From UHGV virus genome UHGV-0230172: 15,951 nucleotides of DNA. One strand, given 5' to 3'. Below the pieces are notes generated by a model. It was not told where the DNA came from. It was given only the letters and a program-made list of their open reading frames with translations, and searched no databases. This stretch comes from a virus. A program made the translations under genes and the position numbers. This document shows positions 1 to 15,951 of this stretch, piece by piece. How positions within the stretch are numbered: the stretch's first letter is position 1; each line of letters begins with the position of its first letter.

Positions 1-183
1 AAAGTGGAATGTATCCATGGAGAACACTTTATCAGCCGGGAAATAATGCGGGCAACGGTGTTTAATTATATCGAATGTGATTACAATCGGTGGCGGCGGC
101 ACAGTTGGTGTGGCGGCCTCAGTCCGGAACAATTTGAAAACCAGAACCTCGCTTAGGCCTGTGTCCATATTACGTGGGTAGGA

Positions 184-1338
184 TCAGTCAGCGTACCATT
201 GCATCATTTCTCGTCTTCCTTCAAGGTAACGAGCATGGTTGTATGTACCACGAATGCTGTTTTTGTCCGTATGTGCAAGTTGCATTTCAATCCATGCACT
301 ATTGAATCCTTTCTCATGTAGAATAGTACTCATTGTATGACGAAAACCATGCCCGGTAGCTTTTTTGTCATAGCCAATCTTCTTCAAAACCATATTGACG
401 CTTGCATCGCTGATAGGCCTGTTAACATCATTTCTTCCGGCAAAGATGTATCTGTATCTTCCCGTCAGTTCTTTAAGGATTTGGAGAGACCGAATTGCCT
501 GATTTGAGAGGGGAACAATATGTTCCTTCCTCATTTTCATCCGGGTCGGAGGCACTTCCCATATTTTTTGGGAAAAATCGATCTCACACCATTCCCCCAT
601 ACGTAATTCTACGGTCCTCAGCCCTGTGAGCATCAACAATTTTGTAGCTTCACGGGTTACAATACTGCCGGTGTAGTTTTCGAGTTTGTACAAAAACTCT
701 GGTAGTTCAGGAGGAAGCAGGAATGGGTAATGTGTTCGTTTATGGCTTTTCATTGCTATAACCAGATCAGAGGCTGGATTGTATCGAGCCCTACCTGTAA
801 CAATGGCATACCGAAACACTTCACCACATCGTTGGCGAACTTTATTAGCTAGCTCGCAGGCTCCGCGGCTTTCAATACGCTGAAGAACTGCGAGAAGTTC
901 AAGAGGTTCGATATCACTGATGGGTCTGTTTCCAATGTAGGGAAACACATTATTTTTGAATGCTCTGTCGACATAATCAGCGTAGCTGGCCGACCAGCCT
1001 GAAACTTTTGCGTTGTACCACTCGGTGGCGATTGTGGCAAAAGTTCTTCCTTCAGAAAGGTTTTTCTCAAGATTTTCAGCTTTCTTGACTTCACCGGGGT
1101 CTTTACCATCGGCATGTATTTTCTTGGCTTCATCCCGACGTTTGCGAGCTTCAGCCAATGTAATAGTTGGATAGGTGCCAAATGATAGTTTCTTTTCCTT
1201 CCCTGCATAGTGGTACTTCATTCGCCAGTACTTTGAGCCGTTAGGATTGACCTGCAGGTAGAGCCCACCACCATCGGCAATTTTATAAATTTTATCTTTG
1301 GGTTTGGCTGTTTCAACTTGTCGAGCTGTCAGTGGCAT
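184..1338 (-). CDS. int: Tyrosine integrase, P4-type (site-specific recombinase)
   Basis: N-terminus MPLTARQVETAKPKDKIYKIADGGGLYLQVNPNGSKYWR matches the conserved N-terminal domain of P4-family integrases; C-terminal catalytic region has the R..HxxR..Y-type pattern (GHGFRHT ... RGTYNHARY). Track ORF begins at a TTG at 1365; the ATG at 1338 gives the canonical N-terminus. Confidence 0.9.
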   Translation of the reverse strand: MPLTARQVETAKPKDKIYKIADGGGLYLQVNPNGSKYWRMKYHYAGKEKKLSFGTYPTITLAEARKRRDEAKKIHADGKDPGEVKKAENLEKNLSEGRTFATIATEWYNAKVSGWSASYADYVDRAFKNNVFPYIGNRPISDIEPLELLAVLQRIESRGACELANKVRQRCGEVFRYAIVTGRARYNPASDLVIAMKSHKRTHYPFLLPPELPEFLYKLENYTGSIVTREATKLLMLTGLRTVELRMGEWCEIDFSQKIWEVPPTRMKMRKEHIVPLSNQAIRSLQILKELTGRYRYIFAGRNDVNRPISDASVNMVLKKIGYDKKATGHGFRHTMSTILHEKGFNSAWIEMQLAHTDKNSIRGTYNHARYLEGRREMMQWYAD

Positions 1339-1601
1339 CTGGGGGCCTCGCAATAGATTGACCAATATGTGCCCCTAAATAGGCCCCCAAATGTGACTTG
1401 ATTTACGTACCCCTGAGGAGAATCACGGCGACTATTTGAGTAACATAAGTAAGGGTATATACTGATTATAAAGGCTTTTTATGGGATATGGTAGATTTCA
1501 GGAGAGGTGTAAATGGTGTCCCCTGCAGACATCTACTTGAAGCGGCAGGGGATTGATTGGAATGGTGTTTTTTAGGTGTGAGAAATATTTTACCCGCTAT
1601 T

Positions 1602-1802
1602 TTACCCATTGGCGCGGCTTAAGAGCTTATTTTTGAATTCACAATGGTCACGATATAACCATCTTGCTCGCCCGTGGATAACTTTGGCTTTAGGCAGGTC
1701 TCCGGACTTAATCCGGTCATAGATGAAGGTTTTACCGAAGCCAGTATCGGCCATGATGAATTTCAAATCAACCAGGGAATCAGGCTGTAGTTCGTGTTGC
1801 AT
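1602..1802 (-). CDS. xis: Excisionase / AlpA-family DNA-binding protein
   Basis: 66 aa, immediately upstream of and co-oriented with int; helix-turn-helix-like core FIMADTGFGKTFIYDRIKSGDLPKAKVIHGRARWLYRD typical of AlpA/Xis-type regulators. Confidence 0.75.
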   Translation of the reverse strand: MQHELQPDSLVDLKFIMADTGFGKTFIYDRIKSGDLPKAKVIHGRARWLYRDHCEFKNKLLSRANG

Positions 1803-1845
1803 GAGTGCTATCTCCGAATAGGGAATCGAACCTGCAAATCAGGTA

Positions 1846-1868
1846 ATAAAAAACCGCCATCAGGCGGC
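1846..1868 (-). terminator. Putative rho-independent terminator upstream of xis-int
   Basis: Minus strand reads GCCGCC-TGAT-GGCGG followed by TTTTTTATT (plus 1846..1868). Confidence 0.4.
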
Positions 1869-2062
1869 TTGGTGTTCTTTCAGTTCTTCAATTCGAATAT
1901 TGGTTACGTCTGCATGTGCTATCTGTGCCCATATCATCCAGTGTTCATAGTAGTCGTTGATGTTCTCCGCTTCGATAACTCTGTTGAATGGTTATCCATT
2001 CAATTCACCTGTGACTCGGAAGTGCATTTGTGATTTCCCCAAAAGATGCTTGAGTGCGCTTC

Positions 2063-2362
2063 TTATTCGATTCGCACACCTGGTATTTCGCCTTTTGAAA
2101 TGGCTAAGTCATAAATTTGCGCAGCACTATACCCATCTCGCATCCATGAATCTAAGGCGCGAATAGCCTCGCTACGCTTTTTATCTTCTCTTTCATTTTT
2201 GATATCAACGAGGACATCAACGCAATTAAGGCATATGTGGATTTTGTCCTTACATTCGATCATGGCAGCTTTACCATGATTTCCGCCACACAGTGAGCAT
2301 AAATCTTCAGGGTCTGGCTGGTATTTCTGTAACGTTAAAGGGTTGAATGTTGAACAGGCCAT
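2063..2362 (-). CDS. Hypothetical Cys-rich protein
   Basis: ORF 2063..2374; start placed at the third ATG (2362, MACSTF...) because GGAGA lies 7 nt upstream. Contains CxxC ... CxxC (CSLCGG ... CLNC). Function unknown. Confidence 0.5.
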   Translation of the reverse strand: MACSTFNPLTLQKYQPDPEDLCSLCGGNHGKAAMIECKDKIHICLNCVDVLVDIKNEREDKKRSEAIRALDSWMRDGYSAAQIYDLAISKGEIPGVRIE

Positions 2363-2370
2363 AATCATCT

Positions 2371-2399
2371 CCATAAAACAAAACTCGCCGTAGCGAGTT
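2371..2399 (-). terminator. Putative rho-independent terminator
   Basis: Minus strand: AACTCGC-TACG-GCGAGTT stem-loop followed by TTGTTTTAT, directly upstream of the 2063..2362 CDS. Confidence 0.4.
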
Positions 2400-2519
2400 C
2401 AGATAAAAGAAATCCCCGCGAGTGCGAGGATAGTTATTGTCTTTGCTTTGTGCATTTGTCGCACTTTCGGCACCATCCAGATAGGCACATCCGTCCGCAA
2501 TTAACACATATAGGCCACA

Positions 2520-2798
2520 TCATTTTTCCTCTTTTGGTTTATGAATCTGAATGGTCATGCCGCTTTGAGTGGTGACTACAACGACAGAACCAGGCTGAAG
2601 GCTGTTAAGATTGAATGCTTCGTAAAACGAATCCAATGCCAGTGCTTTTTTATTCTTTCGGTTCCACCAACGCCATCCCTTGCTACAGGCTACACTGACA
2701 ATCCACTGCCCACTCCTGTAAGCCATATAAAACCAGATGAGCAAAACCTGAAGGAATGCTATCCAGTCAATAATCGTATATTTCGCGAAGGCGTCCAT
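2520..2798 (-). CDS. Hypothetical small membrane protein
   Basis: 92 aa; hydrophobic N-terminal segment IIDWIAFLQVLLIWFYMAY; start overlaps the stop of the upstream ORF (TAATG), suggesting translational coupling. Confidence 0.55.
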   Translation of the reverse strand: MDAFAKYTIIDWIAFLQVLLIWFYMAYRSGQWIVSVACSKGWRWWNRKNKKALALDSFYEAFNLNSLQPGSVVVVTTQSGMTIQIHKPKEEK

Positions 2799-3094
2799 TA
2801 CTTCACCTCCTGCGGAGTAGCTTTTACAAGCACTGGTGTAAATCCATCTTCATTAAGGTTATGAATATAGACTTCTGTTCTCCTGCGCTCTTCAACGTTT
2901 AATATTGTTTCTGGATCATAAACCCATACTTTCATTCGACTATTCCATGAAGAAATCGCTTCAGATCTAGTTCGTTTTTCTGGTCCTTGGGCACCACATT
3001 TGCATGACACATAGCGCATTTTCCCTCTGATACTGAATGAGTATCCGATGTTAAGCACAGTGGAACCACAGAATGGGCAGCGATATAGATTCAT
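2798..3094 (-). CDS. Zinc-ribbon protein, possibly Lar-family restriction alleviation protein
   Basis: 98 aa; N-terminal CPFCG ... CKC zinc-ribbon pattern as I recall for Lar-family proteins; ATGA overlap with the upstream gene. Family assignment is from memory. Confidence 0.5.
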   Translation of the reverse strand: MNLYRCPFCGSTVLNIGYSFSIRGKMRYVSCKCGAQGPEKRTRSEAISSWNSRMKVWVYDPETILNVEERRRTEVYIHNLNEDGFTPVLVKATPQEVK

Positions 3095-3708
3095 AAATCA
3101 TCCACCTTAGGCGCAGCTGAGACAGCAACATTCCAGAACTCAGAAAACATATTGTATGCACCAGATAGATTGGAAGTGGCATACCCTCCAAGCTCACTTC
3201 TAATCTGAACGGCTCTCATCATTTCCGGTGTTAACTCCTTCGGCACCATAACCCAACCATCCGGAATTACCGGAGAGTTGCCCGACATCTCATTCAACTT
3301 GTAAGTTTGGCTTACAGGTTCGGCTTCCAGTTCTGCTATGCGCTTTTTTGCTGCTTCCAGCTCAACGCGCAGCCTCCCAACCGTAAGTGCAATATCCTCG
3401 TTCTCCTGGTCGCGGCGTTTGATGTATTGCTGGTTTCTTTCCCGTTCATCCAGCAGCGCCAAGACGGTAGCCGGATTGGCTGCGGCGATGAATTCAGCAT
3501 TGGCCTGCTGTTCCATTTGGAAATCTTCATCGAAACCGCTTTCTGGATGCGCTCCTTCAATTCTGCAAATGGGAATATATCCAGCAACTTCACGATGAAT
3601 TAACGCATCATCACCATCAAATCGGCTCTCTCCATATTCGATCGACCATACACCACACGTTGCTTTCTCTGCCTTTTCACGCAGTGCCTGATAATCAATC
3701 TTGCTCAC
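3091..3708 (-). CDS. Ea22-like (Ead/Ea22 family) protein
   Basis: GTG start at 3708 preceded by AGGAGG; gives MSKIDYQALREK... Contains AAANPATVLALLDERE plus a coiled-coil-like segment, as I recall for Ead/Ea22-like prophage proteins. Track ORF extends to 3801 but would overlap the upstream gene. Confidence 0.55.
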   Translation of the reverse strand: MSKIDYQALREKAEKATCGVWSIEYGESRFDGDDALIHREVAGYIPICRIEGAHPESGFDEDFQMEQQANAEFIAAANPATVLALLDERERNQQYIKRRDQENEDIALTVGRLRVELEAAKKRIAELEAEPVSQTYKLNEMSGNSPVIPDGWVMVPKELTPEMMRAVQIRSELGGYATSNLSGAYNMFSEFWNVAVSAAPKVDDL

Positions 3709-4012
3709 TGGCTGCCTCCTTTGCTGGGCTTTCGAACTTCTGAGTGGTTGTATCAAACTCAAGCAACTTAACCACGTCATCAAACAGGACATAATCGCCA
3801 TCAGAATCTTCAGTCATGTCAGCACCACAATCCTGACCGAACGAGTCACAACCATCCATATCAAGCTCGTATCGCTTGAGTTTTGCGATATTTGATAAAT
3901 TCAGCGCCAGTACAGCAAGGTCATAAACCTCTTCGGCGGTATATCCTGCACCATGCCCATACATTTCAATGCGCGATATGATTTCTTCTACTCGTTGTTT
4001 TGTGATTGTCAT
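3695..4012 (-). CDS. Hypothetical acidic protein
   Basis: 105 aa; ATG at 4012 preceded by AGGAGGAGGG; acidic C-terminal half. No family recognised. Confidence 0.55.
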   Translation of the reverse strand: MTITKQRVEEIISRIEMYGHGAGYTAEEVYDLAVLALNLSNIAKLKRYELDMDGCDSFGQDCGADMTEDSDGDYVLFDDVVKLLEFDTTTQKFESPAKEAASEQD

Positions 4013-4467
4013 TTTTGCCCTCCTCCTTTGCGAAGCTGGGCAGCAAAGTCACGAATAGTGCCATCAAGGTCTGGACACAACAGATTGTCAGCAAACATCT
4101 CAACCCCCTGCGCCCGTACTTCAGCCAGGAAAGCATCGGTGGCTGGGGTTTTGATTTCGTTAAGCGCATCACTGAATCCACCTCTCTCCATACCTAGCTC
4201 TGCTTCGTAATCGGCATCGAATGCAGCGTCTTTGCAGAACTTCTTCATCCCCGCACTCTCCGCTGCCAGCGCCGCGCACTTGGCCTCAAGGTTATCAATC
4301 GTGATTCCAGCAGAACGACACTCCCGCAACGCCGTTTCCAGTTTTGATTCAAGTTCACCGAACTTACGGACAAGATATTCAGCGTTTGTTTCGTTGACCT
4401 TTAAATCTCGTGGTATGCATTTACCTTTCAGAAATCCATCCATCTCAATTAGTGACATTAGTTTCAT
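4009..4467 (-). CDS. Hypothetical protein
   Basis: Track ORF starts at a GTG (4485); the ATG at 4467 ([11 protein letters not shown]...) overlaps the upstream stop as ATGA. No family recognised. Confidence 0.55.
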
Positions 4468-4646
4468 TTCTTCCCACTCCGCCACATCGCATTCAGATAT
4501 TTGTTGTCATTAACAGAACCGAAACTATTTCTCTTAAGCAATTCCTCTCTCGATGGCATTGGCTTTACGCGCTGGCGAATAATCATTTCTGCCGGAAGAA
4601 TGCCGGGATTGTATGCAAGTCCTCTCATGGTAAATTCCTCAGTCAT
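4464..4646 (-). CDS. Hypothetical small protein
   Basis: Start placed at the ATG at 4646 (MTEEF...), just inside the upstream gene's stop; an alternative ATG at 4628 has AGGA 7 nt upstream. Start uncertain. Confidence 0.4.
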
Positions 4647-4935
4647 TACTGATAGCGCCATAGCGTGATCGGTAATTACGCAGGCGCGGGTCGATATATT
4701 CAGGGAATTTGTCTATTGTCGCTTTTCGCAACGGTCTCATTGCTGTTTCGTTTGTTCGGTCCTTCTCATCTTTTAACGCGAGTTGTATATCGCGTCGGTA
4801 CATCCGTTCTGCTTTTGTTTCTGGTGGCAGATCAATAAACGTGTCGAAAATGTTTTTGATATTTTCCAGCACCTCCGCCTTGGAGCTACCGGAGCAATTG
4901 CGCGGGTCATCCGCACCATACTGAGGCGCTGGCAT
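4639..4935 (-). CDS. Hypothetical protein
   Basis: 98 aa; ATG at 4935 preceded by AGGAGA. No family recognised. Confidence 0.55.
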
Positions 4936-4948
4936 GATTTTCTCCTGA

Positions 4949-5428
4949 TTAAATTGCGTGAATAGCGTGACGAGGGAAGGGGAGAGTTACTGGTTCCTCG
5001 TCTGGGTAGATAGGTTTGTTATGTTTGTGCCACTCGACATGACATGACTTGCAGAGCCACATCACATCGGTTGGTTTGCTGTAGTCGCAGTGGTTCGCCT
5101 GTGGTTTACATTCTGATCCGCAGCACTCACATTGTGGTGGTCGGATTAGCTTACCGTCGCGCAAAAAATTACCCACGATGATGTGGGCTTTTCTTTTCCA
5201 TGGGTTGCTCTGAATGAACCGCTTTTTGGCTGCGTTACACCGTTCTCTGCCGCGTTCCGATGATTGATATTCTCTCCTTGCTGATACTCGATGTGGCAAT
5301 CCCGCGCGCTCTTTGTCGTATTCAGCCAGGCAAGCCCGGCAAGCGGCAGTTAATCCATCTCTGGATGCTCTTCTGATTTGAAAGTCCCTTTCTTCCTTCT
5401 GTTGATGGCATCTTGAGCAGATTTTCAT
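4949..5428 (-). CDS. Cys-rich zinc-finger protein with HNH-like C-terminal motif
   Basis: 159 aa; N-terminal CSRC ... CRAC; C-terminal CECCG ... ANHCDY ... WLCKSCHVEWH resembles the HNH zinc-finger nuclease motif. AGGAG 7 nt upstream of the ATG. Confidence 0.55.
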   Translation of the reverse strand: MKICSRCHQQKEERDFQIRRASRDGLTAACRACLAEYDKERAGLPHRVSARREYQSSERGRERCNAAKKRFIQSNPWKRKAHIIVGNFLRDGKLIRPPQCECCGSECKPQANHCDYSKPTDVMWLCKSCHVEWHKHNKPIYPDEEPVTLPFPRHAIHAI

Positions 5429-5437
5429 ATTCAGCTC

Positions 5438-5908
5438 CTAGAACGGAATATCCGAATCGTCGAAGTTCATAGGTGGTTCGCTGTGATTTCCATGCTGCTG
5501 ATGTTGCTGTCTTTGTTGATGACCGTTATTTCGCTGAGGTGAAGACTGTTCATTGCCTCCTTGCTTGCCACCAAGCATTTGCATGGTTCCACCAACGCCT
5601 ACGATAACTTCGGTAGTGAACCTATCCTGTCCGCTTTGATCCTGCCATTTTCTTGTCCGTAATTTGCCTTCAAGATAAACCTCAGAGCCTTTTCGCAGAT
5701 ATTCGCTGGCAATTTCTGCCAGTTTCCCGCTCATTACCACGCGGTGCCACTCCGTCTGCTCCTTTTGCTCTCCAGTTTGCTTATCACGCCATTGTTCTGA
5801 CGTGGCAACTGTAAGGTTTGCAAATGCCGTTCCTGATGGTGAATAGCGCACCTCAGGATCTTGGCCTAATCTACCGATAATGATTACGCGATTAACTCCA
5901 CGTCCCAT
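5438..5908 (-). CDS. ssb: Single-stranded DNA-binding protein
   Basis: [26 protein letters not shown] ... TEWHRVV ... GQDRFTTEV ... GGTMQMLGG and C-terminal DDSDIPF tail closely parallel E. coli SSB. Start set at the ATG at 5908 (GGAGA upstream), not the track's upstream start. Confidence 0.92.
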
Positions 5909-6419
5909 TTTTATTTCTCCTGCGAGTAATCCCTGCCTCAGCATCCTCTTTCCTGTGAAGTGATGCGTGCTCGGATATGGTAAGAAGTTGAAGGTTAGAA
6001 GGGTGGTTATTAAGTTTATTTCTATCTTTGTGGTGTACTTGCTCGTTTGGATTTAATCGCCTTCCAATCAGTGATTCCATGACAATTACATGCTCAGTGC
6101 GACCCTTGTGAGCACCCCGTGTGAATTCCTTATATCCCGCGCTATTTATCCTAAACCCTATGGCAGTTTTATCAGCTTTCATGAGCTTTGCAGCACTTAT
6201 ATTCCTCTTCCACTCTTCGCTAAAGAGTCTTTTCTTCCCTTTATTCTTCCCAAGCCTACCGTCACTTGCAGCCATGCGAACTCCATCAGTTCTATTTCGC
6301 AATACTCCAGCTTTCTTGCACTGATGCCTGACGGTTGATTTTGGAATTCCGGTAATTAAAGAAACCTGAGGAATGCTCATGCCAGAGGCGTAAAGCTCAA
6401 CTGCGCTTCTGCTTGCCAT
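5892..6419 (-). CDS. HNH endonuclease with N-terminal helix-turn-helix region
   Basis: 175 aa; canonical HNH motif [28 protein letters not shown]; sits between the annealing protein and ssb, overlapping the ssb start by 17 nt. Confidence 0.85.
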
Positions 6420-7127
6420 TTATGCCGCCTGTTTTAGCTCGTTAACTCTGATGTTCATTACCTGAACGCATTTAGCCTGCGCCTCCTCGTTGCCAGCCAT
6501 TAATTGCCAGTCACGCTGATAACGCTCGATGAGTTTTTTCTTATCAGTTTCTGTTGACGCATAATCGCTGAAGTCTTTCAGGATTTGCTCGCAGTCAACC
6601 GATGGAGATTTCTGGTTGGTATTTTCTGGTGATGGTTTGTTATCTGATGCTGGTATTGCCCATCCCGGCAGCGATGGAGGGAACCAGTAAAATCCTGTTC
6701 CATCCTTGAGTTTTGCCCTGTGCCATCCCTGCTTTTTATCGAGAGATGTTTGTGCGAAACCTTCCTCAAGGTTATACAGATACCGACCGATTCCCCACTG
6801 AACGGCAGCGCGCTTCATTGCACCGGAACGACCACCTTTGACGGCTTCTACCTGCGTGTTTTCAGCAGCATCCCATTTGGTTACCCATTCGGAATCAATC
6901 TTTATTGATATGCCGCATTCAACGCCGCCGTTGTTGGGAATATCGCGGTATTCATTGCGCCATCCTGCTTTGCCGCAAACATCGTCCAGGCGTTTCATGA
7001 TTGCCCGGTTCGTGACATAAGCCAGCACCATAGCCCACACTTTGCCATCGCGTGTTTTACCGCTTTGCTGTATTCGCCATTCGATATCTTCAGGGCTGAA
7101 TGGCTCATCGAATTTATTCAAATCCAT
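6420..7127 (-). CDS. Single-strand annealing recombinase, Rad52/Sak-like
   Basis: 235 aa; motif GGRSGAMKRAAVQWGIGRYLY resembles the conserved core of Rad52/22-family phage annealing proteins; occupies the position of bet in lambda. Family assignment from memory. Confidence 0.6.
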   Translation of the reverse strand: MDLNKFDEPFSPEDIEWRIQQSGKTRDGKVWAMVLAYVTNRAIMKRLDDVCGKAGWRNEYRDIPNNGGVECGISIKIDSEWVTKWDAAENTQVEAVKGGRSGAMKRAAVQWGIGRYLYNLEEGFAQTSLDKKQGWHRAKLKDGTGFYWFPPSLPGWAIPASDNKPSPENTNQKSPSVDCEQILKDFSDYASTETDKKKLIERYQRDWQLMAGNEEAQAKCVQVMNIRVNELKQAA

Positions 7128-7135
7128 AATTCACC

Positions 7136-7306
7136 TCAGAATGGACACGGCCCAAGGAAATAACGCTGATTTAATACTTCGACTCGAGACAAATTAAGGC
7201 ATACCCGCATTCCTTCGCGGTCGCCATTATGGCGATACCAGAGAGCTTTCTGCGTGTACATACGTCTCTGTAACTTGCTCTCCTTCACTGTGGTTGCAAG
7301 TGACAT
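7136..7306 (-). CDS. Small ORF (56 aa), hypothetical
   Basis: Below the track cutoff; ATG at 7306 preceded by GAAGGAGAT; its stop sits 8 nt upstream of the annealing-protein ATG. Overlaps the 7227..7385 ORF in another frame. Confidence 0.3.
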   Translation of the reverse strand: MSLATTVKESKLQRRMYTQKALWYRHNGDREGMRVCLNLSRVEVLNQRYFLGPCPF

Positions 7307-7385
7307 GAATATCTCCTTCGTTACCGATTAATTCTTTCATCTGACGAATGAATTCTTCGTCTGACCAGTTATCTGTAAAACTCAT
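7227..7385 (-). CDS. Small ORF (52 aa), hypothetical
   Basis: Below the track cutoff; ATG overlaps the stop of the Kil-like ORF (ATGA). Acidic; no family recognised. Confidence 0.3.
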   Translation of the reverse strand: MSFTDNWSDEEFIRQMKELIGNEGDIHVTCNHSEGEQVTETYVHAESSLVSP

Positions 7386-7534
7386 TTCCTGCGATACCAT
7401 GGAAGGTTGATAGCTGATTTCATCGCTTTATTTGCTTCAAGCCACATTTTTGAATCACCAATAAATCTGGCTATTACTGCTTTGTTTTGTGCCGCACGAA
7501 GCATCTGGTGATTAATGGCTATTTCATTGCGCAT
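7382..7534 (-). CDS. Kil-like small protein (candidate host division inhibitor)
   Basis: 50 aa, below the track cutoff; start overlaps the cIII stop, as kil does in lambda; contains ARFIGDSKMW, which resembles my memory of lambda Kil. Unverified. Confidence 0.4.
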   Translation of the reverse strand: MRNEIAINHQMLRAAQNKAVIARFIGDSKMWLEANKAMKSAINLPWYRRK

Positions 7535-7653
7535 AACGCCTCCAGTTGTTTCTTTGCTGCTCTGATTAATTGTTTAACACGGCGTGATAATTCAGATTCG
7601 TGCGGGTAGAAAGCGGACATGACGCCGCTACCCGCGAGCTGAAAGTGCATCAT
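7519..7653 (-). CDS. cIII: cIII-like protein (FtsH/HflB inhibitor, lysogeny promoting)
   Basis: Start at the ATG at 7653 (AAGGAG 5 nt upstream): MMHFQLAGSGVMSAFYPHESELSRRVKQLIRAAKKQLEA parallels lambda cIII (AIAGWPVAGCPSESLLERITRKLRDGWKRL). Position after N matches lambda. Confidence 0.65.
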   Translation of the reverse strand: MMHFQLAGSGVMSAFYPHESELSRRVKQLIRAAKKQLEALCAMK

Positions 7654-7716
7654 GGGTAACTCCTTATATTTGATTGCATAACGAAAACGCCTCGAATGAA
7701 GCGTTATTGGTATGCA

Positions 7717-7743
7717 TATAAAAAGGCCCTCACACTGGAGGGC
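7717..7743 (-). terminator. Putative rho-independent terminator within the pL operon
   Basis: Minus strand: GCCCTC-CAGTGT-GAGGGC stem-loop followed by CTTTTTATAT. Confidence 0.45.
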
Positions 7744-7847
7744 AAAGAAGATTTCCAATAATCAGAACAAGTCGGCTCCTGTTTAGTTACGAGCGACATT
7801 GCTCCGTGTATTCACTCGTTGGAATGAATACACAGTGCTTATTTGTA

Positions 7848-8318
7848 CTAATAAAATACCCAATTTTCTGTTTCTTGGTTGTGTCCAAAGTTATATTCAA
7901 TATCTGGTGTTGATGTATCAATATTTTTCATCCCATCAACAAGAGTTGATACAACAGCCAAATCTTGTTTTATTCTCATTAAATGGTATTTCTTCCGGCG
8001 CAATAAACTTTCAATAGCAAGTTTCTTCGTTGGGAATGCAAAAGATCTTTCTGCATTTTTTGCTACTTTCTTAATTGCATATCTATTTCTCCTTTGTTTC
8101 CATTCCTGTAACCACTGATTTGGTGCTGGTTTAAAATTAACAATCCAATGCGCAGGAACCAACCATGCATAATGCTCTGTCTGATGAAAAGCTATATATT
8201 GAAGTGCGAATATTTTTATCCCATCTTCTTCAACTGTCGCCTGGAATCTCCAGAAAACAGGCATTCCATCATGTTCAGTTTCTGATTCAGGAAAAGGTAC
8301 GCTCCATGATTTTGTCAT
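7848..8318 (-). CDS. Hypothetical protein in AT-rich moron downstream of N
   Basis: 156 aa; ATG at 8318 preceded by GAGGTGAGAT; region visibly AT-rich relative to flanks; no family recognised. Confidence 0.55.
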   Translation of the reverse strand: MTKSWSVPFPESETEHDGMPVFWRFQATVEEDGIKIFALQYIAFHQTEHYAWLVPAHWIVNFKPAPNQWLQEWKQRRNRYAIKKVAKNAERSFAFPTKKLAIESLLRRKKYHLMRIKQDLAVVSTLVDGMKNIDTSTPDIEYNFGHNQETENWVFY

Positions 8319-8372
8319 ATCTCACCTCAAATAAGTGGTTTGCTGCGAAAGTAAATACGCTTAAGTTACCTG

Positions 8373-8510
8373 TTATTTATCCCACCAAGTTCCGTATCTA
8401 TCTATCCAGTTACACCAATCATCGACACTCCATTTTGTTGTGTCGCATTTTGGCAATTGGCATGAATATCTACCTTCTTTGTAAAGTCGGAGTTTGACTT
8501 TCTTGAGCAT
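8373..8510 (-). CDS. Small Cys-containing ORF (45 aa), hypothetical
   Basis: Below the track cutoff; ATG at 8510 just downstream of the N stop with GAGGTGG upstream; three Cys (MLKKVKLRLYKEGRYSCQLPKCDTTKWSVDDWCNWIDRYGTWWDK). Confidence 0.3.
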   Translation of the reverse strand: MLKKVKLRLYKEGRYSCQLPKCDTTKWSVDDWCNWIDRYGTWWDK

Positions 8511-8517
8511 GGCCACC

Positions 8518-8850
8518 TCAATCGTAATAAGCTGGAATTGATTTTCCGCGTTGCTTCTGGCGGCCTGAACAGGTCACACCCATTTCACTGCGTGGCTTGC
8601 TGTACCATGTGCGCTGATTCTTGCGCTCAATACGCTGCAGGTTGCTTTCAATCTGCTCGTGGTATTCAGCCAGCACCGTAAGGTCTATCGGATTCAGTGC
8701 GCTTTCTACTCGTGATTTCGGTTTGCGATTCAGCGAGAGAATAGGGCGGTTAACTGGCTTTGCGCTTACCCCAACCAACAGGGGATTTGCTGCTTTCCAT
8801 TGAGCCTGTTTCTCTGCGCGACGTTCGCGGCGGCGTGTTTGTGCATCCAT
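8518..8850 (-). CDS. N: Antitermination protein N
   Basis: From the ATG at 8850: MDAQTRRRERRAEKQAQWKAANPLLVGVSAKPVNRPILSLNRKPKSRVESALNPIDLTVLAEYH..., essentially lambda N including the arginine-rich motif; the C-terminal few residues differ. Confidence 0.93.
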   Translation of the reverse strand: MDAQTRRRERRAEKQAQWKAANPLLVGVSAKPVNRPILSLNRKPKSRVESALNPIDLTVLAEYHEQIESNLQRIERKNQRTWYSKPRSEMGVTCSGRQKQRGKSIPAYYD

Positions 8851-8960
8851 CTGGATTCTCCTGTCAGTTAGCTTTGAGTAACGCGCCGTGATGCTTATCT
8901 CCACGGTTGCTGTCTTGCAGCTGCATTTCGCGCTACTCAAAGCCTTCTGCTTTGAATGCT

Positions 8961-8991
8961 GCCCTTCTTCAGGGCTTAATTTTTAAGAGCG
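8961..8991 (-). promoter_or_regulatory. nutL (boxB hairpin and boxA)
   Basis: Minus strand reads CGCTCTTA (boxA, plus 8984..8991) then GCCCTGAAGAAGGGC (boxB, plus 8961..8975), matching lambda nutL. Confidence 0.85.
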
Positions 8992-9030
8992 TCACCTTCA
9001 TGGCGGTTAGTGCGTCCTGCTGATGTGCTT

Positions 9031-9093
9031 AGTATCACCGCTAGTGGTATTTGTGTCAACACCGCCAGAGATAATTTATCACCGCAGATGGTT
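9031..9093 (-). promoter_or_regulatory. pL promoter with operators oL1-oL3
   Basis: Minus-strand TTGACA (plus 9054..9059), 17-bp spacer, GATACT (plus 9031..9036); 17-bp operators TATCACCGCTAGTGGTA (9033..9049), CAACACCGCCAGAGATA (9057..9073) and TATCACCGCAGATGGTT (9077..9093), each matching lambda oL sites with at most one change. Confidence 0.88.
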
Positions 9094-9248
9094 ATCTGTA
9101 TGTTTTTTATATAGATTTATTTTTTGCAGAGTTGTGTGGCTTGGGAGGTGATCGAGAGATCAGAATTGCGTTGTTTAGTGAGTTGCACCTATTAATTTTA
9201 AAATAAATACAATTGGTTATGTGTTTTTAGGTGGGGCGATCGTGAGGC

Positions 9249-9274
9249 AAAGAAAACCCGGCGCGGAAGCCGGG
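9249..9274 (-). terminator. Putative rho-independent terminator after the rex-slot ORF
   Basis: Minus strand: CCCGGC-TTCCGC-GCCGGG followed by TTTTCTTTG, immediately downstream of the 9280 stop. Confidence 0.5.
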
Positions 9275-9279
9275 TTGTC

Positions 9280-9813
9280 TCATTTTTTAGTTTGCTTTGG
9301 ATTCGGTTTGTCTCTTCTTCCAATTATAAACACGCTAGTTAAAGCAACTAACTCAGCACCAAGAAGCCCGGTAGCCCAGCCATAAGCCTCGTGCTGAATC
9401 ATCTTGTAAGCAATTCCTGCGAAAACAAAGACAGAAGTCATCGCAAAGATCTGTCCGAGTCGATCTCGCCAAATTGCTCCCCTCTGTCCTGCTTTGTAAT
9501 ACTCGTGTCTGTGTTTTTGCTCAGCCTTAGCCATGTCCATTATTTCGCGAGCGAATCCTGGAGATATTCTTTCGTACTTAGCTAATTCGTCAGCGTCTGG
9601 GAGTGGCCCTGATCTAGTGTGAGTCACCTGCATCATGATGCCAGCTAGATCTGGCCTGTCCATGAGGCGCTCAAGAACTTGAGGGTTCTTTGCGACCTCA
9701 TTTATAAGCAGTTCGGTTTTACCGTCTTGAACTCGCCCTAACGGAGTTGGTTGGTTAACAAGATTTCTCGGGGCGGCGGTTTGAAGCTTTCTTTGGGATT
9801 TTTTTCTGCTCAT
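9280..9813 (-). CDS. Hypothetical membrane protein with two C-terminal transmembrane helices (possibly DUF2335-type), in the rexAB slot
   Basis: 177 aa; soluble N-terminal part with ISPGFAREIMDMAKAEQKHRHEY, then two hydrophobic helices (IFAMTSVFVFAGIAYKMI and WATGLLGAELVALTSVFIIG). No clear SD at the 9813 ATG; next in-frame ATG is 50 codons downstream. Confidence 0.6.
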   Translation of the reverse strand: MSRKKSQRKLQTAAPRNLVNQPTPLGRVQDGKTELLINEVAKNPQVLERLMDRPDLAGIMMQVTHTRSGPLPDADELAKYERISPGFAREIMDMAKAEQKHRHEYYKAGQRGAIWRDRLGQIFAMTSVFVFAGIAYKMIQHEAYGWATGLLGAELVALTSVFIIGRRDKPNPKQTKK

Positions 9814-9976
9814 TATCAGTTACAGCGTCTCTAACGTAACTACCTACCTTAACCCAATCTGAGTTGATAAGGTCGATGTCTGTAGCATTTGAATGATACT
9901 CGCTGTAGCTACCTGCTGGGCAAAGGTCAAGGATAGAGCCCATAGCGCTGAAAAAGTGCTTTGCAGATTTTTTCAT
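9755..9976 (-). CDS. Small hypothetical ORF (73 aa) upstream of the membrane protein
   Basis: Overlaps the membrane-protein ORF start by 59 nt in another frame; weak SD (AGGA, 9-nt spacer). May be a real partner gene or spurious. Confidence 0.3.
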   Translation of the reverse strand: MKKSAKHFFSAMGSILDLCPAGSYSEYHSNATDIDLINSDWVKVGSYVRDAVTDNEQKKIPKKASNRRPEKSC

Positions 9977-10164
9977 GTGGGGTGTCCTATATGTTGTTTA
10001 CTCTAATTTGAGTAATTGAAGTTTACGCAAAACCTAGCTTTCAGCAAGCAATACAGCACAAAAAAATCATGTAAATTTGCGTCTATTTTTATCTACCGGA
10101 AAAATGCTCAACAACTTTAGAGAAAAAATAGCAATACCAAATCAAACCAATTGCTGCTTCGCCT

Positions 10165-10881
<717 letters not shown>

Positions 10882-10883
10882 TT

Positions 10884-10954
10884 AAATCTATCACCGCAAG
10901 GGATAAATATCTAACACCGTGCGTGTTGACTATTTTACCTCTGGCGGTGATAAT
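10884..10954. promoter_or_regulatory. Right operator with divergent promoters pRM and pR
   Basis: oR3 TATCACCGCAAGGGATA (10889..10905), oR2 TAACACCGTGCGTGTTG (10912..10928), oR1 TACCTCTGGCGGTGATA (10936..10952); pR -35 TTGACT (10926..10931) and -10 GATAAT (10949..10954); pRM hexamers TAGATA/TAGATT on the minus strand. All match lambda. Confidence 0.92.
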
Positions 10955-10969
10955 AGTTGCATGTACTAA

Positions 10970-11179
<210 letters not shown>

Positions 11180-11186
11180 ATAACCC

Positions 11187-11218
11187 CGCTCTTACACATT
11201 CCAGCCCTGAAAAAGGGC
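11187..11218 (+). promoter_or_regulatory. nutR (boxA and boxB)
   Basis: boxA CGCTCTTAC (11187..11195) and boxB GCCCTGAAAAAGGGC (11204..11218), matching lambda nutR. Confidence 0.88.
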
Positions 11219-11274
11219 ATCAAATTAAACCACACCTATGGTGTATGCATTTATTTGCATACATTCAATCAATT

Positions 11275-11320
11275 GTTATCTAAGGAAATACTTACATATG
11301 CAACTTACAAGTACTCGCAA
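11275..11320 (-). promoter_or_regulatory. pRE-like cII-activated promoter overlapping the cII start
   Basis: Minus strand reads TTGC-GAGTAC-TTGT-AAGTTGC-ATATGTAAGTAT; lambda pRE has TTGC-N6-TTGC-N7-ATATGTAAGTAT with identical spacing. The repeats lie in cII codons 2-7. Confidence 0.45.
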
Positions 11321-11576
11321 GAAAGCGAATGCAATTACAAGCAACATCCTGAATCGAATTGCTGTACGTGGTCAGCGAAAGGTTGCCGACGCGTTAGGGA
11401 TTAATGAATCGCAAATTTCGCGATGGAAAGACAGCTTTATCCCAAAGATGGCCATGCTTCTGGCTGTGCTGGAATGGGGTGTTGAAGACGAGGAGTTGGC
11501 GGAACTGGCTAAGCAAGTAGCCAGAATGCTGACAAAAGAAAAAGCCCCGAAGAACGGCGAATTCTTCGAGGCCTGA
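11298..11576 (+). CDS. cII: Transcriptional activator cII (divergent from lambda)
   Basis: Start at the ATG at 11298 (TAAGGAAATACTTACATATG leader matches lambda); HTH and C-terminal region [42 protein letters not shown] parallel lambda cII; N-terminus and C-terminal tail differ. Confidence 0.85.
11534..11572 (-). terminator. Possible oop-like antisense terminator at the cII 3' end
   Basis: Plus 11548..11568 forms CGAAGAA-CGGCGAA-TTCTTCG; on the minus strand it is followed by GGGCTTTTTCTTTT. Position matches the lambda oop terminator, but the T-tract is offset and the stem is short. Confidence 0.3.
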
Positions 11577-11610
11577 TGTAGAAAGACTGGATCAATCCAC
11601 AGGAGTAATT

Positions 11611-11757
11611 ATGACAAAACAACTCAGTCCTTACCAGGACAAAATTCACAAACACATACTACGTGATCGCTTCCTGTCCAGCTTCAAGCAGCCTGGTCGA
11701 TTCCGGGCTGAGTTGGAAAAAGTGAAGCTGATGCAGAAGGAGAAAGGTCATGAGTAA
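11611..11757 (+). CDS. Small ORF (48 aa) between cII and O
   Basis: Below the track cutoff; AGGAG 6 nt upstream of the ATG; basic peptide [48 protein letters not shown]; its stop overlaps the O start (ATGAGTAA). Confidence 0.4.
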
Positions 11758-12610
11758 TCTTGCAACCGTAACACATTTAAGGCCTTCACAACGGCCTGTG
11801 GAGCGTCGTGTGGCAGAAGTTGAAGATGGTTATACCCGTCTTGCAAATGCCCTGTATGAAGAGCTTATCGGCGCAGATTTAACGAAAAATCAGAGCAAGG
11901 TTGCCCACGCCATATGCCGTAAAACATACGGCTACGGTAAAAAGATGGATCGCATCTCTGATAGTCAGTTAGCTCAAATTACCAGGCTGCCAAGACAGAA
12001 GGTAAACAAGGCCAAGAATGAGCTTATCGCGATGAAGGTTATCCTTCGCGAAGGCCAGCAAATCGGGCCTAACAAGAACATCGAGGAATGGCAAATCGAA
12101 GGGTGTCACTACTCTGGTGATAATGTCACTGCATTGGTGACAAAAAGTGTCACCAAAACGGTGACAGCGCTGTCACCAAAACAGGGACACACAAAAGAAA
12201 CTATTACAAAAGAAAAAAGAAATAATAAAAACACTATGTCCGAAAGTGTTCGGACGGAGTGTGAAAAATCACCTGACCGTCACGAAGAAACCGACAAGGC
12301 ATTCGAGGAAATATTCTGGTGTGCAGGCATGCGGAAAGCCGGGAAGAAAAACGCAGCTTCGGCATTCAGAACACAGTTCAGGGAATGGCGTAAAACTACC
12401 AGGGGTACGGCAAGCGAGTTTGCCACGATGCTGGCAGAAGACATCGCATGCAGGAATGGTAAGCAGTTCGGATTCGACAGGTTGTTACCATCGAGCTACC
12501 TGAACGGTCAACGCTGGAACGACGAGAAGCCAGAAACTATTCAACCACAATCCAAACCATCATCCGCAATCACCGTATCGAAAACTGGCTACGTGTTTTT
12601 CGACAGGTGA
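11750..12610 (+). CDS. O: Replication initiator, lambda O-like N-terminal domain with unrelated C-terminal domain
   Basis: N-terminal half ([56 protein letters not shown] ... GPNKNIEEW) parallels lambda O; ori-like iterons and AT-rich tract lie inside the gene; C-terminal 120 aa do not resemble the P-binding domain of lambda O. Confidence 0.88.
12103..12234 (+). repeat. Origin of replication: iteron cluster plus AT-rich tract inside the O gene
   Basis: About four spaced copies of dyad half-sites TGTCAC(C)/GGTGA(C/T)A between 12103 and 12177, followed by ACACAAAAGAAACTATTACAAAAGAAAAAAGAAATAATAAAAACAC, nearly identical to the AT-rich region of ori-lambda as I recall it. Confidence 0.7.
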
Positions 12611-12613
12611 ACC

Positions 12614-12721
12614 ATGAAATCAAAAATCAAATCGCTACTGGTCGCTGGTTATAACCACGGCTGGTTAAGTATTTCGTTTGTCGATTTCTGGTTTAAAAAT
12701 CTCAATCTGAGGGAATCATGA
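12614..12721 (+). CDS. Small hydrophobic ORF (35 aa) between O and the primase-helicase
   Basis: Below the track cutoff; AGGTGA upstream of the ATG; stop overlaps the primase-helicase start (ATGA). MKSKIKSLLVAGYNHGWLSISFVDFWFKNLNLRES. Confidence 0.25.
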   Translation: MKSKIKSLLVAGYNHGWLSISFVDFWFKNLNLRES

Positions 12722-14598
12722 CGCCAAGTGAACTCAGCGACCTGCTTTGGTCGCAGGTTGACAGGGTGGCTCCGCACCTGTTGCCAAACGGCAAAAAAGA
12801 GGGGCATGAGTGGGTTGCCGGTAACGTCAACGGTGACAAGGGAAACAGCCTTAAGGTCAACCTTAGCGGCAAGAAAAAATGGGCTGATTTCGCTGAGGGA
12901 GACGGCGGTGACATGCTTGATTTGTGGATGGCATGTCGTGGGATTAACCTGCATCAGGCTATGCAGGAAGCGAAAGCATTTCTCGGTATCAAGGATGACG
13001 ATCACCATTTCGATGCCAGACGTGAGAAGAAATTCTCCAGACCTGACCGCAAGAAAATCGCCCGCTACGTTACCAGAACAGAATCCCATCTTGAGTACCT
13101 GCAATCGCGTGGCATATCTCCAGAAATCGTAAAGCGCTACGAGGTTGTCAGCGGCAAGGTGTGGAATGGAGAGCGAGAACTGGATGCTCTGGTGATTCCG
13201 TACAAACGCGATGGTGAGTTGTTGCAGGTCAAGCGAATCAGCACTGAGCGCCCGGACGGGAAGAAAGTCATTATGGCAGAAGGTGATTGCGAACCTTGTC
13301 TGTTCGGATGGCAGGCTCTGGACGCTGGCGTGAGGGCGGTTGTACTTTGCGAAGGCGAAATTGATTGTATGAGCTATGCGCAATACGGCATCTCGGCGTT
13401 ATCCGTGCCGTTTGGTGGCGGGAAAGGCGCTAAGCAACAGTGGATTGAGTTTGAGTATCACAACCTCGACAGGTTTGAGGAAATATTCATCTCGATGGAC
13501 GTTGATGATGTTGGTCGTGAAGCCGCAAGGGAAATCGCAAGCCGACTCGGTGAACATCGTTGCCGTCTTGTTACTCTGCCGTACAAGGACATCAACGAAT
13601 GCCTGATGAACGGTGTTACCGAGGATGAAATCTGGCAGTACATCGGCACGGCATCCTACTTCGATCCTGAAGAACTCTACAGCGCGCGAGAGTTTTACCA
13701 GGACACTATCAACGCTTTCTACGGCAAGCAGCAGTATCTGTTTAATCCACCGTGGGAATCTCTGGCAGATAAATTCCAGTTCCGTGAGGCAGAGTTGACG
13801 CTGGTCAATGGTGTGAACGGTCACGGAAAAACGGAGGTTGTCGGGCATATGGCACTTGAGGCAATGCGTCAGGGTGTGAAGACGTGCATCGCGTCACTTG
13901 AGCTGAAGCCTGGTATTCTCCTTAAGCGCCTTACCCGTCAGGCGACGTGCTGCAAGATGCCGCCAGTGCTGGAAATTGACTCTGCATTTAAATTTTATGA
14001 CGAAAGACTTTGGGTGTTTGGCCTGACCGGAACGGCGAAAGCCGACAGGCTGATCGAAATATTCGACTACGCTCGCCGCCGATACGGGATCCAGTTATTC
14101 ATCATCGACAGCCTGATGAAATGTGGCATAGGCGACGATGACTATAACGGGCAGAAAGCATTTGTTGACTCGATTTGTGACTTCAAAAACAAAACAAACT
14201 CCCACGTCATTCTCGTTACTCACTCGCGAAAAGGAGACAGCGAAGAAAAACCAACCGGGAAAATGGACGTAAAAGGCTCTGGAGCGATAACAGACCTGAC
14301 AGACAACCTTTTCATCATCTGGCGTAACAAGGCTCGCGAGAGAGCGTTACAGAGAGTTCAGAGTGGTGAAAAGATGTCAGAGAAGGACGAACAGCTACTG
14401 GCATCTCCGGCATCTGTTTTAATGCTCGAAAAACAACGTAACGGCGAAGGTTGGGAAGGTGGTGTCCCGTTGTTCCTTGACGAGCAATCGCACCAGTTCC
14501 TGCAACTTGAATCAGGATCTCCATATAGCTACATCGCCAATATGCCGAAATCGGAATATGACGAGGCGTGGCGACAGGAAAACGTGACGGAGTATTAA
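12718..14598 (+). CDS. Bifunctional DNA primase/helicase (TOPRIM domain plus DnaB/RecA-fold helicase)
   Basis: 626 aa; TOPRIM signatures VVLCEGEIDCMSYAQYG and FISMDVDDVGRE; helicase Walker A LVNGVNGHGKTE, Walker B LFIIDSLMK, then VILVTHSRK. Occupies the position of lambda P. Confidence 0.9.
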   Translation: MTPSELSDLLWSQVDRVAPHLLPNGKKEGHEWVAGNVNGDKGNSLKVNLSGKKKWADFAEGDGGDMLDLWMACRGINLHQAMQEAKAFLGIKDDDHHFDARREKKFSRPDRKKIARYVTRTESHLEYLQSRGISPEIVKRYEVVSGKVWNGERELDALVIPYKRDGELLQVKRISTERPDGKKVIMAEGDCEPCLFGWQALDAGVRAVVLCEGEIDCMSYAQYGISALSVPFGGGKGAKQQWIEFEYHNLDRFEEIFISMDVDDVGREAAREIASRLGEHRCRLVTLPYKDINECLMNGVTEDEIWQYIGTASYFDPEELYSAREFYQDTINAFYGKQQYLFNPPWESLADKFQFREAELTLVNGVNGHGKTEVVGHMALEAMRQGVKTCIASLELKPGILLKRLTRQATCCKMPPVLEIDSAFKFYDERLWVFGLTGTAKADRLIEIFDYARRRYGIQLFIIDSLMKCGIGDDDYNGQKAFVDSICDFKNKTNSHVILVTHSRKGDSEEKPTGKMDVKGSGAITDLTDNLFIIWRNKARERALQRVQSGEKMSEKDEQLLASPASVLMLEKQRNGEGWEGGVPLFLDEQSHQFLQLESGSPYSYIANMPKSEYDEAWRQENVTEY

Positions 14599-14627
14599 AT
14601 GACCATCTACATCACTGAGCTAATAAC

Positions 14628-14658
14628 AGGCCTGCTGGTAATCGCAGGCCTTTTTATT
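14628..14658 (+). terminator. Putative rho-independent terminator downstream of the primase-helicase
   Basis: AGGCCTGC-TGGTAATC-GCAGGCCT stem-loop (14628..14651) followed by TTTTTATTTG. Confidence 0.5.
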
Positions 14659-14674
14659 TGGGGGAGAGTAAATC

Positions 14675-14824
14675 GTGGTTGAGTTGATTTTCTCTGCATT
14701 GAGGCTTCTCGGTGCTCTGTGGATGGTGGCGACGTTCATTGTGGTTGCTGGCTGTTTTGTCCGGTTGGTAGGCGAAGGTAAAGACCTGGTGGGTGTGCTT
14801 TTCGGTAGCATTTTCCTTGGGTGA
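14675..14824 (+). CDS. Small hydrophobic ORF (49 aa), possible membrane peptide
   Basis: Below the track cutoff; GTG start preceded by GGGGGAGAG; VVELIFSALRLLGALWMVATFIVVAGCFVRLVGEGKDLVGVLFGSIFLG is mostly hydrophobic. Confidence 0.3.
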   Translation: MVELIFSALRLLGALWMVATFIVVAGCFVRLVGEGKDLVGVLFGSIFLG

Positions 14825-14897
14825 TTATCGGTGTTATGCCTGTCGCTGTAGCAAAAATGGCGTGGCGTTTTGTGAGTTGAACTGAGGGTAAGTATCG

Positions 14898-15182
14898 ATG
14901 GACGAATCAAGAAAGCAGTTTGAAGAAAGTTGGTTGCGACGTGGAGGCGAATCATCAGAACTTATCCGTTATCCTGAAAATCACCATGAAATTGGCAGTG
15001 GTGATATTGGTGGTCAATACGTGATGGACGATGTTCAAGGCCACTGGCAAACGTGGCAGGCATCGCGAGCAGCTATTGAAATTGAGTTGCCTGTATGGTT
15101 TGTCAGTGATGCTATTGCTGTGTACGACCGTGACGATATCGATGAATCCATCCGCGCCGCTGGAATCAAAGTGAAGGAGTAA
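14898..15182 (+). CDS. Hypothetical nin-region protein
   Basis: 94 aa; GAGGG upstream of the ATG; lies directly before ninB (3-nt gap). No family recognised. Confidence 0.6.
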   Translation: MDESRKQFEESWLRRGGESSELIRYPENHHEIGSGDIGGQYVMDDVQGHWQTWQASRAAIEIELPVWFVSDAIAVYDRDDIDESIRAAGIKVKE

Positions 15183-15184
15183 CG

Positions 15185-15631
15185 ATGAAGCAAATATACA
15201 TGCTTCGCAACGAAGAAATCAGAAACAACGCCATAGACGCAATACTCTCACTTCCCATCGACGACAAGTCACCTCACGAAGTCCACGTTAGAGAACCCAA
15301 ACGCAGCAAAGCGCAGAATGACCGTATGTGGCCGATGCTGAACGATGTTTCGCGTCAGGTGCTATGGCATGGTCAACGGCTGGAACCGGAAGACTGGAAA
15401 GACCTGTTCACTGCCCTGTGGCTTAAGACCAAAAAACTAGAGCAACGAAGTGTGCCTGGTATCGACGGTGGCGTTGTCATGCTTGGCGTGCGTACCAGCA
15501 AAATGCGAAAGGCCAGCATGACTGAGCTTATCGAAATCATGTTCTGGTTCGGCTCAGAGCGCAACGTGCGGTGGAGCGATGACTCCCGGAGAGAGTATGA
15601 ATGGTCACAACGAAAAGGGATGGCTGCATGA
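15185..15631 (+). CDS. ninB: NinB (Orf-family recombination protein)
   Basis: 148 aa; SKAQNDRMWPMLNDVSRQVLWHGQRLEPEDWKDLFTA ... WSDDSRREYEWSQRKG parallels lambda NinB (SLDQNRKLWACLGDVSRQVEWHGRWLDAESWKCVFTA ... WSDEARLALEWKARWG). Confidence 0.9.
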   Translation: MKQIYMLRNEEIRNNAIDAILSLPIDDKSPHEVHVREPKRSKAQNDRMWPMLNDVSRQVLWHGQRLEPEDWKDLFTALWLKTKKLEQRSVPGIDGGVVMLGVRTSKMRKASMTELIEIMFWFGSERNVRWSDDSRREYEWSQRKGMAA

Positions 15632-15951
15632 CTATCAAATCAAATACGCCAGCACACGACAAGGACTGCTGGCAAACGCCGCTTTGGCTTTTTGATGCAC
15701 TGGATATTGAGTTTGGATTCTGGCTGGATTCAGCTGCGAGCGACAAAAATGCTCTGTGCGCTCACTGGCTAACTGAGGCCGACGACGCGCTCAATTCTGA
15801 GTGGGTAAGTCACGGTGCAATCTGGAATAACCCACCGTACAGCAATATCAGGCCGTGGGTGGAAAAAGCCGCTGAGCAGTGCATACAACAGCGACAGACG
15901 GTAGTTATGCTTGTGCCAGAGGATATGTCAGTCGGATGGTTCAGCAAGGCT
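15628..15951 (+). CDS. Phage DNA N6-adenine methyltransferase (Dam-like), 5' partial, continues beyond window
   Basis: ATG overlaps the ninB stop (ATGA); 108 codons without a stop to the window edge; contains NPPY within HGAIWNNPPYSNIRPWVEKA, the catalytic motif of N6-adenine methyltransferases. Confidence 0.85.
   Translation, partial: MTIKSNTPAHDKDCWQTPLWLFDALDIEFGFWLDSAASDKNALCAHWLTEADDALNSEWVSHGAIWNNPPYSNIRPWVEKAAEQCIQQRQTVVMLVPEDMSVGWFSKA

Follow-up and report, generated by a model that had tools for sequence, protein, structure and literature searches.

The recombination region of the window, by which we mean the whole 15,951-nt stretch analyzed here from UHGV virus genome UHGV-0230172, is best explained as an Abc2-type module that has no exonuclease of its own and that carries a putative homing HNH gene, HNH-A, at the start of ssb; we assign this reading as a whole a probability of about 80%. 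It is an early-left recombination module of the lambdoid/P22-like kind, composed of genes for an annealing protein, SSB, an HNH nuclease and Abc2. The first-pass annotation had described an annealing protein, an HNH protein, SSB and a second, Cys-rich HNH-like protein, and all four ORFs lie on the minus strand where it placed them (6420-7127, 5892-6419, the SSB frame, and 4949-5428). With their neighbors, the features of the region are as follows.

7382..7534, minus strand: kil, upstream edge of the recombination module (Pfam Lambda_Kil, 1.7e-20)
7136..7400, minus strand: pair of small ORFs that overlap, at 7136-7306 and 7227-7400, homologous to Sf6 gp29 and gp30
6420..7127, minus strand: annealing protein with a Rad52-like N-terminal domain, Sf6 gp28 homolog (Pfam, PHROG, identity to Sf6)
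5892..6419, minus strand: HNH-A, putative free-standing homing endonuclease gene (HNH_3, absence from Sf6/IME10)
approx. 5846..6407, minus strand: donor-type DNA, the HNH-A cassette plus a ~63-nt co-conversion tract (identity profile)
5438..5908, minus strand: phage ssb, encoding a bacterial-type SSB of 156 aa that ends ...DSDIPF (Pfam SSB)
4949..5428, minus strand: predicted Zn-ribbon HNH-type nuclease, Sf6 gp26 homolog, I-KsaII family
4949..4993, minus strand: 45-nt tail segment, encoding PVTLPFPRHAIHAI and the stop codon (identical DNA in the ssb of relatives)
4639..4935, minus strand: abc2, P22-type anti-RecBCD protein 2 (PF11043, PDB 8B1T)
4464..4661, minus strand: small DUF2737 protein, conserved neighbor of abc2 (Pfam DUF2737, 7.9e-30)

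An Abc2-Type Recombination Module without a Phage Exonuclease

The annealing protein matches Pfam Rad52_Rad22 (PF04098) over residues 4-136 (E = 5e-26) and PHROG 1097, "Erf-like SSAP" (4.8e-130), and is 99% identical in amino acid sequence to the Sf6 and IME10 proteins. Its residues 152-235 share 37-38% identity with the C terminus of the Erf-type proteins in L010-L012; a PDB sequence search with the protein gave no matches. Searches of Pfam and PHROGs with the ten ORFs from 2798 to 7127 returned no match to the lambda Exo, RecE or YqaJ families, in agreement with the first-pass annotation, which had recognized no Exo, and the same databases gave no match to Gam among the module ORFs. Directly downstream of the nuclease gene at 4949-5428 lies abc2, which that annotation had overlooked. 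Abc2 matches Anti-RecBCD_p2 (PF11043) over its full length and above the cutoff (2.5e-34), PHROG 656 (1.9e-43) and chain A of PDB 8B1T (8.3e-31, residues 1-98 against 1-97). Phages with Abc2 characteristically lack an exonuclease, and co-opted host RecBCD has been proposed as the provider (PMC9836394). The absence of a phage exonuclease is thus attributable to Abc2, which binds RecC and is proposed to redirect host RecBCD, and the missing Exo is already explained. By analogy with P22, Abc2 would bind RecC such that host RecBCD is redirected to resect DNA ends, the resulting single strand would be coated by the phage SSB, and the coated strand would be annealed by the Rad52-like protein. Recombination here would, on the same analogy, depend on RecBCD. 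What had looked like an anomaly, calling for an HNH protein as the nuclease partner, is therefore the expected state of an Abc2-phage recombination module, with co-opted RecBCD thought to serve in that role.

The combination of an anti-RecBCD protein, SSB, an HNH nuclease and an annealing protein defines the ES18 functional type of lambdoid Rec module (PMC12315714, Table 1). The contiguous anti-RecBCD, SSB, nuclease and annealing-protein genes at 4639-7127 match this gene content, the class match being one of functions. Sf6 carries the same four genes (25-28), collinear with the window; identity to the window proteins is 97-99% for the annealing protein, SSB and nuclease, but only about 61-62% for Abc2. 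Indeed, the window switches partner right after the 45-nt tail, with an abc2 only ~61% identical to the Sf6 gene. The DUF2737 gene is also found in Sf6, mEp235 and HK75. A full-length match to the window is absent among complete E. coli genomes.

The module resembles the Erf/Abc system of P22 in its full-length Abc2 homolog, in an annealing protein of the Rad52/Erf superfamily within the same operon, in the lack of a phage exonuclease, and in its early-left location, with kil on one side and the ea/int region on the other. It differs in having ssb and an HNH-type nuclease gene where P22 has abc1. In keeping with this, no Abc1 family match was found among the module ORFs in Pfam or PHROGs, ssb and the nuclease gene filling the abc1 position, and neither Abc1 nor Arf of P22 was recognized in the module by Pfam and PHROG matches (Pfam only for the small ORFs at 7136-7400). 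Those small ORFs, which lie between kil and the annealing-protein gene, are 100% and 96% identical to Sf6 ORFs and had no match in a Pfam search. They occupy the arf position of P22. With lambda Red (Exo-Bet-Gam) the module shares its genomic position and its task of recombining DNA ends and restarting replication from them. In contrast to lambda Red, however, it has neither Exo nor Gam and its annealing protein is Rad52-like, not Bet; in addition, RecBCD is blocked in the lambda system, whereas in an Abc2-type module it would, by analogy, be modified.

A Putative Homing Endonuclease Gene at the Start of ssb

The longest SSB ORF spans 5438-5944. Its product matches Pfam SSB (PF00436, 9.8e-39) and TIGR00621 (2.2e-53) and is 97% identical to Sf6 gp27 from residue 3 onward. 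Translation of ssb almost certainly begins at the ATG at 5908 (MGRGVNR), which is preceded by AGGAGA and is annotated as the start in phage yong1 and E. coli 20AR1039. With the start at 5908, the end of HNH-A overlaps ssb by 17 nt, bearing out the annotation of an HNH gene that separates ssb from the annealing-protein gene and runs into the ssb start. The same 17-nt overlap is common to the close HNH-A homologs.

HNH-A carries a C-terminal Pfam HNH_3 domain (2e-10, 40.6 bits against a cutoff of 24.8) with an intact VHHKD..N..NL..EH..LH motif, of which V128, H129, H130, D132, N137, N142, L143 and H151 are invariant in nine HNH-A homologs. N-terminal HTH matches are weak and below the Pfam cutoffs (HTH_23, 0.0023; Sigma70_r4_2, 0.0024). 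A central 10-residue motif, in our view, resembles NUMOD3, and Pfam reported no NUMOD match; a PDB sequence search with the HNH-A profile likewise gave no matches. Every copy of the gene is 528 nt long and dN/dS is 0.05-0.08. The invariant motif and the low dN/dS suggest that HNH-A encodes a functional nuclease under selection.

The anatomy of the insertion can be read directly from the alignments. HNH-A is absent from Sf6 and IME10, in which the flanks are ~99% identical to those of the window, and in Sf6, IME10 and mEp235 the stop codon of the annealing-protein gene directly abuts the ssb ATG. Outside 5846..6407 the window is 99-100% identical to Sf6/IME10. Inside this interval it is 88-98% identical to the IMG/VR contigs L005-L007, the own flanks of which are only 36-80% identical. 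The donor tract ends near 5846 and includes recoded ssb codons 1-21 (~63 nt). The first 4-6 codons of HNH-A (MASR..) are the former ssb start, and the 3' end of HNH-A contributes the present ssb RBS and start. HNH-A is inserted within the first ~6 codons of ssb and uses the original ssb start codon and RBS for its own translation. At its 3' end it brings a replacement RBS and start codon along with a recoded SSB N terminus (MGRGVNR... versus MASRGVNK...). In L014 as well, the start of the HNH protein, MASVNKVI, copies the SSB start, MASLNKVQI.

HNH-A is rare. It occurs in 1 of 5,426 complete E. coli genomes, and the uninterrupted junction occurs in ~368, a number that may include a few interrupted sites, as BLAST pieces up to 650 nt apart were merged; all nine full-coverage rows that were sampled were single pieces. 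A contig scan with single-sequence peptide patterns returned no HNH-A relative, and a profile scan of GTDB species representatives gave only one at full length, in Pantoea. An HNH gene directly 5' of ssb was seen in 10 IMG/VR contigs (nine at 77-97% amino acid identity and one at 43%), in Hafnia phage yong1 and in the Pantoea genome. The gene upstream of HNH-A varies among these, being Rad52-like, AAA_24/Sak4-like, ERF or unrelated.

A second element occupies the same site. HNH-B, which combines HNH_3, zf-His_Me_endon and an HTH and is unrelated to HNH-A, sits at the same ssb ATG in 41 E. coli genomes. It too brings recoded ssb codons 1-6, four of the five changed codons specifying the same or a near-equivalent residue, and from ssb codon 7 onward the HNH-B alleles are identical to HK75. 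The recurrence of unrelated genes at this site indicates that the ssb start is an insertion hot spot for HNH genes.

On this comparative evidence, we consider HNH-A a rare free-standing selfish homing endonuclease gene at the ssb start. The first-pass annotation had offered such a homing-type insertion as one of two possibilities, and the absence of the gene from near-identical relatives, the precise mosaic boundaries and the constant ssb-start target all speak for it. When two related phages infect the same cell, the enzyme would cleave the ssb start of the one that lacks the HNH gene, and repair from the HNH-bearing copy would bring in the gene together with a short flanking tract. The recoded start restores ssb and presumably destroys the recognition site of the enzyme itself. 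Two features can also be viewed differently: lambdoid mosaic recombination could likewise give presence and absence with sharp boundaries, and purifying selection with a stable position before ssb across saturated synonymous divergence also fits a protein useful to the phage.

The seg and mob genes of T4 are free-standing (intronless) phage homing endonuclease genes. HNH-A resembles them in being a small nuclease gene inserted at one end of a conserved gene of DNA metabolism, in its sporadic occurrence among close relatives, in the short co-conversion tract of flanking markers, and in the altered target of the carrier genome. It differs in that its host is a temperate lambdoid phage and its target the first codons of ssb, and in that it takes the start codon and RBS of the target gene and supplies a replacement; here, moreover, cleavage is putative.

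Two other accounts of HNH-A have to be weighed. One, also raised by the first-pass annotation, is that HNH-A supplies the nuclease partner of the Rad52-like annealing protein in place of lambda Exo. Its tight packing, translational coupling to the annealing-protein gene and ssb, and strong purifying selection are what would be expected of such a partner. However, the gene is not conserved among relatives: Sf6, IME10, N7, HK75 and mEp235, together with the ~368 E. coli genomes, have a 99% identical annealing protein without it, and since the annealing-protein/ssb pair persists in all of those genomes HNH-A is not a required partner. It is linked to ssb and not to any annealing-protein family, end resection is accounted for by Abc2, and an HNH_3 domain joined to a putative HTH is the usual layout of site-specific homing enzymes, which together leave this account highly improbable. 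In Sf6, IME10 and ES18-type modules, no additional HNH gene separates ssb from the annealing-protein gene. The other account, a less remote one but still unlikely, treats HNH-A as a passive passenger, or "moron," acquired by ordinary homologous or illegitimate recombination at gene boundaries, with the ssb start merely a convenient crossover point. Lambdoid genomes are highly mosaic, with module boundaries often at gene junctions, and the window itself changes partner at abc2. Yet two unrelated HNH genes have entered the same 18-20 nt, each having taken over the ssb ATG and supplying a recoded copy of exactly those codons, a pattern that target-site immunity predicts and that passive crossover would hardly produce. 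HNH-A also codes for an intact nuclease, under selection and with a predicted DNA-binding domain. Of the earlier interpretation, then, the homing insertion of the first HNH gene stands, and the missing Exo as a puzzle to be solved by an HNH protein does not.

The Predicted Nuclease Downstream of ssb

The protein encoded at 4949-5428 matches PHROG 2340 (3.2e-46) and is 34% identical to I-KsaII over 84% of the query (tblastn, E = 2e-19). I-KsaII is an ORF in the polA group I intron of Staphylococcus Kayvirus phages and is, in the literature searched, itself only a putative endonuclease. N-terminal Cys pairs and an AHH.DY.KP...WLC..CH motif are common to both proteins. In contrast to the intron-encoded I-KsaII gene inside polA, the gene in the window is free-standing and follows ssb. 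At residue 112, which opens the HH pair, the window copy carries N (H112N) in place of the H found in at least 90% of homologs, Sf6 gp26 among them; H113, H130 and H134 are retained. Unlike HNH-A, this second nuclease is widely conserved beside ssb.

The gene sits between the SSB ...IPF codon and the 45-nt tail. Here the tail, PVTLPFPRHAIHAI, forms the C terminus of the nuclease, whereas in relatives without the nuclease it is fused in frame to ssb, and identical tail DNA is found at the ssb 3' end in mEp235, HK75 and L018. It is disordered in the structure model (pLDDT < 50). As the tail is part of neither family, SSB or nuclease, a simple insertion of the nuclease gene into the ssb 3' end is indistinguishable from an in-frame deletion, and the insertion reading had to be softened. 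The history of the nuclease is discordant with that of ssb, and truncated or fused nuclease remnants exist. The second nuclease, too, is most likely of homing-endonuclease origin. By extension, ssb may be a two-ended homing target in enterobacterial lambdoid phages, with at least two unrelated HNH genes competing for codons 1-6 and, at the C-terminal codons, an I-KsaII-family homing endonuclease in the form of the HNH gene usually taken for the nuclease part of Sf6-like Rec modules, a proposal that is quite possible but that we make tentatively.

A serious, if somewhat doubtful, alternative is that the Cys-rich protein is a working member of the module, an HNH enzyme, nicking or structure-specific, that cooperates with SSB and the annealing protein, perhaps in making ends or processing intermediates; its resemblance to I-KsaII would in that case be a matter of common descent and nothing more. 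The gene lies directly 3' of a canonical ssb in 40 of 80 diverse IMG/VR contigs, down to ~35% identity, and in at least 12 more of the 80 it adjoins YqaJ (8), RecT (2) or ERF (2) genes. The pairing with ssb recurs in T1-like ACG-M12 (RecE-Erf-SSB-endonuclease) and Vibrio phage D80, some relatives have a DnaQ-type exonuclease gene after ssb and before abc2, the P1 Ref HNH nuclease is among the weak fold matches, and, in a survey of lambdoid Rec modules published in 2025, the ES18 HNH gene was argued from its tight packing to be probably a legitimate module member (PMC12315714). The recurrent company of ssb and recombinase genes speaks more for a functional tie to such modules than for pure selfishness. 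Against such a role, phages without the nuclease are about as numerous (27 HK75-type versus 25 ES18-type phages; PMC12315714), HK75, ECP1 and L018 being examples without any nuclease. The family also includes an intron-encoded protein, decayed fusions of the gene occur, and the window copy is altered at a near-invariant motif residue. That the nuclease and the DnaQ-type exonuclease are alternative occupants of one slot was considered and rejected, as both genes are present in E. coli 20AR1039.

Implications

The homing reading of HNH-A would make this a clean natural case of homing-endonuclease invasion in temperate lambdoid phages, with boundaries mapped to the nucleotide and the start codon of the target taken over, and with a second, unrelated element having apparently converged on the same 18-20 nt. 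HNH-A and HNH-B are both candidates for site-specific enzymes whose target, the conserved ssb start, can be predicted. These genes also counsel caution in module classification and in the mining of recombineering tools, in that not every HNH gene in a Rec module may be a recombination nuclease. If ssb is indeed a homing target at both ends, Sf6-like Rec modules would amount to parasitized modules of the HK75 type, and homing elements could bias the inheritance of Rec modules in mixed infections with the many HNH-less prophages.

An ES18-type recombination module with Abc2

The relevant genes, set in a lambdoid early-left operon, are listed in order running downstream from kil.

Genes of the recombination module and its surroundings, with best matches
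7382-7534, minus strand: kil (PF06301, 1.7e-20)
7136-7400, minus strand: two small overlapping ORFs (96-100% identity to Sf6 gp29/gp30)
6420-7127, minus strand: Rad52-like annealing protein (PF04098, 5e-26; PHROG 1097, 4.8e-130)
5892-6419, minus strand: HNH-A, an HNH_3 endonuclease with a weak N-terminal HTH
5438-5908, minus strand: ssb (PF00436, 9.8e-39; TIGR00621, 2.2e-53)
4949-5428, minus strand: Cys-rich protein, 159 aa (PHROG 2340 "endonuclease", 3.2e-46)
4639-4935, minus strand: Abc2, full-length (PF11043, 2.5e-34; 8.3e-31 to the P22 Abc2 chain, PDB 8B1T)
4464-4661, minus strand: DUF2737
Further downstream, minus strand: Ea22-like and Lar-like genes

ORFs with Pfam or PHROG matches show that the first-pass annotation had correctly placed the annealing protein, HNH, ssb and Cys-rich genes. 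It had also described the HNH gene as overlapping the ssb start; the overlap is real, and can now be given as 17 nt between the ssb ATG, at 5908, and the HNH stop. As in Sf6, a Lar-like restriction-alleviation gene and an Ead/Ea22-like gene (2798-3094 and 3091-3801) lie downstream of the module. The immunity region (10165-11179) encodes a LexA-family repressor of 237 aa and a Cro of 66 aa, which may correspond to lambda cI and cro themselves.

The annotation's remark that no Exo is recognizable was upheld, as no ORF between 2798 and 7127 matched lambda Exo, RecE or YqaJ in Pfam or PHROGs. The Abc2 gene had been missed. Abc2 binds RecC and, in the Murphy model, RecBCD is hijacked to make ssDNA for phage recombination, as summarized in a structural study of RecBCD-Abc2 (PMC9836394). 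According to the same study, phages of the Abc2 class encode no exonuclease of their own, and the co-opted RecBCD would take over that function. Thus, Abc2 accounts for the missing Exo, which is neither a puzzle nor a reason to require an HNH protein as nuclease partner, and no new explanation is necessary. By analogy with P22, the window module would depend on RecBCD. In a survey published in 2025, the Rec modules of 325 lambdoid phages were sorted into 13 functional types, including an "ES18" type (anti-RecBCD, SSB, nuclease and annealing protein; 25 phages) and an "HK75" type that lacks the nuclease (27 phages) (PMC12315714). By gene set the window module is ES18-type, and the module itself is already known: genes 25-28 of Sf6 are arranged collinearly, with products that are 97-99% identical in three cases and ~62% identical for Abc2.

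Residues 152-235 of the annealing protein (window 6420-6675) are 37-38% identical to an ERF-type C terminus (2746-2997 in comparison loci L010-L012), such that the similarity spans the ~85 C-terminal residues of a Rad52-type protein. This is consistent with the "Erf domain swaps" recorded for epsilon34 (PMC2629481), and the shared sequence may represent a common partner-binding domain. In prophage L018 (210-3470), the Rad52-like gene is interrupted by an IS66-family element (ISCro1).

HNH-A is a precise insertion at the ssb start

In the related phages Sf6, IME10 and mEp235, the annealing-protein stop directly abuts the ssb start, ATGGCAAGCAGAGGCGTAAATAAG (MASRGVNK). In the window, the identical TAA-ATGGCAAGCAGA starts HNH-A (MASRS...) rather than ssb, and the 3'-terminal 17 nt of HNH-A, with AGGAGA ahead of them, furnish ssb with a new start, ATGGGACGTGGAGTTAATCGC (MGRGVNR). 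Binned identities of the window to Sf6/IME10 and to three IMG/VR contigs (L005-L007) map a sharp mosaic. Identity to Sf6/IME10 is 99% upstream of ~6407 and 96-100% downstream of ~5845, with a transition bin of 88% at ssb nt 50-109. The HNH-A body is 93-98% identical to the contigs and the first 49 nt of ssb 88-90%, while the contigs' own flanks show only 36-56% identity upstream and 65-80% downstream. Because of this mosaic, we conclude that a ~560-nt cassette, including a ~63-nt co-conversion tract in ssb, was set into an Sf6-like background.

HNH-A is rare. Of 5,426 complete E. coli genomes, megablast picked it up in a single one, where it belongs to a prophage whose immunity region is different, and 368 E. 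coli genomes match a 301-nt probe of the uninterrupted Sf6 junction at ≥80% coverage, all sampled rows being single pieces. Among phage records it occurs only in Hafnia phage yong1 (76% nucleotide identity), and a profile scan of GTDB species representatives returned one full-length relative, in Pantoea piersonii. In nine IMG/VR contigs (77-97% amino acid identity), yong1 and Pantoea, it immediately precedes ssb, again with a 17-nt overlap, whereas the gene upstream varies (Rad52-like, AAA_24/Sak4-like or ERF). HNH-A is linked to ssb and not to a recombinase. For L005-L007, HNH identity is 97% against 74-77% for SSB. Even in IMG/VR contig L014, where a homolog with 43% identity follows an unrelated small ORF, the HNH start MASVNKVI copies the MASLNKVQI of the following ssb. 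All HNH-A copies are 528 nt long, with invariant catalytic residues and dN/dS of 0.05-0.08, and therefore the protein is maintained by selection. The E. coli 20AR1039 prophage (L017; NZ_CM132269.1) combines HNH-A with a gp26-like nuclease and a DnaQ-type 3'-5' exonuclease, and has a further annotated HNH gene (13605-14033) between cII and the replication genes.

Two unrelated nuclease genes converge on the ssb start

One junction-probe match led to a second gene at the same ssb codons, HNH-B (155 aa; HNH_3, 1.1e-13; zf-His_Me_endon, 1.8e-4; C-terminal HTH), without significant similarity to HNH-A. Copies occur in 41 of the 5,426 E. coli genomes and are all ≥99% identical. The former ssb ATG is again the nuclease start, and the ssb start that HNH-B supplies reads ATGAGTTCTCGCGGGATA instead of ATGGCAAGCAGAGGCGTA; no codon past the ATG is left unaltered, yet four of the five changed codons retain the same or a near-equivalent residue, and from codon 7 on the ssb is identical to that of HK75. 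The same 18-20 nt have thus become the site of two unrelated nuclease genes, both of which have recoded precisely these nucleotides. Passive mosaicism could in principle place an HNH gene at the ssb start, and we regard this convergence with recoding as the strongest argument against it. The pattern matches the target-site immunity predicted for homing endonucleases, and we infer cleavage by both enzymes. The suggestion that the first HNH gene is a homing-type insertion is borne out by its precise boundaries, sporadic presence and constant site.

The Cys-rich protein belongs to the I-KsaII family

The Cys-rich protein has no Pfam or NCBIfam match, and Pfam identifies a nuclease domain in none of its 51 homologs. 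Fusions to SSB or a DnaQ-type exonuclease occur among them and resemble deletion remnants; six (P0011, P0014, P0020, P0037, P0044 and P0045), in which part of the nuclease is joined to SSB or an Rv2179c-like 3'-5' exonuclease, probably arose by deletions or frame fusions in the nuclease slot. The protein is Cys-rich, as first described, and the HNH-like C terminus proposed for it is supported indirectly by four observations. In the family alignment, two Cys pairs at the N terminus are followed by a C-terminal C..C...AHH.DY.KP..V.WLC..CH..WH block; an AlphaFold model built from this alignment (pLDDT 90) has a beta-beta-alpha unit at 110-136 and a disordered tail at 147-159; pairwise BLASTP aligns the HNH motifs with HNH-A at E 0.017; and the 511 phage records matched by tblastn include I-KsaII (34% identity, 84% coverage, E 2e-19). 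In Staphylococcus Kayvirus phages, polA harbors a group I intron with I-KsaII as its ORF; these introns and their putative endonucleases have been described (PMC5618024).

The window nuclease differs from Sf6 gp26 solely by H112N (window ~5093-5095), at the first His of the HH pair, a position that is His in ≥90% of homologs, including I-KsaII. In other HNH enzymes this residue helps bind the catalytic metal, and by analogy the window copy may be an attenuated or inactive allele. The gp26-like gene of L017 (8058-8537; ~1583430-1583909 of NZ_CM132269.1) is intact and unannotated in the RefSeq record.

That this nuclease is a functional part of the recombination module is possible, though somewhat less likely than not. 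Among the 80 most similar IMG/VR loci, 40, with identities as low as ~35%, place it immediately 3' of a canonical ssb, and at least 12 further loci have it beside YqaJ, RecT or ERF genes; T1-like ACG-M12 has the order RecE-Erf-SSB-endonuclease and Vibrio phage D80 SSB-endonuclease. However, the gene is missing from HK75, ECP1 and L018, and its ancestry does not track that of ssb: in L008 a nuclease of 92% identity follows an SSB of 68% identity, and in L032 the annealing protein is the same but the nuclease has 47% identity. Such local dispensability and discordance point to mobility of the nuclease.

A 45-nt tail shared with ssb

The nuclease gene ends in 45 nt (4949-4993; PVTLPFPRHAIHAI plus stop) that recur unchanged at the ssb 3' end of mEp235, HK75 and L018, where SSB runs on beyond ...DDDIPF with APVTLPFPRHAIHAI. 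Among the fetched loci, 15 carry the tail on the nuclease, 8 (L004, L010-L013, L018, L138 and L139) on SSB and none on both; it is missing from more distant nuclease homologs and from canonical SSBs. This 14-aa peptide, predicted to be disordered, is thus on the nuclease where that gene is present and otherwise past the DDDIPF tip of SSB, and an SSB with a non-C-terminal IPF tip is odd. This distribution may reflect entry of the nuclease gene into ssb or, alternatively, an in-frame deletion. Because the L010 tail DNA differs mainly at synonymous positions, a selected peptide is suggested, on the thin basis of 14 codons. A mosaic breakpoint lies near 4949, directly after the tail and stop codon: the window abc2 has only ~61% protein identity to Sf6/IME10, while the three genes upstream have 97-99% (compared with L001, L002 and L019-L025).

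Taken together, the system joins a module of known type to a selfish element that is rare and new but belongs to a recognized class. Its modest value lies in start-codon capture resolved at the nucleotide level and in two elements converging on the ssb start, and it cautions against counting HNH genes as Rec-module nucleases.

Follow-up and report, generated by a model that had tools for sequence, protein, structure and literature searches.

In phage lambda, the early interval between the antiterminator gene N and cIII holds sieB, orf28, ral, and ea10. There, ral depends on N because the terminator tL1 stands between the two genes. Extra genes inserted between conserved phage genes carry a name of their own, the moron, which Juhala and colleagues are said to have defined in 2000 for HK97 and HK022. 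Ral is the best-known occupant of exactly the slot that concerns us here, and sieB is found in the N-to-cIII interval of both lambda and P22 (PMC8022706). For the larger of the two genes described below, the closest relatives are HK97 gp45 (99.4% identity) and 933W L0079 (100% identity), which agree with it in length, in position directly 3' of N, and in the hairpin and terminator that follow. In the databases they have been entered as "hypothetical" proteins for decades (since 2000 for HK97 and 1999 for 933W). The smaller gene resembles gene 55.4 of T4 and RB69, which in T-even phages sits in the 55.1-55.8 cluster beside gene 55 and nrdH, whereas the copy discussed here sits in the pL operon of a temperate lambdoid phage.

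The DNA analyzed (the window, a stretch of 15,951 nt of virus genome UHGV-0230172) covers the immunity region and early genes of a lambdoid prophage, with its minus-strand genes reading from right to left. The features that bear on the block between N and cIII are listed in Table 1. Positions 8938-9129, spanning nutL and oL1 to oL3, are 96% identical to lambda 35496-35687.

Table 1. Features of the early and immunity region, in the order of leftward transcription.
Feature	Position	Strand	Remarks
Lambda-type cI	10165-10878	minus	
DUF2335 membrane protein, rexAB position	9280-9813	minus	177 aa; phrog_3996, category "moron / host takeover"
pL promoter	9031-9059	minus	TTGACA-17-GATACT (consensus scan)
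nutL boxB hairpin	8961-8975	minus	GCCCTGAAGAAGGGC on the minus strand; maps onto the lambda Nutl feature, 35518-35534
Antiterminator N, lambda type	8518-8850	minus	Pfam N36, E 1.6e-26
45-aa DUF5484 ORF	8373-8510	minus	Pfam and phrog_1871
31-nt linker	8316-8346	minus	kept in loci with other cargo
156-aa gp45 ORF	7848-8318	minus	phrog_1636
Strong hairpin	7801-7838	minus	12 perfect base pairs within 17-nt arms (perfect pairs 7806-7833)
Second stem-loop of structured 3' region	7764-7805	minus	RNA fold
Intrinsic terminator	7717-7743	minus	GCCCTC-CAGTGT-GAGGGC, then T run
Second terminator-like hairpin, upstream of cIII	7686-7705	minus	scan
cIII, HK022/HK97 type, first gene past the terminators	7519-7656	minus	Pfam cIII, E 2.2e-30
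kil, Erf-like annealing protein, HNH endonuclease, SSB, Abc2		minus	beyond cIII

The initial annotation of this DNA had pointed to an AT-rich block immediately after N (7759-8517), and the composition bears this out: the block has 37.3% G+C compared to 46.1% for the whole window, which places it among the lowest 1% of all 759-nt windows, and the G+C minimum of such windows falls at 7743. The 156-aa ORF has 35.2% G+C and a GC3 of 0.255, compared to GC3 values of 0.45 to 0.54 for N, cIII, and cI. Both of the minus-strand ORFs proposed for the block, of 156 and 45 aa, are present as claimed. The plus-strand ORFs, on which the real gene might have lain instead, have no PHROG match, and the minus-strand ORFs are upheld; nor did we find homology to a structural or housekeeping protein for either of them. 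The two ORFs had also been called unrecognized, and here the annotation needs correction, as both fall in catalogued families: phrog_1636, the family of HK97 gp45 and 933W L0079, for the longer one (here called gp45), and DUF5484, the family of T4 gp55.4, for the shorter. Judged from sequence, both are real genes.

Searches with the joined flanks (7600-7745 plus 8518-8700) recovered E. coli prophages with a shorter insert, and these define the slot with some precision. Prophages with the same flanks replace exactly 7839-8315, that is, the gp45 ORF minus its ATG. One replacement cargo, found in strain I3 and others, consists of a 28-aa acidic ORF (orf28) and a full-length 66-aa Ral; a second encodes DUF7167 and DUF7446 proteins and a third an 83-aa acidic protein. 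An "antirestriction Ral family protein" is annotated in 11 of the best 20 rows of the flank search, and the gp45 cargo is replaced or absent in loci L006 and L032 to L036. On the right, every cargo begins at the same ATG after the same 31-nt linker; on the left, prophages that carry other cargo regain homology at precisely 7838, where the strong hairpin has its outer edge. The segment from 7716 or 7720 to 8346 is common to HK97, H-19B, and 933W even though each of the three has a different N gene; their own N types lie directly upstream of this segment, whereas here a lambda-type N is followed by the DUF5484 cassette. Another point of cargo insertion lies at 7716-7720, right after the T run of the terminator, and is occupied by a P22 gene-17 homologue in H-19B, by ea10/ssb in 933W and lambda, by a gene for a DUF2528 protein in strain 167, and by one for a 78-aa protein in LD67-1.

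The block thus compared comprises two cassettes of accessory genes, exchangeable independently of each other, in the initial part of the pL operon. The one farther from N, cassette B (7839-8315), is a bare gp45 ORF set between a fixed linker and a fixed hairpin plus terminator. We hold this overall anatomy of the slot with high confidence. It gives strong support to the earlier placement of the block in the ral/sieB position, since full-length Ral stands exactly at the gp45 site in same-flank E. coli prophages, and the comparison across related prophages that had been suggested as a check finds the gp45 segment swapped for other cargo with the flanks kept. Lambda Ral and gp45 share the identical slot, the linker, and the downstream hairpin and terminator, and both would be small, soluble, early pL products; they differ in size (66 and 156 aa) and lack sequence similarity, a direct BLASTP comparison of gp45 with the 66-aa Ral from the same slot giving E 24.

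Whether the cargo should be called a moron, as it had been, is a different matter. Like the morons of HK97 and HK022, it is an extra gene of deviant composition between conserved genes, with a terminator after it, and it is present in some collinear relatives and absent from others. It differs from them in being a bare ORF swapped at fixed boundaries, ahead of a terminator that belongs to the backbone. A consensus scan of the minus strand from 9031 to 7848 found no sigma-70-like site that could serve as its own promoter. A terminator of its own was also considered and rejected, because the terminator and hairpin are kept in ral-carrying phages, lambda included. The label therefore does not fit well, and we would rather speak of a bare ORF that is swapped between fixed flanks, in the position of orf28-ral in lambda.

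The terminator itself has a minus-strand stem at 7726-7743 followed by CTTTTTAT, and the HK97 record annotates a putative terminator at the position equivalent to 7717-7743. It corresponds to lambda 33933-33950, on the lambda map presumably tL2a; the adjoining segment 7677-7715 matches lambda 33483-33522, by the same map presumably at or near tL2b. The longer stretch 7716-7838 is 97.6% identical to lambda 33923-34045, where it lies between ral and ea10, and it is kept at 97 to 98% identity in lambda and in prophages with other cargo. Because lambda and the other-cargo prophages share this downstream element, we assign the terminator to the backbone and not to the cargo. The hairpin that had been described as closing the block is thus present at 7717-7743, complete with its T run, but it is part of the conserved backbone.

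The RNA of this region is highly structured. On the minus strand, 7670-7860 folds at -62.8 kcal/mol (z = -5.9), and none of 200 shuffled sequences folds as well; Rfam returned nothing for the block at gathering thresholds, and a local scan gave only noise at E > 2. The two stem-loops at 7764-7838 match lambda 33971-34045 (97.6%) and coincide with the recombination boundary of the slot. Having no T run, they are not terminators; they could possibly be an RNase III or mRNA-stability element or a recombination linker. A 31-aa ORF, MSLVTKQEPTCSDYWKSSLPSSVRAFLYAYQ, at 7704-7799 on the minus strand spans the hairpins and the terminator and is open in all related loci. It has no PHROG match and probably stays open because the underlying RNA elements are conserved.

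The cassette adjacent to N (cassette A) has a different architecture. N here ends in a variant C-terminal tail, ...QRGKSIPAYYD, in place of the ...KGKSIPLI or ...LGSKPLI found elsewhere (alignment A4; 8518-8604), and homology to cassette-free N genes stops at 8555. The same tail is found behind a different N body, again with a DUF5484 cassette, in strain SC407 (L026). The linker at 8316-8346, GCAGCAAACCACTTATTTGAGGTGAGATATG, consists of a remnant of the N 3' end reading ...SKPLI and a stop codon, a Shine-Dalgarno sequence, and the ATG of the following cargo. It is 97 to 100% identical in L033, L035, and L036 despite their different cargo, and in L033 it is the actual 3' end of N. It follows that the DUF5484 cassette (~8347-8554) was inserted here upstream of what remains of an N terminus. 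Cassette A comprises a replacement N tail plus a 45-aa gp55.4-like gene and sits roughly where lambda has sieB. Phage Bas106 (3634-3798) has lost 20 nt, and with them the stop codon of the DUF5484 ORF, which runs on into the N 3' remnant and ends in ...SKPLI; the resulting ORF has 54 aa and ends a few bases upstream of the gp45 start codon. As for sieB, the RefSeq lambda record NC_001416 (L037) annotates it at 34482-35036 on the other strand from the pL operon, as "Predicted by GeneMark"; this looks odd for a gene usually placed in the leftward early region.

The 156-aa protein matches phrog_1636 along its entire length (residues 1-156 on profile positions 1-156 of 156; E 2.7e-112). Besides 933W, the identical protein is encoded by Min27, BP-4795, Stx2-86, and many Stx1a and Stx2a phages. 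The gene is found in 598 of 5426 complete E. coli genomes, with up to four copies per genome, and homologues with 55 to 85% identity reside in prophages of other Enterobacterales (Pectobacterium, Brenneria, Cronobacter, and Rosenbergiella). A good Shine-Dalgarno sequence precedes the ORF. Differences between near-identical loci are mostly synonymous (10 synonymous and no non-synonymous changes relative to Bas106), with pN/pS of about 0 to 0.1. This pattern of change, together with the 55 to 85% identical homologues, is our reason for considering gp45 a real gene.

The protein is predicted to be soluble and basic (GRAVY -0.59; pI 9.1). No transmembrane segment was found in it or in the 45-aa protein, the maximum Kyte-Doolittle values over 19 residues being 0.56 and -0.61, respectively. 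Its charge is centered at residues ~74-120, with 16 K/R and 4 D/E, and R79, K84, K87, R91, R107, K109, and R115 are invariant in the close family. Structure prediction, which had been proposed for both proteins, gave a confident AlphaFold2 model of gp45 from an alignment of 54 relatives (A2; pLDDT 93.6, pTM 0.80); an earlier model from a shallow alignment (A1; pLDDT 56) was set aside. The predicted fold has three long beta-strands, short helices, a fourth strand, a 33-residue helix, and a conserved C-terminal tail, and the basic center lies on a helix packed against the beta-sheet. No fold match was found among solved structures. The model does match 13 "uncharacterized" proteins of diverse phages, including Erwinia phage phiEa2809, Achromobacter phage phiAxp-3, Delftia phage RG-2014, and phages of Rhizobium, Cellulophaga, and Tenacibaculum. 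Pantoea phage LIET2/Nafs113 encodes further relatives outside the lambdoids.

A profile search of 1.8 billion representative proteins yielded 86 gp45 relatives, nearly all of 130 to 160 aa. Neither this search nor one of 5.8 billion proteins returned anything other than hypothetical proteins, and no domain fusions of gp45 were seen; two sequences from the deep homology search (P0062 and P0080) were discarded as low-complexity artifacts. Among the 54 distant relatives, a Pfam scan gave nothing meaningful and a PHROG scan only families of unknown function. Searches of PDB sequences with single sequences and with the A2 profile produced chance matches only. The distant relatives are encoded in early operons, in arrays of small genes, and often stand first or nearly first there; several have orphan DNA methylases, recombination genes, or integrases a few genes away.

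The 45-aa protein, basic and rich in Trp, scores 41.9 bits against Pfam DUF5484 (PF17583; model positions 3-41 of 43), where the gathering cut-off is 27 bits, and falls in phrog_1871, the T4/RB69 gp55.4 family, with E 8.9e-22. The mechanical ORF list starts it at a GTG at 8516. We prefer the ATG at 8510, which suits the family profiles better, because residue 3 of the GTG form is the first to match the PHROG profile. This ATG is 7 nt past the N stop codon, which is overlapped by a GAGGTG Shine-Dalgarno sequence. A tblastn search with the protein returned 937 phage records, mostly T-even-like, and in alignment A3 it is 41 to 51% identical over its full length to gp55.4 of RB69 (51%) and other T-even-like phages, with 14 invariant positions. 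The module is present in 145 of 5426 E. coli genomes, and the ORF is intact in all five of the further loci translated. RefSeq/PGAP nevertheless leaves it unannotated in every E. coli record inspected, including 12 of the 12 matches listed (H131 to H142), so that an annotation gap of ~200 nt appears between N and the next gene (L003, L025 to L027, L032, and H131 to H142). Zinc or another metal was considered as a ligand of its three cysteines and ruled out, because these cysteines are not conserved in the DUF5484 family and the T-even gp55.4 homologues have none of them.

Expression of the block very early from pL, as initially proposed, is consistent with what we find. From pL to 7743 on the minus strand, a consensus scan, which is blind to Rho-dependent terminators and weak promoters, turned up neither a further promoter-like site nor a terminator-like one, so that both proteins should be produced along with N. 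The lambda segment between N and orf28, where tL1 lies, has no counterpart in the window. Lambda ral differs in having tL1 upstream, and no such terminator was found here between N and gp45. Both ORFs would thus be carried with N on the first pL transcript, in the first minutes of infection or induction and probably with no need for N antitermination, and both genes would be silent in a CI-repressed lysogen.

The explanation that we tentatively favor is that both proteins are dispensable lytic-cycle factors aimed at the host, serving either counter-defense (e.g., restriction alleviation like that by Ral) or host takeover; as a class for both proteins, we rate this as possible, if somewhat short of an even chance. 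In such a scheme, gp45 would be a small soluble binder of nucleic acid or of an acidic host protein, acting through its conserved basic center, and the 45-aa protein would act as a small binder in the manner of other early mini-proteins of T4. The free replacement of the cargo implies that it is not core, and the relatives in other phage types (T-even-like for DUF5484, several for gp45) argue against a role confined to lysogens; most of the phages that carry these relatives outside the lambdoids, e.g., phiEa2809, phiAxp-3, RG-2014, and LIET2/Nafs113, are presumably virulent. A counter-defense or anti-restriction role is plausible from the position of the genes. Such guilt by position is weak, because in lambda the same interval also hosts sieB, an exclusion gene, and ea10, and we consider anti-restriction specifically to be unlikely. 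By sequence and profile searches, and for gp45 by fold comparison, neither protein resembles a known anti-restriction or defense protein: Pfam and NCBIfam scans at E up to 1 found no Ral-type match for either ORF and only DUF5484, and PADLOC-DB v2 gave only noise for gp45 (Cas1_II, E 0.018, 12.4 bits) and nothing for the small ORF. Our reading of the literature on both families and on the N-to-cIII slot found nothing about function. The basic patch of gp45 would suit a regulatory protein that binds DNA or RNA just as well, and gp45 might accordingly bind nucleic acid on behalf of the phage's own early program, in the stability or processing of the pL transcript, in recombination, or in the lysis-lysogeny decision. 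The strongly and conservedly basic center would suit such a role, as would the highly structured RNA directly 3' of the gene, the linkage of gp45 to four N types (HK97, H-19B, 933W, and lambda), and the location of its relatives beside recombination and replication genes; we nonetheless think this phage-internal role rather unlikely.

A quite improbable alternative is that gp45, the 45-aa protein, or both are made in the lysogen and block superinfection, to the benefit of the prophage, by exclusion or abortive infection in the manner of sieB. The thought is prompted by the sieB genes in the N-to-cIII interval of lambda and P22 (PMC8022706), by the P22 gene-17 homologue that adjoins gp45 in H-19B, and by the frequency of defense genes among AT-rich accessory genes of prophages. 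Yet the only promoter-like site that the consensus scan shows upstream on the minus strand is pL, which CI represses, and both families also occur outside temperate lambdoid phages. Neither protein has a PADLOC match or similarity to SieB, and no similarity to P22 gp17 was found. SieB is a membrane protein, and neither protein here has a transmembrane segment. What gp45 has in common with the SieB proteins of lambda and P22 is the interval; it differs in having no similarity (BLASTP E 0.21 to the lambda SieB annotation, on a 14-residue stretch, and no Pfam match), no hydrophobic segment, and no promoter of its own that we could find. For the 45-aa ORF there is also the question of whether it works at all in lambdoid phages, since it could be a remnant of a recombination joint that hitchhikes and merely happens to stay open. 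PGAP passes it over, as noted; the lambdoid copies differ by 0 to 4 synonymous and 1 to 3 non-synonymous changes, with no clear synonymous bias; and a cassette lying in a duplicated N 3' end is a sign of illegitimate or short-homology recombination. Against this stand its score of 41.9 bits where 27 suffice, the ~50% identity to T-even-like gp55.4 with 14 invariant positions, the canonical Shine-Dalgarno sequence and ATG, and its intact state in five of five further loci, and we consider a non-functional remnant very improbable.

Returning to factors aimed at the host, one more ambitious form of that explanation is doubtful: gp45/L0079 would be a new immediate-early counter-defense family, with a fold that has no solved relative, doing the work of Ral or blocking some other host immunity system, and the gp55.4-like mini-protein would be a second host-directed effector shared by T-even and lambdoid phages. 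Were this true, ~11% of complete E. coli genomes would carry the gp45 counter-defense, among them those with 933W and many Stx1- and Stx2-converting phages. The locus as such is ordinary and had been sequenced before; its genes have long been catalogued as hypothetical and its slot is of a known type, so the novelty is low. What the present analysis adds is that gp45 and ral are positional alleles, exchanged at boundaries defined to the base; that gp45 is probably coexpressed with N before antitermination; and that it is common in Shiga-toxin phages and has a fold that is predicted with confidence and matches no solved structure. Taken together, these properties make it a cheap and well-defined candidate for an anti-defense screen, and the slot, with its fixed flanks, could be used to look for more early effectors in E. 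coli prophages.

Other parts of the window may also hold accessory genes. At 9280-9976 on the minus strand, a 73-aa ORF overlaps the start of the DUF2335 gene, and a bidirectional terminator-like hairpin (9255-9276) follows that gene; this unit, in the position of rexA-rexB, is plausibly a prophage-expressed accessory or defense cassette. The HNH endonuclease gene (5892-6419, minus strand) stands between the Erf-like gene (6420-7127) and the SSB gene (5438-5944), overlapping the SSB ORF as the ORFs are listed, and may be a mobile homing-type insertion. On the minus strand at 4949-5428, beside Abc2 (4639-4935), a 159-aa protein matches the endonuclease family phrog_2340 (E 3e-46), and its N-terminal 68 residues weakly match the "Lar-like restriction alleviation protein" family phrog_5558 (E 6.7e-07), so that another anti-restriction-type function may be encoded in the operon.

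What the first reader, a model, noticed from the sequence alone, without database searches (positions are those of the whole stretch)
9249..10164. Unknown membrane-protein cassette in the rexA/rexB slot beside cI: candidate phage-exclusion module
The lambda-identical sequence stops at the cI stop codon (10165). Where lambda carries rexA/rexB, this phage has an AT-rich insert encoding a 177-aa protein with a soluble N-terminal part and two C-terminal transmembrane helices, possibly preceded by an overlapping 73-aa ORF, and followed by its own terminator. This slot is co-transcribed with cI in lysogens and is a recurrent home for exclusion genes; RexB is itself a membrane protein. The architecture fits a lysogen-expressed membrane effector, but function is unknown.
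Basis: partly seen in the sequence, partly recalled or inferred. Interest (0 to 1): 0.8.

Follow-up and report, generated by a model that had tools for sequence, protein, structure and literature searches.

The report
Two-gene membrane module replacing lambda rexAB
Where phage lambda carries its rexA/rexB exclusion genes, this prophage carries a conserved pair of overlapping genes (a 73-residue soluble protein and a DUF2335 membrane protein). The same pair recurs across many bacterial phyla and looks like an untested toxin-antitoxin or phage-exclusion module.

Summary
Window 9277-10168 replaces lambda rexB-rexA exactly, between a tIMM-type terminator and the cI stop codon. It encodes two real, overlapping genes on the minus strand.

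- **ORF177 (9280-9813)** belongs to Pfam DUF2335. It has a charged N-terminal part and a C-terminal two-helix membrane hairpin, with predicted N-in/C-in topology.
- **ORF73 (9755-9976)** is not annotated by RefSeq. It is conserved at 73-74 residues with the same 59-nt overlap in Citrobacter, Enterobacter, Kluyvera, Cronobacter and Pectobacterium prophages. In each locus examined the pair sits just downstream of a different repressor.

New here: the small protein is the near-universal partner of DUF2335. A profile of it gave 123 hits among about 16,000 ORFs of 150+ loci. All 123 lie directly upstream of the DUF2335 gene on the same strand. The loci span phages and chromosomes of many phyla and share no other neighbour. 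In two lineages the small domain is fused to a SocA/Panacea antitoxin domain.

Best reading (about 0.45): a self-contained, lysogen-expressed toxin-antitoxin-like module with a membrane effector, analogous but not homologous to RexAB. No member has been characterised, so the function is inferred.

Only the leader is AT-rich, and the terminator is the shared tIMM, not the cassette's own.

The parts
9255..9276 (-). Intrinsic terminator, the homologue of lambda tIMM, at the 3' end of the cI-orf73-orf177 transcription unit. It is a shared module junction, not specific to the cassette.
   Evidence: Consensus scan. Fold -18.7 kcal/mol, z = -3.65. It lies inside the lambda-homologous block 8938-9276 and aligns with lambda tIMM and with the hairpins after the Kluyvera and Cronobacter cassettes.
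9280..9813 (-). orf177: DUF2335 inner-membrane protein. It has a charged, mostly low-confidence N-terminal region, the conserved motif SGPLPxxxELxxYExxxPGFAxEIxxMAKxEQxHRH (aa 68-103), then a two-helix membrane hairpin (about aa 119-139 and 146-165) and a basic tail. Predicted topology is N-in/C-in.
   Evidence: PF10097 at E 1.4e-17, 63.8 bits. phrog_3996 'membrane protein' at E 9.4e-43. Hydropathy and flanking charges. AlphaFold helices 87-140 and 144-166. Homologues at 47-93% identity in enterobacterial prophages.
9755..9976 (-). orf73: small soluble two-helix protein, the conserved upstream partner of DUF2335. Its motifs are GSILDLxP..Y and SDWxxVGxYxxxA. Its poorly conserved basic tail overlaps the first 20 codons of orf177. 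RefSeq/PGAP does not annotate it.
   Evidence: phrog_26284 at E 1.5e-39 and no Pfam family. 23 homologues, almost all 73-74 aa. The same 163-nt start-to-start offset occurs in Kluyvera, Cronobacter and Pectobacterium. A profile search found 79 representative clusters. AlphaFold gives helices 3-17 and 31-56 at pLDDT 71. It is absent from PGAP annotation.
9755..9813 (-). Conserved 59-nt overlap of orf73 (3' end) and orf177 (5' end, +1 frame). The orf177 start lies in an unstructured, A-rich stretch without a clear Shine-Dalgarno sequence.
   Evidence: Sequence comparison. RNA folds are no more stable than shuffles, z +0.66 to +1.68 in three of four loci and -0.25 in the fourth. Overlap or tight juxtaposition recurs in distant lineages.
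9977..10076 (-). Conserved leader of the cassette. It contains an AGGA ribosome-binding site (9985-9988), an 18-bp near-palindrome TTACTCAAATTAGAGTAA (9998-10015) and a weak promoter-like element TTGCTG-N16-TAAACT (10020-10047). It is a candidate internal promoter/operator or 5'UTR element (inferred).
   Evidence: Alignment with Kluyvera, Cronobacter and Pectobacterium. The leader is 78-81% identical to Kluyvera and Cronobacter, against 70-75% for the coding parts. The pattern occurs once in the window. The standard promoter scan did not reach its threshold here.
10077..10164 (-). AT-rich spacer between the cI stop and the conserved leader, with no convincing terminator. It is shared with E. 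coli cassettes that sit next to a different repressor, but not with Kluyvera.
   Evidence: Fold z = -0.29. No terminator-like site on the minus strand. Alignment. H68-H70 matches span window 9233-10195.
10165..10878 (-). cI repressor (lambda immunity type), the upstream gene of the presumed lysogenic transcript from pRM. Context only, not part of the swapped cassette.
   Evidence: HTH_3 plus Peptidase_S24. 98.1% identical to lambda across cI, OR and cro.

Best explanation
**What it is.** The rexAB slot holds a self-contained two-gene module.
- orf73 encodes a small cytoplasmic two-helix protein.
- orf177 encodes a DUF2335 protein anchored in the inner membrane by a C-terminal helical hairpin, with its N-terminal 118 residues and basic tail in the cytoplasm.

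**Shown.**
- The two genes are real and overlap.
- They are co-inherited as a unit behind different repressors.
- The small protein is the near-universal, specific upstream partner of DUF2335 in phages and chromosomes of many phyla.
- No third conserved gene accompanies the pair.
- In two lineages the partner domain is the C-terminal part of a SocA/Panacea antitoxin-domain protein encoded immediately upstream of the DUF2335 gene.

**Inferred mechanism.**
1. In the lysogen, the pRM transcript reads through cI into orf73-orf177 and stops at tIMM. A weak conserved promoter in the leader may add to this.
2. ORF73 is translated first and binds the conserved cytoplasmic DUF2335 motif, keeping the membrane protein inactive.
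3. When ORF73 is lost, titrated or altered, for example by a superinfecting phage or by loss of the prophage, ORF177 oligomerises through its glycine- and alanine-rich hairpin.
4. This dissipates membrane potential and stops growth, so the infection aborts.

This is the logic of a type II-like toxin-antitoxin or abortive-infection pair. It is functionally analogous to RexA/RexB but unrelated in sequence and simpler.
For: - **Exact replacement of rexB-rexA** between tIMM and the cI stop, with no terminator between cI and orf73.
- **Conserved pair behind different repressors.** The same 59-nt overlap occurs behind four different S24 repressors in E. coli, Kluyvera, Cronobacter and Pectobacterium.
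- **Same architecture in distant phages.** It occurs at moron sites in Pseudomonas phage MD8, Staphylococcus phage E72 and Klebsiella phage RAH1.
- **Partner specificity.**
  - 23 of 24 DUF2335 clusters, from the viral-contig scan pooled with the earlier E. coli, enterobacterial, named-phage and metagenome loci, have the small ORF.
  - So do 39 of 61 genome loci from many phyla at E<0.01, and more show the motif at weaker scores.
  - All 123 profile hits lie directly upstream on the same strand, with none elsewhere among 16,262 ORFs.
- **No conserved neighbours.** 149 flanking ORFs matched 188 Pfam families, none in more than 4. This is typical of autonomous mobile toxin-antitoxin-like modules.
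- **Panacea fusions.**
  - P0120 carries PF13274 (E 1.3e-21) plus the partner domain, and is followed by a DUF2335 gene with an 8-nt overlap.
  - A second case is L101 (E 4.4e-19).
- **Precedent.** Panacea antitoxins neutralise diverse toxins, including validated membrane-depolarising toxins with a charged N-terminus and C-terminal membrane helices (Kurata 2022, PMC8832971).
- **Topology.** Basic residues flank both ends of the hairpin and the loop is 6 residues.
Against: - No experiment exists on any DUF2335 protein or on the small partner.
- There is no PADLOC hit and no structural or sequence analogue in the PDB.
- The Panacea fusions are 2 lineages out of more than 80 and resemble each other in sequence, so they may be one transferred lineage.
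- ORF73 has no recognisable DNA-binding fold, unlike most type II antitoxins.
- The flanks of the chromosomal loci show no clear enrichment of defence genes.
- The AlphaFold model of the ORF177 cytoplasmic part has low confidence (mean pLDDT 62.6), and no complex could be modelled.
- Transcription in lysogens is inferred from lambda, not measured.
Confidence: 0.45

Rival explanations
1. A non-toxic superinfection-exclusion pair. The membrane-anchored ORF177, helped by ORF73, blocks DNA entry or an early step of incoming phages at the inner membrane, like HK97 gp15, P22 SieA or T4 Imm, without killing the cell.
For: It is an inner-membrane protein encoded at lysogen-expressed moron sites of temperate phages. 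These include the site next to cI here and sites next to integrase or after the lysis genes elsewhere. PHROGs files the family under 'moron, auxiliary metabolic gene and host takeover'.
Against: - The module is equally common in non-prophage chromosomal loci of very diverse bacteria, including Rickettsiales and a Parcubacteria-group genome.
- Almost all of the protein is cytoplasmic and the periplasmic loop is only about 6 residues.
- The Panacea antitoxin fusions are hard to explain for a harmless blocker.
Confidence: 0.15
2. A purely selfish addiction (post-segregational killing) toxin-antitoxin module that stabilises the prophage or other mobile DNA and has no role against phages.
For: It is an autonomous two-gene unit in variable contexts, has an antitoxin-first overlapping architecture, and is linked to Panacea.
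Against: It repeatedly occupies the most strongly lysogen-expressed accessory slot, which elsewhere holds abortive-infection genes such as rexAB and bstA. Many toxin-antitoxin systems turn out to act in defence. This rival differs from the best explanation only in biological role, not in mechanism.
Confidence: 0.15
3. Another, non-defensive membrane function. Examples are a holin/antiholin-like or lysis-timing accessory, a regulator of a host membrane protein or protease (as proposed for RexB and ClpXP), or a stress- or physiology-modifying moron.
For: The two-helix N-in/C-in hairpin with a charged C-terminal tail resembles class II holins in outline. In Staphylococcus phage E72 the pair lies just after holin and amidase. 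In Klebsiella phage RAH1 it lies among the tail genes.
Against: - Here it sits in the immunity region, co-oriented with cI and not with late genes.
- It matches no holin or lysis family.
- Its presence in non-phage chromosomes argues against a lysis-specific role.
Confidence: 0.2
4. orf73 and orf177 are made as one fusion protein by programmed +1 frameshifting or transcriptional slippage in the conserved overlap (the window has an A7 run at the orf177 start).
For: A long overlap in the +1 frame recurs in most lineages. The A7 run AGCAGAAAAAAATCC is present in the window and in Cronobacter.
Against: - The A-run is not conserved in Kluyvera or Pectobacterium.
- orf177 keeps its own conserved ATG and N-terminus MSRKK.
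- Some lineages use frame +2 or a gap.
- No known +1 shift site lies at the orf73 stop.
- The only in-frame 'fusion' found (P0128, locus L016) is a truncated remnant without the membrane hairpin.
Confidence: 0.04

Closest known systems
Lambda RexA/RexB abortive-infection system
   Same: It occupies exactly the same genomic slot, between the cI stop and tIMM, with the same orientation and presumed pRM co-transcription. It is also a two-gene unit, with a soluble protein encoded first and an inner-membrane protein second. The proposed logic, a cytoplasmic partner controlling a membrane effector that collapses membrane potential, is the same (RexAB summary in Owen 2021).
   Different: There is no sequence similarity. 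RexB has four membrane helices and 144 aa, whereas ORF177 has a two-helix hairpin plus a 118-aa cytoplasmic part. RexA has 279 aa against 73. In Rex the soluble protein is an activator, whereas here the Panacea link suggests a neutraliser. This module is also widespread outside phages.
PanA-PanT (Panacea/DUF4065) toxin-antitoxin pairs with membrane-depolarising toxins (Kurata et al. 2022, PMC8832971)
   Same: It has an antitoxin-first bicistronic layout. The toxin has a charged N-terminus and C-terminal membrane helices. It is found in phages and chromosomes. In two lineages the orf73-type domain is part of a Panacea-domain protein directly upstream of a DUF2335 gene.
   Different: The window's ORF73 has no Panacea domain. 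DUF2335 is not named among the PanT families in the text and supplements held. The validated E. coli PanT was annotated only as 'hypothetical protein'. Toxicity of DUF2335 is untested.
BstA (Salmonella prophage BTP1) and other cassettes of the cI-N hotspot
   Same: They share synteny: downstream of the repressor, probably sharing its promoter, and ending in a Rho-independent terminator. The hotspot holds alternative cassettes in E. coli, including NYN-domain and P63C-domain proteins.
   Different: BstA is a single soluble DNA-associated protein with a DNA-based self-immunity element. There is no homology, and the predicted site of action differs.
Prophage membrane superinfection-exclusion proteins (HK97 gp15, P22 SieA, T4 Imm), cited from general knowledge
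   Same: They are small inner-membrane proteins expressed from prophage or early genes at accessory positions.
   Different: They are single genes that act on DNA entry. No homology was detected to any annotated family. ORF177 is mostly cytoplasmic and always has a partner gene.

Membership tests
Pfam DUF2335 (PF10097), 'predicted membrane protein' | Match to the family HMM above the gathering score | tested here: met
   63.8 bits against a cut-off of 25, E 1.4e-17, covering aa 72-121 and the whole 50-position model. RefSeq names the identical protein WP_000087627.1 'DUF2335 domain-containing protein'.
Pfam DUF2335 (PF10097), 'predicted membrane protein' | Membrane-spanning segment(s) C-terminal to the conserved motif | tested here: met
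   Two hydrophobic segments at about 119-139 and 146-165. Confident AlphaFold helical hairpin. The hairpin is conserved in distant members.
Small-partner family (phrog_26284 and relatives; no Pfam family) | Sequence match, including the motifs GS(I/V)LDxxP and DWxxVGxD/YxxxA | tested here: met
   phrog_26284 at E 1.5e-39. The profile finds 79 representative clusters, almost all 50-99 aa. Motifs are visible in the alignments.
Small-partner family (phrog_26284 and relatives; no Pfam family) | Encoded immediately upstream of, and usually overlapping, a DUF2335 gene on the same strand | tested here: met
   59-nt overlap in the window. All 123 profile hits occupy that position and none lies elsewhere.
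Lambda RexA/RexB | Sequence homology to RexA and RexB | tested here: not met
   BLASTP E = 11 (ORF177 against RexB) and E = 1.6 (ORF73 against RexA).
Lambda RexA/RexB | Location between cI and tIMM, co-oriented with cI | tested here: met
   Homology breakpoints at 9276/9277 and 10168/10169. The terminator aligns with lambda tIMM.
Lambda RexA/RexB | Abortive-infection phenotype with membrane depolarisation on superinfection | not testable with these tools
   This needs plating and membrane-potential assays.
Type II-like toxin-antitoxin module / PanAT | Compact bicistron of two small proteins, autonomous and found in variable genomic contexts | tested here: met
   Overlapping genes. No conserved neighbour among 149 flanking ORFs. 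Present in phages and chromosomes of many phyla.
Type II-like toxin-antitoxin module / PanAT | Antitoxin carries a Panacea (PF13274) domain | tested here: not met
   The window's ORF73 has no Pfam hit at E<=1. Panacea is present only in fused relatives: P0120 (E 1.3e-21) and L101 (E 4.4e-19).
Type II-like toxin-antitoxin module / PanAT | Toxin arrests growth and the cognate antitoxin neutralises it by binding | not testable with these tools
   This needs co-expression, pull-down or multimer modelling, none of which these tools offer.
Known anti-phage defence systems (PADLOC-DB v2) | Match to any model of a known or candidate defence protein | tested here: not met
   No hit for either protein at E<=1.
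Holins (class II / pinholin-like) | Match to a holin family and location in a lysis cassette next to an endolysin | tested here: not met
   No holin family in Pfam or PHROGs. The gene lies in the immunity region between cI and pL.

The most novel reading that the evidence does not exclude
The pair 'small DW..VG protein + DUF2335 membrane hairpin' is a previously unrecognised family of toxin-antitoxin or abortive-infection systems spanning many bacterial phyla. The small protein both neutralises the effector and senses infection, and the DUF2335 protein depolarises the membrane. This would give a minimal, non-homologous counterpart of RexAB in lambda's own rex slot and assign a function to an entire Pfam DUF.
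Probability: 0.35. Interest if true: 0.75.

Novelty: new variant of a known kind. Interest (0 to 1): 0.6.

Why it matters
- **The slot.** The cI-N slot is the classic home of RexAB, whose mechanism is still debated after 60 years. A much simpler two-protein module in the same place would be an easier model of a membrane-acting prophage defence or toxin-antitoxin system.
- **The family.** The analysis turns an isolated 'unknown membrane protein' into a defined two-gene family. It gives DUF2335, a Pfam family with no known function found from Rickettsiales to cyanobacteria and staphylococcal phages, an obligate partner and a testable hypothesis.
- **Annotation.** The partner gene is systematically missed by RefSeq annotation. 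It is absent in all three E. coli records inspected.
- **If the module turns out to be harmless.** The strict pairing and the conserved overlap would still need an explanation.

Tried and rejected
1. **Programmed frameshift or slippage fusion at the A7 run.** Rejected. The run is not conserved, and orf177 keeps its own ATG and N-terminus.
2. **P0128 (locus L016) as a natural 'Rosetta-stone' fusion.** It is a truncated remnant without the membrane hairpin, so I did not use it as evidence.
3. **'DUF2335 phospholipase' in two type VI secretion papers.** Almost certainly a misprint for DUF2235 (the Tle1 lipases; from my own knowledge). It is irrelevant here. The Dickeya paper only lists a DUF2335 gene among mutants.
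4. **Literature searches.** Searches for DUF2335, PF10097, COG5346 and IPR019284 found no functional study.
5. **Supplements of the Panacea and NetFlax papers.** DUF2335 is not mentioned in the text held.
6. **Fold searches against the PDB.** Nothing significant for either model. The PDB sequence profile and NCBIfam also gave nothing.
7. **Rfam on 8400-11300.** No hit.
8. **A terminator between cI and orf73.** None. The weak hairpin has z = -0.29.
9. **A hairpin sequestering the orf177 start, as a basis for structural translational coupling.** Not supported. The region is unstructured.
10. **A conserved third gene or a defence-island signature around chromosomal copies.** None seen.
11. **The N-terminal domain of the L122 upstream protein as a divergent Panacea domain.** Not detectable.
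12. **A strong sigma-70 promoter in 9977-10164.** None reached the scan threshold. There is only a conserved weak TTGCTG-N16-TAAACT.
Full report
**1. What is in the sequence**

The window is the early/immunity region of a mosaic lambdoid prophage. Its relatives include Sf6, Sf101 and mEp043. On the minus strand it reads as follows.

| Feature | Coordinates |
|---|---|
| cI | 10165-10878 |
| Spacer and leader | 9977-10164 |
| orf73 | 9755-9976 |
| orf177 | 9280-9813 |
| Strong hairpin terminator | 9255-9276 |
| pL (TTGACA-17-GATACT) | 9031-9059 |
| N | within 8518-8940 |

BLAST against lambda gives homology blocks on the two sides of the cassette. Window 10169-11238 matches lambda 37231-38300 at 98.1%. 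Window 8938-9276 matches lambda 35496-35826 at 90%. The 892 bp at 9277-10168 therefore replace lambda rexB, rexA and their spacers exactly.

Two details need correction.
- Only the leader is AT-rich (34.6% GC). orf177 is 46.3% GC, the same as the window mean of 46.1%.
- The terminator lies inside the lambda-homologous flank and aligns with lambda tIMM. It is the shared junction of the slot, not a cassette-specific terminator.

**2. The two genes are real and travel together**

*ORF177*
- It matches Pfam DUF2335 (63.8 bits, cut-off 25) and phrog_3996 'membrane protein'.
- Hydropathy shows two segments at about aa 119-139 and 146-165. A 6-residue loop joins them, and basic residues flank both ends.
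- AlphaFold models them as a confident helical hairpin, with pLDDT about 88-90. The N-terminal 118 residues are modelled poorly.
- By the positive-inside rule the N-terminal part and the basic tail are cytoplasmic. This is inference.

*ORF73*
- It has no Pfam or NCBIfam family but matches phrog_26284.
- It has 23 homologues at 58-100% identity. Nineteen are exactly 73 aa; the others are 74, 79 and 99 aa. They come from Escherichia, Citrobacter, Enterobacter and Kluyvera, and sit on the same contigs as the DUF2335 homologues.

*The pair*
- In Kluyvera, Cronobacter and Pectobacterium prophages the pair keeps the same 163-nt start-to-start offset and the 59-62-nt overlap. In each case it lies directly downstream of a different S24 repressor.
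- In E. coli the near-identical cassette occurs in about 21 of 5,426 complete genomes. It sits behind either a lambda-type cI or a second repressor type.
- RefSeq annotates only the DUF2335 gene in all three records inspected.
- In the overlap, the orf177 frame is the better conserved one (MSRKKxQRK ... LVNQP). The orf73 tail is variable but keeps its stop position.

**3. The pair is a general rule for DUF2335**

The same layout, a small ORF overlapping the start of a DUF2335 gene, appears in three named phages.
- Pseudomonas phage MD8, next to the integrase.
- Staphylococcus phage E72, between the lysis genes and the integrase.
- Klebsiella phage RAH1, where the small ORF is unannotated.

The small proteins share the motifs GS(I/V)LDxxP..Y and DWxxVGxDxxxA. 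A profile of the ORF73 family, run against 1.8 billion representative proteins, finds 79 clusters. Almost all are 50-99 aa.

I built HMMs of both families and scanned every ORF of the loci I had fetched.
- Among 24 DUF2335 clusters (60% identity), 23 have the small ORF at E<0.01. These clusters pool the viral-contig scan with the earlier E. coli, enterobacterial, named-phage and metagenome loci.
- Among 61 genome loci, 39 have it at E<0.01. Many of the rest show the motif at weaker scores.
- The genome loci span Proteobacteria (including Rickettsiales), Bacteroidota, Bacillota, Planctomycetota, Cyanobacteria, Acidobacteriota, Actinomycetota and a Parcubacteria-group genome.
- As a control, all 123 hits at E<0.01 lie directly upstream of the DUF2335 gene on the same strand. 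None lies elsewhere among 16,262 ORFs.

The two nearest flanking ORFs on each side of 38 chromosomal loci share nothing. These 149 ORFs matched 188 Pfam families, and the commonest family occurs 4 times. The module is therefore a self-sufficient, mobile two-gene unit. In temperate phages it sits at lysogen-expressed accessory sites.

**4. Clues to function**

No member of either family has been studied. The 'DUF2335 phospholipase' in two type VI secretion papers is almost certainly a misprint for DUF2235 (from my own knowledge).

The best clue is domain fusion.
- P0120 (238 aa) has a SocA/Panacea antitoxin domain (PF13274, E 1.3e-21) followed by the ORF73-type domain.
- A 153-aa DUF2335 gene follows it with an 8-nt overlap. 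The setting is chromosomal, with KaiA and RecJ as neighbours.
- A Legionellales genome (L101) has a second such fusion, at E 4.4e-19.

Panacea-domain antitoxins neutralise many unrelated toxins by direct binding. Three validated toxins have C-terminal membrane helices and depolarise the membrane; two of them also have a charged N-terminal region (Kurata 2022, PMC8832971).

Four features match a type II-like toxin-antitoxin module with a membrane toxin:
- the small gene comes first;
- the genes overlap;
- the module is autonomous and mobile;
- the downstream product is a membrane hairpin.

The slot itself is the known mosaic hotspot that carries rexAB in lambda and bstA in BTP1 (PMC8585504). 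In other E. coli prophages it carries NYN-domain and P63C-domain genes, among others.

**5. Most likely mechanism, with shown and inferred steps**

*Shown:* the gene pair, its conservation, its strict synteny, the predicted membrane hairpin, the Panacea fusions, the absence of a terminator after cI, and a leader at least as conserved as the coding sequence (78-81% against 70-75%).

*Inferred:*
1. In lysogens the pRM transcript runs through cI, orf73 and orf177 to tIMM.
2. A conserved weak promoter-like element (10020-10047) and an 18-bp palindrome (9998-10015) may give extra or regulated expression.
3. ORF73 binds the conserved cytoplasmic motif of ORF177 and keeps it inactive.
4. Loss or sequestration of ORF73 during superinfection, or after loss of the element, lets ORF177 oligomerise and dissipate membrane potential. 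The cell stops growing and the infection aborts.

Confidence in this whole chain is about 0.45. Confidence that the two proteins act together is much higher, about 0.85.

**6. Rivals**

| Rival | Confidence | Main argument against |
|---|---|---|
| Non-toxic superinfection exclusion | 0.15 | Wide non-phage distribution, almost wholly cytoplasmic protein, Panacea link |
| Addiction-only toxin-antitoxin module | 0.15 | Same mechanism as the best explanation, differing only in biological role |
| Other membrane or lysis-related function | 0.20 | No holin or lysis family match, and location in the immunity region |
| Frameshift fusion protein | 0.04 | A-run not conserved, and orf177 has its own conserved start |

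**7. Comparison with known systems**

The module works like RexAB in outline and sits in the Rex slot. It is not a member of that family: there is no similarity, it has two membrane helices rather than four, and its partner has 73 aa rather than 279. It resembles PanAT membrane-toxin pairs, but the window's ORF73 lacks Panacea. It matches no PADLOC model. It is a member of Pfam DUF2335 and of PHROGs 3996 and 26284, all without known function.

**8. Verdict**

Its function remains inferred. I rate novelty as a new variant of a known kind: a prophage-borne two-gene membrane-effector, toxin-antitoxin-like module. I score interest at 0.6.

Noticed in passing
window 7650-8400 (ORF 7848-8318, minus strand): A markedly AT-rich segment (33-39% GC) downstream of N encodes a 156-aa protein of unknown function (phrog_1636, E 2.7e-112). 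It looks like another accessory insert in the pL operon, roughly where lambda has ral/sieB. A hypothetical gene of the same length (156 aa; its sequence was not compared) occupies the corresponding position in E. coli SC407 (L002 3595-4065).
   Followed up: partly
window 9755-9976; L001, L002 and L003: RefSeq/PGAP does not call the conserved 73-aa gene in any of the three E. coli records inspected. The equivalent small ORF is also unannotated in Klebsiella phage RAH1 (L010 3784-3981). This looks like a systematic annotation gap for the DUF2335 partner gene.
   Followed up: yes
window 9998-10015 and 10020-10047 (minus strand): An 18-bp near-perfect palindrome TTACTCAAATTAGAGTAA lies 22 nt upstream of the orf73 ATG. 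A conserved TTGCTG-N16-TAAACT motif lies just upstream of it. Both are conserved in the Kluyvera and Cronobacter cassettes. They may be an operator, a promoter or a 5'UTR hairpin.
   Followed up: partly
the cI-tIMM slot in other records (hits H1-H9 and H71-H74): The same slot, with the same flanks, carries unrelated cassettes elsewhere. These are an NYN-domain protein (phages ev099 and 2B8), a P63C-domain protein (several E. coli), a GspM-like protein (mEp332) and two hypothetical genes (HK544). This is a small catalogue of candidate lysogen-expressed accessory genes.
   Followed up: no
window 10165-10195; L004 about 5590-5613; L006 about 5605-5629: The last approximately 25 nt of the repressor gene (...CAGTGGCCTGAAGAGACGTTTGGGTAG, encoding QWPEETFG*) are conserved between otherwise different S24 repressors. 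Together with the tIMM hairpin they form the two conserved junctions at which cassettes appear to be exchanged.
   Followed up: partly
L016 3936-4486 and L017: In two independent samples the small-partner ORF is fused in frame to the start of the DUF2335 motif (…SGPLPDPTILHEYEVIRPGFV*) and then truncated, with no membrane hairpin following. This is probably a decaying copy of the module next to an ECF sigma/anti-sigma operon.
   Followed up: partly
L122 3319-3954, P0122 and P0154: Some partner-domain proteins carry other N-terminal extensions. One is an unassigned domain of about 140 aa containing a YKYGPYS motif (L122). Others are an N-terminal membrane helix (P0122, P0154). The partner domain therefore behaves as a portable adaptor.
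   Followed up: partly
window 11238-11576: Lambda homology ends at 11238, just after cro. The cII-like ORF that follows is not lambda cII except for a shared central stretch (SQISRWK…[10 protein letters not shown]), and its listed start is probably too far upstream. The replication genes beyond it are of a different type (toprim/helicase).
   Followed up: no
literature: Two type VI secretion effector papers list a 'DUF2335 phospholipase' toxin domain. This is very likely a misprint for DUF2235 (Tle1-type lipases) and could mislead text-mining of DUF2335 function.
   Followed up: partly

Follow-up and report, generated by a model that had tools for sequence, protein, structure and literature searches.

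A lambda-style origin and initiator beside a T7-like primase-helicase: an ES18/epsilon34-type lambdoid replication module in virus genome UHGV-0230172

How does an origin of the lambda type fire when the gene for P, which hijacks the host helicase, is not there to follow the initiator? The question is raised by positions 11750-14598 of a 15,951-nucleotide stretch of the virus genome UHGV-0230172 (the whole stretch is referred to as the window), where a lambda-style origin and initiator stand beside the phage's own T7-like primase-helicase in place of P. The module is real and common. It is also already known and not new: judged by its sequence the segment is a copy of the ES18/epsilon34-type lambdoid replication module, which has been annotated before and described by Casjens and colleagues, and nothing in it is surprising for a lambdoid-phage specialist. 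The explanation that we consider best, with a probability of about 0.65, is that this known module fires with a helicase-primase of its own, which would be recruited by the C-terminus of O.

The initiator gene (11750..12610, plus strand, 286 aa) carries the origin inside it, and its DNA is 98.8% identical to the O genes of phages Sf101 and mEp043. Residues 20-114 (11807..12091, plus strand) constitute the origin-binding domain, with a full-length match to Pfam PF04492 Phage_rep_O (E 1.2e-37), and the N-terminus also matches TIGR01610 phage_O_Nterm (1.7e-30, 105 bits for a cut-off of 45.5). Its identity to the lambda O N-terminus is about 53% by tblastn, a figure obtained with the lambda sequence as query and, as targets, loci that match the window's O N-terminus at 98-100% identity. 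The O start codon is overlapped by the end of a 48-aa ORF (11611..11757, plus strand; Pfam DUF2740, 8.9e-29) that belongs to the early-right segment of the ES18/epsilon34 type and is annotated as a hypothetical protein in mEp043. The label 'tail protein' attached to its family phrog_1913 is implausible at such a position.

A pattern search within O detected four 19-bp palindromic iterons of the form TGTCAC-N6-GGTGACA (12104-12122, 12124-12142, 12148-12166 and 12171-12189). This pattern gives eight strand-matches within 86 bp and one elsewhere, with 0.31 expected by chance in the whole window. The start-to-start spacing of 20, 24 and 23 bp is that of the annotated lambda iterons; the iteron sequence itself differs from lambda's. 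Next comes an A-rich tract recognised by its composition (12190..12239, GC 17.5%), presumably the DNA-unwinding element. The window here shares about 45 identical nt with lambda ori, a stretch that extends from the right half of iteron 4 across the tract. A 14-nt inverted repeat (I6, 12231..12262, 86% complementary) flanks the tract on its right; lambda ori has a palindrome at the equivalent place. An origin within the initiator gene, composed of an iteron array and then an A/T-rich tract, is a mark of the lambda O family, and the lambda-like N-terminus, iterons and AT-rich tract described in the initial annotation are borne out by the Phage_rep_O match, the iteron spacing and the stretch of identity.

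The A-rich tract also codes for the linker between the two domains of O, and it is at this linker that the mosaic junction between the N- and C-terminal parts is found: in phages with other O N-termini the megablast matches start, in query numbering, at 428 and 477 (12177 and 12226 of the window). Beyond the linker, residues ~176-258 (12275..12523, plus strand; phrog_33384/270) are modelled by AF2 as a domain of four helices with a core pLDDT of 83-90. We detected no homology between this sequence and the lambda O C-terminus. The window's O C-terminus has no Pfam match, the lambda O C-terminus searched against the window by tblastn gave nothing below E 2, and hhalign of a 90-sequence domain profile with lambda O returned only a 16-column match in the linker with a probability of 11%, a profile-versus-single-sequence comparison of limited power. 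These searches agree with the earlier statement that the C-terminal domain has been replaced relative to lambda. The initiator is chimeric, a lambda-O-type N-terminus and origin being joined at the A-rich linker to a different, widespread four-helix C-terminal family.

That family is large and unnamed: the domain profile finds 24,623 representative clusters, fused to many kinds of initiator N-termini. In BFVD the domain matches phage replisome-organiser-type proteins in their C-terminal parts, and initiators of that kind (DUF1376, HTH_36, DnaD_N, Phage_rep_org_N) likewise have a helical C-terminal domain after a DNA-binding N-terminus; they are heterogeneous, with varying partner genes and a C-terminal domain that has no curated model. 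A word-indexed search for proteins like the 124-aa O C-terminus found nothing but short or partial sequences near-identical to it, and an alignment search with six O C-terminus sequences yielded 118 diverse, short proteins, which served the structure model. The stand-alone domain proteins P0061 and P0051 have only small unannotated phage ORFs as their context.

The 626-aa TOPRIM primase/helicase that had been placed as the gene following O was correctly identified, but a conserved 35-aa ORF (12614..12721, plus strand; phrog_21848, 4.4e-26; consensus MKS.IK.LLIAGYNHG.LS..FV.YWF.K.DLR.) lies between the two. It starts 3 nt past the O stop codon, is preceded by a Shine-Dalgarno-like AGGTG 5 nt upstream and overlaps with its end the primase-helicase start (ATGA), the three genes being spaced for translational coupling. 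The small ORF is present in 80 of 80 close loci and in 14 of 15 Enterobacterales loci, one copy being degraded, and also in CharmingMan and Fraca.

The primase-helicase itself (12718..14598, plus strand; phrog_239, 1.4e-171) is a bifunctional enzyme of the T7 gp4/Twinkle family. Residues 192-539 match residues 138-507 of T7 gp4 (6e-23 by phmmer) and Twinkle (6.5e-14) among PDB sequences, and Twinkle and gp4 are also the best fold matches (Foldseek, ~3e-20). Among Pfam models AAA_25 scores 28 bits, just over its cut-off, and DnaB_C 23.9 bits, below it; the family assignment rests firmly on the direct sequence homology to T7 gp4 and Twinkle. The monomer model is moderately confident overall (pLDDT 65, pTM 0.40). 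In the TOPRIM core of the primase domain (aa 209-296, 13342..13605, plus strand; Toprim_2, 3e-12) the motifs EGEID, DVDD and KDIN align with EGEID, DMDE and KDAN of T7 gp4. The SF4 (DnaB/gp4-type) helicase domain (aa 355-594, 13780..14499, plus strand), delimited by Pfam, the T7 gp4 alignment and conservation, contains Walker A GVNGHGKT and Walker B LFIIDS. Across 28 homologues (69-94% identity) neither the TOPRIM EGEID, DxD and KD(I/A)N residues nor Walker A GxGK and Walker B IDS vary; the Thr/Ser following GxGK is not among the invariant columns. The domain search proposed earlier as a check has thus found both TOPRIM and helicase domains, and with conserved TOPRIM acidic residues and Walker motifs it is reasonable to suppose that the origin receives its helicase and primase from the phage itself. 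In phi24B, the gene labelled 'P' has an intein inside the helicase P-loop.

The N-terminal domain (aa 1-90, 12718..12987, plus strand) is predicted to keep the DnaG/gp4-type ribbon-plus-helices fold without its four zinc ligands. Positions 27-155 of TIGR01391 dnaG align to aa 26-143, the domain is modelled with a pLDDT of 83-91, and Foldseek matches it to Aquifex DnaG ZBD+RPD (4.8e-12). Residues 1-100 contain a single Cys and no zinc-ligand Cys/His cluster, and the same holds for 27 homologues; a Chryseobacterium homologue retains CxxC...CxxC. The initial description of a T7 gp4-like architecture without an obvious N-terminal zinc finger therefore agrees with both this cysteine count and the gp4 match. 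No Pfam match to the DnaB N-terminal domain (PF00772) was found in the protein.

The right border of the module is marked by a terminator-like G+C-rich hairpin followed by a T-run (14628..14651, plus strand), 30 nt past the primase-helicase stop; mEp235 has a 'terminator' feature annotated within the matching stretch, which covers 55% of the query. A minus-strand ORF at 14620-14955 was rejected as a gene: it is of low complexity, rich in Pro, Thr and Ser, and without family matches.

The same DNA occurs in phages Sf101, mEp043 and SEN22 with about 91-99% identity across the whole 2849 nt (98.8% for both Sf101 and mEp043, megablast), and the cassette formed by the O C-terminus, the 35-aa ORF and the primase-helicase is also carried by ES18, epsilon34, phi24B and Min27 and by 296 of 5,426 complete E. 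coli genomes. The gene order is that of the ES18/epsilon34 type, with the O C-terminal domain followed by the 35-aa ORF and then the primase-helicase. In ES18 the domain is 96.8% identical to gp59 and the primase-helicase 93.9% identical to gene 61, and gene 60 sits between them as the 35-aa ORF does here; across ES18, epsilon34, g341c, Sf101 and mEp043 the identities range from 96.8 to 100% for the domain and from 93.9 to 99.7% for the primase-helicase. What distinguishes the window from ES18 and epsilon34 is only the O N-terminus and the type of iteron: theirs is 94% lambda-like (PMC2629481) whereas that of the window, at about 53%, comes with an iteron sequence of its own. The replication region of the ES18-like type was described in the same paper, and the module has been presented as an O homologue with a 'nonhomologous primase-helicase' (PMC10307801). 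In the searchable literature we found no experiments on how the ES18/epsilon34-type module works; a Nature 2026 paper that mentions ES18 makes no statement on its replication proteins. The reported absence of P was confirmed. The best tblastn match of lambda P in the window has an E of 0.11 and lies inside cII, no P-family Pfam or PHROG match occurs among the window ORFs scanned, and neither a DnaC-like coding sequence nor ren was found in the window; an Rfam search of the window gave no matches.

The initial annotation had further suggested that the O C-terminal domain, taken to be novel, might be the adaptor for the phage helicase. In IMG/VR, each of the 80 loci whose domain reaches 98% identity carries the 35-aa ORF and then the primase-helicase, and three kinds of N-terminus occur among them (that of the window, a 98% lambda type and a non-O HTH type). 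This linkage count comes from a scan of viral contigs with the domain alignment, in which every copy was 98-100% identical; diversity was taken from the genome scan. The primase-helicase is likewise downstream at each of the 15 Enterobacterales species loci, whose domains are 52-99% identical and whose N-termini are of several kinds. Fraca and CharmingMan join a DnaD-like N-terminus to the same C-terminal domain and primase-helicase, and the pairing recurs in Vibrio phage 1.116.O and in one Chryseobacterium prophage. As a control we used the set from the viral-contig scan with the lambda O C-terminus, which consists only of 99-100% identical copies and involves no lambda-type profile: in the 76 loci with enough downstream DNA, this C-terminus is always followed by P and never by the primase-helicase, whatever the N-terminus. 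Such strict linkage among close relatives fits an adaptor role; physical adjacency explains it equally well.

Three observations weaken the adaptor proposal, which is supported only in part. Neighbours of the more distant relatives of the domain (37-48% identity) vary by phage or genome: Microbulbifer relatives adjoin a full DnaB in which PF00772 and DnaB_C are clear, those of Pasteurellaceae and of Pseudomonas phage Skulduggery adjoin DnaC-like loaders, those of Vibrio phages PVA1 and D65 adjoin weak P-like loaders, and several have no adjoining helicase or loader gene. Conversely, in Pseudomonas phages 5371 and CF3a primase-helicases of 39-43% identity follow initiators without a match to the domain profile. 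Finally the domain is not novel, with its roughly 24,600 clusters and many kinds of initiator N-terminus. Since the locus L098 joins a domain only 66% identical to a primase-helicase 92% identical, any interface between the two must tolerate much change.

Lambda shares with the window the O N-terminal family, the origin within the gene with its four iterons spaced 20/24/23 bp, the ~45-nt A-rich identity, the palindrome to the right of it and the placement of the module after cII. It differs in having P and ren and an apparently unrelated O C-terminal domain, and where its loader hijacks host DnaB the window has a phage-encoded helicase-primase. P22 gene 18/gene 12, like Sf6, L and the Stx 'Eru2/Eru3' phages, also has an O-like initiator followed by a phage DnaB-family helicase and no loader. 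However, P22 gp12 is of the DnaB type with a DnaB N-terminal domain and, in the account of Wickner 1984 cited in PMC8022706, needs host DnaG, whereas the window protein is a gp4/Twinkle-type helicase fused to a TOPRIM primase and lacks that domain. With T7 gp4 and Twinkle it shares the order of N-terminal ribbon, RNA-polymerase/TOPRIM part, linker and SF4 helicase, at ~22-27% identity and with the Cys4 zinc site lost. T7 replication starts at transcription-primed origins; unlike in T7, the protein belongs to a temperate phage, is paired with an origin-binding initiator, and no DNA polymerase is encoded in the window.

In the mechanism that we favour, O multimers would bind the iterons and unwind the A-rich tract as in lambda, and the ring helicase-primase of the phage, rather than host DnaB delivered by P, would assemble on the opened DNA, recruited by the O C-terminal domain and possibly the 35-aa peptide. 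The ring would then unwind the DNA and lay primers to be extended by host DNA polymerase III. With its own helicase-primase at the origin the phage should therefore initiate without host DnaB or DnaC and probably without DnaG. The lost zinc ligands could mean that priming has been lost too. A bolder version, which we regard as rather doubtful, holds that the O C-terminal domain and the 35-aa peptide together are an uncharacterised loader of the zinc-less primase-helicase, placing it on a lambda-type origin in a common prophage replicon that is fully independent of host DnaB, DnaC and DnaG. If this were true, the domain family at large would serve phage initiators as a general module for 'helicase-system docking' that can be re-targeted.

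Rings of the gp4 type can load unaided on single-stranded DNA, and it is possible, if on balance unlikely, that the O C-terminal domain is no dedicated adaptor: the gp4-like ring would load itself on the opened A-rich tract, perhaps aided by the 35-aa peptide, and the domain would have a partner-independent job shared by many phage initiators, such as oligomerisation of the initiator, binding the unwound DNA or keeping it open, or contact with a host factor. Against this, all partner genes identified are DnaB-family helicases or loaders, loci without such a neighbour being uninformative, and this agrees with a helicase-recruiting role whose specificity can change. The linkage is moreover strict in Enterobacterales (95 of 95 loci), and the domain occupies the position of the lambda half that, according to classical genetics, contacts P, so that contact with a helicase system would be expected of it.

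The two remaining readings concern the enzyme. An improbable one is that it is a helicase only, its primase half a relic and host DnaG the primase. PMC3610141 reports animal Twinkle to be without primase activity as a result of changes in its primase domain, P22 gp12 is a precedent for a phage helicase that relies on DnaG (Wickner 1984, cited in PMC8022706), and the four zinc ligands are missing in each enteric, Vibrio and Pseudomonas homologue examined, whereas a Chryseobacterium homologue keeps the CxxC...CxxC. Yet the TOPRIM acidic residues that align with T7 gp4 are invariant, and few parts of the protein are as well conserved as its first 100 residues, with W32, W55 and F58 among the conserved positions, all three in stretches that an alignment by eye places opposite the Chryseobacterium CxxC pairs. 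PF00772 is also missing; the DnaB N-terminal domain is the docking site of DnaG. Most improbable of all, firing might use host DnaB brought directly by O, with the primase-helicase serving a later step such as restart, rolling-circle or recombination-dependent replication. Lambdoid phages that have an O homologue but neither helicase nor loader (34 of 314; PMC12315714) must rely on such direct delivery, and the relatives of the domain without an adjoining helicase or loader gene point the same way. Nevertheless, the primase-helicase occupies the exact place of P or gp12 in other lambdoid modules, its translation is coupled to that of O, and every close relative has inherited it together with the O C-terminus. 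It is also the target of a P-loop intein and of an HNH gene just upstream, and selfish elements typically target essential replication genes.

Recruitment of the phage's own helicase-primase by O thus remains the reading that we prefer, and the module to which it applies drives the replication of many prophages of E. coli, Shigella and Salmonella, including the Stx2 phages phi24B and Min27. The records of these two phages give the primase-helicase gene the name 'P' even though it and lambda P share nothing, and what has been concluded from lambda O-P biology should therefore not be extended to such phages; this concerns the sequestration of DnaB by P, DnaA/DnaC competition, and P lethality. 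Taken across phages, the modules represent a convenient natural experiment in which one and the same lambda origin geometry works with the loader P in some phages, with a DnaB-type helicase in others and with a gp4-type primase-helicase in others again.

The window derives from a lambdoid phage or prophage of mosaic make-up and spans its early region. cI (10165-10878) lies on the minus strand and is followed on the plus strand by cro (10979-11179), cII (11238-11576), a 48-aa DUF2740 ORF (11611-11757) overlapping the start of the initiator gene O (11750-12610), a 35-aa ORF (12614-12721), the 626-aa primase-helicase ORF (12718-14598), a terminator-like hairpin (14628-14651) and ninB (15185-15631). 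At most 37% of the window is covered by any single phage record, with Sf101, Sf6 and mEp043 as the best partial matches, and as judged from these matches such patchwork is typical mosaicism. The DUF2740 ORF, which is missing from the phi24B arrangement, belongs to a family named 'tail protein' by RefSeq and PHROG, a label that is implausible given its position in the early right operon. Between the primase-helicase and ninB lies an HK022-like segment (14599-15184; 98.5% identical over about 14623-15087) containing the hairpin and a 94-aa ORF (14898-15182; phrog_343). A 111-aa minus-strand ORF (14620-14955) looks spurious because it is of low complexity and without family matches. The 3′ end of cII carries a strong terminator-like hairpin in minus-strand orientation (14 pairs and a T-run; 11542-11574), at the position equivalent to that of the antisense oop RNA in lambda; an Rfam search of the window reported no family.

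The replication origin is contained within the O gene. A full-length Phage_rep_O/TIGR01610 domain occupies residues 20-114 of O (1.2e-37 and 1.7e-30), and four 19-bp palindromic iterons, TGTCAC-N6-GGTGACA, start at 12104, 12124, 12148 and 12171. This pattern gives 8 strand-matches within 86 bp and one elsewhere in the window (0.31 expected by chance). Their starts are 20, 24 and 23 bp apart, exactly as annotated for the four iterons of lambda; the iteron sequence itself differs from that of lambda. An A-rich tract (12190-12239, GC 17.5%) follows, with an inverted repeat to its right (12231-12262), and lambda shares an identical stretch of about 45 nt that extends from the right half of iteron 4 across the A-rich tract. 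By sequence, the origin is thus lambda-like in its geometry and unwinding element, as the initial annotation had it for the O N-terminal domain, the iterons and the AT-rich tract, but it has a different recognition sequence, in keeping with an identity of only about 53% between the two O N-termini.

Neither lambda P, nor a DnaC-like protein, nor a lambda-type O C-terminus was found anywhere in the window, in agreement with the earlier proposal that P is absent and the O C-terminus replaced. The proposed TOPRIM and helicase domains of the 626-aa protein were also recovered: Toprim_2 matches residues 209-296 (3e-12), the AAA_25 and DnaB_C scores are only marginal, and a sequence search of the PDB aligns residues 192-539 with residues 138-507 of T7 gp4 (6e-23) and with Twinkle (6.5e-14), which at this level settles the kinship with both proteins. 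EGEID is identical in gp4, while MDVDD, LPYKDINEC and GVNGHGKT correspond to FDMDE, LPCKDANEC and SGSGMGKS. Most of these motif residues are invariant among 28 homologues of 69-94% identity, including G365, N367, G368, G370 and K371 of the Walker A motif. An AlphaFold model from a shallow alignment (mean pLDDT 65) finds its best PDB fold matches in Twinkle and T7 gp4 (about 3e-20), and also matches Aquifex DnaG (zinc-binding and RNA-polymerase domains; 4.8e-12). The C-terminal tail (...ANMPKSEYDEAWRQENVTEY; residues ~585-626, 14470-14598) is acidic with an aromatic last residue, and A607, N608, M609, Y614 and V623 are invariant in the homologues. In this it resembles SSB tails and the tail with which T7 gp4 binds polymerase, and by analogy a protein of the host replisome may dock there.

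Whether the protein primes is made uncertain chiefly by the loss of its zinc site. The N-terminal 90 residues of the primase-helicase are modelled with confidence as strands and helices (pLDDT 83-91) and align with the N-terminal part of the DnaG model, presumably including its zinc-finger region. The window protein and all 27 homologues have a single cysteine in this region, so the initial annotation was right in seeing no obvious zinc finger. A distant Chryseobacterium homologue keeps CxxC...CxxC, and when lined up by eye the stretches of the enteric proteins opposite its cysteine pairs carry the invariant W32, W55 and F58. The N-terminus appears to be a relic of the ribbon that has lost its zinc site. 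A loss of primase activity has been reported for animal Twinkle (PMC3610141); on the other side, the window protein shows strong conservation both of its TOPRIM catalytic residues and of its N-terminal domain.

The O C-terminal domain (residues ~176-258) has no Pfam match. Contrary to the initial annotation, it is far from novel. It falls in PHROG families of replication initiators, and modelling from a 90-sequence alignment gave a unit of four helices (core pLDDT 83-90). When 1.84 billion representative proteins were searched with its profile, this returned 24,623 clusters at E ≤1e-3 and 2,871 at ≤1e-10, mostly proteins of 240-330 aa with the domain in their C-terminal half. The N-termini vary: among 101 of the best matches, 19 have DUF1376, 16 HTH_36, 6 DnaD_N, 5 Phage_rep_O and 5 DUF6291, the remainder having other N-termini or none with a Pfam match.

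Whether this domain is the adaptor for the primase-helicase, as had been suggested, receives a mixed answer. In close relatives the linkage is strict. The 35-aa ORF and the primase-helicase lie downstream in 80/80 IMG/VR loci with a domain at least 98% identical, behind N-termini of three kinds (that of the window, one 98% lambda-like and one not of the O type), and the primase-helicase is present in all 15 Enterobacterales species loci (domain 52-99% identical, several kinds of N-terminus). In phages Fraca and CharmingMan a DnaD-like N-terminus is joined to the domain and primase-helicase. As a mirror control, among loci whose O C-terminus is of the lambda type and for which sufficient downstream sequence was available, 76/76 have P and none the primase-helicase, with N-termini 47-100% identical to that of lambda. 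The junction of the swap is the A-rich ori linker, since megablast matches of phages with other N-termini start at 12177 or 12226. The pairing recurs far from these relatives: Vibrio phage 1.116.O has it with a primase-helicase 60% identical and a domain match at E 4e-13, and a Chryseobacterium prophage has it with a domain 31% identical. Adjacency by itself would, however, yield the linkage seen in close relatives, and at lower identity the partners change: a full DnaB (DnaB N-terminal domain and DnaB_C) in Microbulbifer and a gammaproteobacterial MAG (domain 46-48%), a DnaC/IstB-like loader in Actinobacillus, Haemophilus and Pseudomonas phage Skulduggery (37-48%), a weak P-like loader in Vibrio phages PVA1 and D65 (41-44%; phrog_109, 2-3e-4), and no recognised helicase or loader gene in several Vibrio and alphaproteobacterial loci (33-44%). 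In the opposite direction, the initiators of Pseudomonas phages 5371 and CF3a do not match the domain profile, yet a primase-helicase 39-43% identical follows them. In the Pseudocitrobacter faecalis locus L098 (4473-7324) the domain is 66% identical, while the 35-aa ORF differs at 2/35 residues and the primase-helicase is apparently about 92% identical, taking the P. faecalis protein P0147 as encoded there, which points to recombination between O and the downstream genes. Every neighbour that could be identified is a DnaB-family helicase or a loader of one, and in view of these varied partners the domain is best regarded as a C-terminal module of initiators in general; specific contact with the window primase-helicase is a plausible candidate interaction. 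The same domain family is seen at L007 (Vibrio phage D65) and at six further compared loci (L113-L118) with no recognisable helicase or loader gene adjoining; such loader-less initiators match the 'O-only' lambdoid modules (PMC12315714).

The primase-helicase had been taken as the gene next to O; it does lie downstream, but the intervening 35-aa ORF was overlooked. This ORF begins 3 nt past the O stop codon, is preceded by a Shine–Dalgarno-like AGGTG, shares an ATGA overlap with the start of the primase-helicase and shows translational coupling to both genes. It has a PHROG family of its own (4.4e-26), its consensus MKS.IK.LLIAGYNHG.LS..FV.YWF.K.DLR is kept across enterobacterial genera in which the flanking genes are 52-80% identical, and it is also present in CharmingMan and, unannotated, in Fraca. 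As a possible loading or assembly factor, the peptide has as strong a claim as the O C-terminus. In L018 (5450-5944), L021, L031 and L066 a 164-aa ORF stands between it and the primase-helicase; with an HNH-like motif (HRLV...NHINGDKSDN..., by eye), it looks like a putative free-standing homing endonuclease gene. The phi24B gene 'P' (L001 3496-6402, 968 aa), a label also used in Min27 and unrelated to lambda P, is the primase-helicase with a 342-aa intein (Hint and LAGLIDADG) that interrupts the Walker A P-loop after GHGK and before T and ends in the classic junction of ...HN followed by T; L045, L054, L073, L079, L088 and L089 also carry an intein.

The module is real and was correctly read, and it is already known as a kind from near-identical phage records and earlier descriptions. 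Sf101 and mEp043 are 98.8% identical over the whole 2849 nt and SEN22 91%; from the ori linker onward the cassette is 88-98% identical in phi24B, Min27, several Stx2a phages, epsilon34 and g341c, and ES18 has it at 94-97% protein identity. GenBank labels the primase-helicase 'DNA primase/helicase' or 'toprim domain-containing protein', its 90%-identity cluster holds 5,632 sequences, and the cassette occurs in 296/5,426 complete E. coli genomes. The replication region of epsilon34 has been described as ES18-like, combining an O N-terminus that resembles lambda's with a putative helicase (PMC2629481), and other non-O/P types are described for Stx phages (PMC8044961); no experimental work on the O and primase-helicase module was found in the literature searched.

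By analogy with lambda, O multimers on the iterons would open the A-rich tract. As in the gp4 family, the phage's own ring primase-helicase would then assemble there, either brought in by the O C-terminal domain, the 35-aa peptide or both, or loading itself, and would unwind the DNA and prime for the host polymerase. If this mechanism holds, the module should be independent of DnaB and DnaC, and probably of DnaG as well.
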